Of a stretch of DNA of 64,000 nucleotides, positions 1 to 64,000 are shown piece by piece. The position numbers and the translations under genes were made by a program. Positions within the stretch are counted from its first letter, which is position 1. Every line of letters starts with the position of its first letter. Below the pieces are notes generated by a model. The model did no database searches. It worked only from the letters and a program-made list of their open reading frames with translations, and had not been told where the DNA came from. The DNA is from Paecilomyces variotii (taxonomy: Eukaryota): assembly GCA_004022145.1 (NCBI GenBank), contig RCNU01000001.1, one strand, 5' to 3'.

Positions 1-1695
1 GTCTCGTTCCTTATTGCCAAGCGGGTCTACGGAATTGTATAGACGGACACCAATGTCCGCTGGATGCTACTTAATCCACAACTAACACCTCAAGCTCTCA
101 CGAATCCCTTGGTTATACACTGTTCTCGAAAGAGCAGGGATGAATGTGAATATAATGCGCGTGCAGTACATACATATATACCACACCTGAGCCTTCAGAT
201 TAACGACAACTCTGTGGGTCATTACTGTTTTGTTTAATTCTCGGTATGAATATCCTCGTCACGTCAATAGACCGGTTCTTGGACACCTGCAAAGGTAAGG
301 CGTTGGCTCGCTTCATTTGCGAAAAGTCAAGATGGACCATGGCGTCAATGTTGGAGCAGATCGATTTATGTTTTCTTTTTTTTAAAGTTTAGATTGGGCT
401 ATATACTTGGTTAATCTCTGTTATTGGTACTTGACAAGAATAGTTGAGCAATCTCCAATATAACTGTTGTAATCTTTACCTGGTCCGTTATGAATGGATT
501 ATTTGTTGGATATAGGAGCATGAATGCAACATGTTGTGATTCCAGCATTGATTCGCTGCCAATGTGTGAATAAACTCGGCAGTCAGGGGCAAATCCCAAC
601 TAGAAGACCCTCGAGTCACTTATCACTATCACTACCCCTTCCCCGCTTTTGGTCCCTCTTAAAGCCTTTGTAATCTTCTCTTCCTCTTCTTCCCTTTGTT
701 TCGATAAACAGTATCTTCGTTACCCATTATGACAGAATATAGATCTATCATATGTACCATAAATGATTGTCCCATAACATACAGTACTAATATATGAACT
801 ACATGTTCCGCCCTCAACAGTATGCAAGTTTTTTTTTTACTTCCCCCTAGTCTTTTTAAACATTTATCTATACGTTATCTCTATCTAATACCAATCCTAT
901 ATGGCTAGTTCATAGGTAGCGGGTAGTATAACCTACCGTATCCGGATTTGGCGAGCATCATATAAATAATCTATAACTTCTATTTACATACTGCGGAAAA
1001 CTTCACATTCTGGGCTATGAACCACGCGTGCCATTCGGTAAGTAGCCATTGCAGCTCTTGTATTTCGCCGTGCTAGCATACTAATTGAAGTATCGTAGGT
1101 GCCATAAAACTTCTTATCGTGATTCCCAATCGCCAATATGCCTTGTCCTGAAGTGATACTGCGATGCCGAAGAGAGCACGGGGGCTGGAGTTTCATGGGC
1201 CCTGAATACGGGAGCTGTGGTGAAGAGTGACCTGAAAAAGGGCCAGACCATAATGTTTAACAACAGACGCTTGATGAAACTGCAAGGGCTTTAGAGGTTC
1301 AAGAACAATCGGAGTATGCTGCTTCGATTACAAGGAAGCAAACGGGAGGATCAAGGGGGAGGGAGGGAGCCCTTTCGGAGAACAGCGATTGGAAAGGCGC
1401 TGCTTGGCCAGGCAAACTGGGACTCTGTGGAATTAATGGCGCAGCTATACTACGTCCTGGTTCAGGATATTGATCACGTCACAAAGCATCTGCAGAGCCA
1501 GAGAAGAAAGCTCTTCGAGCTGGCTGTTTCCAAATACGGGTTGCACACGACATTAGAACGCTCCTGTTACGGAAAGGGGAGAAAAAAAGAGCAAGCGCAA
1601 AGCCCAGGGTCAAATCCAGCACAGGAAATCCAGCAAATTATGAGACAATCCCCGCATACCACATAGTACACGGCCTGTCGGCCAGATAAGAACTC

Positions 1696-1715
1696 GGGGG
1701 GGGGGGGGGGGGGGG
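1696..1715 (+). repeat. Poly-G tract (20 G) flanked by inverted AGATAAG / CTTATCT
   Basis: Read directly: agataag-aactc-(G)20-cttatct. Confidence 0.9.
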
Positions 1716-3777
1716 CTTATCTTATATCCATATTGTGGGAAGGATATATATGTTTCGTGCTAACCTCCAATATGCATTCTTATCAACTTACAACGAAACA
1801 ATTTTTGTTTTTTTGGCACAAAGACCAGACAGACCTCCAGACGGGTTCTTTTATGTTACTTTGCTCTTCGGTAATAGAGCACAGTACAATTTCGAAGCCT
1901 GTTCCAGCACAGCAGACTCAAATTCCCCTGGCATAGCGCCATAATGTGTCTCTGAGAGAGTGAGTGCATGATCTTACTTAGGGCTGGAAGTGCGGACCAA
2001 TAATTGGCAATCAAACAATGTCAATTCTTCCAGTACTTTTTACAGACTTCGAGGGCGAATAGTTGGACAGAATATCGTGGAGAGAATGCGACAAAACTGT
2101 GAATTAGTTAGCTAGTGGTACTATGAAATATATTATCGGCTTATTTTATTGGATCAATGTATTTCAAAAGCGAGCGACATACCCCTCCGCAGTAAGCCAG
2201 GCGATCCTTTATTCTTCCGCCATATTGATATAAATATACCTTTAATAGTTCATGAGCAGCGAGGAGTCAATACTAATATTAATAATATGATGAGCGGCTG
2301 GAACAGCAAAATCGAGTCTCTAGGCAGCATTAAGATAAGTAATAGAACATAACTTGCCGAAACATGGGTCTGCATCACTTCACGGTATGAATTCTGATCA
2401 TATTCTAGCGCCGATCCGTGGGACGTGGACTATTTAACTTCATCTAAGTGCAATCTCTATGATCTTACGGGTGCTGGCATGGAAGCAAAAACTGTTGCCA
2501 TATTAAACAGCTGTGATTTTAGTTGCCTTGTGAGCGGAACCAGATGCGTACTAGAGGAAACGATCAGGAGTCGAACTATATTTCCGATCAATTAGGTAGA
2601 GCGCTAGACTCTTCTTCGCACCATTCGATAGTGAGTTATTATGAATATGGGGAGAGTTTTGTATGCGTATATCGTGTTGGGATAATAGCCAATTCCAAAT
2701 AAAAACAACTTTGGATGCAGAATAAGACGATAAACAAGACGGTGAGAGAGTATTTGGAACAGGAGAGAGATCTTGGAATGTACATCACAGACACAGAGAC
2801 CAAGACTCAATACGTGACCATGATGATTCCAAGGAAAACCTCATATAGTTACTGAAAAATCAACACCAAATGCTTTTAGAGTTCGACTTCCTCGGCACGA
2901 GATGCAGCACGCCTAATCTCCCGCGCATGCAGGCGTGATGCTTAAAAGCGTCAGTAATATGGTTAAAGTTAATCTAACCGGCTACTACATGGATTGGAAC
3001 CTGATTTATCGGTTAGTTCCCGCGGTGATGCCTGGTTTCAAAGTCTTCGAAATGAGGAGCGGTGAAAGAGTTTTCCGGCAACGTTCTGGAATAATACCGT
3101 CCACATTCCAATGTTGCGAACGATAGTATACGGTATTGTTGATGCCGTATAGTTCAATTACTAGGATGGAACAAATCCTCCGACTAACACCCCGGTTATA
3201 ATCATAATAGCATCCAGGAAAAAGAGAGACAGTTCTGGTATCCGAGATTATCCCGCTTATAACCGAGTCCCCGTTAGTATCTACTATCTGCAGTTGACTG
3301 ATTCCATGCAACTTCTGATGAACATGTGGACTCTGCAGCTTTCAGAGTGAGGCTACCGCTAGAGTGATGGTGAGAATGTTGGGAAGTGAAATAATGGCTT
3401 TTCGTCTGCCTCTTCTGTATGGATCAAAGGCTCACCGCATAGCCGGTACGTGGACGCTGGCATCCATGATCCTCGAGACTACCAGCTATAGATAGACACT
3501 AACCCGGAAGCTAATGGGATTCTGCCGCAAGACGACGCACGCTAGAGCTTTCCGGTAAGCCTGAGGGAATTCTGGAATGCAATAAGCGTTAAGCGTGGAA
3601 GGTTGTTTGGAGAGAAGCACCGGGAGGATTTGTGTAATTCCATGACTTTGTAGCATTGTCTGCTGCATCCAACGGGGAAGACTTGATGAGGGGGATCTGC
3701 CTGAGAGTGGCATGCGAAAGTGAAGATCAGCATCTGATAATGATTGTGAAAGGGGGTAATTGGGATAAGCACAGCTA

Positions 3778-3828
3778 GTTAATGAATTAATGAATTAATC
3801 AATTAATTAATTAATTAATCGATTAATT
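3778..3828. repeat. Imperfect (TTAA)n / AATTAAT low-complexity repeat
   Basis: ttaatgaattaatgaattaatcaattaattaattaattaatcgattaatt read directly. Confidence 0.85.
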
Positions 3829-4776
3829 GTCATTCCCCAGGCAGCACATGAGGTCACGATGACTGAGCCGCATCTGTAACGCTGTAACCAATATTACTAC
3901 GCCTGTGAAGACAACTGTGCCAGTATTATACCGTAATTTACACAGCTACAAACTCCCAGAAAGAAAAAAAACCGCCTGTCCTTTTTCTCTTCCCTTGATT
4001 CATTATCCCATCCCCGCGGGTTCCTGCAAACAGCTCCCTATTATTCCGAATCCCATCTCTTTCTATGCAATTTTGTGATTTCTCCATTAATTCCTCTTCT
4101 CCCCTGTGCTGCTTCTCTTCCCTCAACGTGCGACAGACGTGGGTTGGGCCATCCGTGACGTGGGCTGCGACTATTGGCCTTTGAACGCTCCGAACCCGCG
4201 GAGGCCCCCCAACTGTCAGAGCTAGATTGCCTATAAGGCTTGTGCCTTGGTGGACTTTGCCTTCGCTACTGACTCCAGGGCCCTTGTGCTGCTTCCACCG
4301 CCATCGTGGGAGCACGACGACGCACCATCTATTGTCTATCAACAAGCAGCCGAGCGAATGAAGCGCTAAAACTGGGATCGACATTGGCCGTCACGATCGC
4401 GCCCCTGCCCATCTATCTGACTGCAGCGCCCTTGGTCTCGTTAGTTATCGCAATCCCGCGCATCCCGACCATGATGTCCGCAGCTGCATCCGCACTCTAA
4501 GACATACTACTACTCACCTGTTGATTCCATTTCCCACTCGATGAGCTAGCTACAAGTCGTGCAGCTATACAGCAGTCTGGATCGTCGGTCCCCTCGTGAT
4601 TATTCGAACTTCCTCACAGCATGTGGTCTCTGCTCATTCGTCCCGCCGTTCTGTCTGCGTAACGTCCTGTTTGGGAGAGCTCAGGAGCCCCATTTGGGAC
4701 CTCGCGTTATCCACCGTCTTTCGCCCAACAATACTCTCAGCGCGGTCGCGTCAGCGACCTAGCGTGACTTGTTGAG

Positions 4777-7461
4777 ATGGCATCCGCTGCCTCATCGAAC
4801 GTATCCTCCGAACCATCGAAGCAGACAGGGAAGGCTCGTGGAGGCGCCTCATCCGAATCGGGTGTTGACGGAGATACCCTGGAACAACCGCCCTCCGATT
4901 TACAGGACGTACAGAACCCACCTGCTGCCATGTCACAACTTCCGAAATTATCTTCACCTCTGTCTAACGTCTCGACGCCTGGATCAACTGCAACCTCAAC
5001 CGCCCCCTCGCGCGAGCCATCCCCCGTTCGTCATCCGCTTCGCCTCAGCGCATCAACGTCAGCCTCCAGAGTCTCTTCACGGCGAAGAAAAGGTAGTCAA
5101 GGCCAGAGCCCGAGCCGTACTTCGAATAACACCAGTACCGGTGCAGTCCCTTCTGCGACTTCCGTCCAGCAAGCGTTCGCCCAGGCGAAACCTCAGCTAC
5201 CTGTCCCGGTTATCGATGCGTCCTCCAATGTCCCCAGTCCCGACAAGTCTGACATGGCCTCGCGAAACAGCCCCCAACATGAGTCGGCGAGGCCCAATAC
5301 ATCCCTCAAGAGATCACCACCACCTGAAGAATCTGAAACATCGACAAAAACGGATATGGCAGATGAACACAATCGGGCTGTTCCCCGTGGTGGGACGAGG
5401 GGTGCTAGCGGAGCTGGATCGGTCCTCGAGACGGTTCAGGAAGCGAGCCTTCCTTCGACACCTTCCACTGACAAGAAGTTGAGCCCGACGAAACCCGAAG
5501 AGCAACTCCCTGGTAATGGCAAACAGGCTGTCGAGAGCGGCAGTGAAAGTGGTGGAAACAGGAGTTCAGACACCAAACAAAAGAAGCGTCCGCGCGACTC
5601 GTCTATCACCTCCAAGACCGGTGATATCCCACCAAAGCGGTCCTTCACGTCCTTGAACGGTGCCCGGGGGAAGCCAGGCGACGGGTCTGTCCGCAACATG
5701 ATTGTCGAGACTGAGACCGTCAGCTCGGTTCCGCAGGTATCACTTGGCGTCGGCGCCGGTGAGCGAGGGGCTTCTGGAAGAGCAGATCAAGGCACCATCC
5801 GTATGAAGCCGAGCACCGAAACGATCAGACCCAAAAAAGAAAGGAAACGACAGAGTCGGAAACCAACTGCCCTTCAGTCAGGGACCGTTTCGTCCAAAGC
5901 CGATATCTTTGAAGCCAAGGTTGCCAGCGCAGTGGATGAAGCCGATGTATCTGATTCCGACGAGACGTTCGTCTATGAGTCAAACCCTCCAGATCCTTAT
6001 CCGGTTGTCCAGCACAGATATCATTCCCGGACGCCCAGCACGACTTCGATGGTCAGCCAGATGGATCAGTTCGCAGGGCGGTCTCGCACCGGTCTCAGAG
6101 ATGGGGGTCACAGTGTCACTGGCAAGCGCAGTATGAAGTTTACAAACAACAATGCGTATAATAGCAGCATCGATGGTGATGCTGCTGACGATATCGGCCG
6201 AGGCTCATCTAGGGCTGAGAGTAATGGACACACGAGTCGCCATATTGGCCGCCACGGACGGAGTGGGTATGCTTCATTATTCGACCGCGAATCACCTTTC
6301 CCACCGTCGCAGCCCATCCCTAAATCTCCTCGACATCTAACGGGCAATGCCTTCCGACACAGCAGACATGCCAGTCCGAGGACTGCCCAAAACTATCGCA
6401 CTATGGGCAGTCCCAGGAAAACTGGGGATGCATATAGCTACGACATCGATGGTGAGGGAGCGGATGACGAACGAACCCCGCTGGTAGGCTCTGTCCGAAT
6501 CAATAGGAGCCGTCATGGTCGACGACCAAATAGTGCGAGCCTGCGACAGCTGGAATATGTGGAGCAGCGTCGACGACGATACTTTTCCCGATATGGCAGC
6601 TGTATTCTTTTTACGCTGCTGATTCTTCTGTTGGTCGGCGGTGCCACTACATTTGTCATTGCTGTGACCAAGCCACTGCGAGATCTCTCAGTAATCGAGA
6701 TCCAGAACGTGCTGGCGTCAGAGCAAGAGATAATGCTAGACTTGGACGTACTGGCGGTTAATCCTAACCTCTTTCCCATTGCTGTTAATGACATGGATGT
6801 CAACATCTTCGCGAAGAGCAGGTTTGTCGGGAGCGAAAAGTTCTGGAGAGACCATGGGCCCCATCCAGATGACTTCCCTCGCGTTGAACGGAGCAAACGA
6901 CGGGCCCTGATGGCACGGACCGTCAACTATACGCGCAGAGCCGATCTTGAAGGAGCTAGCCTTCTTCGTCCTGGACATGGAATTGACAGAGGCACGGATC
7001 CGATCCCAGATCCATCCGGAGATCCCCAGACCATGTTGTTGGGCAGAGTCTTTGAGTTTGATTCTCCGCTTACGTTCGACCCATCGCCGTGGGAGCAGCT
7101 ACCGTCCGAATCGATCGGTCAGATCCGGCTGCGACGGCCAGGAAACAAGACGGAAGAGGGCGGCACCGAGAGATGGGAGCGTGTTCTGCAACATCCTTTC
7201 GAGCTCATTGTTCGCGGTGTGGTCAAATACCAGTTACCGCTGAGCTCGAGGATGCACCTGACGACTATCAGTTCAAGTGTCAAGGTGATTCCCGACGGCG
7301 ATACGAGCGGAGGCGACGGTGATATTCCCCGTAACGATACGGTGAAGATAAATGGTATGCGGAGGTATAACTTTCATACTGTGCATCTTCCTGTCAACGA
7401 CGGCCGTCCTACTGAATCATCGGCACTACAAGCTCGTACGACACGAGCATTTTCAGCATGA
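4777..7461 (+). CDS. VAC7: Vac7-like vacuolar regulator of Fab1 PI(3)P 5-kinase (894 aa, single exon)
   Basis: Vac7-type blocks SKADIFEAKVASAVDEADVSDSDETFVYESNP, one TM helix (CILFTLLILLLVGGATTFVIAV), IQNVLASEQEIMLDL, TMLLGRVFEFDSPLTF and HPFELIVRGVVKYQLP; Ser-rich N-terminus. Confidence 0.88.
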   Translation: MASAASSNVSSEPSKQTGKARGGASSESGVDGDTLEQPPSDLQDVQNPPAAMSQLPKLSSPLSNVSTPGSTATSTAPSREPSPVRHPLRLSASTSASRVSSRRRKGSQGQSPSRTSNNTSTGAVPSATSVQQAFAQAKPQLPVPVIDASSNVPSPDKSDMASRNSPQHESARPNTSLKRSPPPEESETSTKTDMADEHNRAVPRGGTRGASGAGSVLETVQEASLPSTPSTDKKLSPTKPEEQLPGNGKQAVESGSESGGNRSSDTKQKKRPRDSSITSKTGDIPPKRSFTSLNGARGKPGDGSVRNMIVETETVSSVPQVSLGVGAGERGASGRADQGTIRMKPSTETIRPKKERKRQSRKPTALQSGTVSSKADIFEAKVASAVDEADVSDSDETFVYESNPPDPYPVVQHRYHSRTPSTTSMVSQMDQFAGRSRTGLRDGGHSVTGKRSMKFTNNNAYNSSIDGDAADDIGRGSSRAESNGHTSRHIGRHGRSGYASLFDRESPFPPSQPIPKSPRHLTGNAFRHSRHASPRTAQNYRTMGSPRKTGDAYSYDIDGEGADDERTPLVGSVRINRSRHGRRPNSASLRQLEYVEQRRRRYFSRYGSCILFTLLILLLVGGATTFVIAVTKPLRDLSVIEIQNVLASEQEIMLDLDVLAVNPNLFPIAVNDMDVNIFAKSRFVGSEKFWRDHGPHPDDFPRVERSKRRALMARTVNYTRRADLEGASLLRPGHGIDRGTDPIPDPSGDPQTMLLGRVFEFDSPLTFDPSPWEQLPSESIGQIRLRRPGNKTEEGGTERWERVLQHPFELIVRGVVKYQLPLSSRMHLTTISSSVKVIPDGDTSGGDGDIPRNDTVKINGMRRYNFHTVHLPVNDGRPTESSALQARTTRAFSA

Positions 7462-8795
7462 CAACTCTACATTTCCACCTTCTATGAACAGTGACCTGTC
7501 ATCCAACTTTCCAACGCATTGATGATTGTGGTCTTTTTGATTTAACATATACCCCAATCCGCGCGCATTTGTATTATTATAAATCTGTTTAGTAGCGTTA
7601 TGGGCCACGGACGCCACGAAGGCACTCGGCGCCCGGCGCTCGTTTGAATATTCAAGATGTTCTATTTCTTCTCGCGTGTCTTTAGAGAGTGCGATCTCTT
7701 GCTTGCACCCTGGATCCATAGCACAGTATAATTATCCTGCCCTTCTAGCTAATCGTGAGGCGACACTCCTTCACCAGATTTCCTTTGTCATGTGGTTACT
7801 TGCTCTTCATGTCTGAGGAACGCTTTATGAAACAAAAGTATAGATAGATTCATGGGACTCATGTCAGCGGTATCGGGGGGTTCACCAATTCAGATGTTTG
7901 TGTATATATCAAGAGCACATTGAAAAGAGAGAGTCCCGACAATAAAGAACAACAATAATAATAATCAATGAATGAAAGCCGTCGGAAGTCATGATAATAT
8001 ATCGCCACGTGACGCAGCCACAGCCGTGACGTCGCGCCGAAAGTTGGCCGTCGATCTCCCCCGGACAGGCACGCCCAACCCCTCGATCTGGCTATCGAGA
8101 TCTCTCCTGATCGTCCACCTCTTATTATTGCTCTCTTCCAGTCCAGGCAAGCTTGAGAATCCTCGTTCATCCCTGTCTCGAACAGCTGACTATTGCGACT
8201 CCCGATCGGCTGCGCTCGCCACTCACTCCGCGCACTTCCGCTGTTCACATCTAGTTTCGCGCATCTTGCTTGGCCCTTGTCTCTTCCAGCAAGCCGGCGC
8301 CAGCTAATTATCTTGTCTCACTGCTCACGGACACCAAAAGGGCAGGCTACGTTCGTCCCAAAATTCGAGCAACCCCTTTCCATCGGCCCTGTGGCATAGA
8401 TCTTCAAGATCGACTATCAACGCCAACGGGATAAAGTCGTCTGACTGTCCGCAATTCCGCAAAGTACTCTGGGGTAGGTATCTCGGTTGATCGCATAAGA
8501 CCTTTCTTTCTTCACCAGCTGTTTTGACGTATTGCTCTTCTGCCGTTTGCATTCCTAATTCCCTATGTTTCCACAGGTAACACCCGCGAATTCGCGATCG
8601 AAACGGTCGCATCCCCATTGGGAGCGCCGTCATCTCGAACTCCTACGCTGGGCACATCAGCAACAGGATCAACAGCAGCTAAAAGAGCGCCAGTGCAAGG
8701 AAGCCAAGTGCTGGGAACACTCGCATACGAAACATAGTCACCTGCACGCCCGTCCTCCGATAACACACCGAGCAAGCAAAACGAGGAAACAGAAG

Positions 8796-10262
8796 ATGCG
8801 GGACGGAGGGCTTGGTAAGCTGCAGAAGCGGATGATGGGGCGTCTCGGAGAGTCGGTACGTGGAGGACATCCTTTGTTAATTGCTTGCTTTTTGTGTTGT
8901 AGAATCTGTTTGAGTGCCTGGGGTGTTTTCAAAGACTGGCGGTCTCCGCTGCGAAAGCACACTTTAGGGAGCGTCGTCTTCTTCCATTACCCTGCCCTGC
9001 CATTTCTTCCTTACTACCATCCCTGTAGTGACCCTGCGAATCGATTCAGTTGCGCCTGGCGCATTTTTGCACTTGACATTTCCTCCACGATGTTTCCTTG
9101 GGACGTCTGTCTTCTTATCTTTGGCGCAACTGTCTCTGTCTTGCTATGGTCAATTGTAAGAACGCCCGCTAAGAGTCCACAGTTGCATCCGGATGACGCA
9201 TATCTGAGCTGTGAGTGAGATCCCTGCAGTGGAGTTAGTAAATCTTGCTGGGATTGCGCAGCTAATACTGTACAATCAATCCTACAGATTACGATATTCG
9301 CCGTATGTTGCCCTCCTACTGGCTCTTCTGAATAGGCCGACTGATAATGGTGTAGTAACGAGAGAGGACATTCAAACGCTTAAGAATGACTGGTTGACGG
9401 ACAATGTAAGTGATGCTAGTTGGTAGCAATGAAACAAATGCTTATTCGAACGCAGGTGATTTCTTTCTGGGAAGAGTAGGTCCCTCCGAAACCTGGGCAA
9501 GCCCCCAGGAACAGGCTGACTTGCGAAGATATCTTGAACGGGAGTTCTTGACTCAGTACAAAAACTCAAATATTGTCCTCCTTCGTCCTAGCATGTCTTT
9601 CATGCTGCTCCAGACGCCCGATCCTCGCACACTCCGCGACGCCCTACCGAACTTCTCTCGAACAACGCATGTGTTTCTCCCCATTAACGACTGCCATAAT
9701 GCCAACGAGGCGGAAGGTGGTACCCACTGGTCTCTACTCCTGATATCGATTGTCGATGGCATCGCATTCCATTACGATTCGCTTCCTCCTGGCAATCGGT
9801 GGGAAGCTTATCAAGTGACGATGAAATTCAGTGCTCTATTAAATAGACCCATACGCTTCATCAATCTGGATGACTCGCCCATCCAGGAGAACAGCAGTGA
9901 CTGCGGCGTTTTCGTTTGTCTGAGCATGCGACATCTTCTACTGAAAAGGCTTCTAATGGCAAATTCAAATGAGAAAGTCAGCATGAGCCTAGGAGGAAAG
10001 AAGATTGACGCATCTTCCGGGAGGAAAGAGATCGCAAAAATAATCGAAGGTTTCCGAAAAGAAGGCGAAAGACGGAGATCGTAAGTTTGCCTGTTTCATC
10101 CGCTTTCTTCAACCGCCTACTATCAGAATTTCCCTCTCTCCCGTGAGCCTTTTACATGAAATTGTGATTACCATTGTCAACGGTCGAATACTGACTTATA
10201 TATTGAGAGGTAGTGCAAGTCCAGCAGGGAAAAAGTCACGGAGTCCTCCAAGGATTGAATGA
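8796..10262 (+). CDS. denA: NEDD8-specific protease DEN1/SENP8 (Ulp1/C48 family), about 7 exons including micro-exons
   Basis: Manual splicing gives MRDGGLGKLQKRMMGRLGES-LHPDDAYLS-YYDIR-LTREDIQTLKNDWLTDN-VISFWEE-YLEREFL... with C48 catalytic motifs GGTHWSLL, FHYDS and QENSSDCGVF, ending SPPRIE*. Introns are GT-AG. Confidence 0.9.
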
Positions 10263-10994
10263 CCAAACCAACTTCTGTCGTTGTTCTCTTCTGAGTCATT
10301 TCCAGCTTTTACGTGTTTTGTTCTAAAGAAGTGTGAACCAGGAGTGGGAGCTTGGCGTGGGCGAGTATCCGGAACCTGCTGTGATCCCAAGCGTGCCAAT
10401 ATGGGTCTAGTGTATCATGAGAGGTGTCTTCTACGGACTGTTTGTACTTTGTCATCTTTTGCATATTCCGGGTCTGGATCTTTTTCATCATCTCAGTTTA
10501 TGTCGTGTCTTTCTAGCATTCAGCAAGCGTAAAGATGAGCATGCATAAGCAAAAATAAGATATCGTGGTGCTTTCGGCTAGAGCCATGCTGCGGATATCA
10601 AGTTGAATTCAAATTCTTTGGCAGCTAGCCTTGTTATCCGCGGGAATTGGGTATGATCTTTCGATTTTGTCGGCTCTGCTTTAAACTGTAATAATAAGCC
10701 AAGTCCTTTCTACAGCTGTTTTCATAATTACCCCAGAAACGCAGAGACCCGAAACCCCGTGTCTCCGTACATATAATATGCATTAGAGTTCACTCCGTCC
10801 ACCCTCGGTTAATCTAACACCGAACAGCAACCATCTAGGAATCAACCTCAGGAGACCTAACCACGGAGGTCTACAAATTGCGTGTGTAAATTGTATGTGG
10901 TGCTCGAATAATCGTGCCGCTCTTAGCAAAACATCCTCCCATTGCTCTGGTTAGTGCATGACCCTGGCGCTACCATTGCAAAACAAACAGCGAA

Positions 10995-12258
10995 ATGTTA
11001 CCAGCCTACGTGAGTATCCCATAACTACGTGGTTAACACTATATTGAAAGAATCCAATATCGGACATCAAGCTCAAAACAAGTCCTAGATAAGGTCGACA
11101 TCGCGGAGAGCATTCTCAACCACCTGCAGCGTGGCTAAGCGACAAAACAGCATCCCAGCAGCCTACTACCGCGGTGGCACATCTCGCGCGTTGATATTCC
11201 ATGAGAAAGATCTTCCTGCAAAGAGAGAAGATTGGAAGCCGATATTTCTCGGAACAATCGGCTCACCGGATTTGAATGGGAGACAGCTCGATGGCATGGG
11301 CGGGGGAGTCTCCAGCCTATCTAAAATATGCGTTGTGGCACCATCGGATCGTCCTGATGCTCAGGTTGATTTCACGTTTGTCCAAGTTGGTGTGAAGAAT
11401 AGTGGGATTGATTATGCTGGTAATTGTGGGAATATGACGAGTGCTATTGGGCCTTTCGCTGTTGATTCGGGAATCGTCGATCCTGCCGAGACAGAAGGCT
11501 TGACAACGGTGCAATTGTACAACACAAACACGGACAAAGTGATCCATGTGACGTTTCCAGTTTCTGACGGCGAAGCAGTCGCTGACGGTGACTTCTCAAT
11601 CGATGGTGTATCCGGCTCAGCAGCGAAGATACAACTGGATTTCATCGATCCTGCAGGGTCCAAGACCGGAAAACTCCTACCTACTGGAAATACCGTCGAT
11701 ATCTTTGACGGTATCAGATCGACATGTATTGACGTTGGCAATCCTTGCATTTTCATCAAGGCAGAAGATCTCGGCGTCGATGGCACGATGCTCCCTGATG
11801 ATACTCAGGTGCATCCCGGCCTTCTGGAACGACTGGAGTCTATCCGTAGACAAGCTACCGTTGCCATGGGTATCTCCAAAACTCTCGAAGAGGTACCTCC
11901 GTCAATACCGAAGATCTGCTTCGTCTCTCAACCTAAATCGCATAAACTCATCTCCGGTGAAGAGCTGCATGAAAGCTCCGTTGATGTGGTCGTTCGTGCG
12001 ATATCGACCGGTCAGCCGCATAGAGCTCTCCCCATCACATCGGGCCTAAGTGTTTCTGCGGCTGCTAAATTGCCGGGTTCGGTATTGTCGGAGTGTCTTA
12101 CTGGTGATCTTGGTGATAGGGAGGAGTTGAGGATCGGACATCCGAGTGGGAAGCTGGTGGTTGGGGCTAAGTATAGTGATGATGGGAAGAAGCTTGAGAG
12201 GGCGACGGTGTTTAGGACTGCGAGAAGACTGATGGAGGGGAAGGTGTTTTGGAAGTAG
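10995..12258 (+). CDS. PrpF/DUF453-family isomerase (aconitate/methylitaconate isomerase-like), probably mitochondrial; exons 10995-11009 and 11089-12258
   Basis: PrpF motifs YYRGGTSR, QLDGMGGGVSSLSK, GNCGNM, IGHPSG and VFRTARRLMEG. The track ORF starts at GTG; an upstream ATG joins in frame through a GTGAGT...TAG intron. Confidence 0.88.
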
Positions 12259-13030
12259 GGGGTTTTTAGGAGGGCTCATGTTGGTTATCAGAGATGGAAT
12301 ATGCTTGGTTGGTTATTGTTGATATGATTTTATATTAGATGGGATCTGCTGGTGTATGTATATCTTGTGGACTATGGTTCATCTCTTTTGGTATCTGAGA
12401 AGACTGTGTCTCCTAATCATTTTTCGTGGAGATATAGCCCCATCTTTCTATGTAGATCTATGTAGACGTCTCCATCCCCCGATGCCACTTTAGTATACTC
12501 GACAGAAAGACCTCGGGAATCCCTCTACATATTACCCATCTACATTTACGAATATCCGGTCTCGCCATTTCCTCTGTTTATCTTTCCTTGTGCAAATGTT
12601 TCCATCAAATTGTGGGAGGCGACTTCCAGTTCTTACTTTTTGGGCCAGAAAGGGGCAGCAACAATCTGGATATTCCCTATTCCTGAGTCCTTTGCGGCAG
12701 TCGCTCAGGTCGTGATGCGATGCTGCTCCTTCCCTGAACCATGATATATTGCCAGAACAGGAAGCTTCGCAGCATCAAGTCTGGGAAGTCAGTACTCATG
12801 GGTAGAAGGGTATAAGAACCCACCTGTTTTCCCTTCCTGTAGCTCTTCTTCTTTTCCTCCTTCAACACCTTCTGGTTCGTCCTGGCGCGCATATCGTATT
12901 GCATTCGCATACCGTTTCGCATCGTCCTCCACCGCTTTAGCTCTCGCAAGCTTCTTTTACCCTCTCCTCTCCGCTGTACCTCTGGTACATCCTTTTTTCC
13001 TCCCAGACGGTTACTTGGTCCGCTGTCACG

Positions 13031-14089
13031 ATGTCAGCACCTCGTTTCCCCAGCCGTCTTCCGCGGCGTATTGGGGACCGGTCCGCCGGTCTTCCTGCCT
13101 GCGGTGTCAATTCTGCTATGCAGCAGCGTGATCGCCAGTTCCGCCGCCTTCACAGCTGTTTGCACCCGGCGAATCCTCCTCCTCCGCCCCCTCCCGTGGA
13201 TCGATCGAACCTGACGGTTCATCGTCCCTTCCTCCGAGTCTACTCTGGTGACCAGCAGCGTCGCGAGGAGCAGCCTGCCAAGATTCCTCGCTCCTCATCC
13301 CCCCCGACGTCAAAGGTGCCAATGACTCGGCCCTCTCGCCTTCCTGTCCGCTCTGCCGACTCTCCTGTCCGGTCCTCGATCCGAGAGGATGTGGCTGCCC
13401 GTCCCTTTATTCGCCGTACGCAGCGTATTGAGGAACGGCCCGATCCTGTGCCTCGCTTGTCAACTTTCCAGAGGTCACAGATGCCCGTCTCTCGGCTTCC
13501 GAGACTGCACCGCCCCCAAAGCCGACCTGCCGACCCCCCTACTCGTCCTCTGGATCAGCAGAACTTGACCGTACGCCGTTCTGTCTTCCGCAGCTCGTCC
13601 AAGCTTGCACCTAGAGTGCCTGTTCGTCCTGCGCCACGGCATTCTGCTGTTCCCTCTGACGAGTCCCGACCCCGACCGGATATAGTGGCCCGTCGTGCAC
13701 TAGATCCCCAGTCCTCGGCTTCCCGACGTGCAGTTCCCCAGGAATCGGCCCGTGTCTTCGAGCTCAGTCTCGCGGAACGCAGAGCAGCTCGAGAAGCCCG
13801 ACCTCGACCTTGGTCGCAGGAAGGTAAGTCGTCCCTTCCAAAGGGATCGTTCTCGACTCTTCGCCAACCGGTCTCGACGTCGTCGAATGACCCCAATTCG
13901 GTATCTGCCCGTGCTCGCCGACTCATCGCATCAATCCGCTCGGTTCTTGGCAAACCGGCACTCTCGAAAGAGGATGCCAGTGGAAGCAAGGACAAGGGGA
14001 CGAAGTGTGTACGGTTCGGTGGTGTCACGGTCAAGACCGTTTCGAGGTGGATCGACCCGAACAAGCACGTGTTCGAGGGCCTTGTCTGA
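13031..14089 (+). CDS. Arg/Pro/Ser-rich orphan protein (352 aa) with internal repeats; function unknown
   Basis: Long single ORF after a CT-rich leader, ATG context acgATG; imperfect repeats PPVDRSNLTVHRPFLR / RPLDQQNLTVRRSVFR; C-terminal KCVRFGGVTVKTVSRWI. Confidence 0.6.
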   Translation: MSAPRFPSRLPRRIGDRSAGLPACGVNSAMQQRDRQFRRLHSCLHPANPPPPPPPVDRSNLTVHRPFLRVYSGDQQRREEQPAKIPRSSSPPTSKVPMTRPSRLPVRSADSPVRSSIREDVAARPFIRRTQRIEERPDPVPRLSTFQRSQMPVSRLPRLHRPQSRPADPPTRPLDQQNLTVRRSVFRSSSKLAPRVPVRPAPRHSAVPSDESRPRPDIVARRALDPQSSASRRAVPQESARVFELSLAERRAAREARPRPWSQEGKSSLPKGSFSTLRQPVSTSSNDPNSVSARARRLIASIRSVLGKPALSKEDASGSKDKGTKCVRFGGVTVKTVSRWIDPNKHVFEGLV

Positions 14090-14628
14090 ATCCCCCGAGG
14101 ATTACAAGGATGGAAGGTGAGAGTGTAAGGTAAGTATAAAGGTAGGTGCCCCCCTCCCCCAAAACGAAAAGAGCTGGGAATCAAGGTATTGCTGGCCACT
14201 TTATCTTGTTTCCAAGCACCAAAAAAAGTTGAAAAGACAAAATCATCCTAAAGAATCTCGGGCGAGAAGCCCATTTTGTTGTCATGTATCCATAACCGTG
14301 CATGTATTATATTCCTGCATGTATTACCCTTTGGTTGGCTCTGGTCTCTCTCCGGAGAGGTCATCCAGGTACTGCTGACGTTGTATAGGTCGTCCCGCAC
14401 GTGTCCTTGTCTCACCGGAGACGTCGGTATGGTGGCGCGCTCGATGCGCTTTCCAGGTGAGTATCTTGAACATCAAGAAACAAATTTATGCTGATCACAT
14501 TAGGACATCTCAACGGGGCTCCCTACAGGGTATAAGGACGTATCCCGTACGCGGGGGTAAGGCGCATCCTCGGCGAGAAGACGTGTTGTGGACGAACGAG
14601 ATTACCGCCACCATCGGGTCGGACTGAC

Positions 14629-14907
14629 GCGCCCCGGACGCGAGTTATGGTGGTGTGGCTTTCGAGTCACCATGGTACGTCTCTAGGAGTGGTCAGATGC
14701 TTCACAATAATAGTTATCTGACAGCATAGATCCGACCCGTCTCAGATTCCGCTTCTGAGTATGCGCCCCGGACGCGAGATATGGTGGTGTGGCTTTCGAG
14801 TCACCATGGTACGTCTCCAGGAGTGGACAGATGCTTCACAAGTAGTAGTTATCTGACAGCATAAAGACCCGTATCAGATTCTGCATCTGATTATGCGCCC
14901 GGACGCG
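14629..14907 (+). repeat. Tandem repeat, about 133-bp unit, about 2.1 copies, each with an intron-like segment
   Basis: gcgccc(c)ggacgcg recurs at 14629, 14763 and 14895; the first two units are near-identical (atggtggtgtggctttcgagtcaccatggtacgtctc...tagttatctgacagcata). Confidence 0.92.
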
Positions 14908-16492
14908 TGTAGTGCTGGCTAGCTTTGTAGCTTGTTATTCGGTGCGTTCTCAAGTCCTTCAATCCTGCGTCACTTGTGGTCTCTAACTGCTGACAGGTTA
15001 ACGACTTACGACTGCCGCCGCATTCCGATGGGACTATTGGTGGTTGGATGTCGTCAGACACATAGTATGTCAGTTCACCATACTGTACTGCTGCAGAGTG
15101 CTAATTTATCTTCTAGTGAGATTGCATGTGGTTATCATCTGCGTTGCTACTTGGGAGGAATCGTGGATACCACTCCAGATTGTTATCGTTGTGCAGTCGT
15201 ATTGCCTGTCTCGTAAGCTACTGTCATATCTTTCACAGTGGAAAACGCTTGCTGACCAATGCAGTTGATGAGACGGCTAGACGCTGCGATTGCTGTTGTT
15301 GTTGTTTTTGACACTGCGATGTATTTCTTATCGGATGTATAACTTTAACCCGCACGCATCGTATAATGCATATCTTATGCTGTTTCGTCATGCCATGTTG
15401 TATATCGGGGAGCTTGGAGAAGTGTGCACCGCCGTAGATACTGAGGGCATAGTGTAGGAAATGAAGCTGTAGTTCGAATAAAGTAAACCAAGAGTTGGGA
15501 GTGGAGCCGGAGGACGGATCGGATCTCCCCCAGTCACATGACCCAAACAATTCACCTTATGGCTAGTTATTAGTGAATATTGCCGCGGGGATTAGTCATA
15601 GGTCGCAGAAGAATTGTATGATTTCCAACAGCTCTAAATTGGGAGGATGATACATAATAGGATTGAAATGTGATGAAATGCGCAATTAAAGCAGCAGATA
15701 CGTCCCTTGTGCTCCATATACTTTTCAAGTTGAGCATTGAATTGTCTGATTGTACAAGATACAGTTGTTATGTACTAAAGTACCACTACATCGAGATGTG
15801 GGATTCCTGAGAGAGTCGAACTTAGATGACGATGTGGGCGTAAGCGGTCCTAGTGATCATGGGATATGAGGAGTCCCGAAGCTGAAGCGAGAAGGTAAGA
15901 GTCAGAGTAAATAATCGGCACAGTACAGTAGTGTCAGGATAGATGGATGATGAGAGGCGGATGCTTTGATGGATCAACATGAATTGGTAAAAAGAAAAAA
16001 AGAAAAGAAATCGAACACAGGGAAAGATCCCCAAGCTAAAGAACAGACAATCCCCTTCCTGACAGATAAAAAGACACAGATAAACAAACGCCCATATAAC
16101 GCCAGCAGTTCGACTTCGGACACGGTAAGATGCCAGAATGACAGCACAAAAAAAATGCTAGATATGGAAGTCAGTGGAGAGGAATGATGATGAGGCCAGT
16201 TTACAGCAATAGAATCGTGAATTGATAATGGTCCGGGAGATGAAACATGAGTCTATGGGGGAATGGACTAGAGGAGAGGGAGGGGTCTGGGAGACCCCAG
16301 AGAGATCCGGATAATCGGACATCGTAAGAGGTTGAGGTGATGACAAATGGATAGGTCGATACAACCGAAAAAAGCGCCCACGCTCCAGCATAAAACCGTT
16401 GGTTTGGTTTCTATCATGCCAACATGAAAAGTGGATGCCGACACCATATATGATAAAGAGACGATCATCGCCTGATATTATCGGCTGCCGGT

Positions 16493-18209
16493 TTAGGGAG
16501 GTGTAGGAGTTTGCCTAACCTCTGTGTCCACGGATCGGCTGCCTCCATTGGGCCGCATATCGTTATGCGAGCTCTGTATCCCGGAAGGATTCACTCCAGC
16601 GGCAGCAAGAGCGGCTTGTTGCTGCTGCGCAACCACCTCCCTTGCATAAAACTCTACCAGCATCGTCCCATATGCTTCCAGCTCTTCGACAGGGACGGAA
16701 AGACGGAAGTCGTTCAATAAGAGAAATTGTAGTTCAAGATGGTTCAACTCGACTAGAGGTAGCCCACCGACCTAAGGGTACAGAGTTAGCAATGAGTGAT
16801 AAGGAAACGAGTATGTCTCGACGTCAAGAGAAGAGACGACCGCCCATTGGGCCGAGAGAGTAGCTGGGTGGCCAACGACATACCTTGGCGTATCGTGAAT
16901 TGGTATAGAAAACATCTGAAAAGAATTTACTGGCGCACGTTACACCTGCTATCACCAGGCGGTGAATGTTGAAGCTGTCTACAACGAAAAAGTGAGAGAG
17001 TCCATCGTCGTCCTCCTGCAGCTGTAATGAAGGGGGTATCGAAGACGTCGGCGATTTCGGATCCTGCGCACTCATACCCGTTGACGATGGAGGAGTGACC
17101 ATCGACGATTGAGCTCTGGATCTTTGAGGCGTCTGGGGACCCGAGGACGGGGGTCTAGGTGCATCCGGTTGTACAGTAACGGTGCGCTGGGCCCGCCGCC
17201 GCAACCGCTGGAGATAGTCCCTGTTCACGGTCTCTGTCATGCGGTCAAAATAGACCAACAAACTCAGAAAGACCTCGTATGTGGTCGGACAATATTTGTG
17301 TATCCGACTGAGGTAGTTTAGAATAGTGATGCTCGGCACGTTCTTGCCATGAAAAGCTAGAACGCTGGTAGCCTGCGGGCTAAGAGCTGTCGTCCCATCC
17401 GGAGGCGGAATATGTCGATGTAGATTCTCATGCTGCAAGTCATTCGTGGTTGTGATCTTGGTCAGCAACCCTGCCACCATCTCAATGATGTCTGTCACCG
17501 GCATCGAACTGATTTCATATTGGCGGCCGACCTCGACACCTCCCTCTCCCGATCCCTGGGACCGCTGAGACTGCGCTAGAAACTCTTCACTGGCGAAGCT
17601 CTGGATATGTGACAGATCCCGCACCTTGATGCGGCTTGGAGAGGAAGCCTCCGAATTCCCTAGGGACCTCGTCGATCGATGGGTAGGATGTAATCGCGGA
17701 GAGGACGGGGAGCTCGTCCAGCCAGATGCCGCAGCAGTTGCTGTGAGGCCTGACGGTCCTCGGGCATGATAGGCAGTTTCTTGCCCTTCCCCTGCGGGAT
17801 CCTGTCTTGGATGCGCTGAATGATGGTGGGTAGAAGGAGGGGCGGGGTGATCGGTCATGGGCGCGGCAGTAGAACGGTCGTCAGCTGAGGGAGCTACCGC
17901 AGACGGTCCGCTAGGAGGCTGAGTGAATGTGTGAGATTGAGCATTGATATAGGCTGGGATCTCGTGAGAGCGCCGGGGCGGCAGATTTGTAGACGTCGAT
18001 GGCGGGACGGTGGCCGAGGTGGGGGTATTAGCGGTGGAGGCAGACCTGGAGCTGCCAGTCTCCAGCTGCGAGGGCTGTGATGTTGAACGAGAAGACGGCC
18101 GAAATGGAGGTTCAGAAGACGTCGTCGCCTGGTTGACCGTACCTCCCAGCATCGTGTATGGGGGATGGACCTGCTCCGACACCGCGTGGCTGAGGACGAC
18201 CGATCCCAT
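16493..18209 (-). CDS. Pho85-type cyclin (Pho80/Pcl6/Pcl7 family); exons 18209-16884 and 16771-16493
   Basis: Cyclin-box motifs AFHGKNVPSITILNYLSRIHKYCP and FNIHRLVIAGVTCASKFFSDVFYTNSRYAK spliced to VGGLPLVELNHLELQFLLLNDFRL. Confidence 0.9.
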
Positions 18210-19891
18210 ATCAGCCCGGCGAGATCGAGGCGAAGCGAGGGGAGTCGATCCAAGAGGGGATCCCCGCTATGCTTTCACGCGACGCACCCCAGGTCAGCAG
18301 GATGCTTTGCCAGCAAGAGATTATAGCGAGAATAGCAGATACACAAGCGTCTCATACAGGCCAGGAAAGGAAAGGCCCGCTTATCGCAGCAATCCGAAGA
18401 GAAAGCCCGTCTGCTTTTAGCCCACGGACTGACGATGCCAGCAGGACAAAACTGCTTTGATCACAGCAACACAAACAACAGAACTCCAACCAGAGGCGGA
18501 GCGAGGAGGGAATTACGGCCACAAGCTCACACCACAAGGAAGCATTGCGAGATGGATCGCAAGATGGATGTGGCGGTGTTGAACGATGGCCTGAAGCCTG
18601 GGAGGAACGACGATAGACCCCCCGTGGTCCCAGACTGGAGATGGAAGGACGCTGGAACGGAACGGCCCACTCCAAGAGGCCCGCCTTGAGGTCAAGATAT
18701 CCTGCTGTTCCGCTGACGCTACTAGATTTCCTACCAAAGCACTCAATCGGATGGCCAGACTGCGAGTGCGTTTGCCTGACTCTCCGGTGTGATTTAGATA
18801 CGAGTGGCAGTATCGCGTCGCCGCTGGGGATGAGATGACGGCAGCAGAGCCACGGGCAGCGAACCAGAAGCTACCGCAACCTCCACCGGAATGACACCAG
18901 TGGAAACGCGAAAGAGAGATAGTTGCCCAGACGCGCAGGAAACAGTTGGGGAAGATGAATCGCAGAGTAAGGACGCAGGATGGACTAAAAAGAGATCTAA
19001 GGAAGAAACGAGACCCCCAACAAGCGCTTCCAGCAAGAGAGGGAGCGAGCAGATCGAAGGGACAGATGGTCTCGATCGCGCAATGCCTTGTTGCAGCCCG
19101 TCAGAGGACGCGATAAGTTACGGGCGATGTTGGAGATGGGCGAATGATGTTGCGCCGGCCGCGCAGGTGGCGGAGGGCGATGTGATGATTCCAGAGCGGC
19201 GATCGCGCCTGTCCAGGAGCGCCCAAACTAGCGAAACTCGAACTCCAGACAAGGACCGTCAGCCCCGTCGACCTCCGTGGCAGGGGATAAAAAGGGACAG
19301 AAAGGAACAAAAAGGCCGAGAAGCGCCAGCACGCGACTCTCGCTGTAGATGGATTCTTCTTCCTGTATCTTGGAATATCTGTCGTTGAAGATTGGATATG
19401 GCAGTGGCCCAATGGCAGCTGAACAGTACATAATCCGCCATGTGACGAACTAACTCGAGGAGATCTGTGAGCATTCAGGATGGACAATCTTGGCGGCAAT
19501 GGTTGACGTCTAGTTACCTGGCCCATCCGGAACTATGACCACCAGCTTATTCCCTTACAACTAGCTAATGATCTATAGCTTACGGGGCAGCATTGTCCAT
19601 TGCATCGTAATAACATCTAGGGATGAACATGACCATACCCAGTCACTTGGATTTGACACAGCAAGTCACCAAGAAGATCACAGTGCATCGTTAGAAACAA
19701 AGAGCTTAAGAGCTCTGCTGCGGCTATTACGGGGAATTCACTACGAGTTGCAATGAGGCTGAGACAGGAAACCCGTTCAAGGCCATCGGAGGCGCTGCAA
19801 TAATGCCGAGGACACTTGCGTTAGATCAAAACAAGTCCTCCTAATGCGGTAGAAGTAAACGGATCCGATCGTCGTATTATTAGTACACTCA

Positions 19892-20813
19892 TTACTTCGC
19901 ACCTGGCCCAGTGTAGCCATTGTCCGGCAGGTACAGATGTCGAATGGCGCCCTTGGCCGTCAGGACCACCATACGGATAACACCACCGGAGCTGCCGTCC
20001 CACTTGATAGCCTCCTGCAGGGCACTCTTCACGAACTGGACTCCCTCCTCCTCCGTCATGTCTTCCTTCCAATGAGCGTCACAGTAACCGTAGATGTAAG
20101 TTGAGCCAGACCCGCCAATCGAATAGGGCTGCTTGTGGAGGGAACCGCCCAGCGGTATCGAATAGACCTGTCCACCGTGTCGCTTGTCGTATCCCGCAAT
20201 GATAATACCGGCACTACAAAAGCACGTCGTCAGTCTCATTTAAGCAAGGGATCACTGGACATGAGAAACGCACCTCAGCTGGTCCTTGTTCTCATAGCAC
20301 AGCTCCTGGAAGAGCGCAGCCGCGGTCTGAGTCGTGGGGGGTTCGTTGTTGACGATCCCGTACATGTTCAGATGGTAAGAGACGATATCTGCAACCGCCT
20401 GGGTGTCGGCCGCAGAACCGGATCGGCAGCACCAGATGGTGTCGTGAACCTGGGTCAGCTTGTCCGTCACTCGATTCGCGATGTATGCTCCGGTCGTCGT
20501 TCGGCTGTCTGCGCCCAGGATGACTCCGTCTCTGAAGGTGATTGCCATGCTGCTCGCGGTTAACAAGACGACTTTCGTTGACCGGTGAGGTCATGAGGCT
20601 CACATTGATGTTCCGAGGCTGAAAAGTGAACGGGTTAGCTGGTAGATATGGACGTGAGCTGTAACTGGAACTCACTTCACTTCTCCTTTCTTCAGATGGT
20701 TCATATCGACATGGATACCATCTAGCAACCCGTCAGCAGAGTGCCGCACAGCTGGTCTGGGACATGACAAACTGACCCTCCCCCAGCATTCCCGTCACAC
20801 CGTGGTCCATCAT
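19892..20813 (-). CDS. PRE3: 20S proteasome subunit beta-1, multi-exon
   Basis: Spliced propeptide ...LKKGEVNLG|TSIMA, then [48 protein letters not shown] and [12 protein letters not shown]. Confidence 0.95.
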
Positions 20814-20854
20814 CTTTACTCGAATTTCCCCGAGGCTGGTCGTCAAAGTCGTAT

Positions 20855-20988
20855 AGCTCCTGTCTAGAAGATAAAGGGCGTAAGGGGGATAAACGGAGGA
20901 TGAACAAGCGATACTAGGTCTCGAGCATGGAAGCTTAGATAGCGAAGGCAGACGACCAACGCGTTGGCGGCGGAGCTGCAATGGAGCT
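20855..20988. promoter_or_regulatory. Three GGAGCT hexamers in the PRE3/BEM46 divergent promoter (candidate proteasome-regulon elements)
   Basis: AGCTCC 20855-20860; GGAGCT 20972-20977 and 20983-20988. I recall GGAGCT as the proteasome-gene motif of filamentous ascomycetes; not verified. Confidence 0.4.
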
Positions 20989-21242
20989 GAGGCGGCGGGC
21001 GGTGAGCCATACCGAGCGCTGGTTGGCTGGGGCGTTAAGTAGAGGCCGTCCCGAGATGCTCCTGGAGAGGCTGGGGTCTCTCCCCGCGTCCTGCGAGACA
21101 TCATCGGAACTAGAGGAGCCCTGGATATCAAGTCCAGAGCTGCAGGATCTCCGCCTGTAGACTATTATATTAACCTATCCCACAAACTTTTAATCTGGCT
21201 GAACAAAGGCGCCATTCGACCTCATCACTCGGGTCACAGACC

Positions 21243-22400
21243 ATGTCTGAATCACCTCCACCCCCGCCCCAGTGGAATATCTCCACGATTGCGAGCAGCG
21301 CTGTCCAATTCCTCCGTCTGCCGGTGATTGCATCGTCCGGACTGGCTGTGGTCGCTAGCGGGCTTCTGTACTTTAAACAAAAGTAAGCCATTCTGTATGA
21401 ACCCAATAGCCCGAGGCACCGAGACTGACTCAATGGATGCAGCGAGCTCATCTACCCAAGAAACGTGCCAGTAGATGCGCGCACGAATGTTCCCAAGCCG
21501 AGCCACTTTGGAATCCATGATTTCGAAGATTTACAGATCCCTACGCCCGATGGGGAGTCGCTCAATGCGCTTTTCCTCCGGCCCCCCAACAAGCGTTTGT
21601 CAAAGAACGTCACCATTGTGATGTTCCATGGAAACGCTGGGAACATTGGCCACCGCATACCTATCGCCCAGGTCTTGGTAGAGGCACTAGGCTGTAACGT
21701 ACTCATGGTGGAATATCGTGGGTACGGGTTGTCAACTGGAGTGCCCGATGAAACAGGTCTGAATATCGACGCTCAAACAGCGCTGGATTATGTCAGGCAG
21801 CGCGCAGAGACAAGCGGCACGAAGATCGTCATATATGGGCAGAGCCTAGGCGGGGCTGTCTCAATCAATCTGGTTGCTAAGAATCAGCATAAAGGCGACA
21901 TCGCCGGTTTGATTCTCGAGAACACTTTCTTGAGTATTAGGAAGTTGATACCTTCGTATGTATTTGGAAATGATTGAATATTAACCCATCACGATTATGA
22001 CTAACGTAACGACAGAGTGTTTCCGCCAGCCAGATACTTGGCGCGGCTTTGTCACCAATATTGGGCCAGTGAGGATGTGCTTCCGAAGATCACCGACGTT
22101 CCTATCCTTTTCCTTAGCGGCCTGAAAGATGAGATTGTCCCGTGAGTGCCACATTTTGAAGATTTCCGTTATATTCTACTTCTATGCCCCAAACAAGGTG
22201 ATGTGGCAGGCACTAACGTACAACAACTTAGTCCATCCCATATGACTCAGCTCTTCAACCTCTGCAACTCCAGCCGGAAGGTGTGGCGTACGCTTCCCAA
22301 TGGGCAGCACAATGATAGCGTGGCCGAGCCTGGCTATTTTGATTACATACATTCTTTCCTTATGGAGGAAGTTGTCGAAAAGGAGCATCGAGAGTCTTGA
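21243..22400 (+). CDS. bem46: BEM46/ABHD13-family alpha/beta hydrolase, 4 exons
   Basis: N-terminal TM ...GLAVVASGLLYFKQ, FHGNAGNIGHR, EYRGYG, nucleophile GQSLGG, ILENTFLSI, LSGLKDEIVP and GQHND. Confidence 0.92.
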
Positions 22401-23249
22401 ATTCACTAGTCCGGTCTCAAAGGGAGGTGACTGGGCCGCAAAAGTGGGATATACACGCATTTGACCCCTCGTCCAATGGCTTGGGGTTTCACTCGAGCGG
22501 TCTTTATCTCACTTATCCATTACCGACTGTGTCGCCTACAAGGTTCCACCGCTCCCACGGCCGGCTTGCATATCGTTGGCACTCCTCCTTTCACTTTCTC
22601 TTCCGTTCTACAGTCTCCTTCATTAAGCTTTCAGATACCCCGGCGCAAAGAGGCTCATCTATACCCGGACATACTCATCATGTACAACCAAATGGTGTCC
22701 AGAAAAGGAACATCCTTTCCATCAAGAACAAGGCATGGGGCCACGTGATATCTATCACGGAGATACAGGCTACCTGATTTTTTGCTTTCTTGGTTTTATT
22801 GTTATGGGCTTGGCGTTATGGATTAGTTCTTCTTCGTCCATGGCGGAGCTGCCTGGACTTAATATTGTCTTTGTCGTGCATGCTTTTGATATCGTTACCT
22901 TCATCTGGTCATTCAAGGATCGGCATTGTTATGGGCTTTCACTAACCCTTTTCCCGGTCAATGGAGTGTACATGATGGATCCGTGTCTTACATATGTAGC
23001 TAATAGGGAATTTATTTTTGGTACAATCCACTCGGGCTATCCCGATGTGCCGTTAGTACATATATGTCTAATTTACATGTTAACATAAAATATGGTCCTT
23101 AAGATTTTAAATAACAGAGGGGACAGTCCGATCATAAAAAGAAAAAGTCTATTCCGACATTCAGTAGAGACATCCACCGGACAACAGTATACTTCCTGAA
23201 GAGCGGATAGGACGTTGAATCAATAATGGCACAAAAAGTCTCCGTGGCA

Positions 23250-24369
23250 TCACGAAATCTTTTCCGCCTCCTCCATCAACTCCTCGACCTTGAAGTGTTC
23301 CACATCTCCACTCGTGAACATTTTCAATAGCTCTCCCTTTCTTCCGCTCGCTTCACCACCGAAGTCATAGAAGCGCTGCACACAGCTCACCAGCCAGCTG
23401 GCCTCGGCCGGGGAGACGCCCTTGTCAGGAAGGACCTGACCATGCATCAGCACGAGGCCCTTCTCGTCCGCGAGGTCAAGGTGATGCGTGATAGTGGTGT
23501 GGGGTTCCGCGAAAGATCCATGCAGCTTGTACGCGGCGAGGTGTGTGAAAACGATAGTGGACGCGTGGGTGTTGGCGGTCTGCGATGGAGCATTCGATGG
23601 AGGCGGAGAGGCAGGCGGGTGGAATCCCCATTGGAGGAAATGGATATCGGCACCGCCAACGGCCGTCTCGACAGGCTTGCCATCTTCACCAGGTACCTGT
23701 TGCGTCTGCTGTCGGGGAAGCGGGAGGATGAACTGCGGGTGTTGGCGAGCGGCCTCGGCGATACGTCTATACGTTTCCAGCGGAATACAGGCGCAGATCG
23801 AGTTCGGGTTATTGGCATTGCGCAGTCTCCAGAGCGCTTCGATCTCCTTGTTCGGAAGCGTGAGGATCTTTTCAATGTCTAGGTAGGAGCTGAGGGGTCG
23901 GATGCCCGGCGTCTGCGAGGTAGGTTTGGTGGCTTCCGCCGCAGCTTTCACTGCCGGAGAAGCTTGAGGGGGAGGTGGGGGAGCTGGAAAAGGTGATTTC
24001 GAATCTGGAGCGGTAGTTGATGAGGGTGCAGGCTCGGGTGTCGCGACCGTCGCTGCCTCTCGTCGGAGCTTCTCGATCTTCTCCTTGTATGCCGCTTGCA
24101 ACGACTCGATGGACTCGTGACCCTCTCTGAGAAAGGCGTTAGGATGTTTTCTATAAACCCAAACAGGTATACGAGACATTCAGTCCAACTACTTACTCCT
24201 TCGCCTTCTTATCCAGCTTAGCCTTATACTTCTCTATGATATGACTCCGGTCATGATGCGTAGCGAGGAAGCGCACGTCGTGAACCTGCGCCCATCGTCG
24301 CTGCTGGTGTCGTAGCGGGCATCTGGCTTTCAGAAGGCCCTGAAACACTGGCGACCTGATTGACCGCAT
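23250..24369 (-). CDS. ATP11: Mitochondrial F1-ATPase assembly chaperone Atp11, 2 exons
   Basis: Arg-rich presequence MRSIRSPVFQGLLKAR..., KYKAKLDKKAKE, LSSYLDIEKI, EIEALWRLR, PQFILPLPR, IHFLQW and GLVLMHG. Confidence 0.92.
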
Positions 24370-25132
24370 TGTGGACAGAGGTGGGGAATCAGACGACAAG
24401 GAAAAGAAAAAAGTTGAGATGAGATTCGAGATTGGAGTTTATACAAGTCGGTCCCAGATTGGCCGCACCTCGGAGTGCCATTGTGGTTACTGTGGTCACC
24501 CGGATTCGGGATGTTCAAGCCACAACCCCGTATTATTAGTGTAGCTGCTTTAGTGCAGGACGCTACTTGAATTATGCCAAGGAGTCTAGATGGATGGATA
24601 CTTCAGGCCTGAAGGGTGTTAAGTCCATTTATGTTTCTAGCTATTAGCCGTATGGTAAAATCATACTAGAGGAATAACGCCCGGGCATTGAGTAATTGAT
24701 CAATTTTGGGTTAGAAACATCCATACCTAGTGATCAGACGCGCTTCGCGCTTAGCTTGTTGGTATAGCCGCGCCACCTTATGCCGGGGAGGCATAGAGGA
24801 GCCGGCTCGAGCTTATCTTGACCTTGGATAGATGGAACATGTCGAGCACTCCTTATTCGATTCAAGTTTCAGACATGTGACTTCCCTATTTGTCTGATCG
24901 AATAGAACGATGCGAAGATAGAGTATGGCAGGCCATGAAGAAAGAGATCCACGCATTATCTTGTCTTGGTCTGTGGCAGAACGAGCGTAACAAATATATG
25001 GGGCAACGCTCGTGGTTTGAGAAACGAATAATATTATACCAGCAGTCTATTAGGCACGGTTCAAAGGATAACTACTGTCTAGATAGTATGTATTCTAGAC
25101 TCTGAACTTCAGCGAGAAAGTCGATTAGCTAC

Positions 25133-25152
25133 CTACCTACCTAGGTAGGTAG
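25133..25152. repeat. Perfect 20-bp palindrome CTACCTACCTAGGTAGGTAG in the ATP11/ERV2 divergent intergenic region
   Basis: Read directly; (CTAC)n units abut their complement (GTAG)n around CTAG. Confidence 0.85.
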
Positions 25153-25518
25153 TTAGTTACCTGCATAAATCGTATATGATGACTCATCCATTTAGCTACT
25201 GTTTTATGAACATCGCCACGTGGAGCCGCGTTGCGGCTTAACAGTATCCATTCCGGAGAAGGAGTCTCCGTTAGATGAACAGCAACGGACTCCAATCTTC
25301 GTTCGCCATCCTCCAGAAGCCCTCCGTGGAATAGTTCTTGTCGCTCCTTGATTTCATTTAACATTAATTTTTTTTTCTTTGCAGCTGCCGAATCTGTTTC
25401 CTTCAACTTGCCTGGATCACATTGTTGCAATTGACGCCTTGCTGGCGCCGCTTGCCCCCGGAAATCGAACCATTGCCTTGAAAGTACAGCAAAGGGTATT
25501 TGTTTGCAGCCGCTCAAC

Positions 25519-26388
25519 ATGGGAAACAGACCTACGATACGCCTCATCCTGGTGGGCGCGATATTCGTGACGTTCATGATTTTCATGCTCTTCTGGCTGC
25601 CACAGGGTCCACCCAGCCCGGCGACGCGGGCGCCCGGTCACTTGGAGAAGTCGACACCGAATGTTGTAGTCAAGGACGAAATGCTCAAGGGGGAAGTGGT
25701 CATGCCGAAATTGGGGAACGAGACTGCCAAGTAAGAGATCTTCCAGAGGAAGGGGACATGATGCCAAGATGGGATTACAGGCTAATGGTGCTATTTCAAT
25801 ACTACAGGGCGGAGCTGGGTCGGGCGACTTGGAAATACTTCCATACCATGATGGCTCGGTATCCAGAAGATCCAACCGAGGAACAGCAGGAGACCTTACG
25901 CTCCTTCGTCTACTTGTTCTCCCGCCTCTACCCCTGGTACGTTGTTCTCTGATAACCCAAGCGCATCCGGCCGCGCCGCTGACTGTTCTATAGCGGCGAA
26001 TGCGCCTCTCACTTCCAGCAGCACTTGAAGAAATACCCTCCGCAGGTCTCCTCTCGGAACGCAGCCGCCGGCTGGGCATGCTTTATCCACAATGAGGTGA
26101 ACACGATGCTGGACAAACCTCAATTCGATTGCACCAAGATCGGCGACTTCTACGACTGTGGCTGCGCGGACGACGACGAAGTGGAGGAGAAAGGTGCGAA
26201 GACGACGGGTGAGAAATCGCATGCAGAACAAGCAACGACGAAGGCCAAGACCACAGGACATGACAAGGATGTGGATTGGGATGCCATGAACGCGGTGGCA
26301 ATCTCCAAGGAACCGTGAGCATATCCGGTCTCTTTCGCGCCGAGACTGGTAATACTGATTTTCAAGTAGGCCGATGCGGGGTGGATAA
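25519..26388 (+). CDS. ERV2: FAD-linked sulfhydryl oxidase Erv2, 4 exons
   Basis: N-terminal signal anchor, MPKLGNETAK|AELGRATWKYFHT, LYPCGECASHF across an intron, IHNEVN and the C-terminal YDCGC motif. Confidence 0.92.
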
Positions 26389-28253
26389 GGAACCACACCA
26401 GTTCACCATTTTCGAGGCGTTCCACATTGGGACTTTCTTTACTTTTTTCTTATCCAAATTCCGTCACCCTCTCGATTCTCTCTGGTTTCTTTCCGATACA
26501 GGTTCGTTCGATACGGGTATCGGGCTGGCCTCGAACACACCTCTCTCTCCTACATAGTGCCGGCTGGCCGGGAACTACCGAGTATTCCATCAGCGTCCTC
26601 CTGCGAGGCAACACGGAAACTTCAGGTCGCACCAAACCTGGTCGATATGGGATGACTCTTTTCCCACCGTTGGGACCCACATCGCTCCCGAATGCCGAAC
26701 CCCAAGTTCCCCTTCGGGTCGCAATGGGTGACATCTAGACCAGAGACGCTCAGTCGTCGCAGCCAAAATGGCATCATGGCCGGCCCAGGATGGAGACTTC
26801 TATGCTTTTATGGGGAACACCCGCATGCACCGGGCGATCCTGGATCCCATGACCCGCCAAAGACCGTTCATAAACCATGCGGGTGGCTGGTGAAGTTCTC
26901 GGGCGGATCTCACGACGTCCTGATGGTGCGGCCCGGGCTGGCCATAGCTAGGCGATTTCACAATCGCTCGACAGTTAGTTTAGCTTAGTATGGGAATGCG
27001 TACCCTCCATCAGCGGATTCTCGAGCGCTGCGTCTCCGTGCGCAATTTGCTCCATCTCTCTCTCCCTCTCTCTTTCTTTCTTTGCAGCCGACGAGGCGCG
27101 TCCTTTAGTCGTCTCATGTTGATTTCGTAGATATCACGGACCCCTTCTCCTGTTCTGAAGTCGCATAAGCATGGGCCATGTTCTCCTGCGCTCCCGGTTG
27201 ATAGTCGTGATCATGATTGGGGAGGAATGCGCCTGGTGCGCGTCGTTCCTCTTGTCCCCCTGGTGAAGGCCCGTATCAGATCATCATCCGCGGCCGCCCA
27301 CGAGACTGCGATCGGCCACCTGCAGGCACCCCATTGCCGGGCGCGATAGAGGTGGGATGTGGTTGGTGCTGGGGATGCGATACCCAGTGACCTTTGCGAC
27401 AGGCCTCCTGACATCCTCTGGTGCGACGGCGGCACCACACACTCGGGTTGGCCAGAAGATGATCCGTTGACGCATCCAAACCCTGTCGCCATGGAGGGGT
27501 TGTTAGGGGGGGAATGCGACAAGGCTGGGCGGCGCGTTCAGAGCTGATGGTAAACAAGAGCGACTCGACGGAGGGTTTTAATATCCTGCCCTGTTGCAAG
27601 CACGCGGTCGTCCCTGCGCTCCCTGTTCTCAGATCTGTTTCTTCTTTGCGTTATCATTTCTCGATAATATAGTTATCCAGACTTGATATGAATTAATGAG
27701 TTATTATTTACCTGTTCATCCCCCGCGATCAGCTTTCTAGCCATCCAGTTCATCCCAATTGTGGACTAGCGTCGGGGCCCGAAGCAGACTAGCGTGGATC
27801 TGGTTCTCTCTGTCTTTTTGCGCGCCCAAAAAAAAGATCGCGCGGAGCAGAAAAAAAAGAAGAGCAAAATAAGAAAAACAGTCGCAGAACAAAGACGAAA
27901 ACTGGAGAGAGATATTGGAGCACATTAAAGTAATCGCCAACAACGCAACCACCGTCATAGTCCCTCATCGTGGCCGTCGAGCTGGTTCCTGCAACTACTT
28001 GCTACCGCTATCCATCTCATCCTACCGCCTACGCAAAAGCTCCCGGCGCTCATCGCTCGTTCGCTGCCCTGTCTGTCTCATCGTCCCTACATTGGGCACT
28101 CAAGGTCCACGCTCGTCGCGCAGCCTTACAGGAGCCTTTTCAATCGTCCGAGTCACCGAGTCCCCGACCTCGGTGCCTGATAGTCCAACGTGGACAAAGG
28201 ATCCCTCAGGCCTCGAACTATCCACCACCCGCGTGGTCAACGGCCGTGCAGCC

Positions 28254-30485
28254 ATGGTGTCTTTCTCCTGCGAGGTGAGTTGGATACGGTCGAATCTCGT
28301 TCCTCTGCGCTCCAGCAGACGACCATAATACGACTATAGTCAATATTTAAATCAGGCTGACGGCGATTCATTGGTTTAGGCGTGCGGTGATGTGCTCACC
28401 AAGAAGAAGCTCGATCCGCATCGGGGGCAGTGTTATGGCGCTTCCTTCACCTGCATCGATTGCATGGTCCACTTCCAGGGAACGGATTACAGGTCGCACA
28501 CGGTACGACGATCTTTTCTTTCTTTTTTGGCTCTTGTCTTTTTACGTGGTGGTGCGGTGGGCATCGTGCGTATCCAGGGTCTTAGCTAGGCATCGAGACC
28601 CGATCGTGGTGATTGGCGCCATATCCAGAATCTTGCAGGTCATTATTGCAGATGCCCATATATTCATGGGCACGCGAGAACAATGACGGCAATGCTGATT
28701 TGGCATCCGCCACCGCCCGATGCCTGCAGGAAAGCTGATGGCGGTTTGATTGGGCTTTGATGGCCCAATGCCATCGGCGACCCTGACATACGCGCATGTC
28801 GATGTCTGATTTTCTGCTAGTTTCTCTCATCGATTGGATATAATGGCTCAGGGCTAACAGTGAGATCGATGCGCCTGCAGTCATGCATGACCGAAGCACA
28901 GAAATATCAAGGTGCCCTTTATAAAGAGAAGCCGACCAAGCAGCAGCGACAGAAAGGAAAAAACCAAGCGACCTCAAAGCAGATCGCCCGTTCCAACGCT
29001 CGACCTCCCTACGTCGAAGACGCTCCTGATGCAGACGAACCGATCAGTCAACATCCTCCTCCACCCGCACCGAGTCCTCCGCCTGCGGCTACCGGCCCGT
29101 CCAAATCAACAACGGTGGCTACCTCCGGAAACGCTGTCAACGTCTTTGACTTCCTAGTCACTGACGAGACGCCAAATGCTTCAAAGGTCTCTCTTGGTGG
29201 AACCAAAGCGCAGATGCAAATGGTGAACCACGCGCCCTCCCTGTTCGAACCCGGCAAGGCGCTGGCGCGATTGGATCAGGACGTCGATGATGAACATCGG
29301 GAGTATGATATTGCCTATGAGGAGAATGGATTCTCCTACGGCGCGGAACCAATTAAGCCTTCTCTGTACCCGAACCAGACATCGAACATATCCATGGAGT
29401 TCATGACTCCTGCGCCGAAGAAGAGCAAAGACCGCAAGAGCTCACGCAAGACCCGACAGGCTTCCCCAGAGGATGGACAGATCAACACCACCAGTGACAA
29501 GAAGCGGAAGCGTGGCAATACCGATGCTGCTAATGTCAACACTCCCCATGGGGAAGACACTCCGATGCTCGATGCCCCCTCCAGTGTCATCAACAATGCG
29601 GGCACTCCGGTACTGAACCACTCTGGGCTGACCGGAGGTCTTGATCGCATGCTTCGTTCAGATGCATCACCTACCCCCGACTACGAAGACTACAAAGATG
29701 AGCATGGCAATCGCCGTTTCCAGGAGCCTGTTTCTCCTCTTAGGCGCAGCCGTCGTGCTGATAAAGAAACCGCCAACGAGAATGGTCTGGGAATCTCCGT
29801 CAAGGGTAAAGCCGGACGGATTATGTCCATGTTCGGTGGCTCTGCCTTGTCCGGCAGCAGCGGCAGCTCAAACGAGCCTCCATCCAAGGCGCTCGTCCGC
29901 ACTCGCCGGCGGAGCTCATCTGAAGAAGAGGAAGGCTCTCGATCCCTGGCCAAGGTGCACAAATCCAAGAAGACTCACCGTGTGCGTAATGCATCCGACG
30001 GTCACGTTATTTCTGAGCCGCGCAAGTCGAAACGTAAGACGAGTGTGCAAATCAACGGCGATGGCCATTACGAGCTCTCCCGCCCCTCCCGCCGAGTCAA
30101 GATGATCGATTACCATAAGGACTCTGATCGCTCCCGTTCTCGCTCTCCCCGTGGCGAAGGTCGCTCTCATGGAGAGAACGACCGCCGGATGGTCGTCTAC
30201 CGACACTCAAAGACCTCTGATGATGAACTTCTGCGCGAGAAGGCCCGCCACTTCCTTTCTCTAGTAAACAAGGGACCTGAAAGTGAGAGAGGGTGTTCTG
30301 TCCACAAAGCGCTGAAGAGATTCCACCGCGACTTCCCCTCGCTCGCAGGATCTGAGGACGGCGACAGCGCACGAGGACGGGGCCGTGGACGCAGCCGAGA
30401 CCGTAAGGCTGAAGATGAGAGGGAACTGTTCCGCACATTGCGACTGAAGAGAAACGACAGAGGCGAGATTGTTGTCTTCTTCTAA
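28254..30485 (+). CDS. LYAR-type C2HC zinc-finger nucleolar protein, 3 exons (last exon 28881-30485)
   Basis: Spliced N-terminus MVSFSCE|ACGDVLTKKKLDPHRGQCYGASFTCIDCMVHFQGTDYRSHT|SCMTEAQKYQG is the LYAR zinc-finger pattern, followed by a basic low-complexity body. Confidence 0.9.
28561..28810 (+). ncRNA. Candidate structured intronic RNA element in LYAR intron 2 (possible C/D-like snoRNA or cis-regulatory fold)
   Basis: Several complementary segments found by eye, including a closing helix of about 20 bp (28561-28581 with 28779-28799); see findings. Confidence 0.5.
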
Positions 30486-31444
30486 GCGATCTACCATGTC
30501 TCGACTGATTGTAGCTCTTAAAAAAAAGCCAGTGGTTATGTCTAAAAAGCAGGCGTTGGACACGTGCTATAAAAGACTAGGAGGAGCTTGGAGTGTCTAG
30601 TATCGGCTTACTTTTCCATGTCATGCGATTACGAGTTGAGTTTGCATGCCTTGGTGTTCTGTTTCTATGTCTATGTTGTGACCCTGGTTACCCTTTTGCA
30701 TATTGTATAGGTTGTCATATTCCCCAGCTCAGCATTGCATATTATGATTCAATCCTCATGTTCATCGCTCATAGGCTGTTGTCTTTGCAACTCGTCTTCG
30801 GTGTTTTCAAGTATGTGTATTAATGATGGTAACTGCAGTTTTATATATACTGCTGAACGTGATGATGATACTACGAAATGATTCTTCTGGTCGTACCTAG
30901 GCGCCTCAAGATAACCATGCAAGTGATCTGTCATATCGCATTTAACAGTAGTCTCTTTGGAGGTTACACCGTCAACATTACAGGACCTCCAGGTCTTGTC
31001 TTTTTGATTAATACATGAGATTTCTGTGACGATCTAGGATCACGGAAGCAAAGATTCTGAGAAAGCATATGAAAAGGAGATGATCTCTGGATTGCTTGGA
31101 GAACTAATTGACACCGAAATCTACCAGCTATTTATGCCCAACGACTCTATCCAAATGCCTCGGCTATTCTGAGCTGAGCTGAACATCTAATTAAACTGAT
31201 CCATGGTTCTTCTCCCGTCTTTATTGATTCTATGCAGGTCGATGCAGGTGGCATCCCGTTGCAGCTGCTATCCGGTTTGTATAGGTGACACAGCAGCGGA
31301 ACTCAGCAGGTTTGCAGCTCGCCCCCTGTAGGAGCCGCGGGATCTGACAATTTCTCCACCTTCACGCTCCCTATGGATCCTAGATACAGGGAAGCAGGTA
31401 GATATCTGTCTGCTAGATCGTTGAAAATAACCGTTTTGCCTGTC

Positions 31445-34400
31445 TTACGGGATCTCCCTTGACAGCAGGAGTTGTACGATCTCCCTATATCCACCCGGAT
31501 AAGCTGTATCCATGTAATCCATATCTGCCTCTTTTTCCAACAGCATTTCAACAACATCATGAAGTCCCGTCATAGCGGCAATCAACAGGACATTAATGTA
31601 ATTTTCGCCACTAAGTCCAGCACCGCTCTCTGCCAGCATTCGTACTATATCCCCGCCCTCCTCAATATATGCAACCTGCGAACCATGAGAACAACCTGCA
31701 TTTCCCAATAATATTTCCGCGATTTTCGCGCGTCCTCTTTTGACAGCACCAGGCAAGGGATCTCCACGAAATGGATTCACCCCATTAATATGGGATATCT
31801 TTTGCAATAGGAGGTGTATGACCTTCTCATGTCCTCTTATGCAAGCAGCATGTATAGGACTCCAGTATAGCGCGGTGTTGGGACCTAAGTATTCGACATC
31901 GGCTCCTTTCGACAGAAGCAGACTAACAGTATCGTCATGTCCATTTGCTGAGGCATATATCAATGCAGTTGTGCCGGTGTCATCTGGTCCACCTATACCG
32001 CTAGTAGATTCGGTAACCAGTCTCTCGAGAATGTTACTATGTCCATTTAAAGCTGCCAGGTGAATTGCGCTCATTTTAGGGGATTCTTTGAGCTTTCCAT
32101 GGGGCATGTTTGCATGCCAGAATAAAGGATACCAAAGTTGAAATCGGGATGCTGTGGTGTCGTATAATTTGTATAGTAGATCAACCAGTGTTGACCCTGA
32201 TAGAGTCGACGCATTCCGAACGTGATCAGCCCAGTTCTCTGCCGCGTATCGAAGGAAACTGTGAGCGTTGGGCTCTTGTTGAGATCTAGAATCTTCTATG
32301 TCATCCATCAATAGATATCGGACACAGATCTCTGCCATTTGACTCTCGGCATCGTCCAAAGAGAAGTGATATGGAGAGCTGGCTGTAGGCTGATTGTAAA
32401 GGAGAAATTCCCTAGCAGTCTGGTGAATCAGATATACCTTCTTATCTGCTATATAGACAAACAGGCCACACAGGTGCCGTATCTTTTTGTCTAGCCCTTG
32501 CAGATCTAACCGAGCCTCATTTGCAGCTTGTGAGTCGGATGAGATAGCTATACCCAAGGCCATAGCCATCTCCTCCAAGGTCAGGGGACGCCGCGCAGCA
32601 ACTATTATTTGCAAAATCTTCCGTGCCGTTTGTTCCTGGCCATCTGGCACTCGGCTGAGAATCATTTCATATGCTGTATTCACCGAGGCAGGAATTAGCC
32701 GAATTGGCACCTTGTCTGGCCGAAGGCTATTTCGGAAAGTAGCGCAAATGTCGTCCATAGCTGAGCATAGCCACAGATATGTCCGGTGTTCCATTCCAAG
32801 GAGCCGTTTCTCAATACTTTGTGCCACATCGTGTCGCAGAGATAATGTCGTGGCCAATTCTTCCACCCTTAATTTTATCACGAGATTGATTTCGTGATGG
32901 ATCTGGTCGTTCTCCATCTCACCACGAAGGTGGATATCAGGGAAAGCAATCGTTACAGATCGGAAGCTTTCTAGGATCCTATCGTATGGGCGAGTGGTAA
33001 CCAGGAATTTTAGTTGCAATTCTTGGGGCGAGGAAGCGGCACTATGGTAGAAGTCCTTGAGCTTTTGAATTAGGCGACTTTGATCAGCGTTATGGCATTC
33101 ATCAAGCGCATCGAACACGCAGATGATAGCGCCGGAACATGCTGGATCAGATGTCGCCTCGAGAAGTATGCGCCAGAGTTGATCGACTTCTTGTTGGATT
33201 CTAGTCCCGTTTTTCTTCCAATACGGCAAAGCATGCCGCAGTAGCTCCGGCTGTTGTTCGAACAGCTGATGGAGGACAGCACATAGCGCACTGGAAAGGT
33301 TGTTTTGTTTATCGTTATCCTTGAAGAAGAAGTAACAAACAGATACCGTCGACTCTGAACGCTTGAAGTCATCCTCGATCAACGACCTGGCCAGAACTGA
33401 CTTTCCGCAACCGGGATCAGCTGATATCAATAGGAGATCATTGCATTTACTCCCAAGCCAACGAAGATATCGTTCGTCCTTCAACACCCATTGGCACGTT
33501 CCTTCTACTCGGTCAGGATTGATGTTCTTGAACTGTTCATATGCTGATGTCTTGAACGCTTGGTGACAGCGCTGTTGTTGCTCTGCCAAATGAACCGATA
33601 TGTACTCGCGATGGTGATGTTTTAATTGATCAAACATTCTTTCCAGCTCACCTTGCATACTTTCGAGCTCACTTACCATTTCTGCAGCCAGAGTTTAGTT
33701 TGGTATAAGCCACATCATTGTTTGATATTGGATCTTCAGACTACTCAACCAAAAGGAAATTGTTCCCTCTGGTCATCCTGGATCCTGGATCTAACATTTG
33801 ATATAGTATCGACGGGGAATTGACTTACTGCACACCTCCTGCGCTGAATTATGACCGGAAACTTGTCCCCGCGGCATATATCCAAGCAGTTCTTTCGCAT
33901 ATGCAGCGGCTGCCAGCGCAGCATAGCCTTGCCAATGTGTATTCTTGTGCTCATCGGCATAATCGCAGATCCCGCAGATAACTAGACAAGGAAAGGCGCG
34001 CATTACACCTGCTGCTTGCGTTTCAACGCATAGTGCGCGAGTCTCTTGACGCAGCTGCTCCCTTGTCGACCCACGCTTTATATCAGCATCCCCCGATGCG
34101 ATGATCCCATAATGTGGTAGCGGATCGTTCTCCCCGCGTTCAGGCCTTATCTCCTCCCGTTCTACTGAAGACCAATTACAGTCAGTAGCGGAAGCAGGAT
34201 GATCGTTATTTATTTTGAATAACCGATCACTTCGTGGTTCAGGACGATTGAAAATCTTTCGTAGTTGTTCAGTTCTGTTGATCGTCTTTTCCATGTACCC
34301 CGGATAACGAGGATCATCAGTCAACATCACCCCCCTCATACTGCTAACTGCAGTCAATAAAGCTGGTGGAGGGCTATTTAGACTTCCTTTTCTGCAGAAC

Positions 34401-34804
34401 CCCCGACCTGCTTCGAGCTTCCCTATATCGTACTGAAGGACGCCACCACAAGTGTCCTCGGGATAACTGACAACAATGTCACCAAGCCGTATATCATGTG
34501 TTGCTGATGGAATTCCTCCGCCGACTCCAACAACCAACCCGACCCTTAGTGACATGGAAAATGTCCGGACCATGTTATTTGCGACCGTGGCAGCCGAACT
34601 TATCCCATACCGCCCGTGTGGCAGACAAGCAATGACAACATAGTGTACACCAATCTTTCCCAGGGTGTATGAATTCGTATCTGCGCTATCCTGCTCCTGG
34701 AGGGTGCCGAAGTTCTCATCGAGCATCTCAGTTGCCGCCGCCATTTCAATAGGGAGGGCACATATCCAACCGATTTGAAACTCTTCTAGTGCGGGGCAAG
34801 GCAT
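31445..34804 (-). CDS. Fungal NLR-like protein: PNP_UDP_1 domain - NACHT (NPHP3-like) - ankyrin repeats; exons 34804-33829 and 33681-31445
   Basis: PNP: IGWICALPIE, GLVVGVGGG, DIRLGDIVVS, GICDYAD. Walker A ADPGCGKS; Walker B ICVFDALDEC; KFLVTTRPY; LIHQTAREFL. Ankyrins TALIYASANGHDDTVSLLLSKGAD and PIHAACIRGHEKVIHLLL. A GTAAGT...CAG intron joins the two ORFs in frame. Confidence 0.88.
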
Positions 34805-35551
34805 GGTTATCGTATCTATTCGGAAATATCTCGTGGTTTTATTAAGCAAACCAAATACTCTAGCTGGACAAAAATTGACTAGGTCAAAATGAATGAAGAA
34901 AATAAAACAAGTTACATGTATTGGAACAGGAATTGGAGAACAGAAGGGGTTTTATCATGTGTAGCTACTTGGACGAGAGGCGTTTAAATGAGCTAGGCTA
35001 GAATCTGATTGTCTGGGGACCGCCTCGACAAAATGATACAAGGTATGCTATACGGCATTCGTGCATGCAACAAGGGCTTGAGAGCAAGCAAATGAACCTG
35101 GAGATACGCAACTCCTGTCTATTATTGGTTGAACTTCGAGAAATAGCCGCCCTGCTCAGCCGTGGCTACGCCCGAAAGTCCATGCAGCGTTGATAGGCCG
35201 CCTCACGCCAACTGAGAGCGACTGCGCCCAATGTTTGGCGCTAAGTCAAATATCCATGTTGTCGAGAGGTGGTTGTCTTTAGGCCAAGGCTGGAGAAAAT
35301 AGCGGCGCTGGCCATTTATACCGTAAGCTATGGTCTCCAAAGCTTGAGCTGTACTCACGGGGCAGTGCAGCAATAGTTGCATATCGAAGGCGGTTAGACA
35401 CGAGGCTAACTAGCTAGTATTTAGTGCCAGCACACCGTTTCTCTCGAAGATGTCCTGAAAGCGCATAAGTTGGAAGCCCAGGATCTTCGCATTTCCATAC
35501 CTCCGGGGAAGGCGATTCAACGTTTTCTATGCTCTAACATGCCCGGTAAAC

Positions 35552-37199
35552 ATGTCGGGCGACTTGAATGGCGTACTATCGAAGACCCAAGTCGAGTCCT
35601 CAATATGGAACTCCCAATGTCAATGCAGCGACCGTACTATGAAATATCGACGACACGGTAGTGATATAATCTAAAAGTCCCATTCACTTATCTATCCACC
35701 ATCCTAATCACGTCTCAGGGAATGATAACTGGGAAGAACACACTTCCACTCTATGTAATGCGATCCGGGTAAGTCTGTGCCTAAGCGGATGCTCTGCAAG
35801 CTATTAACAGATAGCAACAGGTTGTACAATCATACTCCAGCGCCGTGGTGTGAGTTTCCCGCCTCGTGGGGAGCTGCGATCAAGTTGACTGACAATAATT
35901 CTAGATTCGGGTCCTCGAAAGAAATCAAAACCTGCAAAGAGTTGGAAGGTAGTTCTTTCTTTTGCAAAGGATTCTGGCCAGTCATACTCGACGATCTGAA
36001 TGGATCTTTTAACTGCAAATACGAAGTGGATGAAGAAGGTGATGTGACAAAACACAGTTAGTGACCCTATTCTTTGCAATAGCTACGGCTCGTTCTTATG
36101 GACTGCAGTTTCCTGGAGCTGTTTCAAAATCAAAGAAGTCCAGAAAGCTGGTACATTATCGGAAGTCTGTTATGATTGGTCCCAAGTTGCAGTTCTTGTC
36201 CAGTTTGAGCCAGCAACAGGCCGCCAGACGGTCTTCTTCCTTGATCTTCCAGCAGACCGAGAATCTCAACTACGCGAATCGATAGACTCCACTTTTGAGG
36301 GCAACCCTTATATATGGCACGCTCTTTTCATGGAACAGGCCAAGGAATTGTATGATAAGGCTATCTGGTCCGTACGACATCTTGTACGGGACGTAGAAAA
36401 GGTCCGTGTCACTTACTGTTTCGACTACTAGTGGTGCTAAACCTGAAATTCGCAGGGACGGAACAGGAAACCTCCGATTGTGCTTGATTTCCCGGACCTA
36501 CATGATATTGCAAGGCATATTTCTCACGTAAACGAAATTCTGCAAGTGGCAGAACACACAGCACAGCGCATTGTGCATGAACAAGCCACCTGGATCACCT
36601 GGAGGGAAAAAACAGATGTATCCCAGAGAGATCGCATGCGCTGGATCCAAAACCAGCAAGATCTCCTCTTCTTCACGAAGGAAATCCATTGTCTGAAGAC
36701 TAGGTCACGATCTTTAGCTGAACGTATGCAAAACGAGATCAATCTGGTAAGTAAAAGAAAAAGAAAAAGCCTATTTTGTTCCCTATCCCTGTAACTGACT
36801 TCAGGCTAGGCATTCAATCTGGTCTCGCGGGACATGGGAAAAAGCGCCCAAGGTGATAATGCAATCATGAAAACGATTGCACTTGCGAGCTTCATTTATC
36901 TCCCAGGGACATTTGTTTCTGTAAGTTTTAGTATGCCACTGCTTATATGAAATCTCTGCTCATAGTATCAGGGTCTTTTCGGTTCAAACTTCTTCAATTT
37001 AGATAGTTCAAATAGCCAAACGATATGGACTGTTTCGAACAACTTTTGGCTATACTGGGCTATTACGATTCCTTTAACGTTTGGCACGGTGATGATATGG
37101 ATAATATGGCATTATGTACCAGGTGTGAACAACTCAGTAAGGCGCATTTGGCGTCGGACAACCTTCAATTCGAACACGGATACCCCAGACATGTCATGA
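35552..37199 (+). CDS. CorA-like (helical bundle plus 2 C-terminal TM) membrane protein, about 8 exons; start codon uncertain
   Basis: Manual splicing gives an open frame including FWPVILDDLNGSF, ISWSCFKIK, NPYIWHALFME..LYDKAIWSVRHLVRDVEK, DFPDLHDIARH, RMQNEINL|AFNLV, MKTIALASFIYLPGTFVS|GLFGSNFF and FWLYWAITIPLT. The TM1-G(M/S)N-TM2 layout is CorA-like. Confidence 0.75.
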
Positions 37200-37330
37200 T
37201 GTCCTTGGCATAAACGCACAGCGGCTGTTGAAGAAGTCGCTATTCCATTATGTTTGCATGGCTGTTTTAGATCTTGTCATGGCATGTTTTGTCTCTGGTA
37301 CGTGGGTTAAGATGATAAGTAATTTTGCTA

Positions 37331-37352
37331 ATATATATATATATATATATAT
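37331..37352. repeat. (AT)11 microsatellite
   Basis: Read directly. Confidence 0.9.
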
Positions 37353-38319
37353 TTCGTTTTTTGGAGGTATATGGCGTTATACCCCGAGTATATTCTGGCA
37401 TATGGATGGTATCTGCTTTTCTTCCGGAGTTATCTGATATTACCCTTCACGTATAGATGGAATCTCTGGCTTCAGCTATATTGTGGCGAAGACTGAGGCG
37501 CCAAACACAAGGAGTCAAAACTAATCCGCTGAGGTCTACTGCAGTACCTAGTGTATCCCTTGAACGAGCGAATTAGGCAGCACAAGTCGTGTTATCGCCG
37601 CGTATTCGAATATCGATGTGAATAGGATACTGCACAAAGCACTACTTAGGCATGTCCATCTAGTGCCATGGCTATTCCTTCATAGATGCAACCTAAGTCC
37701 AAATCGACGGCGGATATCCGTATCCGCATCCTTTCTGAGACAAGTGACTCATACTTTGTGTATAAATAGTAGAACATAATTGTAATCAATTGTAATAATG
37801 ACTCAAAGATAGAAGATGACTAAATAATAATAATGGTAGTTAACTGGTTAGTTTTAACGTATCGGATCATCCATCGCTTTAACTTTTTCTGCCCGAAAAC
37901 ATCGGCGCCACCGCCGGCAAAACAGACGGGCCGTTCTCCGAGATCCCACCAATGACAGGCCGTCATTCGCGGACATAGGCGTTAAGCTGCCGCCACCTGC
38001 CTGGACATCTCAAAAGTGCCTGAGAGCACCTCAAGCTCAGCTCTGCTCTTCCTCCTTCCATTCCTTTCAAGACAGCTGCACGGCACGCTGGTAATCCCAG
38101 AACGTCAATATCAAGCACTGGGTCAATCTATATTGCCGTTGAGGCCGTCACTGTGCGTTATCCCTCTCGAACGGATAATCCAGTTAGTCCTCTCAACACG
38201 GCCGACCCCGCCTGAAGAGGAGTGGGATACAACAGTTCGTGGACCGCCGAACAGCAAGCCCTCGAAGGGCCGCAGAAGTGGAGGGGTTATTGGATCGTCG
38301 GTCAAACGAGTATCACATC

Positions 38320-41300
38320 ATGACAACTGAAGTGGCACGAGTTGCAGACCATGGCCGTCCGAGGGCACCAAGAGCGCCCAGGCGCGGAGGCAGAGGTCGC
38401 GGAGGTCGTGCGGTGAACGAAAACACATCGCGTCCAGAATCAGCGTCACAGACAAACCCTGTCTCGCAAATACCAGCACAGCACACCGACACCGCTGCGT
38501 CAAGGGAAACACAATGGTCAGCCGAGACGTCCAGAAGACGGAGACCAAGAGGGAGAAGAGGAGGTAATGGTGGCAACGGTGGCCGGGCAGAGCAGACAGA
38601 ACAGCCCCCAACGCAGAGACGGACAGATACTGGAGGCGGAGATCGGAGGACACCTAGAAATAGAGGTTCTGCCGTGGTCGGTGGGAGGAAGTTTGGAGGA
38701 CAACTGACGAGACACGGGGCTACTGACGAAGAGGGATCTGTGGGCGAGGGTGGCCATCAGAACCATACAGAGCAGGATGCAGGACTGAGGGCGGATGCGC
38801 CAGAATTTGTTCCTGGGCAGACGGTAGCGCCTCCAGGTGGTTCCGACTCGACCTCGAAGGGGAAATCAAAACCGACGCCATCTCGATCGAGACCACCAAA
38901 GGTGACAACCAAATCGACTGCGGAGGATATCACCACTCGAATCCATGAAGACATCTCCCACAATCTCTACGAGTGCCCAATCTGCACAAACGAGCTGGGC
39001 AGCAAATCTCGTGTTTGGTCCTGCAGACTCTGCTGGACGGTATTCCACCTGAGTTGTATTAAGAAATGGTCAAAAAATGAAGGTTCTGCTTTCCGCAATG
39101 ACCAGCAGCGACAACAGGATGGAGAAGACGAGACTAACACCCCGCGCCAATGGCGTTGCCCCGGCTGCAATCTCCCCCAGGACACTCTGCCAACGACATA
39201 TTCTTGTTGGTGTGAGAAGGAGGTCGACCCTCGTTCGCTGCCCGGTCTGCCTCCACATTCATGTGGACAGACCTGCTCCCGTCCCAGGCCAGGATGCCCA
39301 CATCCGTGCGATTCGATCTGTCACGCAGGTCCCTGTCCTCCATGTACTGCCATGGGCCCGACTCTGGACTGTTTCTGCGGGAAGAATTCATCTACGAAAC
39401 GCTGCGTCGAGACTGACTATGTCAATGGATGGAGCTGCGGTCAGATCTGCGAGGACCTGCTACCGTGCGGAGAGCATACCTGCCCACGGCCCTGCCACGA
39501 AGGACTTTGTGGCGATTGTGAGGTAAAGGTGCAGACAAAGTGCTACTGTGGAAAAGTAGAGACGGAGATGCTATGCAGCTCCAAAGAGGAGGAGATTCCA
39601 AGTGCACAACTATCGGATGATATGTCCCATACGGAGGAATGGATTGGATCCTTCCGCTGTGGAGAAACGTGCAATCGCCCGTTTGACTGCGGGGTGCATT
39701 TCTGCCAGAAGGATTGTCATCCCCAGGAGGCTACGGCCGCCCATTGCCCGAGATCTGCAGATGTTATCACTAAATGTCCTTGCGGCAAGACGCCGTTAGC
39801 TCAGATCCCTGGATTTTCTCCGAGAACGTCCTGCGAGGATCCCATCCCGAACTGTCAGGAGGCTTGCGGAAAGCTGCTACCGTGTGGCCATCCATGTCCT
39901 ATGATTTGCCACACCGGCGCATGTCGGCCCTGCCTGCGCATGGTCAAGATTCAATGTCGCTGTGGCCGCAGTTCATTTGACAGTGTCTGTCACCAAGGCT
40001 CGGAAGAGCCGCCTCAGTGTTTCCGTATATGCAAGGCTACTATGAACTGTGGTCGTCATACGTGTGCGGAACATTGCTGCCCAGGGGAGCGCAAAGCTCT
40101 TGAAAGGCAGGCGACTCGGCGAAAGCTGCGGTCGTTGAACTCAACCACTCGTCCTGATGATGATATCGAAGCGGAGCATATCTGTACCAGGGTCTGCGGT
40201 CGATTGCTTAAATGCGAAAAGCATACGTGCCCAGAGTTGTGTCACAAAGGGAGTTGCAATACCTGCCGGGAGGCAATCTTCGATGAAATCACATGCAACT
40301 GTGGTCGATCCGTCCTTTATCCTCCCTTACCCTGTGGTACCAAGCCACCGCCCTGCCGGTTCGATTGCGAGCGACCCAAAGCTTGCCATCATCCACAGAC
40401 ACCCCATAACTGCCATACTGATGATGAGAGTTGCCCCAAGTGCCCTTATCTGACGGAAAAGAAATGCCTCTGTGGGAAAAAAGACCTCAAAAACCAGCCA
40501 TGCTGGCTGATAGATGCACGGTGTGGCTTGATTTGTGGAAAACCATTGAAATGTGGCTCCCATACATGTCAGAAAGGTTGTCACCGTCCAGGCGATTGCG
40601 AAGATGCTACGGAGCCGTGTCGCCAGCCCTGTGGAAAGAACAAGTCGCTCTGCGGTCATGCTTGTGTAGAACCTTGCCATGCGCCTTATCCTTGTCCGGA
40701 GAAGACACCGTGTTCCACCAAGGTCACTGTAACATGTGCTTGTGGACGTTTGCGACAGGAGAAACGCTGCGGCGCCGTCAAAGCATCTATTTCAAAGGGT
40801 CAAGTGCAGCAACAGCAGCAAGCCCCTGCGTTGACTCCGTTGAAATGTGATGATGAATGCGCGCGTTTGGAGCGTAACCGCTCCTTGGCGTCGGCATTGA
40901 AGATCGATATCGACCCATCCACAACTTCCGCCAACGGTCCTTCTCCGCATATTACTTCGAGTAATCTGCCATACTCTGCAGAAACACTTGACATGTACAT
41001 CCAGCTTTCTTCGTCTTCAACTTTGTCAACGTTGCAGAGCTACGAATCAACCCTTCATTCCCTTGCCGTCAGCACTACACAGCGTTCTGTGCGTTTCCAA
41101 CCTGCAAAGGCACCTCTTCGAGCATTTGCCCACTCACTCGCTGCCGATTGGGGCTTCGCCACGGAGAGCTTCGATCCGGAGCCACACCGACACGTCTTCG
41201 TCTTGAAACCTACATCCTGGACCCCGCCAATTTTCGGGTTCGGCAACGGTTCGTCCATGGGAATCGGTGGAATGAGCGTTGGTGACTGTGTGAAGTTCCG

Positions 41301-41799
41301 AGAGAGGGAAAGGATGAAGGAGCGCGAGGCTCAACGAGCAGCTCTAGCGGAAGCAAAGGCGCTCCGTGAAGGCAACGCCGGCTCGAAAGCCAGCGGTGCG
41401 GACGGTGGCTGGGCCCAAGTCGCATCGCGAAGGAAAAACGGTTCAGATTCTACAAATGCTCCGGCAGTGATGAAGACAGGCGGTGTTCCATCTTTCTCCG
41501 GTTCATTCTATGCCGCTCTTTCGGGTGACTCCACTGAGCGGAGCGGAAACAGTGGACGCTTGGTTCTACGGTCTGGTGTGGGCGCCAGCAAGAACCTGCG
41601 TAACAAAGTTGAAGTTGCGGATAGTTGGGAAGAGGAGGTTGAGAAGGAAGAAGAAGAGGAAAAGAAAGAGATGGAACAAGCACGATCGGAAACCTCTGGT
41701 GATGGAAAGGATCAGAGCCCCCAGGGTCCCCACAATGATGGCGACACCATAGACAAAAGTGAGAAATTTGGCGTTGAAAGCGTTACTGGAAAAAAATGA
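38320..41799 (+). CDS. NF-X1-type zinc-finger protein with RING and R3H domains (FAP1/NFX1-like), single exon
   Basis: RING YECPIC...WSCRLCWTVFHLSCIKKW...WRCPGC; many NF-X1 repeats (LPCGxHxCxxxCH); R3H RAFAHSLAADWG; RGG-rich N-terminus and PAM2-like LRADAPEFVPG. First ATG is at 38320. Confidence 0.92.
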   Translation: MTTEVARVADHGRPRAPRAPRRGGRGRGGRAVNENTSRPESASQTNPVSQIPAQHTDTAASRETQWSAETSRRRRPRGRRGGNGGNGGRAEQTEQPPTQRRTDTGGGDRRTPRNRGSAVVGGRKFGGQLTRHGATDEEGSVGEGGHQNHTEQDAGLRADAPEFVPGQTVAPPGGSDSTSKGKSKPTPSRSRPPKVTTKSTAEDITTRIHEDISHNLYECPICTNELGSKSRVWSCRLCWTVFHLSCIKKWSKNEGSAFRNDQQRQQDGEDETNTPRQWRCPGCNLPQDTLPTTYSCWCEKEVDPRSLPGLPPHSCGQTCSRPRPGCPHPCDSICHAGPCPPCTAMGPTLDCFCGKNSSTKRCVETDYVNGWSCGQICEDLLPCGEHTCPRPCHEGLCGDCEVKVQTKCYCGKVETEMLCSSKEEEIPSAQLSDDMSHTEEWIGSFRCGETCNRPFDCGVHFCQKDCHPQEATAAHCPRSADVITKCPCGKTPLAQIPGFSPRTSCEDPIPNCQEACGKLLPCGHPCPMICHTGACRPCLRMVKIQCRCGRSSFDSVCHQGSEEPPQCFRICKATMNCGRHTCAEHCCPGERKALERQATRRKLRSLNSTTRPDDDIEAEHICTRVCGRLLKCEKHTCPELCHKGSCNTCREAIFDEITCNCGRSVLYPPLPCGTKPPPCRFDCERPKACHHPQTPHNCHTDDESCPKCPYLTEKKCLCGKKDLKNQPCWLIDARCGLICGKPLKCGSHTCQKGCHRPGDCEDATEPCRQPCGKNKSLCGHACVEPCHAPYPCPEKTPCSTKVTVTCACGRLRQEKRCGAVKASISKGQVQQQQQAPALTPLKCDDECARLERNRSLASALKIDIDPSTTSANGPSPHITSSNLPYSAETLDMYIQLSSSSTLSTLQSYESTLHSLAVSTTQRSVRFQPAKAPLRAFAHSLAADWGFATESFDPEPHRHVFVLKPTSWTPPIFGFGNGSSMGIGGMSVGDCVKFRERERMKEREAQRAALAEAKALREGNAGSKASGADGGWAQVASRRKNGSDSTNAPAVMKTGGVPSFSGSFYAALSGDSTERSGNSGRLVLRSGVGASKNLRNKVEVADSWEEEVEKEEEEEKKEMEQARSETSGDGKDQSPQGPHNDGDTIDKSEKFGVESVTGKK

Positions 41800-42153
41800 G
41801 TCATGAACAGGGAGCTTAATAGATTCTACACAACAGCTGATGATTTGTGTTCTTTTTTTTATGACACGAATTTTCCCCCCCATTGTTGTGGCTGGATGGC
41901 CTCTTAGCGTTTTATTTAATATTTGTACATAGAGATTTGCTCTGGATGAGCGGGTGCATGGTGTATATATTATCGAAGAAAAATATTCTTGCCAATTGGC
42001 TGTTTCGTTTCTGTCTACTAGTGCCTCGATTATGCAAGATAGTTGATATAGAGTAAATGAAACTTCGCGACTTAGTATTTGCCAAGCATTCTCTGCTATA
42101 TACACATGGTAGACCGTTCCATACACCCACCCCGTCGGCCGTAACTAGATCAT

Positions 42154-44685
42154 CTAGAACGAAAAATCTTCTAGAAGTTGCGTTCCAACAGTCGACAGAC
42201 TCGGCGGCAGATCTTCCGGCCTTGTACCCCAGCTACTCTCTTCATTTCCAAGAGTCAACTCCAACGTCATTCCTTCCGTGAAGAATTCATGCCCGATCCA
42301 ATTCTTCGAATACGGTCGGCCATTGAGGGTAGCGTTCTGTATATAGATACTCTGGTATGTCTTATCGAAATTGACATTCCGGATCGTAGCAGTTTGATTA
42401 GTCTCGGGATGTGTAAAGCTCACGGATTCAAAGAATGGCGGGGTGATTAAGTATACATTTTGTCCTGGGTTAGGGAAAAGACCTGCCATTGAGAAAACGG
42501 TGAAGGCTCCCATGGCTCCCGAGTCGTCGTTTCCTGGAAGGCCATCATTCGAGGCGTTGAATGATGCGGGTATGTAACTGTGGGAGCGACGCGCAGAGAG
42601 TGCTGGTCGGCCTGCGTAATGATATTGGAAGACGGTGAGGAAGACTGGCTCGTTACCAATGTCGGCGAGACCTGAGGTGTGGAAGAAGTCGAGACGCGAG
42701 ACAAACTCATCGGGGCCTCCGAGTAGTTTGATTAAGCTTGCCATGTCGTGAGGAACGTAACTACAATCTTGAGGTTAGTGGTCAAATAAACAAATGAGAC
42801 TAAAACATATCGGAAAGGGCCCACTAACAACTGGTACTCCCAGATGCTTGATTCGAACGTCTCTGAGGGATTAGAGGTCAAGGAGCAGAAGTCTGTAAGG
42901 GGACTGCAGGCAATAGGATCTTGATATCCCCATGTGCCATTGAGGAACTTCGGTTGGAAGAAGCCGGCGAATCCAGTATCTGTACCGTTGATGAATGACT
43001 CCTGATCTGCTTTGAAGAGGTTCTTCCAATTAGATGCTCTCGAAAGATACTTCGTATATTCTTTCCCTATACCCCTGCCTACTGTTGACAGGCTGAAGTC
43101 ATTATAGGAATATTCCAAGGTTCGAGAAATGCTCCTCGAATTGGTTCCGAATCCTAGGTAGTCGAAATCAAGGTACGGGATATACTTTAGTCGTTTCCAG
43201 CTCATAAGACCTCCTCGCCCCTCGTAGGACCACTCCAGTGGCTCGTTTTCAGCGTCGTTGACCATCGCTTTGTAGGCAAGATTCCAATCGATCCCGGTAA
43301 GGTTCTTGATATAGGCATCTGCGAGGAGTACATCCGCATTGGAGCCACCCTGCGTCCATCCTTTACAGAGACTCATCCGGCAATCTGGGAGCCATCCCTC
43401 GTGGACATAGGTGTCGAGAAGACTACGTATCATGCTGGATTGCGCGCTGGGATCTATAATGGTCAAGAGTGGATGCTGGGCCCGGAAAGAGTCCCAGATA
43501 CTGCAAAGCAAGGCGAGTCAGTCAGTTGTACTGGCCGGAGTAGATTGTCTAGAAGAGAGGGTATAGTCACCAGTAGAATGAATCGAAATAAGGCTCCCCG
43601 CTCTCCCAGAGAGGATTCTCCCCGGTGTAATCCTGGGGTGAAAGCATCGTTCTATAAATGCCACTCCAGAAACTTGTTAAAAGAGCGTCGCTCGCTCCTC
43701 CCGCCTCTACTGAGATTGGACTGAGCTTTTCTCTCCATGCTGCTTCAGCACGTTCCCGCAGGGAGTCGAAGTCTCCTACAGGATTAGGGATCTCCCGTTG
43801 CGCATTTTGACAAGCTTTGTCGGTGCTGATGAAGCTCACTCCCACTCTTGCATTCACTACGCCGTCACTAGGTCGTTGGAACCTGACGAAGCCACCCGCC
43901 TGGATATAGAAATTGTTAAAGCCGCGCGTAACATATAGCTTCTTTGGCTCGGTTCCTGCTCTGTTGTTGACCCAAATTCCACTGTCATGGACAGCCGCGC
44001 CAGCAAAATCGACACAGAAGTATGAGACGTATGAGCCGGCACCGAAACTGGGAAGAAAAGTTCCATTTCCCGTGATCCTACCTGTCGTATGATCAATACC
44101 AATTGAAGCATTCTGCCGACTGTCCCACTCATCGGTCAAATCGAGCAGCATCAAAGGACTCAGCACGGAACCATTGCTGGTTGTCTCCGCCGGAAAGTGA
44201 AATCTATACAGCGCTGCATGTTCCGTGGCCGTCATTTCAGCCTGGATGCCATTCTGTAAACTCAAGGCGAAATAACCAGGTCGGGCAACAACGGAATTTG
44301 CGATATAAGGCAGGGCGCGATCGGCCTTGGGAAACTTGCAATTGTCGATCTCGTCTTCAGGACAATACTGCGGGAATAAAGGGAAATTTCCCAACGATGG
44401 ATTACCACCCGTGCCTGAATCATGCATATGGGAAAACCCAGTTATGTTGCTTTTATCGGTCGAGAAGCCTCCTGTATTCTGACCATTGACATCGGCTACA
44501 GGTTTCGCCATGCCATAAGGCAGGCTTGCGCCTGCGAAGACGTTGCCACCATTGTCACTTCCGATCAAAGGGTTCACATAGCGCAGCACGTCTATCTCCG
44601 CCTTGCTTGCAGGGCCACTGGATGCTCCCCAAGCTGGTTCTATAGCAAATAGCAGGAAGAAAGCAGCTTGTCGCAGTGAGCACAT
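42154..44685 (-). CDS. Secreted GH92 alpha-1,2-mannosidase, 3 exons
   Basis: Signal peptide; YVNPLIGS, GASLPYGM, GFSHMHDSGTGG, YC|IWDSFRA, TQGGSNAD, SRTLEYSYNDF, DIGNEP and GLPGNDDSGAM. Confidence 0.93.
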
Positions 44686-45492
44686 GGCTATGACTGCGGT
44701 TGATAACACCGCGTCGAATGCTCTTCCAAGTCTCTGTTCTTCTAAATTTCAGGTTGTCAATACTCAGAGAGAGAGACTGCTCGTCCAGAATGCGGGGATG
44801 GGCGACTTAGAGATCTGCAGAGCGACGACTTGGCGTCCTACGATAAGGATGATTGCTACAGTAGCATTACTAGCATCTGAGAGTCCAGTATTACGCGATA
44901 GGGATATTGGCAGTCTCGAGAGTCAGGGACAGGACATAGAAGGAAGCTGCGTATGTGCCTCCATATTCCTATGCTGGCAGACAGTCTCACCTGCTGTATC
45001 CTCGGCCGATCCCCAGAATCCTCCTTACAGCCACACGACCATCGCAGCCAGGGACGAGCTCTGCGCCAAAGGAACTGGGGCTGATTTTGAAGCTAGAAAG
45101 TGTTAGTGTCTTTCCCGCAGCTTCCGGTTGGCGATCCGTTGGTTCATCTTCGGTTCCTGAACGCTTATCATCCCTCGCAGGGCTGTCATTCTTGCGCTCT
45201 GTCCGCCTTGCAGAGAAGGAGTTCCATCGGATCTTATCAATTTATTATTATTTTCGACGCCAAGCCGATTGCTCCTCGCATCACTCTCGTTTCTCCTTTC
45301 TGCGAATTCTGATTGCTTACACTAGATGGATGGGGCCCGGGCATCGCGCCCTTTTTTTCTTTCTTTTTCTTAAAATAGACCGAAACATAGTGTAGCACTG
45401 TACATATATTTCCGCGGATGCTCTCGCTCGTTTTATTCACGGCCCTTTTGTCCTTCACCCTGGGCTGGTATTTTGGGTCGGATGATCGCAAG

Positions 45493-47513
45493 ATGAGGGC
45501 GCTGTTTCGCTGCGGAGCAAGCAGGAAAAGGTCCAAATGGGAGGAAATCGAACGTGAGTGCAGTGTCTCCTATTTTTCCCGCACGTACAGTAGCTTGCCA
45601 GAGAGAGAGAGAGCGATTCTAATCTTCATATTATACAGATGAGGCGGAGCGTCTGGACCTGTTACCGACATGGGACACTCCGGACAATGTTCTGATGATG
45701 CAGGCCTTTGAATGGCATGTTCCTGCTGATCAGAAACATTGGCGGCGATTGGACAAGGTTTTGCCCGACCTCAAAGATATCGGAGTTGACACCATCTGGC
45801 TGCCTCCCGGATGCAAAGGAATGAGCCCATCCACCAACGGCTACGACATCTACGATCTGTATGACTTGGGAGAATTCGATCAAAAGGGCTCCCGAGCGAC
45901 CAAATGGGGTACGAAGGAAGAGCTTCTTGCTCTGAGCTTAACCGCCCAGAAACTTGGCATTGGGATCTATTGGGATGCAGTCTTGAATCACAAGGCTGCT
46001 GCTGACTACACAGAAAAATTTGAGGCCGTAAAAGTAGACCCACAAGGTATGTCGAATGTCATTGACCCCATTATTTGGTTGGGCCCTTTTGCTTTACAAG
46101 CAACTCACAAGTCCTTTCCAGAACGTAATATAGAAATCTCCAAGCCAGAACGGATCGAAGGATGGGTAGGATACGACTTTCCGGGCCGTGGAGAGAAATA
46201 CAGCTCTATGAAGTATCACTGGTACCATTTCAGTGGCATTGACTACAATGCGATTGATAATAAAAACGCCATATATAAAATTGCTGGCCCCGGCAAAAAC
46301 TGGTCCCAAGATGTTAGCAAGGAAAATGGCAATTACGATTACCTCATGTTTGCCAATCTAGATTACTCGAACCAAGATGTCAGACAAGATGTCATGCGCT
46401 GGGGAGAGTGGATTGGACAACAGCTACCACTCTGCGGAATGAGGCTGGATGCTGCTAAACATTATTCCTGTCGATTCCAGAAGGATTTCGTCGAGCACAT
46501 GAAACGCACTGTCGGATCCAATTGGTCCTTCATTGCCGAGTACTGGAAAGGATCACCGGGTGAACTACTCGACTACCTTCAAAGGATGGATCGACAGGTG
46601 TCTTTGTTCGATGCGCCACTTGTTTATCGCTTTTCGAGGTTCTCGCAGACCGAAGGTGCTGATCTGAGACGCATCTTCGATGAGACTATTGTGAAATACG
46701 AACCTCAGCACGCAGTGGTATGTGCAGCCTTGTGACGCTAATGATTCCATTTAGTACTGACATGTTCTGCAGACATTCGTAGCAAATCATGATACTGTAA
46801 GTGCAACTTCTAACTGCGCCACTTCTGGAAGATCGATTTGTTGACACCTCTTCAGCAACCCGGCCAAAGCCTAGAAGCCCCCATTACAGCATATTTCAAA
46901 CCTCTTGCCTACGCCCTCATCTTACTTCGCAGAGAAGGTCAGCCGTGCATTTTCTACGGCGATCTGTACGGAATCCAAGGCGGAGCTAAGACTTCCTCAC
47001 CGCCATCCTGCGGAGGGAAACTTCCTCACCTAGCTCTGGCACGGAAGCTATATGCATATGGCGAACAACGTGATTATTTTGACCGTCGAAACTGCATAGG
47101 TCTGTATTATTCCCCGCCCGGGAAAAAACTATGCCTTGGAGGTTCATATGAGATGAGCAGAGCTAACTGCTACCAGGCTTCGTTCGATATGGCAACTTGA
47201 GACACTCTTCTGGTCTTGCATGCGTTCTTAGCAACGGCGCCGCCTCGACAAAGCGTATGTTCGTCGGTAAGCAGCATGCTGGAGAGCGATGGACAGACCT
47301 TCTCGAGTGGAATAAGGAGACTGTTGTCATTGACGGCCAGGGCTACGGTATCTTCCCTGTTTTAGCCATGAGTGTCAGTGTTTGGGTCAACGACAGAGCG
47401 GACGGGAGAGATCGATTTGGACATTTGTGAGTTACTAATATACCATGGATTTATAGTGACTCGTTACTAACGATGTTGCATTCGGTAGTGATGCGGATAT
47501 ATACAAGTATTAG
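45493..47513 (+). CDS. GH13_5 intracellular-type alpha-amylase (AmyG/Amy1-like), multi-exon; alternative in-frame ATG at 45418
   Basis: MQAFEWH, GYDIYDLYDLGEFDQKG, DAVLNHK, GNYDYLM; catalytic regions RLDAAKH, AEYW and FVANHDT (on a 24-nt micro-exon at 46773-46796). Confidence 0.92.
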
Positions 47514-48040
47514 ATCTCCTCTTTCTGATATACCCCCGGAGGAGCGATGGATTCATGTGATCACTATATGTACATTACTGACGATACTGAGTATATTATC
47601 CTCATTTGTCCACTGATAAAATCAAGGCAATCAAGACACTCTCCCAAGTGTTGTCCAACTAAGTTTACGGAGCTTGGATCTCATTCTAATTATGAGAGTC
47701 GGTGCTATGCTCCTTGCCTGAACAGGTTGCACTGAATGACGGATAGGGGAACTCGATACGAGAGCAGATTGAAAGCTCAGATCCAAATACAATGAGTATT
47801 CTATTTTTTTCAGTGTCAACAACTGTCGTTCCTTGTCACCCCTGAATATCATTTCAGTCAAACTCATTCGTATATAACATCTATCTATCCGTCTATGGTA
47901 TCTCAGATTTATATAAAAGAAAAGGAAAAAAAAAAAGAATATTTACAAATCTCATGCGCTTCCAACCATGCAATGCATCGTAACTCCATAGTAAAAGCGG
48001 AGACGAAAGGGAAAGGAAAAATAGCTGAGCGTTCACGATT

Positions 48041-49827
48041 CTACGATGCAGTCCCATTCGAAAGTCCAGATGCATCGACGAGGGGCAGATCGCCTCCCTG
48101 ATGCAGACCATCTAAGCCTCGAAATCCCTCCTCTACGACCCATTTTTGACCACTTGAATTGTGAAGGACGTGGCAGCTGGCTCCAACAACCAAGAGGCCA
48201 GGGGGTCGTGAGCCTTCCTCTTCCACGGCGAGACATACATGCTCCAGGGTAGAACGGATGACTCTTTGATCGCTGCACGAAGCTCGCTCGATGACGGCGC
48301 ACGGCGTGTCTTTGGGCCAGAGCGCTCGCGTTCTGGCCTTTGACTGTCCGTCTGTCTCCGTGGGGGAGGTGGTCAGGGACTCAATCAAAGCTGACAACCG
48401 ATGCAGAGCCATGAGAAAGACTACTGTCTGTGTCGGGACATACGTTGGTGGTTCCGGAGCAGCGCCCTTCCTGCCTGTGCCGGTACAGATGAGGACCTGA
48501 TCCGCCACACTGCGGTGCGTGGGTGGTATCCCAGCGAATAACGGCGCACTGAGAGCACTCGTAATCCCAGGAAGTACGATAGGTGTGTATCCTTCGTTTC
48601 TGAAAAAGTGATACTCCTCTGCACCCCGGCCGTAGAGATAAGGATCTCCCTGTTTCAGTCTCAGCACCTGTCGACCTTTACGCAGAGCTTCCAGGCCCAT
48701 TTGGAGGAATTCTTCTTGGGCCTGGTCGGCGTTTCCAGGGAACTTCCGTGCGATGTGAACTTCCGTTCGGCGAGGGATGAGTTCCAGCACGGGCGCTGGG
48801 ACCAGCTTGTCTGCCAGGATGATATCTGCGTTTTGGATCGCGTGGTATGTTGCTCTCGTAAGAAGTTCTGGGTGGCCCGGGCCCGATCCAGCGAGGATGA
48901 TCGCGCCCTTATTTCGGACAACAACACCGTTGCTGGGAGCAGTGTTCTCGGATGTTGAATTGGAGCTTTCGGATGAATAGGCCGTGAGGATCGCGTCCAC
49001 ATCTGAGTCGTCGATAGCAGCGAGTTTCCGCAGGGGCCAGTATTCGCAGATTTGGGAGAACCAGCGCATCCGCCGGTTTTTCGCTGCAGAGATATCCTCC
49101 GCTGTTACCAACGCGTTAAATGTATGTTTCTGCGCCTTGGTGTCTTCCTCTTCCACCTCGAATGCCCCGTCAACTAATCCAGCTGCCCGATCTTCCTCCC
49201 AGATCCGTCGTCGGATGGAACCTAACCGATCAATTGCAGGACCCAGATCTGGCGGGAGGAACGATGCGATCTCTCTCCGCAACCGCGATGCCATTTTGCA
49301 ACCTCGCCCAGACGTTGTGATTCCAATGTGCAAGGGTCCGTCAGAGTGCGTTGAGAGTAGGGTAAATGTGCAGAGTTCAGGAGCGTCAGATACATTAACT
49401 GGGATTCTGAGTCGACGACACATTGTAGATATGTGCGAGCCTTGAGAGAGACAACCATGTTAGTGGATATTCTCTCGTTGCGTGCTGGTATCTTCAACTT
49501 ACTCAAAGGATCGCTGCCCCCCAATGTGACGAAGACCGCATCCACAACGCTCTCTACTTCAGCACGTCCCAGAGTCGTAAGATCAGAATCTTGAAAGTCC
49601 CGTCGCAGCCATTCCACTGCGCCCTCTTCGATCCGTTGCGTAAGACTGAAATGCATGTCCGCGGTCTCCGGTGCGATAATGATGGGTTTCGCGCCTGCTT
49701 CCAAGCATCGTGTACAACGCGCCGCCGCGAGAGAGCCTGAACCGATCACCAGATGAACCTGCGAGGTCGCATCTATCGCGGTGAGTAATGGAGCTGGTGA
49801 GACATCACCAGGCCCGGAAGGCTTCAT
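48041..49827 (-). CDS. MET1: Uroporphyrinogen-III C-methyltransferase / siroheme synthase, 2 exons
   Basis: N-terminal dehydrogenase/chelatase-like part (PVNVSDAPELCTF) and methyltransferase motifs LAGSGPGHPELLT, RLKQGDPYLYGRGAEE and PGITSA. Confidence 0.93.

Positions 49828-64000: not shown

Follow-up and report, generated by a model that had tools for sequence, protein, structure and literature searches.

A PNP_UDP-NACHT-ankyrin NLR gene and a divergent CorA-fold membrane protein gene form a candidate two-gene module in Paecilomyces variotii and other fungi

Two genes of very different kinds, one for an NLR and one for a membrane protein, lie head-to-head in Paecilomyces variotii, and we asked whether they are chance neighbours or parts of one system. 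Within the window analysed (the whole stretch of 64,000 nucleotides), a PNP_UDP-NACHT-ankyrin NLR gene on the minus strand and a CorA-fold membrane protein gene on the plus strand diverge from one another, flanked by a zf-LYAR gene on the left and an NF-X1/R3H gene on the right. Both sit in a single island of low GC (30500..38000; GC 0.40-0.50 vs 0.51-0.57 in the flanks, from the composition profile). A repeat at 31013-31349 contained neither inverted nor direct repeats, and no cas genes were found in the window.

The NLR coding region (31445..34804, minus strand, 1070 aa) consists of exon 1 (33829-34804), an intron (33682-33828) and exon 2 (31445-33681, including the stop). This single intron is supported by an RNA contig of run X5 that joins 33681 to 33829, and the spliced frame is open from the ATG at 34804 to the stop at 31445-31447; its product matches P0199 at 100% identity across 946 aa. 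The N-terminal PNP_UDP domain (aa 1-325, 33829..34804, minus strand; Pfam PF01048) passed only marginally in the ORF at 33791-34951 (minus strand; PNP_UDP_1, 26.4 bits vs a cut-off of 25.1), and 64 PNP segments from NLR homologues share 39-99% identity with it. The ORF at 31445-33694 (minus strand) matched Pfam NPHP3_N/NACHT, DUF7069, winged helix and ankyrin repeat families. On the same strand, the NACHT-type nucleotide-binding domain spans 32990..33502 (NPHP3_N, E = 1e-38, aa 65-235 of the ORF translation), the NACHT profile itself scoring 25.5 bits, slightly below its cut-off of 26.7, and the ankyrin repeat region that forms the C-terminal sensor part spans 31530..32080 (Ank_2, E = 2.6e-27; also Ank, Ank_3 and Ank_4). 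The gene thus has the features of a fungal NLR (STAND) protein, namely a central NACHT, C-terminal repeats, an N-terminal effector-type domain and polymorphism within the species.

The CorA-like coding region (35552..37199, plus strand, 419 aa) is divided into eight exons (35552-35657, 35719-35768, 35821-35849, 35905-36056, 36109-36401, 36456-36746, 36810-36920 and 36972-37199). RNA joints from run X5 define seven GT..AG introns in the coding region and one in the 5' leader, and four of the gene's joints were seen again in X15, a run of a separate study. The frame is open from the ATG at 35552 to the stop at 37197-37199, and translation of the spliced exons gives a protein 100% identical to P0165 and P0166, both annotated in P. 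variotii. Upstream, an X5 contig joins 35322 to 35425, giving a non-coding first exon (34915..35322, plus strand, its left end not defined) and a GT..AG leader intron (35323-35424, plus strand). The spacer between the two ATGs (34805..35551, 747 bp) is covered completely by RNA contigs and holds both 5' leaders. X5 contigs 33829-34922 and 34915-35322 abut or overlap within it, themselves defining neither strand nor transcript ends, and any promoter common to both genes must sit near 34915-34922. Both genes are intact, spliced and expressed.

Profile and structure matches place the membrane protein in the CorA family. Pfam CorA (PF01544) scored 37.8 bits on the protein (P0003) against a cut-off of 27, the match (aa 266-390) being confined to the final third of the profile (positions 169-289). 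The AF2 model (pLDDT 77.7) has an N-terminal alpha/beta cytoplasmic domain, a long stalk helix and two C-terminal TM helices, and its top Foldseek matches were T. maritima CorA chains (E = 3e-10 over ~375 columns, TM-score 0.39-0.51), at a sequence identity to solved CorA chains of ~10-13%. The predicted TM1 (aa 324-351; 36858..36992, plus strand) is interrupted by the intron at 36921-36971, before which lies an LPGTFVS motif; an intron after this motif is common to many metagenome relatives. TM2 (aa 369-392) is a predicted helix at 37044..37115 (plus strand). A G-S-N loop can be read directly from the sequence at 36981..36989 (plus strand), where CorA carries its GMN signature. The initial annotation had thus described the anatomy correctly, as RNA joints, Pfam and AF2 attest (NLR ATG at 34804, a membrane protein gene of about eight exons from about 35552, a spacer of about 750 bp and LYAR and NF-X1 flanks), as does the sequence for its GSN loop, and its CorA-like assignment with two C-terminal TMs is borne out by the AF2 model, Foldseek and Pfam.

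We assessed how often relatives of the membrane protein lie beside PNP_UDP genes in other fungi by a metagenome scan whose query was A2, a 14-sequence alignment of CorA-like relatives. A PNP_UDP gene lay beside the CorA-like match (tblastn and a custom HMM) in 13 of 80 loci, corresponding to 9 of 66 distinct groups, and no further PNP matches were found across 626,516 bases of these loci outside the paired sites. Among evaluable loci, those with at least 1.5 kb of flank, matches covering the N-terminal domain were counted as full-length and matches to the TM part only as controls, a split defined after the data were seen; on this basis 9 of 14 full-length groups and 0 of 25 control groups had a PNP_UDP neighbour (Fisher p = 9.4e-6). 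The full-length count corresponds to 7 of 12 independent lineages, independence being judged from sequence divergence alone. For comparison, the expected rate of a PNP-NLR neighbour was ~0.2% by our own estimate, which combines a published 46 STAND genes per fungal genome, ~20% of them carrying PNP_UDP (PMC4986451), with an assumed ~10,000 genes per genome. In four linked loci (L002, L010, L014 and L037) a NACHT follows the PNP domain, making them clear PNP-NACHT NLRs, three with ankyrin repeats; in L066 the PNP gene is possibly stand-alone. In Pyricularia pennisetigena, a single gene model (P0145) merges CorA-like, PNP_UDP, NACHT and Ank. The PNP domain of the P. variotii NLR is 42% identical to that of P0145 and 33-45% identical to the PNP genes beside CorA-like genes in seven metagenome loci. 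The association is specific to the PNP_UDP domain, not to NLRs in general.

GMN at the end of TM1 is the Mg2+ filter of CorA. Close relatives of the P. variotii protein in alignment A2 carry G[MTSA]N at this position, and in 8 of the 9 linked lineages read the motif was replaced (by GSN, SMS, SMT, STS or SMP); distant PNP-linked members show SMS, SMT, STS, GMS or SMP, only L002 retaining GMN. The filter is thus not a conserved feature of the linked members, and this speaks against a simple Mg2+ transporter; members of the fungal 'CorA-like' family, which comprises more than 2000 clusters of uncharacterised sequences, are probably not Mg2+ transporters. It is highly improbable that the pair belongs to ordinary metabolism, with a nucleoside phosphorylase-type enzyme and a divalent-cation transporter serving nucleotide or Mg2+ homeostasis instead of defence. 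By their Pfam names, PNP_UDP and CorA are indeed housekeeping families in most organisms, and the intact GMN of L002 fits such a role; however, most linked members are without GMN, in at least five linked cases PNP belongs to the same protein as NACHT and ankyrin repeats, and NLR alleles diverge extremely within the species.

The adjacency could also be functionally empty, an old neighbourhood held together by a bidirectional promoter or copied jointly through segmental duplication or within a mobile island, the two products being biochemically uncoupled. The shared low-GC island is compatible with this, as are the head-to-head layout of seven of the nine linked groups and the loss of the link in 5 of 12 lineages. 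However, the other two groups are tandem and convergent, and such layouts (L020, L066 and P0145) are not explicable by a shared promoter; the linked lineages are separated by CorA-like branches of 0.3-1.5 changes per site; and none of the 25 control loci of the same scan showed the pairing. Linked members were found on both sides of the CorA-like family tree. Across many fungal lineages separated by deep divergence, the two kinds of gene lie side by side, in three orientations and far above background, and we consider an empty adjacency improbable.

The linkage is nevertheless facultative. No PNP gene lay within up to 10 kb in 5 of the 14 evaluable groups (5 of 12 lineages, ~40%). Also against the module, the PNP tree disagreed with the CorA-like tree for L037 and L026, which may reflect partner swapping or a long-branch artefact. 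The closest CorA-like homologue outside Paecilomyces, AFUA_5G09730 of Aspergillus fumigatus, appears to have an oxidoreductase gene and a conidiophore-development gene as neighbours in the available parts of PMC4208449 and PMC9064804, if locus tags 10 apart denote immediate neighbours, and A. fumigatus is probably without the linkage. A search for longer (fused) relatives returned two proteins, neither with an NLR domain. None of the best 120 NLR matches came from species with the closest CorA-like homologues, and in A. caelatus, a species that did match, the contigs were of different lengths. The initial annotation had predicted that homologues of the membrane protein would be enriched next to NLR genes. 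That enrichment was found for PNP_UDP genes (the 9/14 vs 0/25 contrast above, with at least four of the neighbours PNP-NACHT); universality was not, given the lineages that are without the neighbour.

Variation within P. variotii falls unevenly on the two genes. NLR alleles at this locus were 100, 97 and 97% identical in some strains vs 65-69% in others, and in the latter the CorA-like neighbours were 95.9% identical; the NLR is hypervariable within the species and its partner conserved. The ankyrin region was the most diverged part of the NLR between alleles (48% identity). Both genes were present in every P. variotii strain checked, with no joint gain or loss visible. An apparent deletion in runs X7 and X13 (word shares 0.48 and 0.40) was rejected, as both contigs are collinear through 31350-42500 and the signal reflects sequence divergence.

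A constant partner beside a hypervariable sensor is also what might be seen if the CorA-fold protein were not an effector but a guarded target, a decoy, a membrane anchor or a brake of the NLR, with linkage keeping matched alleles together, as if many NLR alleles served one constant partner. The linkage data are compatible with this, and effector activity is already supplied by PNP_UDP. On the other hand, hypervariable ankyrin repeats suggest variable ligands and not a conserved self protein, and what recurs as neighbour across loci is PNP rather than the repeats, as the possibly stand-alone PNP gene of L066 illustrates. We therefore regard a guard, decoy, anchor or brake as a minor but genuine possibility.

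The same two kinds of gene are adjacent in many distantly related fungi, implying that they probably work together, and we consider it fairly probable that the pair is a conserved two-gene fungal NLR module in which the CorA-fold protein serves as co-effector at the membrane. The sensor would be a STAND ATPase with ankyrin repeats, whose N-terminal PNP_UDP is of a kind shown elsewhere to cleave ATP, and the partner a CorA-fold membrane protein, presumed to be a pentamer, divergently transcribed from the same short spacer. Upon activation of the NLR, the CorA-fold protein would function as a pore or cation channel, opened by something that the PNP domain produces, by falling ATP levels or through contact with the oligomerised NLR, such that membrane failure would be added to ATP loss in a cell-death or defence response. 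Complex prediction for CorA-like residues 25-320 with the PNP domain scored 0.00 and gives no answer either way. In bacteria, according to the available part of bioRxiv 10.1101/2023.01.24.525353, PNP_UDP alone is thought to be sufficient as effector, so a second effector is not required. A more specific version, which we hold to be rather doubtful, is that PNP_UDP serves as signal generator as well as ATP sink, and that its product (ribose-5'-triphosphate or adenine) binds the conserved, His/Arg-rich LHDIARH..H..E motif in the cytoplasmic part of the CorA-fold partner and opens a non-selective pore. If true, such nucleotide-product gating would give eukaryotes an equivalent of the SAM-AMP/CorA branch of type III CRISPR and make the partner the first effector channel of a fungal NLR to be gated by a second messenger.

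We found no published description of a PNP_UDP/NLR and CorA pairing, and CorA as a whole word is absent from the fungal NLR papers PMC12258605, PMC12881547, PMC4986451 and PMC10197012; supplementary neighbour tables (e.g. S2 and S4 of PMC9815663) might list such neighbours. A conserved, linked CorA-fold membrane protein offers a concrete, testable candidate for how PNP-NLR receptors act.

Several known systems resemble parts of the pair. Canonical CorA/Alr1/Mrs2 Mg2+ channels (e.g. T. maritima CorA 8tmb and 4i0u) share the overall fold, the LPxTF...G-x-N-F sequence at the end of TM1 and two TM helices, but the P. variotii protein has S in place of the M of GMN, most PNP-linked relatives have lost the motif, and the LHDIARH..H..E motif is conserved in the fungal family instead. 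The NLR half resembles the Cap17/DtcC-type immune ATP nucleosidases and PNP-NLRs, in which PNP_UDP likewise stands at the N-terminus of an NLR architecture. In the available part of that study (bioRxiv 10.1101/2023.01.24.525353), the PNP domain of Hyaloscypha variabilis NLRN cleaved ATP in vitro, fungal PNP-NLRs are stated to fall in the immune Cap17-like clade, and a membrane partner gene of fungal PNP-NLRs is not mentioned; our assignment of the P. variotii PNP domain to this clade is putative and follows from that published statement. NWD2/HET-S-type pairs, as covered in the accessible portion of PMC9815663, are alike in that an NLR gene adjoins the gene of a separate membrane-acting partner, an arrangement maintained in various fungi. 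The NLR of those pairs lacks an enzymatic domain and begins with a short amyloid motif, which is matched by one in the partner (HeLo, HeLo-like or PNP_UDP). In contrast, the P. variotii NLR opens with a full PNP_UDP domain from about residue 7, leaving no room for an N-terminal amyloid motif, its partner is a CorA-fold integral membrane protein, and a motif common to the two proteins was not seen. Lastly, type III CRISPR employs a protein of the CorA family as a nucleotide-bound immune effector (PMC10600005, in the part available). This SAM-AMP-activated effector is, like the fungal protein, a divergent CorA-family membrane protein genetically tied to an ATP-acting immune sensor, and combines a C-terminal CorA-like TM module with a family-specific cytoplasmic domain. 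The CRISPR system differs in being prokaryotic, Cas10-dependent and accompanied by NrN or SAM lyase, and its CorA is described as having an N-terminal domain of unique fold; the fungal protein, in contrast, aligns with CorA along its entire length. A fungal partner of this kind would carry the use of CorA-type proteins in immunity from bacterial CRISPR systems into eukaryotes.

The NLR of the pair spans two minus-strand ORFs in the same frame, of which the N-terminal part (33791-34951) matched PNP_UDP_1 in Pfam and the second part (31445-33694) matched NPHP3_N/NACHT, DUF7069, a winged-helix domain and ankyrin repeats. A joint in a contig of RNA run X5 places a 147-nt intron between 33681 and 33829, and joint and sequence together give an open frame of 1070 aa from the ATG at 34804 to the stop at 31445-31447. 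The divergent CorA-like gene (+ strand) has a 5' leader intron (35323-35424) and seven introns in its coding region, all GT..AG and read from spliced X5 contigs; four of these joints recurred in contigs of the metatranscriptome X15, which comes from a different study. Its eight exons form an open frame of 419 aa from the ATG at 35552 to the stop at 37197-37199. The RNA joints, intron borders and open frames show that the coordinates, exon count, start codons and 750-bp spacer proposed in the initial annotation were right. Both spliced products were 100% identical to annotated P. variotii proteins, and a P. variotii protein was also 99% identical to one exon of the membrane-protein gene.

The spacer between the two genes was wholly covered by RNA contigs. 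Strand and true transcript ends are not readable from such contigs, but because the X5 contig with the NLR 5' end extends to 34922 and the contig with the CorA-like spliced leader begins at 34915, the two transcripts start back to back or overlap. A single X5 contig of uniform depth also spans the CorA-like gene, the 1-kb gap at 37199-38188 and the adjacent NF-X1 gene, which could reflect read-through, overlapping UTRs or an assembly join. The flanking genes were as first described, with a zf-LYAR exon to the left and an NF-X1/R3H protein gene (38188-41799) to the right, and the remaining genes in the window are housekeeping (Vac7, PrpF, cyclin, ATP11, GH92, sirohaem synthase, GidA). GC content was 0.40-0.50 over about 30500-38000, which contains both genes of the pair, and 0.51-0.57 in the flanks.

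Pfam CorA matched the membrane protein above threshold, over the last third of the profile only. Structure prediction, suggested earlier as a check of the fold, returned a CorA fold: an AlphaFold2 model built from 14 relatives (mean pLDDT 77.7) comprised an N-terminal alpha/beta domain, three long helices and two transmembrane helices, and Foldseek aligned Thermotoga maritima CorA to it over about 375 columns (E = 3e-10). The GSN loop and paired transmembrane helices previously noted were recovered in sequence and model. In sequence, YLPGTFVS-GLFGSNFF is the counterpart of the TM1 end and GMN signature of CorA, with G-S-N at the GMN position in the window and G[MTSA]N in close relatives. Among family members linked to a neighbouring PNP_UDP gene (a tally of metagenome loci and one database protein that excludes L037), this position reads SMS in L009, L010 and L014, SMT in L020, STS in L026, GMS in L066 and SMP in protein P0145, and GMN is kept only in L002. 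The GMN filter has been lost in most linked members. In the cytoplasmic part, the motif LHDIARH..H..E is strongly conserved. The family numbers 2356 representatives at 50% clustering with E <= 1e-3, and 129 with E <= 1e-30. The intron at 36921-36971 divides LPGTFVS from the G-x-N segment; its position is common to L009, L010, L014, L020, L026, L066 and other distant members, as well as to many matches covering the transmembrane part only, and it is an old intron of the fungal CorA-like lineage.

We assessed whether the pairing recurs by scanning metagenome contigs with the 14-sequence alignment of CorA-like relatives, which yielded 80 loci in 66 distinct groups at >=95% nucleotide identity. 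PNP genes were present in 13 of the 80 loci, based on tblastn with the window's PNP exon, and the same 13 were recovered with an HMM made from 64 PNP segments of NLR homologues. In every case, the PNP match lay 392-2678 bp from the CorA-like match, and neither method found PNP matches elsewhere in the 626,516 bases of these loci. Among evaluable groups (at least 1.5 kb of flank on a side), a PNP neighbour was found in 9 of 14 groups of the full-length family, whose matches reach into the N-terminal domain (start residue <= 235; 27 distinct), versus none of 25 control groups matching the transmembrane part only (start residue >= 268; 39 distinct), a difference with Fisher's exact p = 9.4e-6 for a division drawn after the data were seen. 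For comparison, fungal genomes carry 46 STAND genes on average and PNP_UDP makes up about a fifth of their annotated N-termini (PMC4986451), from which we estimate that roughly 0.2% of random genes would adjoin a PNP-NLR. Full-length homologues therefore adjoin PNP_UDP genes, PNP-NACHT NLRs among them, above chance, as initially anticipated. Since L009, L010 and L043 form one lineage in the family tree, the linked independent lineages number 7 of 12, in addition to the window and Pyricularia, and they fall on both sides of the midpoint root, mixed among unlinked ones.

The head-to-head layout of the window is shared by seven linked groups, while L020 is tandem and L066 convergent. NACHT follows PNP in L002, L010, L014 and L037, with ankyrin repeats beyond in three of these; the ORFs behind PNP in L020 and L026 matched no Pfam family. 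The PNP ORF of L066 is possibly stand-alone, and a NACHT-like ORF starts on the other strand. The resulting three-gene arrangement at L066:2232-4037 (CorA-like gene, convergent PNP_UDP gene, NACHT-like ORF divergent from PNP) resembles the split PNP_UDP-effector and NLR pairs of amyloid signalling. The Pyricularia pennisetigena protein P0145 runs from CorA-like through PNP_UDP and NACHT to ankyrin repeats. Two tandem genes have probably been merged in this model, because its PNP part begins at residue 64 of the window's PNP domain and a near-identical stand-alone relative of 446 aa exists. Merged or not, it shows both kinds of gene as neighbours in a Sordariomycete.

The linkage has limits. 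No PNP gene was found within up to 10 kb in five evaluable groups (L004, L012, L016, L021 and L061), and the neighbours at unlinked loci were ordinary (ADH with EthD, an F-box protein, a MARCH6-type ligase, an LRR protein with a transcription factor). Beyond the genus Paecilomyces, the nearest homologue, A. fumigatus AFUA_5G09730 (53% identity), apparently has no NLR beside it; the genes with adjoining locus tags are described as a putative oxidoreductase (AFUA_5G09720) and as having a role in conidiophore development (AFUA_5G09740; PMC4208449, PMC9064804). The PNP and CorA-like trees disagree, with the PNPs of L037 and L026 clustering with full support and their CorA-like partners lying in different halves of the family, a conflict that is unsafe to interpret given the long branches. 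A functionally empty linkage nevertheless seems improbable to us.

Within P. variotii, the pair is adjacent in five further strains by locus tag and the entire interval is collinear in the diverged strains of runs X7 and X13; none of these strains lacked either gene. Of the CorA-like variants listed, 12 in all, most were 95.7-100% identical to the window's protein, with a shorter gene model, P0168 (369 aa), at 92.8%. Identity to the window's NLR was 100% (P0199), 96.6% (P0200) and 96.9% (P0201), or 65.4% (P0203, DTO271D3_479), 69.4% (P0236, DTO164E3_3956) and 65.3% (P0246, strain No. 5). In this diverged class, identity was 65-69% across PNP and NACHT, and the ankyrin part either showed 48% identity or was missing; next to P0203 and P0236, the CorA-like protein was nonetheless 95.9% identical. 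The strain No. 5 allele clusters with a P. lecythidis gene, which may represent trans-species polymorphism as at fungal incompatibility loci, and fungal NLRs under diversifying or balancing selection typically show such an allele pattern. These comparisons indicate that one conserved partner would serve very different NLR alleles. A partner that is instead a guarded target, anchor or brake of the NLR is a rather unlikely alternative.

Two smaller differences separate the strains. Shortly past the NLR stop, a stretch of 337 bp (31013-31349) is missing in X7, X13 and the X15 contig, which carry 16 other letters in its place; it occurs in multiple copies in each of the four runs (contig depth, summed, about 6-18x that of adjacent bins) and looks like a dispersed repeat insertion, although a search for terminal repeats found none. 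Just past the CorA-like start codon (35567-35575), the same three lack a few bases (3+1+1+1 in X13 and X15), in agreement with variants of 416-417 aa in the annotation of other strains. The low-confidence part of the structural model also lies here, in the N-terminal 24 residues.

Some family members are longer. Eleven of the 150 representatives listed (149 new proteins) out of 2356 exceed 600 aa, and ten of these were scanned with Pfam; one has seemingly been merged with a lactamase gene. Eight of the 149 examined (P0020, P0021, P0025, P0027, P0028, P0051, P0052 and P0055; 790-1080 aa) share a conserved extension at the N-terminus, which measures up to about 600 aa in the ~1000-aa forms and matched no Pfam family in the seven carriers scanned. 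An ESM Atlas feature search returned SSY5/Peptidase_S64-like clusters at 0.90. As a lead only, the extension might give this membrane module a second partner, of protease-like type.

Our data demonstrate the linkage of the two gene kinds and the CorA fold of the partner. We infer that the CorA-fold protein probably acts as a membrane co-effector of the NLR, and it would be opened by a PNP product, by ATP loss or by NLR contact. We regard a metabolic role for the pair as very improbable. In vitro cleavage of ATP is reported for the PNP domain of Hyaloscypha variabilis NLRN, a fungal NLR, and in bacteria such domains serve as immune effectors (bioRxiv 10.1101/2023.01.24.525353). A role for CorA proteins as nucleotide-signal effectors, mentioned in the initial annotation, is borne out by some type III CRISPR systems in which the effector is a divergent CorA protein binding SAM-AMP (PMC10600005). 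Separate effector genes beside fungal NLRs are likewise documented, with HeLo, HeLo-like, sesA and PNP_UDP partners connected to them by amyloid motifs (PMC9815663). In keeping with the earlier impression that the pairing was undescribed in fungi, no CorA-fold partner of fungal PNP_UDP NLRs was found in the literature searched, supplementary neighbour tables aside. What appears to be new here is thus the CorA-fold partner, whereas NLR-neighbour effector pairs are already known from fungi and CorA effectors from bacterial CRISPR.
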